Source: Octopus vulgaris
Lineage: Eukaryota
NCBI GenBank assembly: GCA_951406725.2
Contig: OX597833.1
Span: 29,512,001-29,576,000, forward strand
Direction of reading: 5' to 3'
DNA length: 64,000 nt
Positions 1-64,000 of this stretch are shown here, piece by piece. Under the pieces are notes generated by a model that worked only from the letters and a program-made list of their open reading frames with translations, made no database searches and was not told where the DNA came from. Within the stretch, counting starts at the first letter, position 1. Every line of letters starts with the position of its first letter. Made by a program: the position numbers and the translations under genes.

Positions 1-166
1 TACACTCTCGGAGTGGTTGGCGTTAGGAAGGGCATCCAGCTGTAGAAACACTTTAGATCCGACTGGCCTGGTGCAGCCTTCGGGCTCCCCAGACCCCAGT
101 TGAACCGTCCAACCCATGCTAGCATGGAAAGCGGACGTTAAATGATGATGATGATGATGATGATGA
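1..166 (+). repeat. 3' tail of the RTE LINE family (dispersed repeat ending in (TGA)n)
   Basis: Matches the 3' end of the RTE at 7816-7980 (GGAGTGGTTGGCGTTAGGAAGGGCATCCAGC...CCAACCCATGCTAGCATGGAAAGCGGACG + (TGA)n). Other copies lie near 1695-2010(-), 2420-2610(-), 4795-4935(-), 8846-9045(-), 32440-32703, 36050-36277, 47290-47550(-) and 61485-61665(-). Confidence 0.85.
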
Positions 167-1385
167 CAAAGACCAGCAAGGACAAGTCCACCTGAATAGT
201 GACATGTCAGAGCCGTTTCCAATCAATAACAATGTGAATCAGGGCTGTGTCCTAGCACCAACTCTCTTCAGCATCTTTTTTAGCATGATGCTCAAGTAGG
301 CCACTGGAGACCTCAACACTGAAGACAGTGTCTACATCAGGTATCGTCTGGACAGCAGTCTTTTCAACATCTGGCACCTTCAGGCCCACACCAAGACTCA
401 AGAGCAATTTATCCAGGACCTCCACTTTACAGATGATGCCACACTTATCACACACGCAGAAAGAACCCTGCAGTGCACACATCCTGCTTTGTAGAAGCTG
501 CCCAGCTCTTCGGGCTGGAAGTAAGGTTAAAAAAGACTGAAGTCCTACACCAACCAGCTCCTCAGGAAGAGTACAAGATGCTCCATATCACCATTACTGA
601 AACAGAATTGAAAGTCAGTACAGCCATTCACTTATCTTGGATGTACCATTTCATCAGATGTGAGTATTGACAAAGAAATTGACAACATATTTGGCAGAAT
701 GCACAAACGTGTATGGAATAATAAGTATCATAAGATCAACACAAAAGTCAGAGTTTACAGGGCTGTCAACCTCACAATGCTTATATATGGCTCTGAGTCC
801 CGGGTCCCCTATTGCTGTCATTGCAGGCTCCTTGAACGTTTTCATCAACACTGCCTTCATACCATCCTCAACATCTACTGGAGTGACTACATCATCAACA
901 CTGAGGTCCTCGAGCAAACAAAGATCACCAGCCTGGAAGCCATTTTACTTGAGACACGACTATGTTGGACAGAACACATTGACAGGATGAAAGACTACCC
1001 AAGATCATCATGTACGGTGAGCTCACCACTGACCACTGCAACAAGGAGGAACCAAAGAAGCATTACATGGACTGCCTGAGGCAGTCCATTAGCATTTGTG
1101 ATATTGATTATCGTGAGTGGTCCACTCTAACAGCTCACCGTGCTGCTTGGCACCATACCATCAGTGATGCTGTTTTCTCCTTTGAGATCTCTCACAGTGC
1201 TTCTCTTGAAAACAAACGTCAGAGGCAAAAAAATAATGCAGCTGCATTATCAAACTCTGGACAACCTTACCTCAGTCATCATTGCAATCAGATATGTTGA
1301 TCCCACATCAGCCTTATCAGCCATGAATGAGCGTGCAGATGACAAAGAAAACAACCTTCCTATCTTCATCACCGAAGGCAAGAAT
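167..1385 (+). pseudogene. Degenerate RTE-BovB-like LINE, RT C-terminal half
   Basis: Frameshifted translation gives QGCVLAPTLFSIFFSMML, INTKVRVYRAVNLTMLIYGSE, RLLERFHQHCLHTILNIYWSD and MYGEL, plus a decayed C-terminal C2H2-like motif (CNQIC*SHISLISH). These are typical of the RTE-BovB clade. Confidence 0.8.
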
Positions 1386-3879
1386 TTACTTTAATTACTT
1401 TACTTTCTCTTTTTATTCTCTCTTGTTTTTTGTTAACATTAAGGATGGTCATCTAGCATCTTAATTTATACAAAGCAACATATCTTTATTTTTACTGACC
1501 AAAGCCAACCAAACTAATTTTTGGTTTCCATACAATGTATAAAATGTAAAGATAAAATTTTGTACATGTATTTGCAGTTGAATCCTTGGCATAACCATGA
1601 TGTTTTGGAGATCTGATAAACTAGCTTTATTTGCATTGATTTGTGAATATATAATTGTATTGTATGATTCATAGCATGTATATAAATGCAAATCATCATC
1701 ATCATTTAACATCTACTTTCCATGCTGGCATGGGTTGGATTGTTTGACAGGAGTTGACTAGGCAGAAGACTGCACCAGGCTTCAGTGTCTATTTTGGCAA
1801 GGTTTCTACAGCTGGATGCCTTTCCTAACATCAACCACACCACAGAGTGGACTGAGTGCTTTTTATGCAGCACCATCTCAAGTGAGGTCAATTCTAGCAT
1901 GGTTTTTACCTCTGGGTGCTCTTCCAAATGGAAACCACTTTACAGTGTGGACTGGGTGCTTTTTATATGGCACCAGCACTGGCAGGGTCACCAAGTAACT
2001 TGCAAGACAAAGATCCTTTGAGAAAGGAGGAGCCATTGTGCAGATGATGAAAGGTTAGAGTGTGACAGAAAGACAGAAACAGGTGTGTTGTTGTAGAAGA
2101 GGTACATGGTTAATCAGTCAGAGGGAGAGAGTAAGAGAAAGAGAGAGAGAGAGTGCAAGAGAGAGGAGAGAGATAGTGGCAAAGTGACAGGGCATACTCA
2201 CAAGGAATGGGGGATCTGAATATAAATGGGATGGTAGAGTAGAGCAAAGGAGCGACAGATGGTGGCAAAGTGCCAGGGCATACCCTTAAGGTATGGAGGT
2301 CTCTTATTCCACACTGAAATTATTAATAGATGTAAAACAGTTGTAATCATAAAGATATCAAGTGGTTAAATAGATATATTCCTCTCTCATACCTCCTGAC
2401 TTTTTATAGATTTTATATATCATCATCACCCTCATTTAACCTCCATTGTCCATACTGGCATAGGTTGGATGGTTTGACAAGGGCTGGTAAGCTGGAAGGC
2501 TACACCAGACTCCAGTCTGATTTGGCATGGTTTTCTACAGCTAGATGTCCTTCCTAAAACCAACCACTCCGAGAGTGTAATGGGGTGCTTTTATGTGCCA
2601 CCAGCATGGGTGCTATTTGTGTGACACCAGTATCTGCCATGCCTGTGATTTTGCTTGGCTTCATGGGTCTTCTCAAGCACAACAAAATGCCAAAGGTGTC
2701 GGTCATTGCTTCCATGAGGCCCAACACTCAAAAGGAACTCAGCCACTTTGCCTCCATGAGGCCCAAATACCTAGAAGAAGGTGCTTCTTTTCCACTCACT
2801 AAAGTGAATGGAGCTTTGCCCAGAAGGAAGTGATGTCATCAGATGGTATCCAATGATCATCAGCACTCTCCTGTTGGTGGGTCAGCAGAAGTGGCCAAAT
2901 CACTACCCATCATCTCTTGGCTTCCAGCTTAACCACTTGCACTATAACCAGCATGAAGATCAGTCTGCTACCTCCCCCATCCTGTGCACAGCCACCTTCA
3001 TGCTTTTCTTCCCATTCCAATGGCTGTAAGCATTCTCCATACTGATTGGGCAGAGAATTCTCTACAGTCAAACTCAACTGGAACAAGCCTTGACTGCCAT
3101 CCCTCCTCCCTGCAGGGAATTCCTGTTTAACAAAAACTTGATATGATATAAAATTTATGAAGGCATTTCTGAACTCAGCACCATCAAATTATGTAGGACT
3201 AATTGTAAAAAGCATGACAACTAAAAGTTTTTAAAAAAATGTTCCCCAGTGTTATCAATAAAATAATAAAAGCAAACAATGCAATTGTGTTTATTCAGAG
3301 AGTACGCTATATAAAAAAAATCTTGATGTGATAGAAGAAAATTCATAGTAGTTTTGAAACCAGCAAACCAATATTAGTCTAAATCAAGTGAAAAAGCAAA
3401 CGCAACAGAAATTATGTTCAAAACTTTTCTCTTGTGTAATCTGACTTTATAAAGAACTTTTAGTCTTGGCTATATTATTTATATTCCTTCTTTTCAAACA
3501 CAATGCATACACACATACATATGCATGGATATTTAAACAATTACACACATACAAATTTGCACACACGCATACTCACGTGCATATACATATACAGAGGAAA
3601 GACAGTTTGTAAGGAAATATGTAACATTTCCTGAAAAATAATCAGTAAAATATGGTGATCTGTTTATAAATGTTATTATTTATTTAGAGTAAGGGCGATG
3701 GATTTGCAGAATTAGTAGCATATCACTTTAACTTTTTTTTTTTCCTTTCAACTTTGTCTAAAAAGTTGAATTTTCCACTTGCCATGGTAAGTTCACTGTT
3801 CTCTTTTTATTGGTTGTATGAAATAATACAAGTTATGCTGGCTCAGTCCAACACTAGCCTCATTGGAATCTGTTTGATC

Positions 3880-3910
<31 letters not shown>

Positions 3911-3990
3911 TGTATGTATGTATGTATGTATGTATGTATGTATGTATGTATACACACATCTATATATTCATGCATGCATACATACATATA

Positions 3991-4946
3991 CAGGGTGTTC
4001 ATGCTAAATTTGACTATTTTTATGTCTCTTTTTTCAGGAATACTTTGATGTATAGGATGAACTGTTAACAACATTGGAGAATATAAAGATTAAAGTTGTA
4101 GTTGAGAAAAGTTAGCTTACAAGTAGGACTTGTATCAAGAGTTACTTGTATCAAGATGATCCATGCTGAGTATCAAAATGCTGACATCACGATTGTTGTT
4201 CAAGGCTCTGTGAAAACTGTCAAGGATGAAAGACATGACATGGACAGCTGCAATAAAGACTACAAAGCTGTAATCAGTAGGGAAGGACATAGTAAGCATT
4301 TTGACAGCACCTGCTCACTGGAATTCATTTGATAACTGAAAGACAAAGTGATGGAAGACCTGAGTATGGCTATGTGAAGCTGCTGGAGACTGTGGTTAAA
4401 CCCTGGCTGGAGAGAATTGCTGCTGGAAGGTTTTATGTGTAGCAGCAGGATTCAGCTCTTTGCCATACCTCCAGAAAGAATCAAAAGTGGTTATCTGAGG
4501 ATTTTTATGACTTCATCAGCCTCAATTCTCCTGATTGCAATCTCATAGATTACTGTATGTTGGGTGTGGTTGAGAAAGATACCAACTGCTCTGCCTGCAA
4601 AACCAAGGCTGAGCTGGTGGTCAAGATCAAGGAAGTGTTTTTGAGGTCATGGTGGAAGCTGAGGTTGGCTACTCTGAGTAAACTCCTACCATAATCTAAT
4701 TGATATTTACTTGATTTTAAAAAAAATACTTTTATGTTTGGATGGGATATTGTATTTTCTTTTTATACAAACCGTCAAATTTAGCTCAAACAACATCATC
4801 ATCATCGTTTAACACCTGCTTTCCATGCTGGCATTGGTTGGGCAGCTCGAAAGGAGCTGGTAAGTCAGAGGGTTACACTGAGTTCCATTTGTCTGTTTTG
4901 GCATGGTTTCTAAGACTGGATGCCCTTCCTAGCACCAAACAACCTG
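3991..4946 (+). mobile_element. Deleted Tc1/mariner-superfamily DNA transposon
   Basis: TA|CAGGGTGTTCATGCTAAATTTGAC left TIR. The right TIR (GTCAAATTTAGCTCAAACAAC...CTG|TA) is split by an RTE-tail insertion. The interior has decayed transposase motifs (QQDSALCHTSRKNQKWLSEDF, SPDCNLIDY). Confidence 0.7.
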
Positions 4947-5375
4947 TATATATATATATATATATATAAGACGACCAACATGGAGAAGAAGGGTCTGGAA
5001 GCTTAAAGACCCTGCAAATGGACAGAGATTTAGAGACATGTTACTTGAAGCCTTCGACGAAATAGAAGGGGGTATAGCTACACATGGGGTAGAAGATAAC
5101 TGGGTGCTTCTAAGGGACAACCTGCTGAAAGCCACAGACCAGATCTGTGGCTGGTGCAAAGTCCCCACAAGACCCAAAATAACGTGGTGGTGGAACAATA
5201 CTGTTGACAGGGCTATTAGACAAAAGAAACAGGCTTGGAAGTACTGGAAGAACGGTGGTAGCAGGGAAGTGTATCAGACTAAAAGAAGGGAGGCTAGGAG
5301 GCAGGTGTATTTAGCCAGAGGGGAAGCAGATAAGAAAAAATTTGCCAATGTCCTGCGCCGTGAAGATGAAAGACT

Positions 5376-5594
5376 GGCAGAGACGTTAGCACGCCGGGCG
5401 AAATGCTTAGCGGTATTTCGTCTGTGTAACGTTGTGAGTTCAAATTCCGCCGAGGTCGACTTTGCCTTTCATCCTTTCGGGGTCGATAAATTAAGTACCA
5501 GTTACGCACTGGGGTCGATGTAATCGACTTAATACCTATGTCTGTCTTTGTTTGTCCCCTCTGAGTTTAGCCTCTTGTGGGTAATAAAGAAATA
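5376..5594 (+). mobile_element. tRNA-derived SINE inserted in the RTE ORF
   Basis: A-box-like TGGCAGAGACGTTAG and B-box-like GTTCAAATTCC, central GCCTTTCATCCTTTCGGGGTCGATAAATTAAGTACC, tail AATAAAGAAATA. A near-identical copy is at 28479-28710 and a decayed one near 35020-35230. Confidence 0.85.
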
Positions 5595-5619
5595 GGTATT
5601 TCGTGTTGCAAGACAGTGT

Positions 5620-7407
5620 GTGAGAGAGAATCGTGACGTGGTAGGAGAGAAATGTGTTCGCAAGGATGACGACTCACTTGCACTAAATGAGGATGCAAAG
5701 AGAGAGGTTTGGAGACACCACTATGAAAGGTTGCTGAATGAGGAAAATGAATGGGATAAAGAGAGTCTGCCGAATGTTGACCCAACAGAGGGACCAGCAA
5801 TCCGAGTTGACAGTTCCTTAGTAGATAAGGCAATTACAAGCATGAAAACAGGGAAAGCCCCAGGCCCATCAGGAATTACTGCAGAGATGCTCAAAATATC
5901 TGGTAGTGCTGGCTATAGCATAGTCACCCGTATAGTTAACCAGGTGATACACGAAAGAGTCATTCCCAATGACTGGTGTAGCATCATAATTGTCAACTGC
6001 TACAAAGGTAAAGGTGACGCCCTAGATACAAATAACTACAGGGGTATCAAGCTGCTAGATCAGGTAATGAAGGTTACGGAGAGGGTTATAGCTCTACAAA
6101 TTAGAGAGAGAGTTAGCTTAGATGAGATGCAGTTTGGGTTCGTGCCAGGGAAAAGTACTACTGATGCTATTTTCCTGGTAAGACAGCTGCAGGAGAAATA
6201 CCTAGCCAAAGACAAGCCCCTATACCTGGCTTTTGTCGATATGGAGAAAGCTTTCGACAGGGTCCCCCGATCCCTTATCTGGTGGTCAATGAGGAAACTA
6301 GGGATAGATGAATGGTTAGTGAGAGCTGTACAAGCCATGTACAGAGACGCTGCTAGTAAGGTGAGGGTTGGCACCGAGTACAGTGAAGAATTCAGGGTAG
6401 AGGTTGGCGTCCACCAAGGTTCAGTCCTCAGTCCCCTCCTATTTATCATAGTCCTCCAGGCAATAACGGAGGAATTCAAGACAGGGTGCCCCTGGGAGCT
6501 CCTCTGTGCTGATGACCTTGCTCTAATTGCTGAGTCGCTATCAGAAGTGGAGGAGAAGTTTCAGGTGTGGAAGCAAGGTTTAGAATCGAAGGGCCTTAGA
6601 ATCAACCTAGCCAAAACCAAAGTCCTAATAAGTAGGAAGGTAGACCAATCACAAACGCCTTCAGGTAGATGGCCTTGCTCGATCTGTAGAAAAGGCGTAG
6701 GTAGAAACTCTATAAGATGCACCAAATGTAAGCTATGGACACATAAGAGATGTAGTAATGTCAAAGGAAGACTAACTAGGAAAATAGTTTTTATCTGTGG
6801 CAGATGCTCAGGAGCAATAAACTCTGAAAATATGCAGAGACCAACTTCTATCACGTTTCAGGGAGAAAAACTAGAAGTAGTTGATAGCTTCCACTACCTA
6901 GGTGACCAAGTCAGTAGCGGGGGCGGGTGTGCTGAAAGTGTAACTGCTAGGGTAAGAATAGCCTGGGCAAAGTTTAGAGAGCTATTACCCCTGCTGGTGA
7001 CAAAAGGCCTCTCGCTCAGAGTAAAAGGCAGACTGTATGATGCATGTGTACATACAGCCATGCTACATGGTAGTGAAACTTGGGCTGTGACTGCTGAGGA
7101 TTTGCGTAAGCTCGCAAGAAATGAAGCTAGTATGCTCCGTTGGATGTGTAATGTCAGTGTTCATAATCGACAGAGTGTAAGTACCTTGAGAGAAAAGCTG
7201 GACCTAAGAGGCATCAGATGTTGTGTGCAAGAGAGACGATTGCGCTGGTATGGTCATGTGGCGAGAATGGATGAAGATAGGTGTGTGAAAAAGTGCCACA
7301 CCCTGGCAGTTGAGGGGACCTGTGGAAGAGGTAGACCCAGGAAAACCTGGGGTCGAGGTGGTGAAGCACGACCTTCGAACTCTAGGTCTCACCAAGGAAA
7401 TGACTAG
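5620..7407 (+). CDS. Non-LTR reverse transcriptase (RTE ORF2 fragment). YADD reads CADD, so probably inactive
   Basis: 595-aa ORF with all RT motifs. WELLCADDL at about 6505 replaces YADD. A Cys/His-rich insert lies at 6676-6807 and there is a frameshift near the C-terminus. Confidence 0.9.
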   Translation: MRENRDVVGEKCVRKDDDSLALNEDAKREVWRHHYERLLNEENEWDKESLPNVDPTEGPAIRVDSSLVDKAITSMKTGKAPGPSGITAEMLKISGSAGYSIVTRIVNQVIHERVIPNDWCSIIIVNCYKGKGDALDTNNYRGIKLLDQVMKVTERVIALQIRERVSLDEMQFGFVPGKSTTDAIFLVRQLQEKYLAKDKPLYLAFVDMEKAFDRVPRSLIWWSMRKLGIDEWLVRAVQAMYRDAASKVRVGTEYSEEFRVEVGVHQGSVLSPLLFIIVLQAITEEFKTGCPWELLCADDLALIAESLSEVEEKFQVWKQGLESKGLRINLAKTKVLISRKVDQSQTPSGRWPCSICRKGVGRNSIRCTKCKLWTHKRCSNVKGRLTRKIVFICGRCSGAINSENMQRPTSITFQGEKLEVVDSFHYLGDQVSSGGGCAESVTARVRIAWAKFRELLPLLVTKGLSLRVKGRLYDACVHTAMLHGSETWAVTAEDLRKLARNEASMLRWMCNVSVHNRQSVSTLREKLDLRGIRCCVQERRLRWYGHVARMDEDRCVKKCHTLAVEGTCGRGRPRKTWGRGGEARPSNSRSHQGND

Positions 7408-7504
7408 AGACCGAGACCTATGGAAGTATGCTGTGCGTCAGAAGACCCGGCAAGACCAGTGAGAACAATCAAAATCAAATCATATATCAGAAAGCAAGGG
7501 TTAA

Positions 7505-7815
7505 GTGAACCATCCGTTCGTGTCCGCTGCCAGCCTCGTCTGGCACTCGTGTCAGTGATACGTAAAAGCACCATTCGCTCGTGGCCGTTTGCCAGCTCTG
7601 TCTGGCCCCCGTGTCGGTGGCATGTAAAAGCACCATCCGTTCGTGTCCGTTGCCAGCCTCGCCTGGCCCCGTGCCGGTGACACGTAAAAGCACCATCCAT
7701 TCGTGGCCGTTTGCCAGCTCTGTCTGGCCCCGTGTCGGTGGCATGTAAAAGCACCATCCGTTCGTGGCCGTTTGCCAGCTCTGTCTGGCACCTGTGGCAC
7801 GTAAAAAACACCCAC
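7505..7815 (+). repeat. About five tandem copies of a ~60-bp GC-rich unit in the RTE 3' UTR
   Basis: Repeating AAAGCACCATCCGTTCGTG(G/T)CCGTT(T)GCCAGC...TGGCCCCGTG(T/C)CGGTG...CA(C/T)GT with alternating variants. Confidence 0.9.
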
Positions 7816-7986
7816 TACACTCACGGAGTGGTTGGCGTTAGGAAGGGCATCCAGCCGTAGAAACACTGCCAGATCTGACTGGGCCTGACGAAGCCTTCCA
7901 GCTTCACAGACCCCAGTTGAACCATCCAACCCATGCTAGCATGGAAAGCGGACGCTAAATGATGATGATGATGATGATGATATATA

Positions 7987-8019
<33 letters not shown>

Positions 8020-8652
8020 GTTGATGCAAACAGGAAAAATAGAACCCAAAATATGAGTATATTACTCTTTTACTTGTTTCAGCCATGCTGAAGCATCACC
8101 TTTTAGTCGAAGATATCGACCCCAGAATGTATTCTTTGTAAGCTTGGTACTTTTTCTATTGGTTTCTTTTGCTGAACTGTAATGTTATTGGGACATAAAC
8201 ACACCAACATCGGTTGTCAAGCGATGGCGGGTGGGACAAACGCAGTCACTCTATGTGGACTGTATGGGCAGATTTTTGAAATCCAATGAATCTTGATACA
8301 TTTATACAGTTACAAAATTTTACAAATACACTTTCTCAGGGAGATATGAGATACCTATTATAATGGGTAATACTACATGTACTTTTCATATTTTTTATAG
8401 TGTGATGTACCTCTTAGGAATAACAATGTTTGCAGCTGAAGAAAGCTTTAAACCATCTTTTATATCAATTATACACTGATGTAAGAATGGGTTGTTTATA
8501 AAGCTTGAAACACGTGTACCACGATATCCTTTGTGTTCTGTTTTTATTTTATTTTATATATTCTCTCTCACCTCTGCCACTATCTGGCATAGACAGGTGC
8601 TTACACATATGTATATACATATGTTTATATATGTGTATATTTATGTATGTGT

Positions 8653-8686
<34 letters not shown>

Positions 8687-8721
8687 GCTCATACATACAT
8701 ATATATATATGTATATATATA

Positions 8722-8798
<77 letters not shown>

Positions 8799-8814
8799 AT
8801 ATGTGTGTGTATGA

Positions 8815-8846
<32 letters not shown>

Positions 8847-9059
8847 CATCATCATCATCATCATTTAGCGTCCGTTTTCCATGCTAGCATGGGTTGGACG
8901 GTTTAACTGGGGTCTGTGAAGCCGGAAGGCTTCATCAGGTCCAGTCAGATTTGGCACTGTTTCTACGGCTGGATGCCCTTCCTAACGCCAACCACTCCGC
9001 GAGTGTAGTGGGTGTTTTTTACGTGCCACCTGCACAGGTGCCAGACATATGTATGTATA

Positions 9060-10590
9060 TATATAAATGTATCCAAACAAAGAAGAACAAACAAGAAAAA
9101 ACAATAACGCAAGGACGTGGTACAAGTACTGTATTATCAGATGCTCAGGAAAGGAAGGAAAGAAGATTTAATGTTTCGAGCCTTGATCTTCTTCAGAAAC
9201 AGAGGAAAGTTCAAAGGTAGAGAAGACGTAGGAAGAAAATCGCCAATAATACACGTGCGGTTACGTTTTGAAATGACCGGAAGGGAATGGATGAAGAAAA
9301 AGTCCTTTCTAAGACAGGAGAGTGCAAGAGAAGGAGATATGTGTGTGTATGTGTGGGTATGTGCATGCGCACAGGTCTGTGTGTGTGTAATAATAGCACA
9401 TGTATATGCATATGTGTGTGTACGTGTGTGTGTGGTTTTGGCTGTTTGTATGTGTGTGTGAGTGGACTTTGTGTTGCTTAATGTTGTAGAAAAAATTTAC
9501 AGTAGGAATTTTAGGTAGGAGTGACTGTTTTTGTGTCTCCCTTCACATGTGCATAGGAGAATGGTCAGTAGAAAGGTGTTTCACTGGTAGTTTGAAGTAT
9601 ATGCATGTGTTTTTTTGTGCAGTGTGTGCCTGTGTCTGTGTGTGCGTATGTGTATGTATATGTGTGTATGTGCATGTATGTGTGTATGTGCGTGTAGTTG
9701 TGTGTGGAGGTATATGTGTGTTTTTTTGCGCATGTATGTGTGTGCATGTATATATATATTGTATGTGTATGTGTGTGTATATGAGTTTCTGTGTGTATGT
9801 GTTTCTGTATGCGTGTGTGCGTGCAGTTGTGAGTGGGGTATATGTACATTCCTTTGTGTGTGTGCGTGCTTGTGCTTGCGTGCATGTCTGCGTGTATGTG
9901 CATCTGTGCGTGTGTGCTTATGTCCATGTGTGTGTAATTGTGTGCATGTCTGTATGAGTGTGTGTTGTGTGTGTGGGAAGTATGTATGCGTACATGTACG
10001 TGTGTATGTATGTATGTGTGTGCGCGTGGGTTATGTGTGTGTATGTATGCGTGTGTGAGTGTGCGCGTGTATGCGCGCGTGTGTGTATGTACGTATGTGT
10101 ATGTGTGTGTGAATGTATGTGTGTGTATGTGCTTTTATGTGTGTTGTATGTGTGTGGTGTGTGTGGGAGGTATATGTGTGCATGGTGTGTGTATTTTCTC
10201 GTATGTGTCTATATGTACGTGTGTGTGTATGTGTGCGTGTACATAGAAAAAATAAAATATAATAAATTATAATAAAAAGGTCGATAGGGGATAAAGAAGT
10301 TAATATAATATAAAATGGTGCAATAAAAAACAGAAAATGAAATAAAGTTGCTTGTTGCAAGAGGTTGTAGAGACAGTCATTAGGAAGAGGGGATTGTGTT
10401 TAGTCCGAAGGGGATAGTTGTTCGTAGATTAAAAATATAACGCTATTCCAGGTGGAGTCGCGAGTATGTGGATCCGTAGTGCAGAGCGAGTTGTGGATCC
10501 GTGGGGCAGGTGTGACCGCGGGATCTGGTGCACGGGAAGGATCCGTGGAAGAAGAGAAGGTGCTACGGACCAAGTAGATCGTGTAGGTTC
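9060..10590 (-). mobile_element. Non-autonomous Penelope-like element relic with (CA)n-rich body and decayed minimal HHR
   Basis: Minus strand near 10500-10590 reads NLHDLLVRS...FPCTRSRGHTCP, the PLE thumb-to-endonuclease linker motif (NLxDxLVRS...FPCxRxRCxTC). HHR-like GTTT-CTGAAGA-AGATCAAGGCTC-GAAA-CATT-AAAT at 9166-9200(-). Confidence 0.6.
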
Positions 10591-10599
10591 TGGGCCACT

Positions 10600-11320
10600 C
10601 TGTTGTCCCGTTGTTGTTGCAGTTCCCAACCCAATGCTTTCCAAGGAATCCTTCCCAAATTTCTGAATCTCGGCCCACTCTGGCATTGAAATCTCTTAGG
10701 ATTATGATTTTATGATCGACAGGGGTTCCCAGGGGGAGTCTGCATAGGTCTGAGTAGAACTTGTCCTTGTCTGCTGAATCTGCTTGGAAGGTCAGAGAGT
10801 AAACATTGAAGATCGTGACATGCTGCTTGTTTTCCAGAAGGAGGTGCATGGAGATGATACAGTCCAGCATTGAAACAATGAAGTTTCTTATCATGAAACC
10901 AACACCTGAACGGCGTCTTTCTGATGGGAGTTTACCTGACCATTATAGGCTGTATCCGGCACCATGTTCTTTCAAGCTGCCTTTTTCTGGGAGCTGGACC
11001 TCACTAAGGTCTTTGATATCCATTTCTACTCTGGATAGTTCATGTGCAATGAAAGCAGATCGGCGTTCTGGCCAACCTCTGTCACCTGAGTCAAGAATGG
11101 TTCTGATGTTCCAGCATGCGATCTTCAGACATTTGGCAACATTTGAAGGGAGTCTAGAGTCTTTTCTCTCTTTGTATTAGTGCATATTCGACTGCTTGAA
11201 GAAGATGCCTGCTGGCCGCGGTTTGCCAAATGGATGTGTAGGAGACTAGCTTTCTTTAGGTCACCTTTTCTAGGCCCTCTCCACGTAGAGTAAGCAATTG
11301 CTCTCCCTAGATAAGGCTGC
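10600..11320 (-). pseudogene. 5' part of an RTE-BovB-like LINE (APE endonuclease), decayed
   Basis: Minus-strand translation gives LKIACWNIRTILDS, PERRSAFIAHELSR, LSEV, DKDKFYSDL and IILRDFNARVG, which are APE-domain motifs. Confidence 0.8.
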
Positions 11321-11340
11321 TTGTTATGTATATATGTTCA

Positions 11341-11397
<57 letters not shown>

Positions 11398-11488
11398 TAA
11401 TATAGGATGAAGTTTTTTTCTCTACAGAAAAAAATTTCATCAAGAAATGTGGCAGCATATTAAAATACCTTTACGGCTAAAATTACAA

Positions 11489-11921
11489 ACAACTTATAAG
11501 TAAGGGTTAAAGAAAATTATTTCAAAGCCAATATGCTAACAGATTTTTTAAATTGTCAATTTCCGCATAAAATATACTCACTACAGCAAACACAGAAGAA
11601 CTGAAGTCGGGCAAGCTGGCCGTTAGAATTTCTAAAAATTCGTTATCTCTATATAGAATCAATTTCGGATACGAAAGAATATAAATAAGATACTTACATG
11701 CGCCCATGGAAAAAGCCGAAGCAAAAAACATGAGTACATTTAAGTACCCCAGTTATATCTAAAAATAATTTTAGGATTTTTAGAAATTCTAACGGCCAGC
11801 TTGCTCGACTTCAGTTCTTCTGTCTTTGCTGTAGTATATTATATGTGGAAATTGACGATTTAATAATCTGTTATCAGCATATTGGCTTTGAAATAATTTT
11901 CTTTAGCCCTTACTTATAAGT

Positions 11922-11924
<3 letters not shown>
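11489..11924. repeat. Long inverted repeat (arms ~150 bp) adjoining (TA)n
   Basis: 11489-11639 is the diverged reverse complement of 11773-11924 (ACAACTTATAAGTAAGGG... / ...CCCTTACTTATAAGTTGT). Confidence 0.85.
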
Positions 11925-11988
<64 letters not shown>

Positions 11989-12024
11989 ATAAAACGGTAA
12001 GATAACAAAAGAAAGAAAGAGACG

Positions 12025-12527
12025 CCCTATACTAATGGAAGATTTTGGCCAGATGTAAGCCCTATACTAACGGCAGCGGAAGGTGCGGTTTATGCGACAT
12101 GGAGAGATGGCTTATCTGGAAAAGCAGCTTAGACCCTACCACATGTCTAAATACAAGGACAGAACTTTTCGGATCATGCCCACATGTGACTAAATTTCTG
12201 TTACGTTTTTGGTCCCCTAAAGAAAACGGATAGAACATGCTTTCTGTGTTATGTCCCAAGAAGATTTTATATATTTTTATATATTTTTATATATTTTTTA
12301 TGTATTTTTATATAATTTTTATGACGAAAAATGCGAGCGATGTATAAGTACGCAGGCAAAGCAGAGTTATAACAGAGTAATTTCCCTTCATTTTTAACAT
12401 CATTTTTAACGGTATTTTTTCATAACGTTTTCAAATAGCCAGATAACCGAAGAGATGGTGTTGTGGATTTCCACTTCGGCATCTGAAACTCAGAGTTTTA
12501 TCTTGACTACCGAGTAATGTAACATAT
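12025..12527 (+). mobile_element. 3' fragment of a Penelope-like element: GIY-YIG C-terminus, 3' UTR and HHR
   Basis: WKILARCKPY...RCGLCDMER...LNTRTELFGSCPH matches the WxIL..xxxY..CxLCxxE..LNxRxE..CxH tail also seen at about 19580-19720 and 30520-30670. Flanked by (TA)n. Confidence 0.8.
12441..12503 (+). ncRNA. Type I hammerhead ribozyme motif (U4C variant)
   Basis: Stem I AGATAA/TTATCT, core CCGAAGA, stem II GATG/CATC plus one extra U, GAAA, stem III ACTC-A-GAGT, cleavage triplet GUU ending at 12497. Confidence 0.7.
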
Positions 12528-12532
12528 TGTAT

Positions 12533-12576
<44 letters not shown>

Positions 12577-12774
12577 ATATATGTATGTATGTATATATAT
12601 GTATGTATGTATATATATGTATGTATGTAAATATATGTATGTATGTATATATATGTATGTATGTATATATATGTATGTATGTAAATATATGTATGTGTGT
12701 ATATATATGTGTGCATGTATGTATGTATATATATATATGCATATGTATGTATGTATACATATGTATATATATAT

Positions 12775-13867
<1,093 letters not shown>

Positions 13868-14059
13868 TTGAGTATAGAAATTCGGGGTGAGTACTTGATA
13901 ATTATAAGCACCTGTGTATACCGTTAGGGGGTGTAGGTGGTGGAGTAAATTGATCAAAATAAAAACATGATGCGAAGGATTCAGCGGTACATATGGAGGA
14001 TTTGCATCCCCAACCAAGAATTTTTGATGTAACACATGTCCTTGTGGAAGCTGTTGTGC

Positions 14060-14137
14060 GCGGCTGAAGAAGGCCACAGACATACATTATGCATTGTTAT
14101 AAATCTGTCTAATAAAGGCCCGAAACATATGTACCGC
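14060..14137 (+). ncRNA. Type I hammerhead ribozyme motif
   Basis: Stem I GCGG/CCGC, core CTGAAGA, stem II (A)GGCC...GGCC(C) extended by ACAGA/TCTGT, GAAA, palindromic stem III ACATATGT, cleavage triplet GUA ending at 14133. Confidence 0.8.
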
Positions 14138-14168
14138 TGAATCCTTCGCATCATGTTTTTATTTTGAT

Positions 14169-14232
<64 letters not shown>

Positions 14233-14235
14233 ACT

Positions 14236-14547
14236 TGGGTATGAATAAGTATTTCATTTATATCTCACGTATGTGCCGCTGAAGAGGGGAAATTTCTTGT
14301 GAATTAACCCCGAAATTGGACCAATACGGTAATAACGAATTTTTTAGAGATTTCTATCGGTTTGTTTCGAGACGCATAAATTTAATGGTTATTGACAATT
14401 TTTTTGTTTTCGGCGTATCTGGCATTAGAATTTTTCTTGTGCCCTTATCTTGTAAATTATGTATAAATTTTACCTTTAAAGGCATTTTTTGATATGCTGG
14501 CCATTGATAACATTTTTTTCCCGAAAAAAATTTTATCCTATATCAAT
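14236..14547 (+). repeat. Direct repeat copy 1 (pseudo-LTR or retrozyme-like)
   Basis: Near-identical to 16277-16591. Begins just after a (TA)n tract and contains an HHR. Confidence 0.9.
14274..14331 (+). ncRNA. Type I hammerhead ribozyme, canonical core
   Basis: Stem I TGCCG/CGGTA, core CTGAAGA, stem II GGGG/CCCC, GAAA, stem III ATTGG-A-CCAAT, cleavage triplet AUA ending at 14326. Confidence 0.88.
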
Positions 14548-14615
14548 TATAAATAGACTAGTGTTCACTTTTGGATTCTATCACTCTGTGAAAGTTTCTT
14601 GTTCGAATCACACGT

Positions 14616-16152
14616 GTTTGCTGTAAGTTGCTGATTGTTTATTGTTGAACGTTTTTGTTATACTGTTTTTGGTTGTTGTCTGTCGGTGGTGAGACAGACA
14701 GTGAGAAAATGGACTGCCCCTCCCTAACGGGAGGGATGGCCAGACAGAGGTTGTTTGAAAGTTTATCAGAATGACGAGTAGGTAGGGAGAGGAGGAGGTA
14801 GACCTGGTCAAGTTGCCGGGCTTTCAGGAATTTATAGAAGGAGAGGGCGGCGAAGCCGAATTGTCGCCACCAACAAGGCGTGGTGAGTGGTTCGATCGCA
14901 GGACCGTCAAGTACTGAGTATATGCAAACGGAAACAAAAGAATGGAAGTAGTCAGCATGGAATTTATTGAAGAAGCGTTGAAAAGAACGGAGGAAGAAAT
15001 TATTTATTTGACAAGAGGCATGGAATTCGGCACGGTGATGGTTCAATTTAGGAGCGAAAACGTAGCAAGAAAAATGGCAGCCAAAGCAGTGAAAGCGGAT
15101 AAGGTATTCCTTCTACCCTCATATTTGAACAGGAAAGCCACTCGAATCAGGGTGGAGGGAGTGCCCCCACATTTGGAAGGCGAATGGATGGCGGCAGCGG
15201 TAATCAAGGGATGTGAAGAAGAGGTGGACATCCTCCATGCTACCATGAAATATGAAGGCTGGAGGGGTGCTACAATAGATATGAACGTGCAAGCGGAGGC
15301 TGAAACGCTGGAAAGGCTAACTGAAAACATAAGAATGGGAAATATCATCATGAGAGTGTGGGTGGAGGGCAGAGCCCCGCGCTGTTACAAGTGTGGCCTG
15401 AGAGGTCACATAAGAGCTAACTGCCCTCCCCCACCAAAGGAAATTGTTATGGAACCCCAAAGAGAGGAAGAGACTAAGGAAGAAGAACGGAATCCAGTGG
15501 AGAAGGAAACAACAAAAGAGGAGGTCCAGAACGAATGGGAAGAAGAAAGGAAAAAAAGAAAGAGAAGAAGGAGAAAATTAAACAGTACTGAACCCCAATC
15601 CACCCCAACACCGCCCACACCCTCTTAATACCATCCTTCCCCTGCAGACAGTGAACCCACCCACTCCCCACCAACAAGAAAACAGAAAAAAGATGCACAC
15701 AGACAAGACACCAAACAGGAACCTAGGCCCAACATTTTATGTATCGCGGGGAGAGAGGACATAAAAGAGATAATAAGTGACTATCAATGGTGTGAGAAAG
15801 AAAGTTGTAGATATGCAGTGGTTCCAAAAGAACAAATAGATGAGCTTAAGGAGGGATGTGAAAATGAAGACTGGGAAATAAGTAAAGTGAAAATAAAGGA
15901 TGAGATAGTGAAGGAATTAGAAGAGAGATTCAAGAGAAAAATAGAGAGCGAAGGGTTTTACATTGGGAATGATATCGGATGTCAAGTCACGAAGGACAGG
16001 TAAGTGATGCTAGCGGAATGGGGCCGTTAGCATCACTTTCATCTATCATTTTCATAATGCATTTACCCATATTTATGTAATTGTGATGTTTTGTGTCCCC
16101 AATGTTTGTACTGTCCATTCTATCTTGCTCTTTATGGGTAATAAAGGAAAAA
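14616..16152 (+). mobile_element. ORF1-only non-LTR retroelement (HAL1-like) flanked by a 39-bp direct duplication
   Basis: TCTATCACTCTGTGAAAGTTTCT(T/A)GTTCGAATCACACGT occurs at 14577-14615 and 16153-16191. The element ends in GGGTAATAAAGGAAAAA, has a single gag-like ORF and no RT. Confidence 0.75.
14942..15628 (+). pseudogene. L1/Tx1 ORF1-like nucleic-acid-binding protein with CCHC zinc knuckle (core of an interrupted ORF of about 14708-16003)
   Basis: TRIRVEGVPP (RRM-like), CYKCGLRGHIRANC (CX2CX4HX4C) and a basic KKRKRRRRK stretch. The same frame continues past TAA 15628 into ORF 15818-16003 and upstream past a TGA near 14915. Confidence 0.75.
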
Positions 16153-16276
16153 TCTATCACTCTGTGAAAGTTTCTAGTTCGAATCACACGTTTCTCGATG
16201 TGCGCCGAAGATTTTTCTATTTTGGATATATTTGGGGTACTTACGTCTGCTCGGGACTTGGTGCTTGCTTCTTCCG

Positions 16277-16587
16277 TGGGTATGAATAAGTATTTCATTT
16301 ATATCTCGCGTATGTGCCGCTGAAGAGGGGAAAATTTCTTGTGAATTAACCCCGAAATTGGACCAATATGGTAATAACAAATTTTTTAGAGATTTCTATC
16401 GGTTTGTTTCAAGACGCATAAATTTAATGGTTATCGACAATTTTTTGTTTTCGGCGTATCTGGCATTAGAATTATTCTTCTGTCCTTATCTTGTAAATTA
16501 TGTATAAATTTTACCTTTAAAGGCATTTTTTGATATGCTGGCCATTGATAAAAAAAATTTTTTCCTAAAAAATTTTTTATCCTATAT

Positions 16588-16591
<4 letters not shown>
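16277..16591 (+). repeat. Direct repeat copy 2 (pseudo-LTR or retrozyme-like)
   Basis: Near-identical to 14236-14547 and runs directly into (TA)n. Confidence 0.9.
16315..16373 (+). ncRNA. Type I hammerhead ribozyme, canonical core (second copy)
   Basis: TGCCG-CTGAAGA-GGGG...CCCC-GAAA-TTGGACCAA-TA-TGGTA, with cleavage after 16368. Stem I is kept by a G-U pair. Confidence 0.85.
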
Positions 16592-16653
<62 letters not shown>

Positions 16654-16658
16654 GTAAC

Positions 16659-17329
16659 AATTTAGGTTAGTTGAAATATGTCACATATTTTGAACTGCAG
16701 TTACTGTGGAGAAAAAAATCTCTCTTATGGTAAAAAGGTTGAAAACACCTAGTTCGTTCAGTTTCGTCATCTCTTGGGAATCTCTTGGGAAACATTGATG
16801 TTTCGAGTTTATTGAATCTCGTCAATGAAATGTTCCTAAGAGAGGCAACCTGAAACGAACTAAATAAAGCATGAAGCTTGATATATAATTCAGTCAACAC
16901 GTTGACTGATCTGTGCTGGGAGATTGCCCAATCGAGATAAATAAGTAAGTAATGGCGCAAGGCAGTGTTTATGCATAATCACAATTTAGGTTTATTATAT
17001 GTAAATACTGCCTTGCGCCATTACTTCGTTATTTATCTCGATCGGTCGATCTCCTAGCACAGATTAGTCAATGTGTTAACTGAATTATATATCAAGCTAC
17101 ATGCTTTATTTAGTTCGTTCCGGGTTGCCTCTCTTAGATACATCTCATCGACAAGAGTCAATAAACTCGAAACATCAATGTTTGAGAACCCCGAGAGATG
17201 GCGACATTGAACGAACTAGGTGTTATCACACCTTTTTATAATAAGAGAGATTTTTCTCCACGGTAACTGCAGTGTATTTGCCTTTAGCACTTGAAATATG
17301 TCACAAACATATTTCAACTAACCTAAATT
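16659..17329. repeat. Fold-back palindrome (arms ~280 bp, centre ~16985) carrying two divergent HHR-like motifs
   Basis: About 16693-16978 is the diverged reverse complement of about 16995-17273. Outer inverted ends AATTTAGGTTAGTTGAAATATGT / ACATATTTCAACTAACCTAAATT. Confidence 0.85.
17143..17187 (+). ncRNA. Type I hammerhead-like motif with variant core UCGACAA
   Basis: Stem I TCTCA/TGAGA, core TCGACAA, stem II GAGT/ACTC, GAAA, stem III ACAT-CA-ATGT, triplet GUU. The mirror copy at 16786-16830(-) has core TTGACGA and a damaged stem I. Confidence 0.6.
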
Positions 17330-17422
17330 AAGTTTATACGTAAACACTGTTTTGCGGCATTTGTGTGTGTGTGTGTGTATAGATGTATATATATATATAT
17401 ATGTATATATATATGTGTGTGA

Positions 17423-17457
<35 letters not shown>

Positions 17458-17574
17458 GTAGCAAGAAGTTGAGGTTATAAGAGATAATGGTGTCATTGAG
17501 ACCCAAAGGTGTCAGGTAATGCTGAATAAGTGCTAGAGACAGACCATAGTTAAGTTCCAGATTCGAACCACTGC

Positions 17575-20500
17575 AAATTTATGAGGAAATTGCAATTGGA
17601 TGACCGAACGGAACCATATTGCTCTGCATCTCCACACTTTAATCTTAAGGATCACAAGAAGGACTTTATCACCAAACCTTCAATTCACTTAATATGCCCC
17701 ACCAAATCCTACCTAGATTGCGTAAGCAAAAGCACTTTGGACAAAGTAGTACCTATCGTCAAAGATAAATTAAACGTTAACCTTTGGTCCCACACTGGTG
17801 AAGTGATTATATGGTTCCATCTTCTAAATAACAAATTCGCATATTCATTTTTACAATTTGATATAAACAACTATTACTCTTATATTTCTCCTAAACTACT
17901 TAATCAAGCTCTTCTTCTTGCTAGGAACTTTATTAACCTAACCCCACTAGAAATTAACATTATACTTAATGTCTGCAATACCCTTATTTCTTTTGAAAGC
18001 AAACTATGGTGCTGGGCCAATAACCATAGCGTCAACCATAACAACCTATTTGACATAACCATGGTATCCTAGGATTCAGCTCAGGTCACTGACTTAGTTG
18101 GACTTTATATACTACACCAGCTCTACAGGCACTTCCCTAATATCAAGGGAGGCCTATATAGGGATGACGCTTTACTAATTACTAAAAGCATAAATAAATC
18201 CTCCTTAGAAAGAACTAGATAGGATCTACATAAATTCTTTTCTAACCTAAATCTATCTATCACATTCGAAAACGCCCACAAAACTGCTAACTTTCTGGAT
18301 GCAACCCTGAACTTATCAACATCCCAATACTTCCCTTACCACAAACCTAACCAATACCTTAAATACCTTAACATCCATTCCAATCCCCACAAATCCACTT
18401 TTAATAATGTAATTAAGGGAATCTCAACCTGCATATCTGGCCCCTCTTCCACTGAGGAAATCTTCAATAATCACGCACCATATTATAATCAAGTACTCGC
18501 TGCTAGCAGCTTCTCCCATCAAATAGAATACATCCATAACACCAGGCTCAAACAATACATGTCTCAAATCACATCTCAAACACGCAACAACCATCACAAC
18601 TGCAACCAAACATACACAGTTGATGAGACCATGGAAGCCATTGCACCCAGATAATGTAGACCCCATACACATTCGTTTAACACTAGGTCAAAAACTAAAA
18701 CAACTAACAATAACAAGCCCTGCTTACGACACACCTTACACAGAAAGATAGATAACACTCATTTATCGAACAACTTAGATAGTGCTATTCCCAGACCGCT
18801 CTATTTTATGATACACACCACCATTCTCCCTTAACGTTAAGAACTTAGCTAAATCCTTCTTTAGAATACTAGACTCTAACTTCCCTCGGCAACACAAATA
18901 TCATTCTATCTTTAATCGATCCACCCTGAAACTATCTTATTCTAACTCACCTAACTTTGAATCTATTGTAGCAGCCTCGAATAAGTAAAAGCTCTCTCTT
19001 TACTATCAAAACTCACATAACTACAATTCTACTAATACAAATAATCAACACACATATCCAGCATAGATACCCTTACATTTGGACACAACCACAACCTAAC
19101 CCATTCTACTGACACTGCCCGGAACACCACCACAATAGCAGAAGTAACAGTAACGACAAATAGCAGAAGTAACAGTAACAATAGTAGTAGTGGCGGTGTT
19201 GGTACTGATAACGTTAGTGATGATGATGATAATGATGATGATATAGACATTTTCACCCCCTTCTATAACCTCTCTTCTGATGATACTACCTCCTCTGTTA
19301 CCAAACACGGTCCTCAAAGTTCACCTAATTGTAGTTTCCGTCCTGGAACAACCTGCCTGTTACAAACCCATCGCAGAAGATATAATGTAATCTACAAATG
19401 CACGGTCCTTAACCTATTACACAACTCTACAGCCATATACATAGGATCAACAAAAAATTTTAAACAACAATATGCCACTCATCTCCACTCTTTAAGACAC
19501 GATAAACATAGTAAATCTACAACACTCGCCAACCACATACATCATCTCAAAAATGCAAATAAACCCTATACTCTATCATGGTCCATACTGAACTCAGGAC
19601 TTCCCTACCGAGGTCAACGCTCAATCTGCGAGCTTTGCCTGAAGGAGGCACTCCAAATATTAAAGCTCAACTCTCCAACACTGCTTAATAAACATAACGA
19701 GGCACTTAGCACATGCAACCACCGCTTTTATCACACATTTAAATTCTACCACAAATCCAAATGCCAGAATGACCATACAGTACATTTCTGCAATACTCCT
19801 TAGGTAATTCCAATAACCTATAAATTTACACTCTAACTCATAATCCCTATCTAGTTTCTCACACATACAACCATCTGATTATATTTGTATGTATGTGCAC
19901 ACACCCATGCGCGTGTATATATATGTACGAGTGAGGGTATGCGTATATGCATGCATGTGGTTATATGTAAACATACGTACATATGCAAGGTACATATACC
20001 TGCATATGCAGGGGCGATGATACATGCAGATGAGCGTATAAGTGAGCGTGTATGAGTGCATACGCATACGAATAAGGATTGTATATGTAACTTATCTGTT
20101 ATATACATGTATATACATCTTCACATATATTTTCTCAGATTACTAAGCACTGAACTGCTATTTCCTTAATTCTTCATATCTTTGCTCCACAATTAGACTC
20201 CACTACTACACATTGGTCATTCCTTTATCTCTTAACCCCCCATTCCTCTATCTTTTACACTATAATACCTTTCTCTCTCTCTCCTTTCTCTTTCGTTTTT
20301 TCTTTCTCTCCTCTTTTTTTCTCTTTATTTCATTCCTCTCTTCCTGTTTTCAATTTAACCATACTATTTCGAGGTCATTTTAAATACAAACCTTTGACTC
20401 TGCAACACTGTATATGAATTCCCTACTGGGAATGACCAAGTTTAAAAATCTACTGGATCTCACTCATAGGGAAATCTTACATTGCTTATAAACTCTATAT

Positions 20501-20830
20501 TTGGAAAAACTCATATTAAACTCTGTTGAACTTTTGGATTTTACTCAAAGGATATTGAATATTGCATATATACCATTATGCCTATAAAACGGATTTACAA
20601 CTTCAATACCCATACATATCTTACATCTATTTTCTTTCCTCCACCTCACTCTCTATTTTGTATCACAACTAAACTAACTATGACTTAATTTTCCTCTCAC
20701 ACCGTCTCCGATGAAGGGATATTATTAATTAATATTCTAGAAACAGCTGTAAGACCTTCTATCTATAAATGCTCTAATATCTATACAGCCTTGGGTTTTT
20801 TATCTTATTACGCAAACAATTCTTATATAT
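17575..20830 (+). mobile_element. Penelope-like retroelement (Naiad-type RT + GIY-YIG), pseudogenised, with 3' HHR
   Basis: RT motifs LKDHK, FLQFDINNYY, FDITMVS*DSAQVTDLVGLYIL, GGLYRDDAL, NFLDATLNL and KPN..LKYLNIHSN. Frame +1 19321-19803 reads NVIYKCTV...IYIGST...STTLANHI...WSIL...CELCLKE...LLNKHNE...CNH. Several stops and frameshifts. Confidence 0.88.
20704..20755 (+). ncRNA. Type I hammerhead ribozyme motif (U4C variant) in PLE 3' region
   Basis: Stem I GTCT/AGAC, core CCGATGA, stem II GGGATATT/AATATTCT with an A.A opposition at its base, GAAA, palindromic ACAGCTGT, triplet GUA ending at 20751. Confidence 0.72.
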
Positions 20831-20835
20831 ATATA

Positions 20836-22309
20836 CTAGCAGATATACTCTGTTTTGCCTGGGTTAAAGAGAATAATGAAACTTAAAAACACCGTCTAGA
20901 TTATGCAGGTCTCAACTGCTAACAACTGAGATACCAACTTTCTACATTAATAACTCTCCAACCCATGCAAGCATGGAACAGAGACATTAAGTGAAATATT
21001 AAAAGAAAGTTTTCCACTCATATATGTATATAAAGTAAATACACATAATTCAAAAACGTTTTGTGTATCTTATTTCGTAACCAAAAGAACAGGTACAGAT
21101 TATAAACAATGAAAGGCCAATTTTGGTGAATCATTGTAATAGAGAGCCAATCCAATGATAAATCTGACCTTGGATCTTGAAAGTTTGCATGAATCCTGGC
21201 TCAGTTAAATCTCTTGTGGCTCCAAATGATGTCATCTGTAGTGCAGCGTTGTATAGTTTAATTTTGTTTTTGGAAGTGCTTGGAATCTTGGTCAGTTGAT
21301 GACAAAATGACTCTGGAGGTTGGGGGATTACAGGGAATTTAACCTTTCCACCACTGCAGCACAGTGCAGGTGTCTCTCCAGGTCACTTCCTTTGCTTCTC
21401 AGTATGCTTCTGTGCACTCAGTAGTCATTGCACCAATGGAAACTCTAGTGTCATCTTCATAATGAACTGCTGGATCATAATTGAAAGCTGCTTCATAGAA
21501 GCTGCTTCTCTGGGCTGTTGCAACTGCTCTTCATTCTGCAGTGGAGATCCTGTTCCTTGTCAGCCGTGCATACCTCTGTTCATCACTTCGAGATGCTCTG
21601 GCTTTTGTAGTGCACAGTCTGTTCATTTCTTGGTATGCTTCCCTTTCTGCAGCTGTCTCTGTTTCCCTGGACAAAGACATTCTTTTGGCTGACCTTGACA
21701 TTACAGACAAGTTTGACATTTTCGTTCTAGGCATGGTTATATACATATACAGAAATACACGGGTACAGAAGATAGTATACAATGAAAATAACTGGGTAAT
21801 GGAAATTATATTTCTCAATACAACAGGCAAAAAGTAAATAAGAAATTTTTACAGAAAATAAAGAATTGTACAGGTTGAAGCGAAATTTGTCACTTAATGA
21901 ACCAAAGAGTCAGTATCAAAGGAACCAGAAAAGTAAATAAGAAATTTGTAGGTAAATTTAACAAAGTGTACGGATTGAAGTGAAATTTATGAAGTTATTT
22001 CTAACAGTAAATTATGTCTGAAATTCCATCAGTAATTGTGAACTTCTTTCTGTCAGTAATTTGTCATTGTTGTTTGTAAATAGCGATTGAAAACTTACAG
22101 TGAAAACAATAGCAATTGAAGTTAAAGTGAAAACAATACAAGTGAGTGAGATATAGATAGAGGGGGAGAGAGTGATAGCTAGTTAGACAAATAAGATAGA
22201 TATAGATAAATAACATATAGTCAGATGAATACAGAGAAATATAGAGATAGAGAGATATAGAGAGATAGAGATATGCGTGAAAAGCAACACAACTCTTTTA
22301 TATATTAGA
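20836..22309 (-). mobile_element. Internally deleted Helitron with RepHel N-terminal remnants
   Basis: Minus strand starts A|TCTAATATATAAAA and ends CTAG|T. Translation gives MPRTKMSNLSVMSRSAKR, ETPALCCSGGKV and QMTSFGATRDLTEPGFMQTFKIQGQIYHWIGSLL (Helitron N-terminal motifs). Confidence 0.85.
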
Positions 22310-22541
22310 TGAGATTGTGATAATTTTTTGCCCAATGGATGAGACAATCAATTTCTGAAAGTTAGTTGGCAAAGAGTTATCTCTCTTCTCCAAGTAACCC
22401 AGAAACGGGTATTTTCTGCCCCCAGGGGACCTGTTACTCATTATGTGAAAAATTTCAAGAGTCTAAAACTATCTCTGGAACATAAGTAATGTATGTTCCC
22501 AGTTTGGAGAAAATCAGTTGAAAAATACGGCCTTTATAATC

Positions 22542-22588
<47 letters not shown>

Positions 22589-22628
22589 ATATTATAGATA
22601 TAGATAGACATGGGTTTGTGTGTGTGTG

Positions 22629-22661
<33 letters not shown>

Positions 22662-22672
22662 ATTTATATATA

Positions 22673-22955
22673 CAGGGGTTTGACAAAACATCTAGCATCA
22701 TAGCATCATAATTTTTAAATATCTATAAAACCGTCAAAAGCTTGTTTAATTTTATGTTTTTTTTTATTTATTATTAGCATTGCTTAATATGTTTTGCTAA
22801 ATCTGCTGTTTCTTAGAAAAAGGTAATTAAAATAACAGGTCTATCGGACTTTCAAAAAGTTCAAATTGTTGGTGCTCGTATGGCAGGCGCTAGCGTAATA
22901 AAAACAGCTGAAATGTTTGGTGTATCGAGAAGTACTGTCTTGAAAGTGATGACAG
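22673..22955 (+). mobile_element. Tc1-like transposon 5' fragment
   Basis: TA|CAGGGG start, then LSDFQKVQIVGARMAGASVIKTAEMFGVSRSTVLKVMT (paired-like HTH). Confidence 0.7.
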
Positions 22956-23009
22956 TGATGTGCTGAATATCTTCAGGTGAGAAGCCCTCATAGTCCTGGC
23001 CACACTCTG

Positions 23010-23930
23010 GCCACTCCTTTTAGCCCTTGGGATTGTTCATCCAGTGGACAGGCAGCAGGTTTTTATTCTTATTTTTGAAAACCCTTGCATTCACGGACTT
23101 ATAGATAAATCCTGGTTTCATCATGAAGCCAGCAGCATTGTCACATGTAATTGGCATCACTCTGTCCTTCTGTGCCTTAAATCCTGGGACTCTGACTCCT
23201 TCATGATGTACATTCTTGAAGGCATCTCCATTCAGAACATATTGAAAACCTGTTCAACTTGTATCCCTTGTCCTTGATGATCTGCCTGAAGGTTTCGAGG
23301 TACTTCTTAGTGGCTTCTTTGTCGGCTGATGCTGTCTCTCCATGCAGGGAAACACACTTTATTTAAAACCGTTTCTGGAAATGGTCAAACCATCCCTTGC
23401 TGGTTTGAAAATCTTCATGCTCCAGTGCTGTCAATGGTCTTGGTTGCAGTTTTTTTGGTGCCTTCTGCTCCGTCTCCTCTGTTGAACTGCTGGTATAAAT
23501 TCTGTGCCTTCTCGCAGATGATGATACCACTCAAGCAGATGTTTTCTTTCTTGCAGTCACTGATCCACAATGCCATGGCAGATTTTATCCTGATGAAGTG
23601 CTTATTTTTCATTATCGTTACCTTTTTGGCAGTTTCACAGGAACTTACTGCTACGATAGTCCTGATCTCCACCTCATTCTTCTTTATGTAGCGTATGGTG
23701 CTTTCATTGACAACAATATAGCTACCTACTGCAGCATAACTTTTACCTTCCCGGAACATGTCCAGCAGTTGTGCCTTCTCATGGAGTGTCATAACATTTT
23801 TCTGGCTCTTAGGCTCACTGCCAAAAGCCTTAGAAGGTGTAAGGCATTTAGGCAGCATCTTAGGGCTTCAATAACACACTTCTAAAAACACAGCACTCAA
23901 CAAAATACTAGAGACAGCTACTGGATGCAG
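23010..23930 (-). pseudogene. pogo/Tigger transposase relic
   Basis: ORF 23415-23858 has CENP-B-type HTHs (VMTLHEKAQLLD, NESTIRYIKKNE, ALWISDCKKENICLSGIIICEKA). The frameshifted continuation gives GYKLEQVFN and NAAGFMMKPGFIYKS. Confidence 0.8.
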
Positions 23931-24359
23931 GTTTTCCAAAAGAAAACCTACAAAAAATCTTCGTTGCGTCTAATATGCGAATACCACCAATGGAAAATTG
24001 AGCAGAGATTAAAAATAATCATGGTTTTGAAATATGTTCTTTGTATTACCACTAGATACAGTAATCTATAATATAATAATAAGAGAGGGAGAGAGAGGAG
24101 TGGAGACCAACAAGTAACCTGATTTCAATGAGGCTATATTGGCTCACGACCTTAAAAATTATCCTGTTGAAATAAACAATGTATATGATCAAATGTAGCA
24201 AAGTTTTTGAAACAGCGTGTATGTGTGAAATATAGACAGATGTCACTATATTAATTAGCAAGCTTTGATTGAAAGCAGAAATAAGAGATACAAGATACAG
24301 TGCACTTGTATCTAAAACAAAATCAAACAATGTGATGAACGGCTATTCTAATCAGAGGG

Positions 24360-24930
24360 ACCTTCAGCTGACTTAGGCTCTGGAATTGAAATTCCTTGTG
24401 GACCAGTGTACCCTGTAAGTTTCATATTCAGTTTTGGATGCTGTTAGCACAGAGCTTGGAATTTTTCAGCATTAAATTGCATGTTATTATCCCCAGCCCA
24501 TCTGTAAATTGAGTCCAACTCCTGCTGCAGGTGTGCAACATCACTGGGGTTCTGTATTTTCTGTGAGACTTTCGTATCATCTGCATAGCTTGTAAGGGTG
24601 GCTATCCGGGCATTTGAGGGCATATTTGAGAGGGCCACTATAAAAAGCAGTGGTCCCAAGACAGTGCCCTGTGGAACACCGCTCACTATTTGTGTGTTCA
24701 TAGAGGTGGCTCCATTAGCCACTACTGCCTGACTCCTATCTTTCAGGAAGTCATGTAACCACACTCCAAGTTTTCCAGCTATGCCAAGGTCATATAGTTT
24801 GTGGTATATCATACCATGATCCACATTGTCAAAAGCTTTTGCAAAATCAAGGTATATTACGTCCACTTTGATTTGTTGAGCCTCAACACCCAGTCGTAAT
24901 GTTGTAAGAGCTGGGTCAGGCAGCTCCTAT
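24360..24930 (-). pseudogene. CR1/L2/Jockey-group LINE RT fragment
   Basis: DVIYLDFAKAFDNVDH, SGVPQGTVLGPLLF, YADDTK, NNMQFNAEK. Confidence 0.85.
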
Positions 24931-26144
24931 ACATATGTATATTATATATATAATATGTGACAATTATTCGGTTGCCATAATAAAACTCCAAGTTTCAGAT
25001 GTCGGGGCCAGAAAAAAATTGTGCACGACACACAACATGTTGTCCAGTGCTTTGATATTTCTGCTAGTTCACAATTCTAGATTGATACTTCAGCAGAGTT
25101 TGAACACAGAACATAAGGTACAAGAATAAATACTGCAACACATGTCCTCCAGTTTTGATGACTTTGCCAATTCACTTGCTCAATGTGCTGTATTGTGGGG
25201 TAGAAACTAAGACTGAAGGATAATGAAGCAAACTTCCCATGCACCCACTCAAACATATATGAATATGCTCACAAACATAGATGAACATATATACATTCTG
25301 CACATATATACTACACATACATATGTATATTCAGACACATGCATATACAAACACACACCACACACACACACATACACAAACATACATATATACATACATA
25401 CATGCATACATACATGCATACATACATACATACATACATACATGCATACATACATACATACATACATACATACATACATACATACATAAATACATACATA
25501 AATACATGAATCAGCTAACCTCAAATAAGGAGTGTTTTGGACACCAACGAAGGAGGCAACAGACCTCTTCAGTGGAAATAGGGTGGAGAAGGGTGTAGCC
25601 AAGGTTAAGCTGTTACTTCTGTGGCACTCACTGATGAGAAAGAGTGAAGGAGGGGAAGGAGAGGAGTAAGGTAGTGATGATGATGATGATGATGATGATA
25701 GTGGTAGTAATTATTGTTTCCATATCCAAAAACATTCCAAAATTCTTACATGTTTCCATTATGTTCAAAATTTATCCTAAACTATCCTCCATTGGTCTTT
25801 TTTTTATGTGTTTGTATGTGTAAAGTAATTGTTATCGTTATTGAAGACTATTTTCTTCATACCTTTCTCCCCACCCCACTCCACCCCACACACACATCGT
25901 TCACGCTAAATTTTTACACCTGGTATTTCGGTCAAAATGCTTAGCATGTAACTTTCATTTTAGCCAGTCTAGTCTTTGGCAAAATCCCATATTCATCATT
26001 GGAGAAAAAAGTGTATCCAATCCAAAGACCAGACAGTTTCTAATACAAGGAAATTACTTCATTTTCTTTTATTTGTCTGTTTTTGTTTTTTCATTATTTG
26101 TTGGAAATTCCACCTCACTGTTCAAATCTGTTTATGGATTACCA

Positions 26145-26350
26145 GTATTAAGACATGACTAGCACTAAGACATTGCTGATGATAAGATACTACTCCTACT
26201 ATGACATTGTTCATGTTAAGACATTGCAGGCTCTAAGACATTACCAGCACAAGACATGACTAGCAATAAGACATTGCTTATACTAAAATACTGCTAACAT
26301 AAAGACATTGCCAGTGCTAAGATGCTTCCAGTATAAAAATATTGTCAGTG
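26145..26350 (+). repeat. Degenerate minisatellite (~18-21 bp, TAAGACATTGC core)
   Basis: About ten diverged copies of (C/A)TAAGACATTGC... Confidence 0.6.
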
Positions 26351-27310
26351 TTTAGGTATGCAGTATGATTTGGTTACTACATAGAAGCTTCCTTGTTGGC
26401 CTGGTTTGAAGTCAACTTAAATAAAGAGCAAAGATGTTGACACTCATGAAAGCCAAATGAAAGTATATTTTGTATTATATATACTCCCTTATAGGTGAAT
26501 AAGTGTAGGATATTGACTGTACTGTTTTTGGAATGCAAACTTATAGATAGCACGAACAAATGGCTTTTCTCTCCCAAAAATACAAAGCAAAGAAAGGATT
26601 TTTCAATACATTTGAAATCGTGTTTATGTTTATAATTATGTTAAAGTTATTTTTCATAACTTAACAGTTTGACAAATAAAGGCGAAAATGTACAAGTTTG
26701 AAATAAGTACTTGGGTCTGTAGGATTGATTAAACTATTAACTAAAAATAATCAAGCTTGCTTCCCGACTACATGGTTCCGTGTTCACTTCCACTACTTGG
26801 CAGCTTGGGTAAGCCTTGTGAGAGGATCTGTTAGATGGAAACTGAAAGAAGCCCATCATATATGTATTTAAGTATACATCTATGTGTATTTGTGTCTGTG
26901 TTTCTCTCTTACCATCACTTGACAACTAGTTATTGGTGTGCTTATATCTCCGTAACTTAGTGGTGCGGCTAAAGTGACTTGTAGAATAAGTACTAGGATT
27001 AAAAAAAGTAAGTCTTGGGTTTGTTCAACTAAAAACCCCTTCAAGATGGTACCCTAGCTGGCCGCAGTCAAACAACTGAAACAAGTAAAGGAAATAGTAA
27101 AAGAAATAAAACAAAAAACATTGTTTTATGTATATACACACATATATATATATATATGTGTGTGTGTGTATATATGTTTATTTTTTCACCCATGCCAGCA
27201 TGGAAAGTGGACGTTAAATGATAATGATGATGATGATGATATATATATATATATATATATAGTGGTACATATATACATATATATACTTATATGTATATAT
27301 ATATATATTC

Positions 27311-27347
<37 letters not shown>

Positions 27348-28322
27348 CTTATATGTATACATACATACATACATATATATCACAGCAGGGAATGTATCAG
27401 GACATGAAATGTAAAAGCTGGACTGGACTATTTTGTGTGCAACTCTATTGTCTCCCGAGACAAAAAGGATGCCAACAACAACAACATATATATGTATTCT
27501 TATTCTTTTATTCCATTACTTGTTTTAGTCATTTAATTGTGGGCATGCTGGAGCACCACTTTTAGTCTAACAAATTAACCTCAGGACTTATTCTTTGTCA
27601 GCCTAGTACTTATTCTATTGGTCCCTTTTGCCAAACTGCTAAGTTACAGGTATGTAAACACACAAACATCAGTTTTCAAACGATGGTAGGGGACAAACAC
27701 AGACACACAAATACATACATACATATATATATACGTACACAACAAGCTTCTTTCAGTTTCCCTCTACCAAATCCACTCACAAGGTTTTGGTTGGCCCAAG
27801 GCTACAGTATCAGACACTTGACCAAGATACCACACAGTGGGACTGAACAAGGAACCATGTCGTTGGGAAGCAAGCTTCTTACAACACAGCCACTCCTGCG
27901 CCTATATCATCTTTCCTTATCATTTTTCATTTGTCTCAGTCATTAGACTGCAGCCATTCTGGTGCACTGCCTTGAAGAATTTTTAGTTAAATGTATCAAC
28001 CTCCAGTACTTATTTCCTTATTACCTCTTATAGTCAATACGTACTTATTACCTCCAGCACGTATTATCAGCCTCTTATGCCGAACTGCTAAGTTACTGGG
28101 ATGTAAACACACCAGTACTGGTTGTCAGAGTGTGGGTGAGGATACAAAGACACACACATATATAATTGGCTTCTTTTAGTTTCATATATGAGATCCATTC
28201 ACTAGGCTTTGGTTGGCCTGAGCCTATAGTAGAAGACACTTGTCTAGGGTGTCACACAATGGGACTGAGCTCTGAATCATGTGGCTGGGAAGCCAGCTTC
28301 TTATCAGACAGCCACACTCACA

Positions 28323-28780
<458 letters not shown>

Positions 28781-28782
<2 letters not shown>

Positions 28783-29077
28783 AGGCGCAATAGCCTAGTG
28801 GTTAGGGCAGCGGACTCGCGGTCGCAGGATCGCGGTTTTGATTCCCAGACCGGGCGTTGTGAGTGTTTATTGAGCGAAAACACCTAAAAGCTCCACGAGG
28901 CTCTGGCAGGGGGTGGTGATCCCTGCTGTACTCTTTCACCGCTCTTTCTCCCACTCTTTCTTCTTTTGGCCTGCTCGCTTAGCCAGCGGGGTGACATCAT
29001 TCGAAGGCTAAAACAATGCGAACACATTGTGACCAGCGATGTGTAACAACATCTGATGGTCTGGTCGGTCACGTGAT

Positions 29078-29085
<8 letters not shown>
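28781..29085 (+). mobile_element. Second tRNA-derived SINE family
   Basis: tRNA-like head GGCGCAATAGCCTAGTGGTTAGGGCAGCGGACTCGCGGTCGCAGGATCGCGGTTTTGATTCCC followed by a ~220-bp body ending GTCACGTGATCACGTG(AT)n. Confidence 0.75.
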
Positions 29086-29122
<37 letters not shown>

Positions 29123-29133
29123 TAATAGTAGGG

Positions 29134-31550
29134 AACTTAATAACTTTGATATACTATTAACTGAAAAAATTGTAAAGTCTAAATAATTTAAATACTAAAT
29201 ATGTGAAATACATAATATAATAAATATAAATTAAGCTAAAATTAATATAATCTATTTTCATTAATTTATTAATTTATTTTATAAACATCTAATTTTCAAC
29301 TTATTCTAATTATTTAATATAGACTATTTATCTAATTATTTATTTATTTAATATAGACTATATAATATAAGGTGGTCTATATAGGGATGACATTTTATTA
29401 ATAACTAAGAATTGCACTAATAGAACACTAGAATTATATCATAAGAAACTATATAATTTTTTTTTTTAAATGGATTGAGTATTACTATATATAATGAGAA
29501 CTATAATGTTAATTATTTAGATGCTAATTTTAATTTGATAACAGGTAAAACCCAAACATTCCATAAAATTAATGAAAACCTTAGATATATTAATGCTAAT
29601 AGTAATCATCTACCTTCTATTAAGAAATCATTGATAGATAATATAGGCAAAAGAATATCGTTGCTTTCTTCTAATTTTGAGATTTTCTAAACACACACAC
29701 CTTATTATAATGAAGCCCTGTGAGAGGCGGGATATAATAATATTATTAAATTCTTTAATAATTCTAAATATGATTATAATATAAAAGATCATAATATAAA
29801 TAATTCCTATATATATTTTATAATAATAAACCTAACATTAAGAATTATGATACATTTTATTTAGGTAATCATGGTATTAATAATATGTATTATGATAATA
29901 CAAAACATAAATATAATAATAGATTACAAAATAAGATTAAATTTCAATCATTTAATGTTAATAATAAATTTAATAATATAAAAAATAAATATAATAAATA
30001 TGATAATATTAATAAGAACAAAATTTGGTTAATTATTCCTTATGGAGCTCAAGTTAAAACAAACCTTATTGAAGAGATTTTAACTATAAATGAAGTATTC
30101 ATTAGAAATAATAAAAAATATAACATTTTTTCTAGTAATAATTTTGGAATTGGTTATTCTACTACTAATAATGTAGGTAACATTATTTCTTCTTTTAATA
30201 AATTTAAGCTGAATAAATTTTACAAAAACAAATCAAATAATTATTGCAATAATAATAATAATATATTTAATTGTACATGTAGAGATAAAACTAAATGTAA
30301 TTTCGATGATGTAGTATATAAATGTGTAGTGAATTTGATTGATGATAATAATAGGAATGGTTATATTTTAAATGCAATGTACACAGGGTCGACTGCTAAT
30401 AAAATTAAATTACGGGTGGCTCAATACATGAATTCTTTTCAGAATACAAATTTAATTAATTCTACTGGCCTTAGTAATTATATATGGGAACTAAAATCTA
30501 AAAATATTAAGTACAATTTAAATTGGGAGATAGTTTGTAAGGCAAAATCATATCAAATAGGTAGTAATTTTTGTTTATTATGTACTAACGAATTTAAGGA
30601 GATATTATTAACTAATAATAAAAATTTAATAATCTTCCTTGACGAACGAAAAATTAAATGTAGACATAAATTAAATTATTTATATAATAAGTTTAGCTAA
30701 TTTGTGTATATATATAAACCTTGTTTTATGTTATTAATTGCAGTAGTTTTAATTTGTAGTAGTAAAATGTGTATAAATTAGCATGAGATTATACAGTCTA
30801 TATCAAATAATTAGAATAAGTTGAAAATTAGATGTTTATAAAATAAATGAATTAATTAATGAAAATAGATTATATTAATTTTAGCTTAATTTATATTTAT
30901 TATATTATGTATTTAACGTATTTAGTATTTGAATTATTTAGACTTTACAATTTTTCCAGTTAATAGTATATTAAAGTTAAGTTTTTTCCTTAATCTTACA
31001 GCTAAAACACATTTGTAATTTTAATAGCTTAAATGCATATTTCTATCTATTTCTTCTATAAATTCTATTTATGCCATATTTTCATGCGATATATTTCTTA
31101 TAAACACAAAGTTCGACGTTTTATGTTTAAATTTGTTAGTTAACGAAAATCCTTCGACCAGATAAGTTATATTTTTATTTTTAAAAATATAGTTAAATGC
31201 TTTTCGATTATTTATAGTTAATACACGTATTTTTTATATATTTATTTGATAATTAGTTTAAGTTAAGATAAGTACATTTATTTTATTATTTATTATTTTA
31301 GACCTGATGAGTGACTATATTTTTTAATAGAATTAATTTTAGTTCGATTTAATTTTGAATCGAATTGATTTTATTATTATTATCTATTTGAAAATATAGC
31401 CATGAAATGTGCATAGTCTTTTTATTACTATTTACTATTTATTGTACTTTATTGATTTAAAATAAGGTTATTTTATAGTATGTTTTTCTATATGGTGTGA
31501 ATAACATCTTTCTTTATTGAATTGTTTAATAGTGGTTTTTCTCTAAATTA
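29134..31550 (+). mobile_element. Extremely AT-rich Penelope-like element (Naiad-type), 5'-truncated, with inverted 5' segment and 3' HHR
   Basis: GGLYRDDILLI at about 29371. ORF 29475 has VNYLDANFNL and LRYINANSNH. ORF 29885-30700 has the GIY-YIG (VVYKCVV...MYTGST...LSNYIWELK...CLLCTNE...CRHK). About 29134-29325 is the reverse complement of about 30795-30983. Confidence 0.85.
31300..31419 (+). ncRNA. Type I hammerhead ribozyme with a long (~90 nt) stem II
   Basis: Stem I AGAC/GTCT, core CTGATGA, stem II GTGACTATATTTT/AAAATATAGCCAT with inner AATAG/CTATT and TTCGATTT/GAATCGAA pairings, GAAA, stem III ATG-TG-CAT, triplet AUA ending at 31415. Confidence 0.8.
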
Positions 31551-31714
31551 TATATATATATATAGGAGTGTTAGAGGCTGGAATAACTGTCTAAGGGATA
31601 AGAGTATTCGTTATACTACCGGTATAATTACCTATGTTAACCCTGGGCATACATATTCAAACATATTATTCTCATAGATTACAGGTAATGACAAAGATGA
31701 GTTTATCAGGAATC

Positions 31715-32029
31715 AAATTTAAAGTAAACAGAAAATGGAGAAATATTGATCAACAACAATTTACTTACATCAATTATTAATTTTTGATCCAATACAAATA
31801 GACTGTATCCCCTCTGACAGCTATTTCTGCTTCCAATGTTATATGGTATTGCCATTGATATTCTAAAAGTAGTATCATTTCTAGAATATCAATGGCAATA
31901 CCATATAACATTGGAAGCAGAAACAGCTGTTAGATGGGATACAGTCTACTTGTATTGAATTAAAAATCAATAATTGATGTAAGTAAATTGTTGTTGATCA
32001 ATACTTCATTTTCTGTTTACTTTAAATTT
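31715..32029. repeat. Fold-back palindrome (arms ~150 bp, centre ~31873)
   Basis: AAATTTAAAGTAAACAGAAAATG... / ...CATTTTCTGTTTACTTTAAATTT. Contains the HHR 3' half GAAACAGCTGTT at 31920 and abuts (TA)n. Confidence 0.88.
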
Positions 32030-32039
32030 ATATATATAT

Positions 32040-32071
<32 letters not shown>

Positions 32072-32100
32072 GTGCGTGTCTGTGTATACATGTATGTATG

Positions 32101-32134
<34 letters not shown>

Positions 32135-33777
32135 TGTATGTATGTATGTATGTATGTATGTATGTATGTATGTATGCTGATCTCTAATTGTAGAGGGAAC
32201 CCTTGGAAAGTGTAGACTCAGGAAGATGTGAAGTGGTAAGAAAGGATCTTCAGACATTGGACCTCACAGAGGAGATGACAAAAGACTGAGATTTCTGGCT
32301 GTGTACTGTGCTTGAGAAGACATGTCAAGCTAAGAAGAATCATGACCATTCATCCCTACAGCCATGTTTTTTGTGGCTATGTCCTCCTCCACTCCCTCTC
32401 TCTCAACTGAGAGGTCCTTGTCTTGTGGACTCACAGGTACTGGTTCCACATGAAAATACCCATGCCAGTGCCACATAAAAGCACTCCTGCTGGTGCAATG
32501 TAAAGGCTCCCATGCTGGTGCCATGTAAAAACATCCCATGCACTCTGTAAAGTGGTTGACATTAGAAAGGGCATCCAGCCATAGAACCAATGCTAAAACA
32601 GACAATCGTAGCCTGGGCAGCTATGTGGCTAGCCAGCTCCTGGGAAACCACCCAACCCATACCAGCATGGAAAACAGATGTTAAATGATGATGATGTTGA
32701 TGATATAAATTACTTTCACACACACATCTATATGGATGTGGACATAACTGAATGACTTTGAAGTTTACTCATATGAGTTCCTGGGTCTGATCTAAAACCT
32801 TTTGAGCGAAGGTAGATGGAAACTGTGTACAAGACCATCAGATGGATTACACTTGTTTCAAAGTCCTACCTTACCATATATTCTGTCACAATGTCATACG
32901 GATTCTTGTTGAGAATTGAATTAAGGGTACATTTGTATGTGGAATACTCAGCCACTTTACATGCTAATTTAATGAGTAGGTCATTAAAATTTATAAGAAC
33001 ATCCATTGTGTGTGTGTGTGTGCATGCACACTCTGCTGGATGCATAAAGAGAGCTTAAATGAGGTGAGAAAGTAAAACTGGGTATAAGAAGGATCAAATG
33101 TAGCAAGGAAGAGAGAAGTGTGCAGTGATACAGATGTACAATAAGAGGTGGGTAAAGAAATACCAAGTGGTTCATATGAAAGGCAACTACAAAAAAAAGA
33201 AAGAAAACAGGAAAAAGTGAAAACTGATCTCAGAGCAAGTAGTGAAAAGTTGTGCATGGAAAAGCAAATGACAAAAAGATGATGATATAGTGGATGTCAC
33301 CTATTGCTATCACTGGTTATTGTTATCAAAATTTTGGAATAAACCACAACATAACTACTTCAATTACTAATGGAGGTCACACTAAAGAACTGGTAAATGT
33401 ATGAGGATGGTGGCAGGTGACAGGTATAATGGTGAAAGGGATGTGGAACCATGTATTACTGCAAGGTGTAGAAATACTTGTGTATTAGTATTGGTTATGT
33501 GGCTGACAGCATTATTGTTACATATATATCTTTAATACTAATGGTTTTTCATTTTTTTCTTCTTAGTAGTCCACTACATTTAGGTTGGAACAATAGCATT
33601 CCTAAATCCATTGATTTTTCAAGTTTAAGACCCTTTTGGCTGCATCATCTAAATCAGTGATTCTCAACCATTTTTTTCCTATGGAACACTTTGATTCCTA
33701 TTTTGTTCTACTGGACCTCCATAACCATTCACTGTATATATATATTAAAAAAATCTTACTGTATTTTTATAATTAAA

Positions 33778-34142
33778 CTAGCACTATGACCCGGCAATGC
33801 TGGGTCATAATGCTAGTGCATGCATATACAGCTGCGTGCATGCACACATACACGTGAGTACTGTCCAAATCTCAGACCAATCACATACAGCTAGCTGGCA
33901 TTCAATTGGCGTATCAAGTTTTGGGCATTTTGATTGGGTTTTGGATAGAAAATTCACAAAAAATCACTTCTATTGATTTTTTAATGGCTTTGTGGGGGGA
34001 CTGGGGAAATGTAAAGATGTGCACGACCACCCTTGGACGGTTTTGAATGACCATAGAAAGTGCGAGCCCTCTAACTGAAAAATTGAGCATTTGTATAAAG
34101 GACACGCACGCAGACATTTTGCCATTTATATATAGAGAGAGA
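33778..34142 (-). mobile_element. Non-autonomous Helitron
   Basis: Minus strand has 5' TC...TATATATAAA, a subterminal hairpin GACCCAGCATTGCCGGGTC, and 3' CTAG|T. Confidence 0.75.
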
Positions 34143-36654
34143 TATTTCAGACAAATGTATAAAAACAAAATTGAAATATTTTGTATATTATAGAAGAAAT
34201 GACTGTGCTGGTATGAGGTACATGGATGAGGACAGCTGCAGAAAGAAGTGCTAATTGCTAAATGTGGATGGAACTTGTGGAAGAGGGAGACTCAGAAAGA
34301 CGTGGGGTGCAGTAGTGAAGAATGACCTGTACATCTCTCTATGCATCTCTCTTGCACCCCATCTCCACACACTTCACATCATCCTCCCTAACCCATACTC
34401 ACTTCCTCCTACTTTCCCTCCAACTGATATTCATGATTGACCAAGCCTCCACCGTTTTACCTCTCACTGCATTTCCCTCTGTCTCCATCTCTATCTATCT
34501 ACCACTCTCCTCATACTCCCACATACTCACTTTACCTACTCATGCTTCTTCTCTTATATTCAGTTTCCTTAACCTAAGAGTCTGCTTTGACACATCTTCA
34601 CTGCCATCTTCTTTCTTTTCCATGTGGGGGGTAACCATATATCTCCCTACAGCAAGATATTTGTTCTTGTCACTCTATCATACTTTAACTTCTCATCAAC
34701 TGGCATACAGCCACCTACCTTGATACTGCACACTCAAACCATCTGAATGGTTGTAAGAGTTATTTGGTGACCTCACTAGTACCAGTGCCACATAAAATGT
34801 ACCCAGTACACACTAAATTGGTTGGTATTAGGAAGGACATCTAGCCATCAAAACCATGTCAAAGCAGACATTAGAATTTGGTACTGTCCTCAGGTATGTT
34901 GGTTCCTGTTGACCCATTCAACTCATGGTAACATGGGAGATGGATGCCAGATCTCTCTCTCTTTCTCTCTCACACACACGATACACAGGCATGTATAATA
35001 TGTATATGCGTATGAAAGCAGAGAGCTGGCAGAATCGTTAGCATGTTGGCAAACTGCACAGTGGTATTTCATTCGTCTTTACATTCTGATTTCAAATTCA
35101 GCCAAGGTTGACTTTGCTTTTCATCCTTTCAGGGTTGATAAAATAAGTACCAGTTGAAAACTGGGGTCAATGTAATCAACTTATTCCTTCCTCTGAAATT
35201 GCTAGCTTTGTGTCAAAATTTGAAATCAATATGTATATGTGTATATGAATGCTTATTTCAGTATTTCTTTGCATGACACATACGAGGTGCAGCAGTATCA
35301 TTGGACAACTAACAGAGAAAGTATTTTTTAGATGTGGCAGATGTAGAGGTACATTAAACACCAGGAATGTACAAAAAATAAACTTCCTTGTATTACCAGA
35401 GGGGATCCCTAAAAGTAGTAGACAGTTTCTATTACTTAGGTGACCAATTTAGCAGTGGGGTAGGTTGTTCTGAAAGCATTGCTGCTAGAATAAGAATAGG
35501 CTGAGCGAAGTCAGAGAGCTACTACATCTGTTAGTAATGAAGAGCCTCTCCCTCAGAGGAAGGGCATCCAGCCATAGATAGACACCATGCCAAAACATAC
35601 ATTGGGCCTGAACAGTCTTCATCTCATCAGCTTCTGTCAAACCGTCCAACCTATGCTAGCAGGGAAAACGGATGTTAAATGGTGATGATGGTGTTTAGGA
35701 AATAGAGATGTCATGTTTGTACCACCTATAAACAATAAGCCTTCAACCAATGAGAAAGTGTTGTGATTGTTTCAAGTTTACATCGTGGCAGGAAAGGCAT
35801 CTGACTACAGTATACTGTCTCAGTATGGTTTGTGTCCAATCCTTGACAGCATGAGGGAGAAATAGAACTTAAAAATGATGATGATACCGATGATGATGAT
35901 GTGTGTTTGAGTTTTATGTTTACACTAGGTCTGAAAAAACTATTGTTGCTATACTCAAGAAAACCTATCCACCACAAGAGTTTTACTCAGGAAGACTCAC
36001 CCACTACAACAGAATTGAGATCCTAAAACCAAGATGCCATGTAAAAAGTATTGGTGTGAGTGTGCTGGTGTCAGATTAAGAAAACTGATGATAGTACTAT
36101 GTAAAAAGCACCCAGTACACTCTGTAAAATTGTTGGCATAAGAAGGGCATTCAGCTGTAGAAACCAGGCCAAAACAGACTATGGAACTTGGTGTGACGTG
36201 ACCCTGGCTTGGCCAGTTTCTGTCAAGCCATCCAACCCATGCCAGCATGGAAAATGGACATTAAATGTTGATGATGACGTTTATGCTATGTTTGATATAA
36301 AGAAGCTCCGTTAATTGAACAACTGGAACCATCATCTAATGAAAGCAACATTCATTCATCAATATGTACCAAAGACTAACGACATCAGGAAATCCCAATG
36401 GTATTAAGATATGTAAAATGTATAAAATATATAAAACAGAGAATATGAAAATTTTTTCTGAAATATTCACAAAACAAATTTTGAAAAGAAGAGTACATTT
36501 TTTCCCAGTGTATTTTTGGTATTTCTTCTTTACTAGCTCTAAAAATGTGGAGATGATGTTCAAGCATCCTTAGGCAGTTAGAAAAAAACTGTGCTTGCTT
36601 TTTCACTACCAACACCATATTCTTGCCCTATCCACCTCACCATTCTCCAGCAAC

Positions 36655-38264
36655 TATTACTCCTCTCTATCCTTCTCTTCATCATCATCATCATCATCAT
36701 TCTCATTGCAAACACCATCATCATCACCATTGCAATCATCATCATCACCATCGCAATCATCATCATCACCATCGCAATCATCATTGTCATCATCATTATC
36801 ATCATCATTTTCATCATTCCTGTCTTCTTCCTTACCTTTCATCAACAATAACAAGATTACAGTAGTTACCACCAAAACTAGTTGACATAATTATCGTTGC
36901 TAATCAGTCTGTCTGTCTGTCTCTGATAAAAAGCAACAAACCACCACCACTACCACCATCATCACTAACATCCTTAAATTTATAAGCTCCCTTACTAACA
37001 TCATAGTCATCATCATCAATTGATACCACCATCATCATCATTAATACCGCCATTACTATCCTCTCTCCACCTCCACTCCTAATTCCCCTACATATCTCCA
37101 ACGTCCCTCCTCTACGTCCACCACCACCAACTGTTTTCCATCTGTTTATTAGATACCATGCTGGGACCCTTATCTACCGTTGTCTATTTACAATGTAGCT
37201 ACAATGTGATCCATTTAATACAATAACATTTCACTTTGATCATATACCATCATTATCACCACAACCATGATCACTGGCCCCATCACCACCACCACTACCA
37301 CCACTTAATAGTACCAACAACAGTTGTAACAGTAGCAAGTATCATTTTGAACTACTGTTACCCTCTGCCAACAACTATCAGCAACAGAGACATCTGCTCT
37401 ACTAGTGTCTTTATTAATTACCATCACTAACGCCACCACTGCCAACATCACTATCTCCTTCACCATCAACACAACCTCTATCATCATCTTCAGCAGTAGC
37501 AGCAGACCCTACTGTCACTACAGTTATTCTACTAATCCTTGACTTTGCATTCCCTAATTTTTTCTTCATCACCACATCACCTTGTCATCATCATCACCAC
37601 CACTTCACAAACACCACCTTCCAGCACAACCACTACCACCACCGCCCCAACACTCCATCAGCATCGGTTGTTGTTGTCATCATCATCATCATCTTCATAA
37701 CCAGTATCATTGTCATTGTCATCATTGTTGTTGGCACCTCACTACCATTGTCATCCCCATCATCATCATCACTTTTTCTCATCGAAGTTATCTTCAACTA
37801 ACAATCACCATCACCATCACAATTTCTAAATATCTTCATCAATCCCACCCAAACCATCAATCACTATCATCACCACCACCCTTTGCACAAAAGCTCTGAG
37901 GGCACCAATAATAATCATCTCTGTTATAGTAAAGGTGCGTGGTCTAGCGCAGATCATAGGTTCAGTTCCTGGACCAGGTAACATGTTGTGTTGTTGAGCA
38001 AAACACTTCATTTCACATTGCGCTAGTGCTGTGCGGAGACTGGCATGTAAAAGAATAGACCCATTTGCTTTGCATGTAGTAAAGGGAACTAAAAGAGGTT
38101 GATGTAAGATTTGCACTCCAGCCTCATAAAACCCTCACCACCAACAACAAGGCAAAACAGACCTACGGTTTGGAGGGTTGTCACCTTGAATGGTACAAAG
38201 CAGGAATAAGGAATCACCAACAAATGGTGGATGCAGTGACATGCTGTTACAATACATGACCCCA

Positions 38265-38329
<65 letters not shown>

Positions 38330-38379
38330 TCACCACCACCACCACCACCACCACTACCACCACCACCACCACCACCACC

Positions 38380-38412
<33 letters not shown>

Positions 38413-38470
38413 GTTATCACACATCCTCCACATCCACCACCTCAACTGTTATCACCACCATCAACTCTAC
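36655..38470. repeat. Low-complexity (CAT)n/(CAC)n/(TAC)n trinucleotide region
   Basis: Direct inspection. It produces the poly-H/Y/S/D/M ORFs in the track. Confidence 0.9.
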
Positions 38471-40849
38471 CTTTGTTGTTACTACCCCACTATTACAGCC
38501 AAAACGAACACCAATATCTACATCCCCAGAATCATCTTTTGTAAAACACCTTGATAGACTTGCAATAAGAACTTAATCTTGTGCTCCTTCATGATTTCTG
38601 TAATGAATATCTGAGTAGGGGTGAGCACAGAGCCTTGGTCAACACTTATTGATATGTTAAATTTTTAACTAGACCCACAGCTGAATCAATAAAGAGTCAT
38701 CCACACAGGTTCACGACCTATTAGAAATAGGAGCAATGAAATTTCTTTAAATCACACCCTGCCATTCTATAATGTTGTCCTAGAGACATTATATGTTAAA
38801 TAAAGGTCTGATTGTCAAAGCTACAATGTTTTTAACATAGATTTTGACCATGGCTGACCTGAGGCTAAGTAGAAACATGGGAGGTCTACATAGCAGGATC
38901 TAATCCTAGATAGACTATTTCTGAAAAACAGCAAGCCTATACTTCATTGCTGGATCAGAGCTGACTGGAGTGAACAACAAAAGCAATGGCTTACATATCT
39001 CTTGCATTCATCTAATTGTCACAAGTTCTGTAATTTTATATCTCTTAGTCAAGAGAAATGGCAATACCTCTGGTATTTTACAGAACCGCTATGACTACAG
39101 GCACAGAGGAAAGTGTCCTCAAACTTGAAACCTGGCTTGAATATTTGAAATAGGGTGCACTCTATTGAAAGCACTCAAGGATCAGATAGTGGTGATAAAC
39201 CGAGTGATAGATTAAGTTCACCAACAAAGTACAACATGGCAGGAATTGAACTCAAAATGCTGAGCAAGAACAAATACCACAATGCATACCATCAGAGCTC
39301 TACTGATTCTACCAGTTCACTATCCCAGACTGGTATGTTATTTATTAACTCTAAAAGGATGGAAGGCAAAGCTAACCTGGCAGGATTTGAACTCAAAAGT
39401 CAAGAAACCAACATAAATATCACAAAGCTTTCCAACTAATGCTTTAATAACTTTTCCAATTCATCATCTATAAAAATTAAACAGGTTATGAGTCTCTGTC
39501 AAAGCCTTCCCCAAAGGATTTCTCTTGTTATTTGTTCCTTATGCACTGGATTCATTAATACATACAAACACCATTTCAATTCTTGCTGTTCACATGTTAA
39601 TAGCAGTTTACTGATTTGACATAATATAGTATTTTTAGTTTGTAGTTTGTAATACACACAAACTAATAAAACTAAATTTGATCCAAGTTAACTTTATCTG
39701 ATGCTAATTTTGTTGAATCTATTTCAAATACTTTTACAACTTAGTTCTAGTATACTTGCAAAGGAACTCCTATGTATGCCACCAAGATGGCCTTTATATG
39801 GCTGATAAGTATGCTAGAAATAGAAGCCAAATTTTACTTCAATCACATCTCACAACATAGAACACATTACCCTGAAAAATTAAACCAACTTTAGTTGTAG
39901 ATGTCATTGACAATGGTTAACCTGAGACTAAACAACAACAACCACTTAATTTACTGAGAAACTAGCATTGTACCATCATATGCTTCCTTGCTACAACTAA
40001 ACTCAAAAGTCAACTGGACCCTTCTCCATTGGTTCTGCTTTGGGAAGGTTTTCACTCTGCCATTAATAGCAACATTTCGTTGCTTCTCTTTTTTTCATCA
40101 TACACTGAAACTAAGTATCTCAGTGTCATTGAGGACACATTTCTCACAATCGGCAATGTAGTTCCTCATGAACATATTGCTTTGAAGTTCAAAATCTTAT
40201 GAACCAATGAGAGGCCCTCTGTATGGTTGCTCCAGCAGCTAGAAATAGAACCAAAATTTCTCTCAGATCACTCTCTGCTACCTCAAAAAGTAGGACTCAA
40301 TAAATAAGGTAGTTCTCATGTAGGAAACATTACAGTGACTATTTTGAGTATATCACTAATTCTTTTTTAACTATTTAACAATCACATTTTTCTGTCAAAA
40401 CATATGCTTATTCATTGACATTGTTTTGAATTAATCATGCTTTATCTCATAGCTTTGTAACTGTTAATTTTTATAGGATTGGTGTGAGAAGCCAACTTCT
40501 GATTAGTCTGAATATAAGCAGGTAAAATATTTTGGCTATATACACATGCAGGTTTGTGTGTATATGCAAGCCCCACATGCAAGTGCGTGCACACACACAA
40601 TGAATAATGATGAATATACGACTTGAATATGATATATCACAAAATTTATTTACCACAATGAACTGCATATATTTTAGAAATACACCTCAATTCCCATTTA
40701 TACCACATTTCCTCTGAACAAACTTGTAAGTATGCATAATTATGTGTATATATAGATAGGATTGTGTACACAATCATTTTGTTTTTAATTGTATGGATGG
40801 ATAAACGAGACAAAATTGCTATAGCTTTATGTGAGGGTAAATTAGAGAA

Positions 40850-42480
40850 CCAGTCTGGTCGCTTTTGAAATTGATAGGTTGAACATGATAAATGTTATGT
40901 CTTCAGTGCATCACTAACGTCTTGCTGATCTCAGGCTAAAAAGAAAAAAAAAAAGAGCACACTATGATTCTATAAGAGATGAGCTCTGGAAAATGGTCCA
41001 ACTAATAAATTGATCTTTTCAATGTCTGACCTATGTGTCTTCCCAACGATTGCTGTCAAACGAAAACTGGCCATCTATAGGGAAGTTGTTGAAATTAATC
41101 TCTGATTTGAACATCAAAGTAATGGATATTTAAGCAAAAATCTATAGAGAATTGCATAATATGATATCGTTCTGAAATGTTTTCCTTGTAAACCTGCTCG
41201 CAACTATGACCAAATCCAGCTGCATTGAAAAGACCCCTGAACTTATCATAGTTTACCATCCATTATATGCCTGAAGCTACATATTGTAGCTTCCTTAAAT
41301 TGTGACTCAGCACCACAGTTTAAGCAATAATGGACAGATAAACAAATTTGTCAAGTCTGGAAGCTATGGAAATGAGATACATGTTGATTTGAGGATATCA
41401 AACCAATCAATGGGCAACAATGCAAACGCCCTAGAAAGCTAAAACATTCCCTATGAATCATAACTGGCTCAAATTAGTTTAGTGTATGCAATGAAATCCA
41501 CCTTTTCGACTCTTACATCAAAAGTTTTGGAAACATGAGCACATTCTCTACTCTACAATGGGGTTGTTAGCATGACTGTCTATGATGTTTTTGTTCCAAG
41601 ACCACTTTGATGATGGTGAAGATAGTATGATGTTCTATGTTTGCTCAAGCTTTCCAACAATTCCCTGTGGTGAAAAATAAAACAGTTGCACCAAGAGGTA
41701 TTTTTCTGCAGCATTAAATACACACATCAACACTTCTACTTACTGTTCTCACACAGGTCAAATTACTGATGATCCAAAAGCATGTGCTGAGCTTATTGCT
41801 GAATGCTATACTGGCATTTTTATTGTTAAAAATGTAAATGTGTCATCTTCACTATTATAGTCACAAAAATTCTATATCTGTTGAATTTACTCCAGCACTT
41901 CTTCAATGCCATCTCTAGTATAAATGCAACCATGCTTCCCTTAGTTTTGATGGTGTTACTTATCTTCTTTTCAAATACAATCGGTTCTTTCTACTACATC
42001 AGCATTCACTTCTCTTACAATTCTTTCTTCAAGAACAGAGGAAAATTATCAGTTTTGTTCCTTCTTCAAAAATAGCAACTGCACATACTCTGTCAGTCTC
42101 ACTAGTTATAATCCAGTGAGTCTTAGTAGCTGTGTCACCAAATTGATGTAATCCTGTATCAAAGAGACATTCTGAAATTCCTGGAGCTTTCATAACTTAT
42201 TTGATCTTCACAATTTAGATTTATCTCTAATTCTAGCTGCTGTGGCCAGCTCATTGAGTTTCCTGAAGACATCACTTGAATCAGCAATGATGGTTCAAGG
42301 GTGGATGCTATCTATCTCCACTTTGCCAAAGCCTTTAATTCTGTGCCTCATTTATGGTGCAAACTCTCTGCAATGGGAGTGAGGGTTAATCTTTATAATT
42401 GGTTGAAGTCCTTGGACAACATTGTGCGTTTTTTCACTGCAACCATCAATTTGCAGTTTTTCAAAAGAAACACTAACTGT
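40850..42480 (+). pseudogene. Highly decayed CR1-like LINE
   Basis: VDAIYLHFAKAFNSVPH..KL..MGV...LYNWLKS at 42301. Upstream, remnants resembling YNPVSL and APE-like IVYHPLY. Confidence 0.55.
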
Positions 42481-42666
42481 ATCAAAATCACTCATCTCAG
42501 GTCTTGGAATACTACAAGTCCTCCAGACCAATCTCATGACAAAAAAGCTATCTATATTCAAATGTGAAAAATTTAGCAGAAAATATTTAATGCAAGATTG
42601 GTGGATGGCATGATACTCAAGTATTTGATTTTTAGGTAAAGAGTGAAGGTTGCATTATATTTGATA

Positions 42667-43984
42667 CTAGCAGCATAGACCGGCGTTGCCCGGGTATGTA
42701 AGAAACTTTGTCGTTAAGCAATGCCCTTTACCTTTTTACCCTTTTTTGTACTCATTGAACCGTTATTTTGTAAAATGAAGCCTAAAAGCCATTAAGGCAT
42801 TCAAGGCACCGTTCCTTTGCATGCATGAAGAAAATCTATGACAGTCAAAGTGCATTTTCTGGTTTTGTTTAGCACACCCAATCCAGTTCTGTGGGATCAG
42901 TGTCACGACTGGAACGCATGGGTTGGGAGTTTGACAGGCAGAGGTGATAAGGTTGCACATGCTGGCCCTTTTGATACCGCCCATCCCCCCGAACCCAAGT
43001 TGAGTTTGGACCACAGCTAAGCTCTACCTAATCCTAACTTAAGTCTAGTGAAAGGGGGCTCAGGAGCCTCTAGTAGGCAACGACTAATCCCGATCTAGTC
43101 CTTTCCCTCTAGGGAATGAAGGCGCATGTGTAGGTTGCAACTTCTTCTCTTCACTCCAATACTTCTGTGTATATGACGTTCCTAGCTGAAGCGGCAAAAA
43201 TCGACTAAATCGCCTGAAATCTGCGAACTATTTAACAAAAGTCAGTTTTGTAGAGTTCGCATGGTCGGTCTTAAAGTGATATGGTTTTGTCGATTTCTCC
43301 CAATACTTGTTAACTGCATTGAAAAAAGGTCGTTAGTTTGACATTTAATGCAAACTTGATGTCCAACATCGGTGTAGGGAAAATCTATGTGAACTTTCAA
43401 AAATGATCGCAGAAAAATCGGTTTGCTATGTGTGCCACATATGATGTAATTAACCGATTTTTTCCAGTAATAACGTATCCTATTGGAATCAAAAGGGCCA
43501 TATAGCTCCTTGGAGCAGACATGATGCTCGCTTTGAATTTCAAAAAAAATTCCTGCCAATTTGTTAAAGATATTGTCGAAAATATGTCATCTTGAATTTG
43601 AATGCGATTTCCCAAAATGGCATAATTTTATCGATTTTTTCTGATGGTAAGGTATTGCATGGAAAACTAACGTCAGAATTAAGTTCCTTAGGGTAACATT
43701 AAGCTTCACCATGAGTTTGGTGAAAATCGATTGCAAGTTGCAAAAACTACAACGGAAAATGCGTTGCATATGATAAGCTTAGATTCTCGACCCCATGTTG
43801 AATTTATCGATTTTTTTCAGAACTGGGGGAACTTTTCAAAATTTTCGCTGCATTAGTTTTGAATTATGACCTTGGGCTAGGTGTGTGTCAAGTTTCATCA
43901 GAATCGGTTGAAAGCCGTGGTCAGGGTGAGGGTACAACCTGACAGACACACAGACAGACAAACTGCCTTTTATATATAGAGAGA
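42667..43984 (-). mobile_element. Non-autonomous Helitron
   Basis: Minus strand has 5' A|TCTCTCTATATATAAAAGGC, hairpin ACCCGGGCAACGCCGGT and 3' CTAG|T. Same end architecture as 33778-34142 and 20836-22309. Confidence 0.75.
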
Positions 43985-44861
43985 TTGCATTGTACTTGCA
44001 TAGATACAGTGACATCTTGCTATCAATCAAGCTTCTTATTATTGATTTTTGCTACTCAGCTTTCTTCTTTCCTGCAAGGTAGTCCTCTTATAGTTCTATA
44101 CATTGTGCTATTCTACCATGAATCAATGAGGGATCTTCTTTGGAATTACTCAACTTGCTAAAATTAGCAGCCGGATATTCTTCAAATCCCACCTCAAAGT
44201 CTTAAAAAAGAAAATGACACATTGGATAATGTGGTCCTCGATATATAGAAAAAGGACAGGATGGTCACGTCTGGAATGCCTTTGGTTACAGGTTACTGTT
44301 TGATCATAGTTGACCTGAGATTAAACAACAGCAACATTGGCAGTTACCACAATGTCACTTGCTGATTAACTCTGTCTGTAGAACTGGTCTCACAGCGTGT
44401 TGTTCAATTTGGATCACATACATGCAACAGAAAAGAAACAGAAGTGCTTGTTGCTGTTGTTGTTGTTGTTGATTTGGTAAACAGAAACTGAAAGAAGCCT
44501 GTCCTATATATATACATTTATGTGTCTGTTATTGTGTATGTGTTTGTCCCTGACCATCACTTGTCATCCAGTGTTGGTTTGTTTATGTCCCTGTAACTTA
44601 GCAGTTCAACAAAAAAGACTGATAGAATAAGTACCAGGCTTTAAAAATGGTACTGTGGTCAATGCGTTTGACTTAAAAATCCCTTTGAGGCAGTGCCCCA
44701 GCATGGCCTCAGTCCAATGACAGAAACAATTGAAAGATGAAAGATAAATATCTCTGACTTTAAAATTTAGAAAACTAAGGGAATATTCCATTTTTACCCC
44801 TAAAATTTTTCTTATTAACTTTAATTGAAATGAAATTATTTGTATTTTAAAAAGATAGTAT

Positions 44862-46030
44862 CTATTAGGTTGAATCATATGAAATATTGTTTTCTAAGAG
44901 ATTTAATCCATTGAATGTTATTTGGCTTGCTTTATATTCATAATGGCTTCACTCTCCAAATGGTGTCTCTCTCATAAGCTTTGATGTACCCTTAAATAAT
45001 TTGGTGATTTTTGAACAAGCATATTTTTCATATGACTTGAAATTATGACATAATGCAATGGAAGCTTCAAAAGATATTAATTTGGCATTTAGAAAGAGTT
45101 GTGTAGACCTGAAGAGTGTAGCAAAGGTTTTAGAAATTTCTCTGTTTAGATAAGAGTTTCAGTGTAAGTGATGGAGGAAACCAAAGTCTGTTACAATGAA
45201 GACCTCTTAAGAGAATGAGTGGAAAGAAACTCTTAAACAACAGTTCATAGCTTGTGGCAGATATGGCAGTATCAACTTTAACTGTTCCCTGCCCTTTATG
45301 TGTTACAGGTAAAATGAAAAAGTTGGATAATGAATTTCACATGACTTGATTGAAGAAAAGAAACATGTTGAATCTATTACTTGTGATTCAAAATAGATAT
45401 TGATTGACAATTATAAATGATCTGGGAAATGGTTAGATGTAGATGGCTCCTTTTCCAAAGTAACAAATGCTCCTCAAACGGTTATATGGCAATTGTAGGA
45501 TGGTTTTCAAAAAGCCTGATCTACAAGTTCTTTTTAGGATCCAGCAAGACCAATCACTGCGAGTTCATACTGTCAAAATATTGATTATGCACAAAAAACT
45601 GATATTAAAAGAACCAAGACTGTTAAGCAGAGATGGAATTATTCTGCTGCTTGATCATCGTTTGATTGCTTACTTCTCAAATCACAGTTCAAAAGTTAAC
45701 TGAGTTAGGTTATAAAATCTTGCTGATCTCACCTTACTCGTTTGACATCTTCCAAAAATGATTACTTTCTTTTCAAGCACTTGCTTAAGTTTATACATAA
45801 AAAAGAAAAAAACTAACTGCAGTTGAAGCATTTAAGCATTTTACTCCTAGTCTCAAAAGATGAAGAGTTTTCTAATATAGCAATGTCTAACATAACATTG
45901 TCAAAAGACAGTTGAACAAAATGGTCCAGGACTGGTTTTGATGAAATAAATTTATTTAATCATTTACTATGTATTTACTTTTTCTTTTAAAGAATGACAT
46001 TCATACATAAATTAATTTCTACATAAATTA
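44862..46030 (+). pseudogene. Very decayed mariner transposon
   Basis: TATTAGGTTG start. Remnants *ISHDL (WVPHEL-like) near 45330, GIILLLDH near 45635, and PYSFDI..DYFLFKHL (YSPDLAPSDY-like) near 45730-45783. Confidence 0.55.
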
Positions 46031-47584
46031 ATTATTTGTAATAGAAACAGTATTTATACCAAAAGATAATTTTTATATCCAGATGAACACAGATGCCTTG
46101 TTAGAACACCAAATACCATGTCATTAGCCTTAAGAAACTATATATAGAACTTAAGAGGTTATATGAGAGACCCTCTCATATAGCCACTTGGTGCATAAAT
46201 GCACTCGCATAGATTGCAGCAAACAAAATTTGTTTGTCAAGGGTACTAGAATTCCCATATCACATGATTTTGGTTTATTGGACCTCAGTAGTGGAAGCAC
46301 CAGTTACTGCATGCCAGTCAAATCTTGCTGCTACAATATATAGAATATCAGCCTCATTTCAAATGCTGATGTCACAAATTGCAGGCTTATTAAAAATTAA
46401 TTATTAACAACGGAAGCAGTATTAATATCAAAAAGTAATCTTTATATTCAACTTAATATGGATGCCTTGTTAAAACACCAAATAATGCATTATTAACCTT
46501 AAAGAACCTTCCCATTGGCAAAAATTTCTTATGTTTATCTTTGAGTTTAAAGATATATAATTAATTAAACTACTGTCAAATCTTTTCACTACTATAAGAT
46601 ATCATTTGTAACATATTTCCTCAACTTGCAAAAATTAAGATTCTTTACATTTAAAAATACTTAAATTCAGATCCTTACTTAAGTCATAAATTTAGTGCAG
46701 CACTTGGATCTGAAGACTTTCTAAAACCAGAAAGTTTCAGCTTCAAAATTTTGGGGAAAATTATTGACTAATTTAACAGTGACTAGAATAAGTTGGTATG
46801 TTATTTTACTTTAATTTTTTAATTGGCTTCTTTCATTGGAATATGGAATATGGCCATGCTGGGGTAACACCTACAAGAGTTATAGTTAATCATATTGACC
46901 CAGAACTTATTCTGTCCATAATTATCAAATTATTAAATTACATCTCAACAAACAGGTTTACACAGATTTACACATGCATAGACATACACATACATACACT
47001 CACATACATTCACACAGAGATATACCACCCTCACACACAGAATGTGTATCTATACAGTTTGTGCCTGCTAGATTCCGCTGCCATGGCTCAAAGTGCCATG
47101 CAACACGAGTGAACTTTTTCACCACATATGGCTATGCTTGAGCATATCATATTAGTATATATGCAGTCTAAGTTGAGTAAACTGTTGTATAAATAGCAGA
47201 AGTTTTTGTAAAATTCCTTTCTTATAAATTTGTATATTGATAATTTTAAAGTATTAAATGAGTGATCCAGTATCTTGAGTCCTCATCTTTGTTTAACGTC
47301 CGCTTTCCATGCTGGCATGGGTTGGATGGTTTGATATGGATCTGACCAGCTGAGAGCTGTCCAGACTCCAGTTGTCTCTTATGACATGGTTTCTACAGCT
47401 GGATTCCCTGCCACTTAACAGAGTGTGCTAGATGCTTTTTACATGTCACTGGCATGGGTGCATTTATGAAGCACCAGCATGCAACACTGACACAAGTGTG
47501 TTTACACAGCACTAGTACAGGTGCTTTTTATGTGGCAGCAGCACCTGAAAGGACATGCCTATATGTGTGGAAGACAGAAATTTT

Positions 47585-48452
47585 ACTTAGCTTGATGCAT
47601 CTTGTACAGCAAATCTCCACATTTCCCAGTCATTTCTTTAGTGAAGCCCAGCATCTGTAGATCCTTTCTCACCACTTCATCCCATGTCTTTTTGGGTTTA
47701 CCCCTTCCACAGGTATCCTCCACAGTTAGAGCTCGGCATTTTTTTATGCAACTTTCCTCTTCCACATGCATCACATGACCAAACCAGTGCAGTCTTCTCT
47801 CTTGTACACAACATCTGATGACTCTTACACACAGTTTTCCTCTTAAATCATTTACACTATGTCATGCAGGCACACTGACATTACCCATCCAGCAAAGCAT
47901 GCTCACTTCAGTTCTTTCAAGCCTTTGCAAGTCCTCTGTAGTCAAAGTCCATGTTTCACAGCCACGTAACAGCTGTACATACACAGGCATCATACAGTCT
48001 GCCTTTCACTCTGAGGGAGAAGCCATTAGTTACCAACAAAGGTAGAAGCTCTCTGAACTTTGCCCAGCCCATTCTTGTTCTAGCAACTACAATTTCAGAA
48101 CTTCCTCCTCCACTCTATTCCCTGCGCATTCTTAGTGCTTACTGTACCTGCACACTTGGCACATACAAAGACTATATTCTCTGTTAACCTTACTGTGATA
48201 CCACTACACCTCTTATGTGTCCAAAACCTGCACTGCATACAATGTAATACAATGTATGAAGCTTCTACCAACACCCATCTTACATATCGAGTTGGGCCAT
48301 CTCCCAGAAGGGACTTGTGATTTGTCTGTTTTCCTTCTTACTAGGACTTCAGTTTTTGCTACATTAATTCTAATACCCTGAGATTCCAGGTATTGCTTCC
48401 ACATCCGAAATTTCTTCTTTAAGTTAGGTAGTGATTCAGCTATAAACAACAT
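47585..48452 (-). pseudogene. Older RTE RT fragment (same family as 4969-7980)
   Basis: FRMWKQYLESQGIRINVAKT, PSGRWPNSICKMGVGR, CIKKCRALTVEDTCGRGKPKKTWDEVV. Smaller pieces lie near 34195-34325 and 35265-35560. Confidence 0.8.
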
Positions 48453-49411
48453 CCTTCTACCATTCTTTTACTTCCAGCTCTTATTTTGGGTTCCACACAA
48501 CCTTCTGAAATTTATTTATTTGATCTTCTCTGTAATTTATGATGATCATCTGTGAGAAGAAAACATTCTTAATTCATTTGAAAAAATGACATTTTGTAAG
48601 AAATCAAAGTTAATTTCTTTGTATACATCAATGTTGTTTTTCACAATAATTGGAACATTTACAAATAAATGTAAAACTAGTCCATACTCCTAAGGGGGAT
48701 ATCATACCATGATTGGGAACCACTTTTATTACCAGGAGTAAACTGTGAGTGTGTAAGAAACCATAGGGTACATCTGCAATGAGAAAAATAATGTATTTTT
48801 AATTTTACAAATTCATAGGTATGTTATTTATATTAAATTAATATTTTGGTGTTATGATTTAAATAGATTTTACATATGGGGTTTTAGAAACTGCAGTAGC
48901 AGGTGGTTTTAAATTTGGATATGGATGAAATTACACCCATGGGAAAAGGGTTTTGTCACCTCTGATATTTATACAATGGTTTGACCTATTAAAAATAGCA
49001 GTGAAATCTCCTTTAAATCATACCCGACTATTTTAAATAAAAAAGGATACATCAGACAATGTTGCTTTTGATTTACTAAGATAGGAGATGGCCACAGTTG
49101 GAACACCCATATACAAACATTAATGTCACTTCCAAAAAAGACAATCTGATTGACTAGCAAACCTTCACTAACCAACAACTTGCTCAGTGTCCAATGATCT
49201 CCAATGGGCAGTTCATTAAATGCAGTCAAAGGCAGACTTGAAGTCAATGAATGCAACCAATGTGTGCTGCCCACATCCAAGGACAATGCCAGCTGCAGCC
49301 GACTATTGAAGACCAAATCTGGCAGTGTAGGATACATGGTTTCTACAGCTGGATTCTCTACCTAACACCAACGACTTAACAGAGTGTGCTGGATGTTTTT
49401 TACATGTCACT

Positions 49412-50346
<935 letters not shown>

Positions 50347-51166
50347 TTATCTGTCTGTCTGTCTGTTCGTCTGCCTGTCAGTCTGTCTGTGTGTCTGTCT
50401 ACATCATTTCTATTTTTAAGACAGTAAGGTATGATGAAATGTGGTTGTTATTTCTTGGAAGTTGAGCAACCATGTAGGTGCTCTCCTCATTATCTTGCAC
50501 TTGGCTGTTTTCCTGCTTACTGAATCCCGTTATTGATTTTCATGTGTGTTGAAGATTAAAACCTCAATGTCAAGGTTTCTTTGCTTCATTGTCTTTTTTC
50601 ATTGACACGAAGCCAGAACTTTTATCATCAGTGAAAATTTTACAATTCTTAGTTTAATCCTTTCCAAAACCATTTTCTTAATAAAACATTCTGTAGTAGG
50701 TTTCAATTCATTTTGAAAATAATCAAGAAGAAATTTGGAGGATTTAGTAAATTAATGAGATTTAAGTAAATTAATTAACTAATCTAATTACATTTTAAAA
50801 AGGGATTAGAAGAAAAAGTAGTAAGAAACCTTAAAGAAGTTTTCACATGAATTTTAAGTAAGTTGAAAAGGAAACCCAAAAATAAAGGAATCAAAAATTG
50901 AAATAAAATTTACCAAATTTAAAAAGAAAAATTACATGACCATAATAATTAAATTATAACAAGAAACCTGCAGTCATTTTTAGAAATATTTTAAGAGGAA
51001 AAAATAATTAAATAAAAAAATTCAGGATAGACACAGGTGTTCCATGTTTTTTCTCTTATTATTGGAATTAAGAAATGTTTTGTTTAGATACTAAGATTTT
51101 AAGGGAACTGCTGAATACAAAAAAGTGGAAAGATAAGAGAAAAGGTAGAAAGGAGGTGTGTGTGTG

Positions 51167-51197
<31 letters not shown>

Positions 51198-51924
51198 ATG
51201 ATCCTGTGTATGGGTATGTACATGTATGTGTGTGTGGTTTCTGAGAAGAGAAACAAACAACATTGCACCAAAGTTTAGCACCAACTAACATTATGTGGCA
51301 TACTACCCTTATTGAAAGGAACTGAGAGATGGGAGTTGGTAGTTATGGGAGGAGTGAAAGAACAAAGTTATTCTTACTTTCTCACTGACCTTTTTCTCCT
51401 AGTGCTTCATTCTATACATTTGAAGACGAAAAGAAGATGAAGTAGAGGAAGATAGGGGGAAAAGAATGGAGGGAAAACTGTTTTCGGCATGGTTAGCAGA
51501 GCAGAGGCATCCAATTCCGGTGCCAGAATACTAGTTAAACTACACCCATAAATGAATATTATTTCCAGCTGTTCAGTAAAGAAGAAGAAAAATGTTTGGA
51601 CCCTCAATTGATGTCAAACTCTGATATAACCTGAAACAAGTTCATTTATTTAATGTGTATGTGTGTGTGTGCACATAAAATATATATGTGTGTGTGTGTG
51701 TGTGTGTATAAAGTACATATGTATAAGGATGTATATATATTTATAATGTATATATACATGCATGTATATGTATGTATGTATGTATATATGTATGCATGTA
51801 TGTATATATGTGTATATATATGTATATATGAGTGTGTATGTATATATGTGTATGTATATATATGTATATATATATATATATTATATATATGTAAATGTGT
51901 GTGTGTGTGTGTATATATATATAC

Positions 51925-51978
<54 letters not shown>

Positions 51979-51999
51979 GTATGTATGAAAAAATATAGA

Positions 52000-52311
52000 C
52001 AGTTTATTTAAAGATATTCAAATCAATATAATATATGAAATTCATATCCCTACAGCTGTTTCTATATCCAGTTAATTCAATTAGAGAAGTTGAATTAAAT
52101 TAATTTAAAATTTTCATATTGAAACTGGTTGATTGGATATTTTATCAAGGAAATACCCAATGATGAAATAACCAATTAACCAGTTTCAAAATGAAAATTT
52201 TAAATTAATTTAATTGAATTTAATTTATCTAATTGAATTAGTTGGATATAGAAACAGCTGTAGGGATAAGAATTTCATGTTATATTGATTTGAATATCTT
52301 TGAATAAACTG
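52000..52311. repeat. Fold-back palindrome of two divergent HHR relics
   Basis: Arms CAGTTTATTTAAAGATATTCAAATC... / ...GATTTGAATATCTTTGAATAAACTG. Plus copy: ATGATGA..long stem II..GAAACAGCTGTA-GGGA. Minus copy: TTCC-TTGATAA..GAAACAGCTGTA-GGGA. Confidence 0.8.
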
Positions 52312-52657
52312 ATATCTATATGTCAATTTCTCTGTTTTCTTCTTTTTCTCATTCATAAATATTTTAAATACCCATATCCATCAATGCAAAACTAACATAT
52401 TTAGTTTTTCACTGAACACTGGTATAAACCAAAGAACTAGGATGCAAACATCCCTTAAAGGATTATAGATCCTTGGCTTGATTATATATATAATCAGCAG
52501 GAATCAATGGCAGTGATCCTTTTTTTCATTTTTATTAGCAGAGAATGCTTCAGAAGTTACTGAACACTTAGCATTTCATGCTAAAGCACTTAATAATAAC
52601 AACAATAACATCGAAAAATACCTTAGGAATGAGAACCCAGGTTCGAAATTTCCTCAA

Positions 52658-52703
52658 GACACCTGACGGAGGCTGGAGCGTATATCAACCAAAACAGTGT
52701 GTT
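52658..52703 (+). ncRNA. Decayed minimal HHR relic in a short PLE-like repeat
   Basis: GACAC-CTGACGG-AGGCTG..TCAACC-AAAA-CAGT-GTGTT. The topology is kept but A9 and G12 are mutated, so it is predicted inactive. Confidence 0.4.
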
Positions 52704-54053
52704 AACAACAAACAAGATGAGGACAAATATCTATCAAATGTAAATAATGTACATAATTCCTCATCTCTTAAATATAGAACTGTAACTGTCCATATATTAA
52801 ACATTAATGGCATGTGATTGCAGTACATATATTTGAAAATTTTCTTGTGTAAAAGATGTGGCCTGGATTATGTATAGGTGTATGCAAGTTGAAATTTTGC
52901 TTATATATATATGCCTTGATATACATATGAACAGACACACATCTGTGCAATGGTACAGTAGTATATGAGAAGACAAACATTAGCACACTTGTCATATCTT
53001 TATCTTTATCATCTTTTATTTCTTTCAGTCATTTGACTGTACCCATGCTGGGGCACCACCTTGAAGGCTTTTAGTTGAACAAATCGACTCCAGGACATTT
53101 TTTTTTTCTTAAACCTAATACTTATTCTGTTGGTCTGTTTTGCTGAACCACTAATTTATGGAGGCGTAAACACACCAACACAGACACAAACACACACACA
53201 CACACGCGTGCGCACGTGCACTCACATACATGCATGCACCCACGCACACACATGCATGCACCCATGCACACACACAATGGGCTTGTTTTAGTTTCTGTCA
53301 ACTAAATCCACTCACAAGGTTTCAGTCAGCCCCAGGCAATAATGGAAGATACTTGCCCAAGCTGTCACACAGTGGGGCTGAACACAAAACAGTGTAGTTG
53401 GGAAACAAGCTGCTTACCACACAATCACATATATTTACCCTAGATATGACTTTAAACTGCAGCTATTAGTTGGGTCCTGGTTTGGGAGTTCCAGGGTTTA
53501 ACTACTATTGTTCCCAGGTCTTAACCACTATTGTCCCCAGGTCTATTCTGACCCAGAGTGATAGTGTCTCTCAGGATCTCAACTATAGGTTTATTAGCAA
53601 TGTTATGGGGAAAAAATTACTCAAAGCATAAACCTTTACTGCCTTGTGAATTCCTGGGGAAACTTGGGAAAGGGAAAGACTAGGGGAGTCAACATCAACA
53701 ACAAATCCAAGAGTGTAGTCCCTCAGATGGTTTAGTTTCCTTTTTGACACCTTTCCAGCAACTTCAAAGTAGACAGGTGAATCTCTCTAGCCCAGTAAGA
53801 TATTTCACCTAACATAAGGCCACCTTTGTGTAAAACCTACAGTTTGCTGCTCATTGTAGCCATCTTAGCCTGCTAAGCTTCTGTAGTTAGACCTTCAAGT
53901 CTAAAGAGAGAGATCAGATTTTATGAGCTGACTTTCACTTTAAAACTATTAAGCACAGGCAGGAAGAAAAACCCTGCAGTGTCAAGGATCAATTTACGTA
54001 ACCACTTGAGGGCATGTCACTCTTCGTCATGGTCTTCAGACACAAAGAAACTA

Positions 54054-54114
<61 letters not shown>

Positions 54115-54119
54115 TGTCT

Positions 54120-54180
<61 letters not shown>

Positions 54181-54397
54181 GTGAAATAGAAAGATGAATA
54201 ATCTTGTAGTAGATTAATCAAAAGTTTAACCGATACCTTAGTAGCAAAAATCACAGCAGTAAACAGCACGGTTGGAGGTACAACCATATGGTGTTCAATC
54301 GGATTTTGGTAATTTGTGCCTTTCGAAACACGTGTAGAATGAAATAAAACGATTTCTGTTCAATCTGCGTTCAGCTCCATTTCTTCAATTCACCAAT

Positions 54398-54432
<35 letters not shown>

Positions 54433-56112
54433 GGTATACACACACATATTTGTATATATGCAGAACTGCTCATGCAAATCTCAACATATTCATGTTCATG
54501 TGAACACGCTTGCATACATGTATAGATATATAAGTGCATATATCTCCCTGTATGTGTGCACGTGTGCATGTGTGTGTGCATGTGCCCATGTGTATGTATA
54601 TCTATATATGTGTTGTGTGTGCATATGTGAATCTACTGATACTGATAAAGTACACCAAACTGAATAGGATTCTACAAACACATGCAATTATAAAAAGTAA
54701 AAGATAATCACTCATTAAAGAGAATATTAACAGATGCTAAATCATATTCAACACCAACAGAAAAAAAAATAACAGTCTAAAAGTTTAAGCAACCTGACAA
54801 TGGAATTTGCCCAAACATGTCCAAAGTTTCAAAATTCTATTTCAAATAAGGACAATCTTTGAGAAAGATTATAAATGATAATAAATGTGACTGACTTTAG
54901 AGGGCAGATGGAAAAAGCTATATATAGGTTGCTACATGTATCACTGTCAGTGACATTAGCTGTTTATTAAGAACTTCATAAGGTGTAGCTCTTCTGATGT
55001 GTTTAACAAATTAAGTGGTTGCATCAATATATTGTACATTTCAGATAAACAGAGGTTTTTGAATTAATTCAGATGCAAATGTCACTTTGATAATTGAGCA
55101 GTAGCTATTGAAATTGTGGATGTCTATATACTTCAGATCTCAAATATAGTTTGAGAATGTAGTAATATTTCTTCTGAAATAAATAAGTCTTGTTTTTTGC
55201 TGTTAGACCTATAAAATCCTAGATGTAGACCATTACAATTTGTCTGGAATTAATGTAGGATTAAATTATGCATTTCAATTTTGTCAAAAAACCCCATAAA
55301 GATGTCAAAGAATTCTGTGCCATTATGTTTGGCCCAGAAATGTCATCAAAGAAAGTGATGATGTCAATGTCCATGTTTAATCATACTGGAGCATTTACTA
55401 CCAAAAGCTAATGCTTTGCTATTACCTATTAACAAGAGCATCCCATGATGAAGAATATTTTAACTTCACCATGGAATATTACAATGTCTCATTTCATAGA
55501 AATGAATTTAATGAAATATTTGTTACATAAGACACAATAATGCAACTGAAAATGAAAATAATAAAAAGATCATATAGTTTATTTAACTTAAATGTCAGTC
55601 CAAACATTGTTTGACTGTTCTTACTCCTAATAAAAAACACTCACAACAAACTATAAGTACTACAAAAATCTTAATAGTAATAGTGCTACAGCAGGTGTTG
55701 TTGTTGCTGTCAATTTTATCAACAAGTTATCCGGTTACTTTGTGCCTTCAAAGCCATGCGAAGTAAGAGAGCCTTTACTTGAAAAACAGTTAAGTGTTAG
55801 TACCAGGAAGAACATCCAGCTGTAAGCAAATGCCTCAGATACTTTATTTGTCCAATCCATGCAAGCATGGGAAGACATATGTAAAACAAACAAAATATAT
55901 AGAGAGAGTGAGGGAATACTTTTTATTTTGGTTATTACTTCATTAGCACATCGTGCAGGATTCACACCAGCAAAGTACTGGTATATGCCACCCTAAGTCT
56001 TTAATTGGTTCCAGGATACACTGTAGGTAACACTATTTGAAGCAGGTTCGTAGCTCGCAAAATATTTGTTGGGAGTCAAGGATAGTTAGCTCCCCTGTTG
56101 TATGTTCTAGAA

Positions 56113-56397
56113 CAGAGGTTCTAAAATTTTTTGACCCCCCCCCCCCCCTCATGGCCACATATTACCCTCAATGCCCCCAACCCTATTTTTATGTATAAAT
56201 AAATATTTTATATTTTACTAATTTATATATACTATGAATCATTTCATATTTAATATAATATTATAAATTCATAGCATCTCCCAATACACTGCCTTCCTCC
56301 CAATGCCTCTTTTTTATCTACCGCCACCCCCTCGCACCGTCCCCTTAGACACCAGCACCCACCTGAACTCTCTCAATGCCCACTTTGAGAACCTATG
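56113..56397. mobile_element. hAT (Charlie-like) MITE
   Basis: TIRs CAGAGGTTCTAAAA / TTTGAGAACCTATG and an 8-bp TSD TTCTAGAA at 56105-56112 and 56398-56405. Confidence 0.8.
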
Positions 56398-57479
56398 TTC
56401 TAGAACATTCCAAGGAAATATTGGTTAGCTCCCTCTTTGCTAGCATACAAGACATAACTGCAAAACGACACACTGGGGGGCATTAAAAGCCTACTTAAGA
56501 GCGTATTCCAATTGAACTTCCTTTTTCTTCTCTAAGACATGATAAGGTAAACATCAGAGAGAGAGCCAGGCACATGGATTTGATATTCATTTCTTACCAG
56601 CAACTCGCTATGATATTCTACGCCTAGTTCTGGTCTGAAAGTAAATTTTGTAGTTTGAATTCCTATTCTCTCACTATAATCGTGGAACATGGCAAGATGT
56701 TCAGAACCTTTTTCTTCATACTAGATAACTTTATTGAACATTGTGTACTCACTGTATGAGCTTGTTTGTTACGTATGTGAATATAACCTTGGACACGAAG
56801 TTGTTCAAGCATGGACACGAGTGTTGTTATCACTTATTGCACCAGAGGCATTTCACCGCCATTGGATTAATGACTTAGTCCAATTATTAAAGTGTTGACG
56901 TTTTCAGTAGCAACATCCCCCTTAGAACACGACTTAAGTCAAATTGTCCGTCTACAGGATAGGCTAGGCCTGGCCTAGCCTAAACTGCTAACAGCTATTC
57001 CCAGCGCTGTACTTTTTTTATGAATACATTTTCGATAAGACATAGTTAATAAAAACCTATTTTAAGTCTACAGACAAATGTATTAATTATTTTGTAATAT
57101 AGTAAAAAGAAAAACAAAAACTAATTTAGATGGTCATGGTCTCATGCAGTGAAACTATCTAATGATAACTCTGTTCAGAAGGCTGTAATATGTCATACGA
57201 TAAAGGAACACTGTACAATGTATTCATAGAACAAAGCTGCAACTTTAAATACCCTCTTGTGGCCGACTATTTAGGCAGCCACCAGCAGGAGAGATAACTG
57301 CGCCTACACTAAAGTATTTTAAATTTACCAATATGTACAATTTGGTGGTGTTTACATCACTAATAGCCATTCCCTCGTGTTGTACTTTATTTATGAATGC
57401 ATTTTCAACAAGACACGGTTAATAAAAAACTATTTTAAGCTTACAAACAAATAGTTATTATTTTGTAAAACTTTAAATG

Positions 57480-59643
57480 GAATACCCTTCTTATAATACT
57501 TCTCTGCTGCTGGGATAAAATGATTTAAGAACCAATCTTCAAAAGTAACAACTGTAACCCATACTTTTGAATTAGCCCTCCATATAACAGGGATATCTTG
57601 GGTATGTTCTTCAGGGCATGGACGTTGTGTACATGATACACAAGCAGTGGCTTTAACTTAAAATCTTCTGCACAATTACCTCCCAACATTATAGTCACAC
57701 ATTCTTGTAGCCTGTAATTTTTTTTTCCTCCTTGAAATGAATGAATGATCTGGCAATTTCTTCCAACATAATCCAGGCTCATCTACATTGAATATTTGCT
57801 TGGGAAGAAACCCGTTTTCTTCGATGATCTTCAATGTCGCAGGAAATTCCGCTGCTGCATGTTTGTCAGCTGATGCGATTTCACCTTGTTTCTTCAGGAA
57901 GTGATAACTTCTCAGGTTTTTAAATCTCATATACCATCCTTGACTTGCCTTGAACTCCACATCTATCTCATCTGGACATTTTTTTCTTTGGGTCCTCAAA
58001 CAAAGATAACATTTTCATCTGAACGATTTCTTGACTAAGAGTAACATTCTGACAATTCTGCCCATCATTCCAAATAGATAGAAGACTTTCCATTCCTTCA
58101 AAGATTTTGACTTGTGTTGATGTCAGTGTTCTTCATTACTGAGGTTTCATATGTGATGTGTGTTAAAACCTTGTCCTTATTATGCACAATTTATCCTCCA
58201 ACGTTATAGCATGACGCTTAGCTCCTTCACCAGGATTTTTCTTAGGAGGCATGGGGGGCAAAAATTAAAGTGACAAATGAATGTAAACGAGAGAATCTAA
58301 ACGATAAACAGATGTAAACAAATCTGAATTCAAGATAATCGCGGGAATCACAATGATGTCTAACGGTAGATTTTGGAACTAGTAGTGCAACATGAGCTCC
58401 GAAGACAGATAAAGGATCTTTACCTTTTGACTGGCAGATTTAGAAAATAATTTTTTCTAACTAAACACTTCCAAACTTCGTATACTGGTAGAATGTGTCA
58501 TATAAAACAACTTTTACTCTTAGCGTTTTTGAGAAAACTTTATATTTATGAAGTTATTTCATGTTAAAGTTGTCGTATTTCAGTAATTTCAACCAATCAA
58601 CGACGTGTATTCAGTTGAATAAAATTACTGCTGTTGTTTGTCAACAACTATTGAGGGTGTATTTTTCGTTTGTCACTGTTATTTATGACATCGTTCGTGT
58701 GTTTGTACTGGATTCAGCTTTAAGGTTTTAGGGTTAGTGTTAAGGTTTTAGGGTTAGGGTTAGGATTTTAGGGTTAGGGTTTTAGGGTTAGGTTAGGGTT
58801 TTAGGGTTAGGGTTATGGTTTTAGGGTTATGGTTAGGATTTTAGGGTTAGGGTTAGTGTTTTAGGTTAGGGTTGGGGTTGGGGTTGGGGTTGGGGTTGGG
58901 GTTGGGGTTTTAGAGTTAGAGTTACAGAAAAATTGAAAAATGAAGAAATTGGAGGGGTAGGGGTAGGGGGGCAAAAAAGTCTTTCCGAAAATAGTAGCTG
59001 AAAAACAGAAAAAAACTAAAAGCAGTAGAAATGCACGAACGATTATGATGGTGCCATGAAGTAAACATGCTTCAGATACACTCGTTTATTTATACAAACA
59101 TAACTGAGATGAAATATGTCATAAATAACAGTGACAAACGAAATATACCCCGCCAGAAGTTGTTGTTGACAAACAACAGCAGTAATTTAATTCAGCAGAA
59201 TACACGTCATTGATTGGTTGAAATTACTGAAATATGACAACTTCAACATGAAATAACTTCGTAAATATAAAGTTTTCTCAAAAACACTAAGAGTAAAAGA
59301 TGTTTTATATGACACATTCTACCAGTATATGAAAGTGTTTAGTTAGAAAAAATTATTTTCTAAATCTGCCAGTCAAAAGGTAAAGATCCCTTTATGGTGT
59401 ACATTTTAGCATTTACTGTATTTTAATATGGTTTTTTATGCTTTTATTCTTATTTATTTTAACATGATTTTATGTGCTTTTAATGTTTTTTAGTGTTTTT
59501 ACAATTCCAATATTATTGATGGGCCAACGTAAAGTTGAGTAAAATGACTTAACTTGATTTTTATTTTTCCATATACTATTTTTGAAAACTAACATACCTT
59601 TGAGAACAACTTAAATTGTAATGACTTAAGCCAAGGTATCCCT
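57480..59643 (-). mobile_element. pogo/Tigger transposon relic interrupted by a long-TIR element
   Basis: ATG at 58252 gives MPPKKNPGEGAKRHAITLEDKL. Further motifs are FKASQGWYMRFK, QIFNVDEPGLCWKKLP and GGNCAEDFKLKPLLVYH. A Tigger-like end TA|CAGGGATACCTTG lies at 59643. Confidence 0.8.
58414..59390. mobile_element. Non-autonomous element with ~275-bp TIRs and internal telomere-like repeats
   Basis: 58414-58691 is the reverse complement of 59116-59389 (GGATCTTTACCTTTTGACTGGCAGATTTAG ends). The interior 58719-58923 holds TTAGGG/TTTTAGGG/TTGGGG arrays. Confidence 0.85.
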
Positions 59644-60564
59644 GTATTCCAAACTCAAAAGGAGATCTGTAAGGCTACAAGGAATACTTCACAGCTCTGG
59701 TAGGATTAATATAAGCCATATATAGTGAATAATAAAAATAATGATTTAACTGAAGAAAGGAGAAACCAGATTAACATTACAATTGTTTCAATAAACAGGC
59801 GATATTTACTTCATATCTCATACAATGTTAATGGCAGCTGTAATTGTCTTTTAGGGTACCCTACTTGTACAAGATGACAGTGAGGTGATGTAGTGGATGT
59901 AATAGATATTGTTGTTTAGCACAACTTATCCTTGACTGAGTGGACTTATGATCAAAGGCATTCAATAATCACCATCTTATCTTTCGTTCAGACATAAAAT
60001 GAGGACTACATTGTCCAGAGTGTGTTTTGAAGGAAATTTGGCTGCTATTTCTAGCAGATGGAGTGACCAGATCCTCTATTAGTTCATACAATAGATGAAA
60101 TTAAAAGGTAAATGGTGAAGTCCTATGTGGTGCATAAATGGTTTATAACATTTCACACCCAATTAATTTGTTATCAATTTAGAAAGGTTCCAAGATCCCA
60201 AATGCCCTACTTGCACTCATCCACACTTGCTTGTAGTGGATCTTCTAGAGCATGTAAATACGATAGAACACAGAAAAAATGACAGAATAAATTACAACAG
60301 CTTTCTTTATTTCAAACATACAAAATACTCTACTTTGACTTGATCTATGAGACTTAAGAAATCACCTAAGAATGGGGACTGAGGAGGAGTAGAAAGAGGA
60401 GGAGCCTTGTCATTTTGTTTCTTTCTTATTTTATTTTCCCTTCTTTCTTTCCTTTCAGGACTATTAATATAACAAACACAAGGTGAGATAAAAATAGAGA
60501 TAGAAAGAAAGAGAAAGAGAGAGAGAAAGAAAGAAAGAGAGAGAGAAAAGAGTGAGAGAGAGAG

Positions 60565-60618
<54 letters not shown>

Positions 60619-61829
60619 TTTTACTGGATGATCCACTCCATAGGTGAGAACCAGCAAACTGAGGTAATAAATGTTAAAAGGTCAGTCGTTGACCTTTACA
60701 AATAGAAATCATATTAGACACTACACAGTGTTAGCAAATTGTTTTCTGACTGGCATGTTTATTAGATTTTGTTTGTTTATTTCCTTAGTTTGTTTCCATA
60801 ATTTACAAGTATGACTGTAAAGTGTAATGCTATAGATACTCTGTATTGTACATTATACAGGCTGGCAAACACTGAAAAGGTCTGAAGTGTCTCTTTTGTT
60901 CAGTTTGAGGAAAGCATTGGCATATTTCTTAGAAGAAATATGTATGTGACTGACTCTAAAGTATGTGTGTGTATAGTTGCAAATTTAGACAGGTACACAT
61001 ATATACTCACACTCACACACATATAATGTCATGGATATTTAGATATTTGTTCATAAGGCAGGATAGGATAGGTAGGAGCAAGGAGAAACTTATTTCAGGA
61101 TTGTAACAGATTTTTCTTTCATAAAATACCGACGTCTGTTAATATTTTCGTTATTGTTATTATTGTTAATGTGTCTTTTTATTTATTTATTTGTCTCTTT
61201 CATCTGAAATCTAATTGAAGTGACCCATAAGGCTTGATGCTGCCTCATATTCAGTTTGTTAAATCTGACTGGATTTAGCTCTGTAACCATGTGAAGAAGC
61301 TGTGTAAGCAATGGTTCCATAAAACTGGTGCCATGCTAACAGAGCTAGTTAAGTGATGTCACCAAAGTGGACTTACATCAATGGACCCAAGCCAGATCCT
61401 CAACATGTGAAATTTCATGTCATTCCTTAAAACAGTTAAGTTAGATATGGTCTTTTAATTCAATTTTCTTTTCTTTTTTATCATCTTCATCATCATCATT
61501 TAATGTCCGTTTTCCAGACTTGTATGGGTTAGACAGTTTGACAGTAGCTGGCAAGTCAGAGAGCTACACTAGGCTCCAGTCTGTTTTGGTTTGGTTTCTA
61601 TAGCTGTATGCTCTTCCTAATGCCAACAACTCCACAGAGTGTACTGGGTGTTTTTTATGTGTCACTGAGATGGGGGAAATTACTCTGCTTGGTGCAGTGG
61701 TCTAGCTAGAGCATGTGCTGTCTGGGGTGATCTACATACTCTGCAAAAATAATAAACAATGCATATATAAAATGCTTTCCTGCAAAAATTCCACTTGGGG
61801 AAGACCATCTCCTATCCCCCTTTTAGGTA

Positions 61830-62010
61830 TGCTAGTTGGTTGAATATCTGCTAGATATAGCAGTCAAATTTCCCTCAAATCATACCCTACTGTTTTAAAT
61901 ATAAGAATAGAATAAAGATAATGTGGTCCTAGATAGCTGTAAAGACACAAGATGGTCACATCTGGAATATCTTTGATCACAGATCTATTTAATTGGAGCT
62001 GATAGGGTGA
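61830..62010 (+). repeat. Old dispersed repeat family (probable SINE 3' body)
   Basis: CTAGA(A/T)ATAGCAG(C/T)CAAAT..CTCAAATCA(C/T)ACCCT motif, also near 38700-38880, 39790-39945, 40200-40300, 44130-44335, 48985-49110 and 59910-60070(-). Confidence 0.6.
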
Positions 62011-62247
62011 GTAACATTTTTAGGAAAGCATTTTCAGTTGGTTGACATCTTGGGGAGGAACAGCTGAACAAGGGGATCAGAGTCTGAGTAGAGGAAAGTA
62101 AAGAATGTACAATGAGTGTAGCAATGAGAATGTTGAGTGGATTTGGGAGTAGATAGTATGCGACTAGATAGTTCTGAGGAGCAGAGGCAGTTGTAGTAGG
62201 TTTAGTACAGACGAAAGGGGGGGCAGTGTGTTTGAAGGTTAGAGGTT

Positions 62248-64000
62248 TGTTGTGGTGAGAGTCATGACACCCCCTATGAGAATAGACTTGACCAAATGAC
62301 TATAAATAGTGGCAGTCTGAGTGAGAGACAAAGAGAGTAAGCATTAATCACAGGAAGTCATAAGGTGTCATTTTGGTAGTTTGTTGGAATATTGTTTGTT
62401 GGTTTGTGTATAGTCCATGGAGAGTTTGTTGGATTGTTATGTTGTTGTTACCTAGTTTCGTTATATATATAATAGTACATGGTTATAGTGTAAAAAAGTA
62501 TTGCCATAACAATTGACGATACAATATTGGTGATGAGGATTCGAAGCTCACACAGGTCAGTTAACAAATTTTTGTGAGACAAAGTTGTTAATTATGGAAG
62601 ACCTATTAGCTTCTATAATACAGTTGCAAAAACAGCAGCAAGAACAGCAACAGGAGTTGCAGAAACAACTACTCCAGCAACAAGAAAAACAATGACAGTT
62701 AATGGAGCTATGCCTTAAGAAGTCCAGAAACACTATAAGTTCATTTTCACCAGACGGCGTATCGAATTCAATAACAGAATTCAGTTATGACCCAGAGGAG
62801 GGTACAACATTTGCAGTGTACTTTAGAAGGTACAAATAAATCTCTTCAGGGAAGAATGCAAGTCGTGGATGGACGACGGAAAAGTAAGACTATTATTACG
62901 TAAATTAGTGCCAGCTGAACATGAAAAATATTATAATTTCACACTACCCACCAAAACTAGAGAAATTTGTTTCCAGGGAGCAGTCAAACTACTATCAGAA
63001 ATATTCAGTGATAAGAGTTCCCTATTTAACATTCGATGGGAGTGTTGGAATCTAGTTAAAAGAGGGGGTGAAGACTGTCACATATGCCGGGACTGTAAAC
63101 CGAACGTGCAAAAGGTTTAAACTGAAGAAATTAACTCCTGATATGTTTAAGTGCCTCGTTTTTGTACAAGGGCTTACTGCAGACAAAGATGTGGAGATAC
63201 ATGCGAGAATTCTCACAAAACTTGAACGAGTGGACCAAAGTATAACCCTGCAGACAGTTGCAGAGGAGTGTCAAAGAATGGTAAACATGTCAAAATGTAA
63301 AGAAAATTGAAGAGAAGGTGTTCTCACATGTACAAGCATGTCAACTGGGAAGGTATAAACAAAAAAAAGTTAAGACGAAACCCATGCTACTGATGTGGAA
63401 CACTACATTTCTGGAAGGATTGTCCTTTCAAAATGCAAAAATGTTACAGTTGCCAAAAAGTAGGACACAAGAGTTCACATTGCAGAGCAAAGTTAGGAAA
63501 ATCAAATATAAAAAATTGTAAAGTTTTCTCAACGGAAAGTGGAAGCGACACCAAAAAGAGGAAATTTGTACATGTAAAAATAAATGAAGTGAATATTAAA
63601 TTACAACTAGATACTAGTAGCAACATCTCAATTATTAATACCAACACGGGGAAAAACATTGAAAATTACACGAGGCATGACAGGTGAAAATCTACGCTTC
63701 ATAGGTGAAATATTGAGTGATATCACATTTTGGGGAAAAACCTGTAGAGCAAAAGTTTCCATGGTAAAAAATCTGTTCAGTACAGACTGTTTGGAGTTGT
63801 TTGACTTATGAGACTCCCCCACCCCATAAGTCTGTTCCATAAAAATATAAATGGCTGCCCCACCAGTGAAAATAATTCAGCAGCTGAATTGAAGTAAAAA
63901 TTTAAAAACTTGTCTCCTGAAGTGCTGTTGAATAAATTAGGTCTCTGTTCTAAGACTGAAGCCTGTTTTCAAATAAAGGAAAATGTCGTACCTATATTCA
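62248..64000 (+). mobile_element. Ty3/Gypsy LTR retrotransposon 5' part (LTR, PBS, gag, protease), decayed, continuing past the window
   Basis: Putative LTR TGT...ACA about 62248-62523 with TATAAATA at 62301 and PBS-like TGGTGATGAG at 62528. Gag starts at ATG ~62595 (Q-rich; FSYDPEEGTTFAVYFRRY; KVRLLLRKL). Two knuckles (CY*CGTLHFWKDC, CYSCQKVGHKSSHC) and protease motif LQLDTSS. Confidence 0.85.

Follow-up and report, generated by a model that had tools for sequence, protein, structure and literature searches.

The composite at positions 14236 to 16591 of the stretch of Octopus vulgaris DNA analysed here (the window: 64,000 nucleotides of contig OX597833.1, assembly GCA_951406725.2, forward strand) is best explained by two successive events, in which a non-coding Penelope-type unit came to lie in (TA)n and an ORF1-only LINE then likely retrotransposed into the predicted transcription start of that unit, 29 nt below its TATA box. 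We assign this reading a probability of about 0.7. Since full-length relatives of the LINE lie mostly about 30 bases below TATA-like boxes, the family likely aims at start sites and so borrows the promoters of other elements; by analogy with known position-specific retrotransposons, a LINE family that inserts at predicted RNA polymerase II (Pol II) start sites is probable.

The layout described in the initial annotation can be recovered from the sequence (Table 1). Two direct repeats of about 312 bp, at 14236-14547 and 16277-16591, are present and 94% identical, a type I hammerhead core with its three stems (I-III) occurs in each, the predicted cleavage sites after 14326 and 16368 are 2042 nt apart, and (TA)n is found at both flanks of the composite. 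The monomer of 466 nt that had been estimated for the empty unit agrees with its natural head-to-tail spacing, which is about 462-470 nt. The 39-bp duplication (14577-14615 and 16153-16191) is real, with the qualification that part of it is probably the insert's own 5' end.

Table 1. Features of the composite and its flanks (window coordinates)
Positions	Strand	Feature	Basis
14171..14233	.	(TA)n, left flank	
14236..14547	+	upstream copy of the hammerhead unit, 5'-truncated (segment R), stopping at the 3' end that is fixed in the family	repeat and homology comparison
14275..14331	+	hammerhead 1 (type I), expected to cut after 14326; stem III palindromic, activity likely in dimeric form (predicted)	motif scan, covariation
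14548..14555	+	TATA box of the unit, matching TATAWAWR at every position; the duplication begins 29 nt downstream	sequence
14577..14615	+	39-bp duplication, 5' copy: target site duplication (TSD, probably about 20-28 bp) plus target-like 5' end of the insert; begins at the predicted transcription start	
14616..16152	+	ORF1-only (HAL1-like) non-autonomous LINE: 5' UTR, ORF1, 3' UTR, tail common to an autonomous APE-RT LINE	
14710..16003	+	broken ORF1: tandem RRM, CCHC knuckle near 15380-15427, charged linker, C-terminal domain	
16140..16145	+	AATAAA in the LINE tail, upstream of hammerhead 2	
16153..16191	+	39-bp duplication, 3' copy, running on into the empty unit	
16153..16591	+	remainder of the unit (U3 + R) after the insert, as far as the fixed 3' end; in the host tree the empty copy L032 is its sister	
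16317..16373	+	hammerhead 2 (type I), expected to cut after 16368, stem I closed by G-U	
16590..16653	.	(TA)n, right flank	

Several other features of the window deserve mention in their own right. A third type I hammerhead, on the same strand and with cleavage predicted after 14133, belongs to another element at 13866-14172; this element has an internal inverted repeat of 47-50 nt, lies in (TA)n and has a copy of 96-97% identity in locus L030. Two further hammerhead-like motif matches are located on the + strand at 8537 and 31415, and a degenerate interstitial TTAGGG array at 58720-58924. The inverted repeat at 16790-17183, with 190-nt arms that are 88% complementary and a 14-nt spacer, is probably a MITE-like or fold-back element, and Rfam miRNA matches to it are far under the gathering scores.

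The empty unit represents an abundant family. A search with 16153-16591 returned 2650 candidates, the best of the 40 that were scored being 93-96% identical, and the exact ribozyme-core pattern gave 970 matches, compared with 0 for a control pattern. In 29 fetched loci, a sample biased to copies matching the full query, homology stops at one 3' point and is followed by TA-rich sequence; 22 of these 29 loci join one unit to the next head to tail with no intervening ORF, and 14 carry an inverted 5' arm starting at R225-233. Two full units are present in L054 and also in L162. The LINE insert is absent from all 59 unit loci sampled, and at only two of them was there a PLE-protein match, a weak one, within 1.5 kb of the unit. 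Empty units also possess a motif between the TATA box and the insertion site, presumably ETS-like, which is mutated in the window copy (14566-14574).

This organization combines the hallmark of non-LTR retrozymes, one type I hammerhead per non-coding tandem unit, with those of non-autonomous Penelope-like elements (PLEs), namely the partial tandem, the fixed 3' end with a tail, the inverted 5'-truncated arm and the AT-rich targets. The repeats of an autonomous pseudo-LTR (pLTR) flank an ORF for RT and GIY-YIG, and the insert in the window has no RT coding. The possibility that the unit is a mere pLTR of an RT-coding element is ruled out by the 22 of 29 loci in which unit is joined to unit without an ORF; the empty unit is thus non-coding, tandem, hammerhead-bearing and Penelope-type, as initially supposed, and not solely attached to RT-encoding PLEs. 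From its two fixed ends, AT-rich targets and non-coding tandem structure, we classify it as a non-autonomous Penelope-type element of the retrozyme kind, following published descriptions (PMC11167929; PMC7229834; bioRxiv 10.64898/2026.07.22.740005). It is an additional family within an already known class. The two fixed ends and the AT-rich targets agree with the two internal RT starts shown for a Poseidon PLE (PMC11167929), and the unit would likewise be copied by a putative Penelope-like RT from two internal start points and be inserted into (TA)n as a partial tandem. The excerpt available of the octopus repeat annotation (PMC13282606) lists L1-Tx1 and Penelope families, and the word 'ribozyme' is absent from it.

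Both ribozyme cores fit the pattern CUGANGA / GAAA / NUH with stems I-III in a motif scan, AUA being the cleavage triplet. The expected match to the Rfam hammerhead model did not materialize, neither at gathering scores nor at E<=10, and the single-strand MFE folds of the two repeats differ from the hammerhead (z -0.41 and 0.49). Support for the fold derives from covariation across subfamilies: in 20 natural copies belonging to several subfamilies, 98.2% of 280 cells are paired and four of the 14 stem pairs have changed on both sides, with changes in all three stems, although the relatedness of the copies inflates these counts. The segment of stem III alone forms no hairpin, and its self-duplex has a predicted energy of -8.9 kcal/mol; to judge from the palindromic stem III, the hammerhead likely works as a dimer, which fits the dimer model of animal hammerheads (PMC4209133).

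The insert has a separate history. In a search with 14616-16152 the unit was missing at 27 of the 30 best loci, so that the fallback interpretation of the initial annotation, a nested insertion, proved right: the ORF belongs to an independent LINE family. Its copies display duplicated ends at unrelated sites, 5' truncations and a common tail, which has 197 exact matches, and open frames of 441-454 aa are preserved in L004, L005 and L011. The zinc knuckle that had been noticed in the ORF is recognized by Pfam zf-CCHC (E 0.00086, 19.7 bits, slightly below the cut-off of 20.8), and it ends an N-terminal region whose structural model (pLDDT 65.9) matches tandem RRM proteins with a best E of 1.3e-4 and low TM-scores. 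A protein search with an intact ORF1 gave no match at E<=0.001, and in a PDB sequence search the knuckle alone was matched (best E 0.002). The insert shares its tail with L136, a LINE with the domain order APE-RT-zf-RVT (domain search), whose ORF1 is 43% identical over 155 aa (E 2e-41) and which we take, from motif resemblance, to be Tx1-like. The insert thus has a single ORF homologous to a LINE ORF1 and no ORF2, together with its own TSDs, 5' truncation and shared tail, and on these grounds we regard it as an ORF1-only non-autonomous LINE like HAL1 (PMC5753468). Its interpretation as a retroviral gag or as Penelope cargo is ruled out by the domains of L136, the ORF1 homology and the tandem RRM fold. 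ORF1-only LINEs as such are already known.

The autonomous LINE in L136 (G000:C3:31894000-31902500) is flanked by a long duplication, the sequence of which has a hammerhead-like motif in L189; its target appears to be TATA-less and has motifs that are presumably GC-box-like and E-box-like. The window copy of the ORF1-only element is dead, with a 76-nt deletion and frameshift near 14767, stops at 14915-14917 and 15626-15628, and a longest Met-started stretch of 228 aa (14942-15628). At the level of the family, trees of the N- and C-terminal parts of ORF1 are discordant across L002, L003, L069, L092 and free copies, pointing to frequent swapping of sequence modules among subfamilies. Many copies are arranged in head-to-tail arrays, often of mixed subfamilies, including one in which 17 tail matches follow each other every 1.7 kb or so (G000:C5:100952971-100980419) and another with five at the same approximate spacing, whose units keep a 456-aa open frame (G000:C2:158832409-158839159). 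The 5' ends of subfamilies resemble the first bases of other targets.

The position of the insert relative to the TATA box was evaluated by scoring TATAWAWR with at most one mismatch, starting 34-27 nt before the duplication. In the first round, which was post hoc and left out same-target, tandem and internally deleted copies (seven short loci were skipped), nine of 16 distinct full-length targets had such a box, compared with 25/349 (hand-summed, about 7%) in 22 other windows serving as controls. Truncated copies had it in only 4/26 cases (Fisher p 0.008 against the full-length ones). With the rule fixed beforehand, held-out loci gave 2/4 and then 5/6, the latter with 4/72 control windows; the held-out total of 7/10 against 7% corresponds to about 1e-6 (binomial, by hand), a value to be read with sampling by similarity and the relatedness of some targets in mind. 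The round with 2/4 left out targets already counted, tandem copies, loci whose duplication fell within family sequence and loci without a tail or a clear duplication; that with 5/6 left out L251 (a match, same promoter as L216), L301 (a miss, the flank being the tail of another LINE), L266 (a match) and L269 (a miss), both of the latter with a score of 10, as well as L279, tandem loci and loci without a 3' end. Adding L251, L301, L266 and L269 changes the second held-out round to 7/10.

Over all rounds, 16 of 26 distinct full-length targets lie 27-34 nt below a TATA-like box and the remaining 10 show no motif at one mismatch or less, figures that apply to loci chosen by similarity to few queries; several of the targets are host elements related to one another (B, F, L216), and the start of a duplication can be placed only to within a few bases. 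The enrichment is limited to one 8-nt window, all scored boxes are in sense with the element, and there is no visible common sequence at the nick; one target, in the integrase-bearing element at L097, follows an integrase gene. The insertions of full-length copies are position-specific in that a core-promoter element recurs at one distance and in one orientation from them, in targets that are unrelated (16/26, with 4/26 for truncated copies). Targets are not Pol III genes: they are TATA-bearing repeats, and no Rfam family was found in the window. Random insertion followed by selection of expressed copies was also considered and rejected, because the many full-length copies at random sites that it requires were not seen.

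The unit family has been struck repeatedly at one position. Five loci are filled at one site of the unit, within 3 nt (site A): the window, C16 (L002), C9 (L003), C25 (L069) and C4 (L092). In neither ORF1 segment do their inserts form one clade (p-AU 6e-53 with 37 rows and 5e-54 with 30 rows), and well-supported branches force at least three and at least five changes in the two segment trees. A single ancestral composite is thereby ruled out. The host tells the same story: in a tree of 27 rows, from which the diverged subfamily of L069 and L092 is missing as it fell below the length filter, the window unit pairs with the empty L032 and the filled arm of L003 with its own empty arm, the inverted arms of L003 and L092 are empty, and both duplication copies track the host subfamily. 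Over the N-terminal ORF, the inserts in the window, L002 and L003 agree at 92-95% and could, on this basis, go back to one event; this and the mosaic nature of the family set the number of independent events at three to five, a count blurred by recombination, as the discordance of the ORF1 trees indicates. The initial annotation had allowed that junctions unique to this locus would denote a chance insertion, and the result is a third one, as the junctions do recur, at five loci, by independent insertions.

Exact sites are reused in targets A, B and C. Target C is the pLTR of a GIY-YIG-coding PLE, with a hammerhead 181 nt downstream. A further reused site is in a hammerhead element within a hairpin-ending repeat, which is presumably Helitron-like. 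In target D the insertion points are scattered over about 45 nt. No general preference for hammerhead units emerged, a strict hammerhead being present within 500 nt of only 3/85 tail ends. Six dispersed loci (L018, L019, L021, L022, L023 and L026) hold copies of one composite in which an ORF1-only insert lies just upstream of another hammerhead in a hairpin-ending repeat, and this composite seems, from its sequence, to have spread as a unit.

The initial annotation proposed a ribozyme-bracketed ORF cassette that read-through would release as an RNA of about 2 kb, possibly circular. In its full form this rival would make the composite a propagating element, its ORF1 RNA being freed by the two hammerheads and copied by Penelope machinery. 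Two intact hammerheads do bracket the insert both in the window and at L092 (2169 nt apart), junctions are common to the window, L002 and L003, which are also 92-95% identical apart from the linker and C-terminal part of the ORF, and animal retrozymes are described as yielding circles of 170-400 nt (PMC7229834). This scenario is nevertheless very improbable and the cassette was not upheld, as the ORF comes from an independent LINE and is broken in the window, the site-A inserts are not one clade, the inverted arms of L003 and L092 and all 59 sampled unit loci are empty, stem III has no hairpin of its own (only the -8.9 kcal/mol self-duplex), and PLE insertion in vitro did not need hammerhead cleavage (PMC11167929). 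Moreover, with the TATA box below hammerhead 1 and the AATAAA (16140) above hammerhead 2, both cleaved ends should be missing from the transcript; to give a 2042-nt RNA, transcription would have to enter from outside and run on beyond the poly(A) signal, and a 2-kb circle carrying the ORF is unlikely.

Two other explanations address the start-site position itself. The reverse transcriptase of the host element might reach the 5' end of the host RNA, i.e. the start site, jump to the 3' end of the LINE RNA and later jump back, with no targeting by a LINE endonuclease. Such template jumping predicts start-site junctions, full-length inserts only and target-like 5' ends, and many of the identified targets are indeed retroelements (the PLE at target C, the integrase-bearing element at L097); we consider it unlikely, however, because duplications are much alike whether the site is a full-length one (mostly 13-25 bp) or a random truncated one (mostly 12-19 bp), several host classes would each need a homology-free jump back, and serial arrays of different subfamilies at one site fit repeated insertion. 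Slightly less likely still is a set of several sequence-specific Tx1-type partners, each directed at an AT-rich repeat of its own in the way that Tx1-Mar is directed at Mariner-N4, the TATA spacing then being incidental or due to open chromatin. Tx1 families that prefer other transposons are on record (PMC4494074) and the recurrent exact sites A, B and C would suit them, but no visible motif is common to the targets at the nick, one subfamily enters several targets while one target receives several subfamilies, and the enrichment is confined to one 8-nt window.

Under the preferred reading, insertion directed by the promoter, the LINE particle would be tethered to TBP/TFIID, probably via the ORF1 protein, and the template strand would be nicked near +1, so that the LINE is inserted in sense and comes under the host promoter. 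The site would be regenerated in the process and later arrivals would build head-to-tail arrays, the 5' ends of subfamilies would be remnants of earlier targets, and the hammerhead bracket around the window LINE would be a by-product. A precedent is offered by TRE5-A: in vitro, TBP is bound by its ORF1, and a derivative that lacks ORF2, TRE5-A.2, exists (PMC5391098). Truncated copies with the same tail lack clear TATA enrichment (4/26), which is unaccounted for by simple endonuclease tethering. The most general form of the proposal, to which we give even odds, is that ORF1 brings the LINE family and its ORF1-only satellite to the Pol II preinitiation complex, where they dock, insert in sense at the starts of TATA promoters and hijack the promoters of Penelope elements, retrozymes, LTR elements and each other, hammerhead hosts repeatedly yielding ribozyme-bracketed ORF cassettes. 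If true, it would explain the persistence of a promoterless element, and ORF1-only elements would keep their ORF because ORF1 would carry the address; insertions would pinpoint, to the base, promoters that are active in the germline, and the family would amount to a natural system for integration directed to start sites. Position-specific insertion at Pol III genes is established for TRE5-A and Ty3; in the openly searchable literature we found no LINE positioned on Pol II TATA promoters or start sites.

Each component of the composite has known counterparts. Like animal non-LTR retrozymes and non-autonomous PLEs (PMC7229834; bioRxiv 10.64898/2026.07.22.740005), the unit is non-coding and tandem, has one type I hammerhead and hundreds of dispersed copies, and its length is inside the reported range of 51-972 bp; unlike animal retrozymes, its copies are mostly of 1-2.5 units with fixed ends and inverted 5' arms, and some have a nested LINE. 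With the tailed pLTRs of PLEs (PMC11167929; PMC4209133) it shares partial tandems, two fixed ends about 80 nt apart, (TA)n targets and a palindromic stem III suited to a dimer, whereas no RT or GIY-YIG ORF is present between its repeats. The insert resembles HAL1 (PMC5753468) and TRE5-A.2 (PMC5391098) in having ORF1 only, LINE-type duplications and tail, 5'-truncated copies and an autonomous partner with a homologous ORF1 and the same tail, but its ORF1 comprises a tandem RRM and a CCHC knuckle, and it appears to be promoterless, with 5' ends probably taken from earlier targets.

As regards the choice of target, Dictyostelium TRE5-A (PMC5391098) and yeast Ty3 (PMC6673722) are likewise described as keeping a fixed distance and orientation to a core promoter with no common target sequence, and as forming tandems at reused sites. 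These two act at Pol III genes, whereas in the octopus the reference point is a TATA box some 30 nt upstream, as is typical of Pol II promoters, and insertion occurs in an animal, at the predicted start and in sense, with truncated copies not clearly targeted; the contact with TBP is a feature of TRE5-A and is extended to the ORF1 of the octopus LINE by analogy (PMC5391098). Tx1-Mar and other transposon-preferring Tx1 families (PMC4494074) are also LINEs repeatedly nested in mobile elements and possibly transcribed from them, but they are described as preferring one target family, whereas the octopus LINEs have at least 26 distinct targets, united by promoter geometry.
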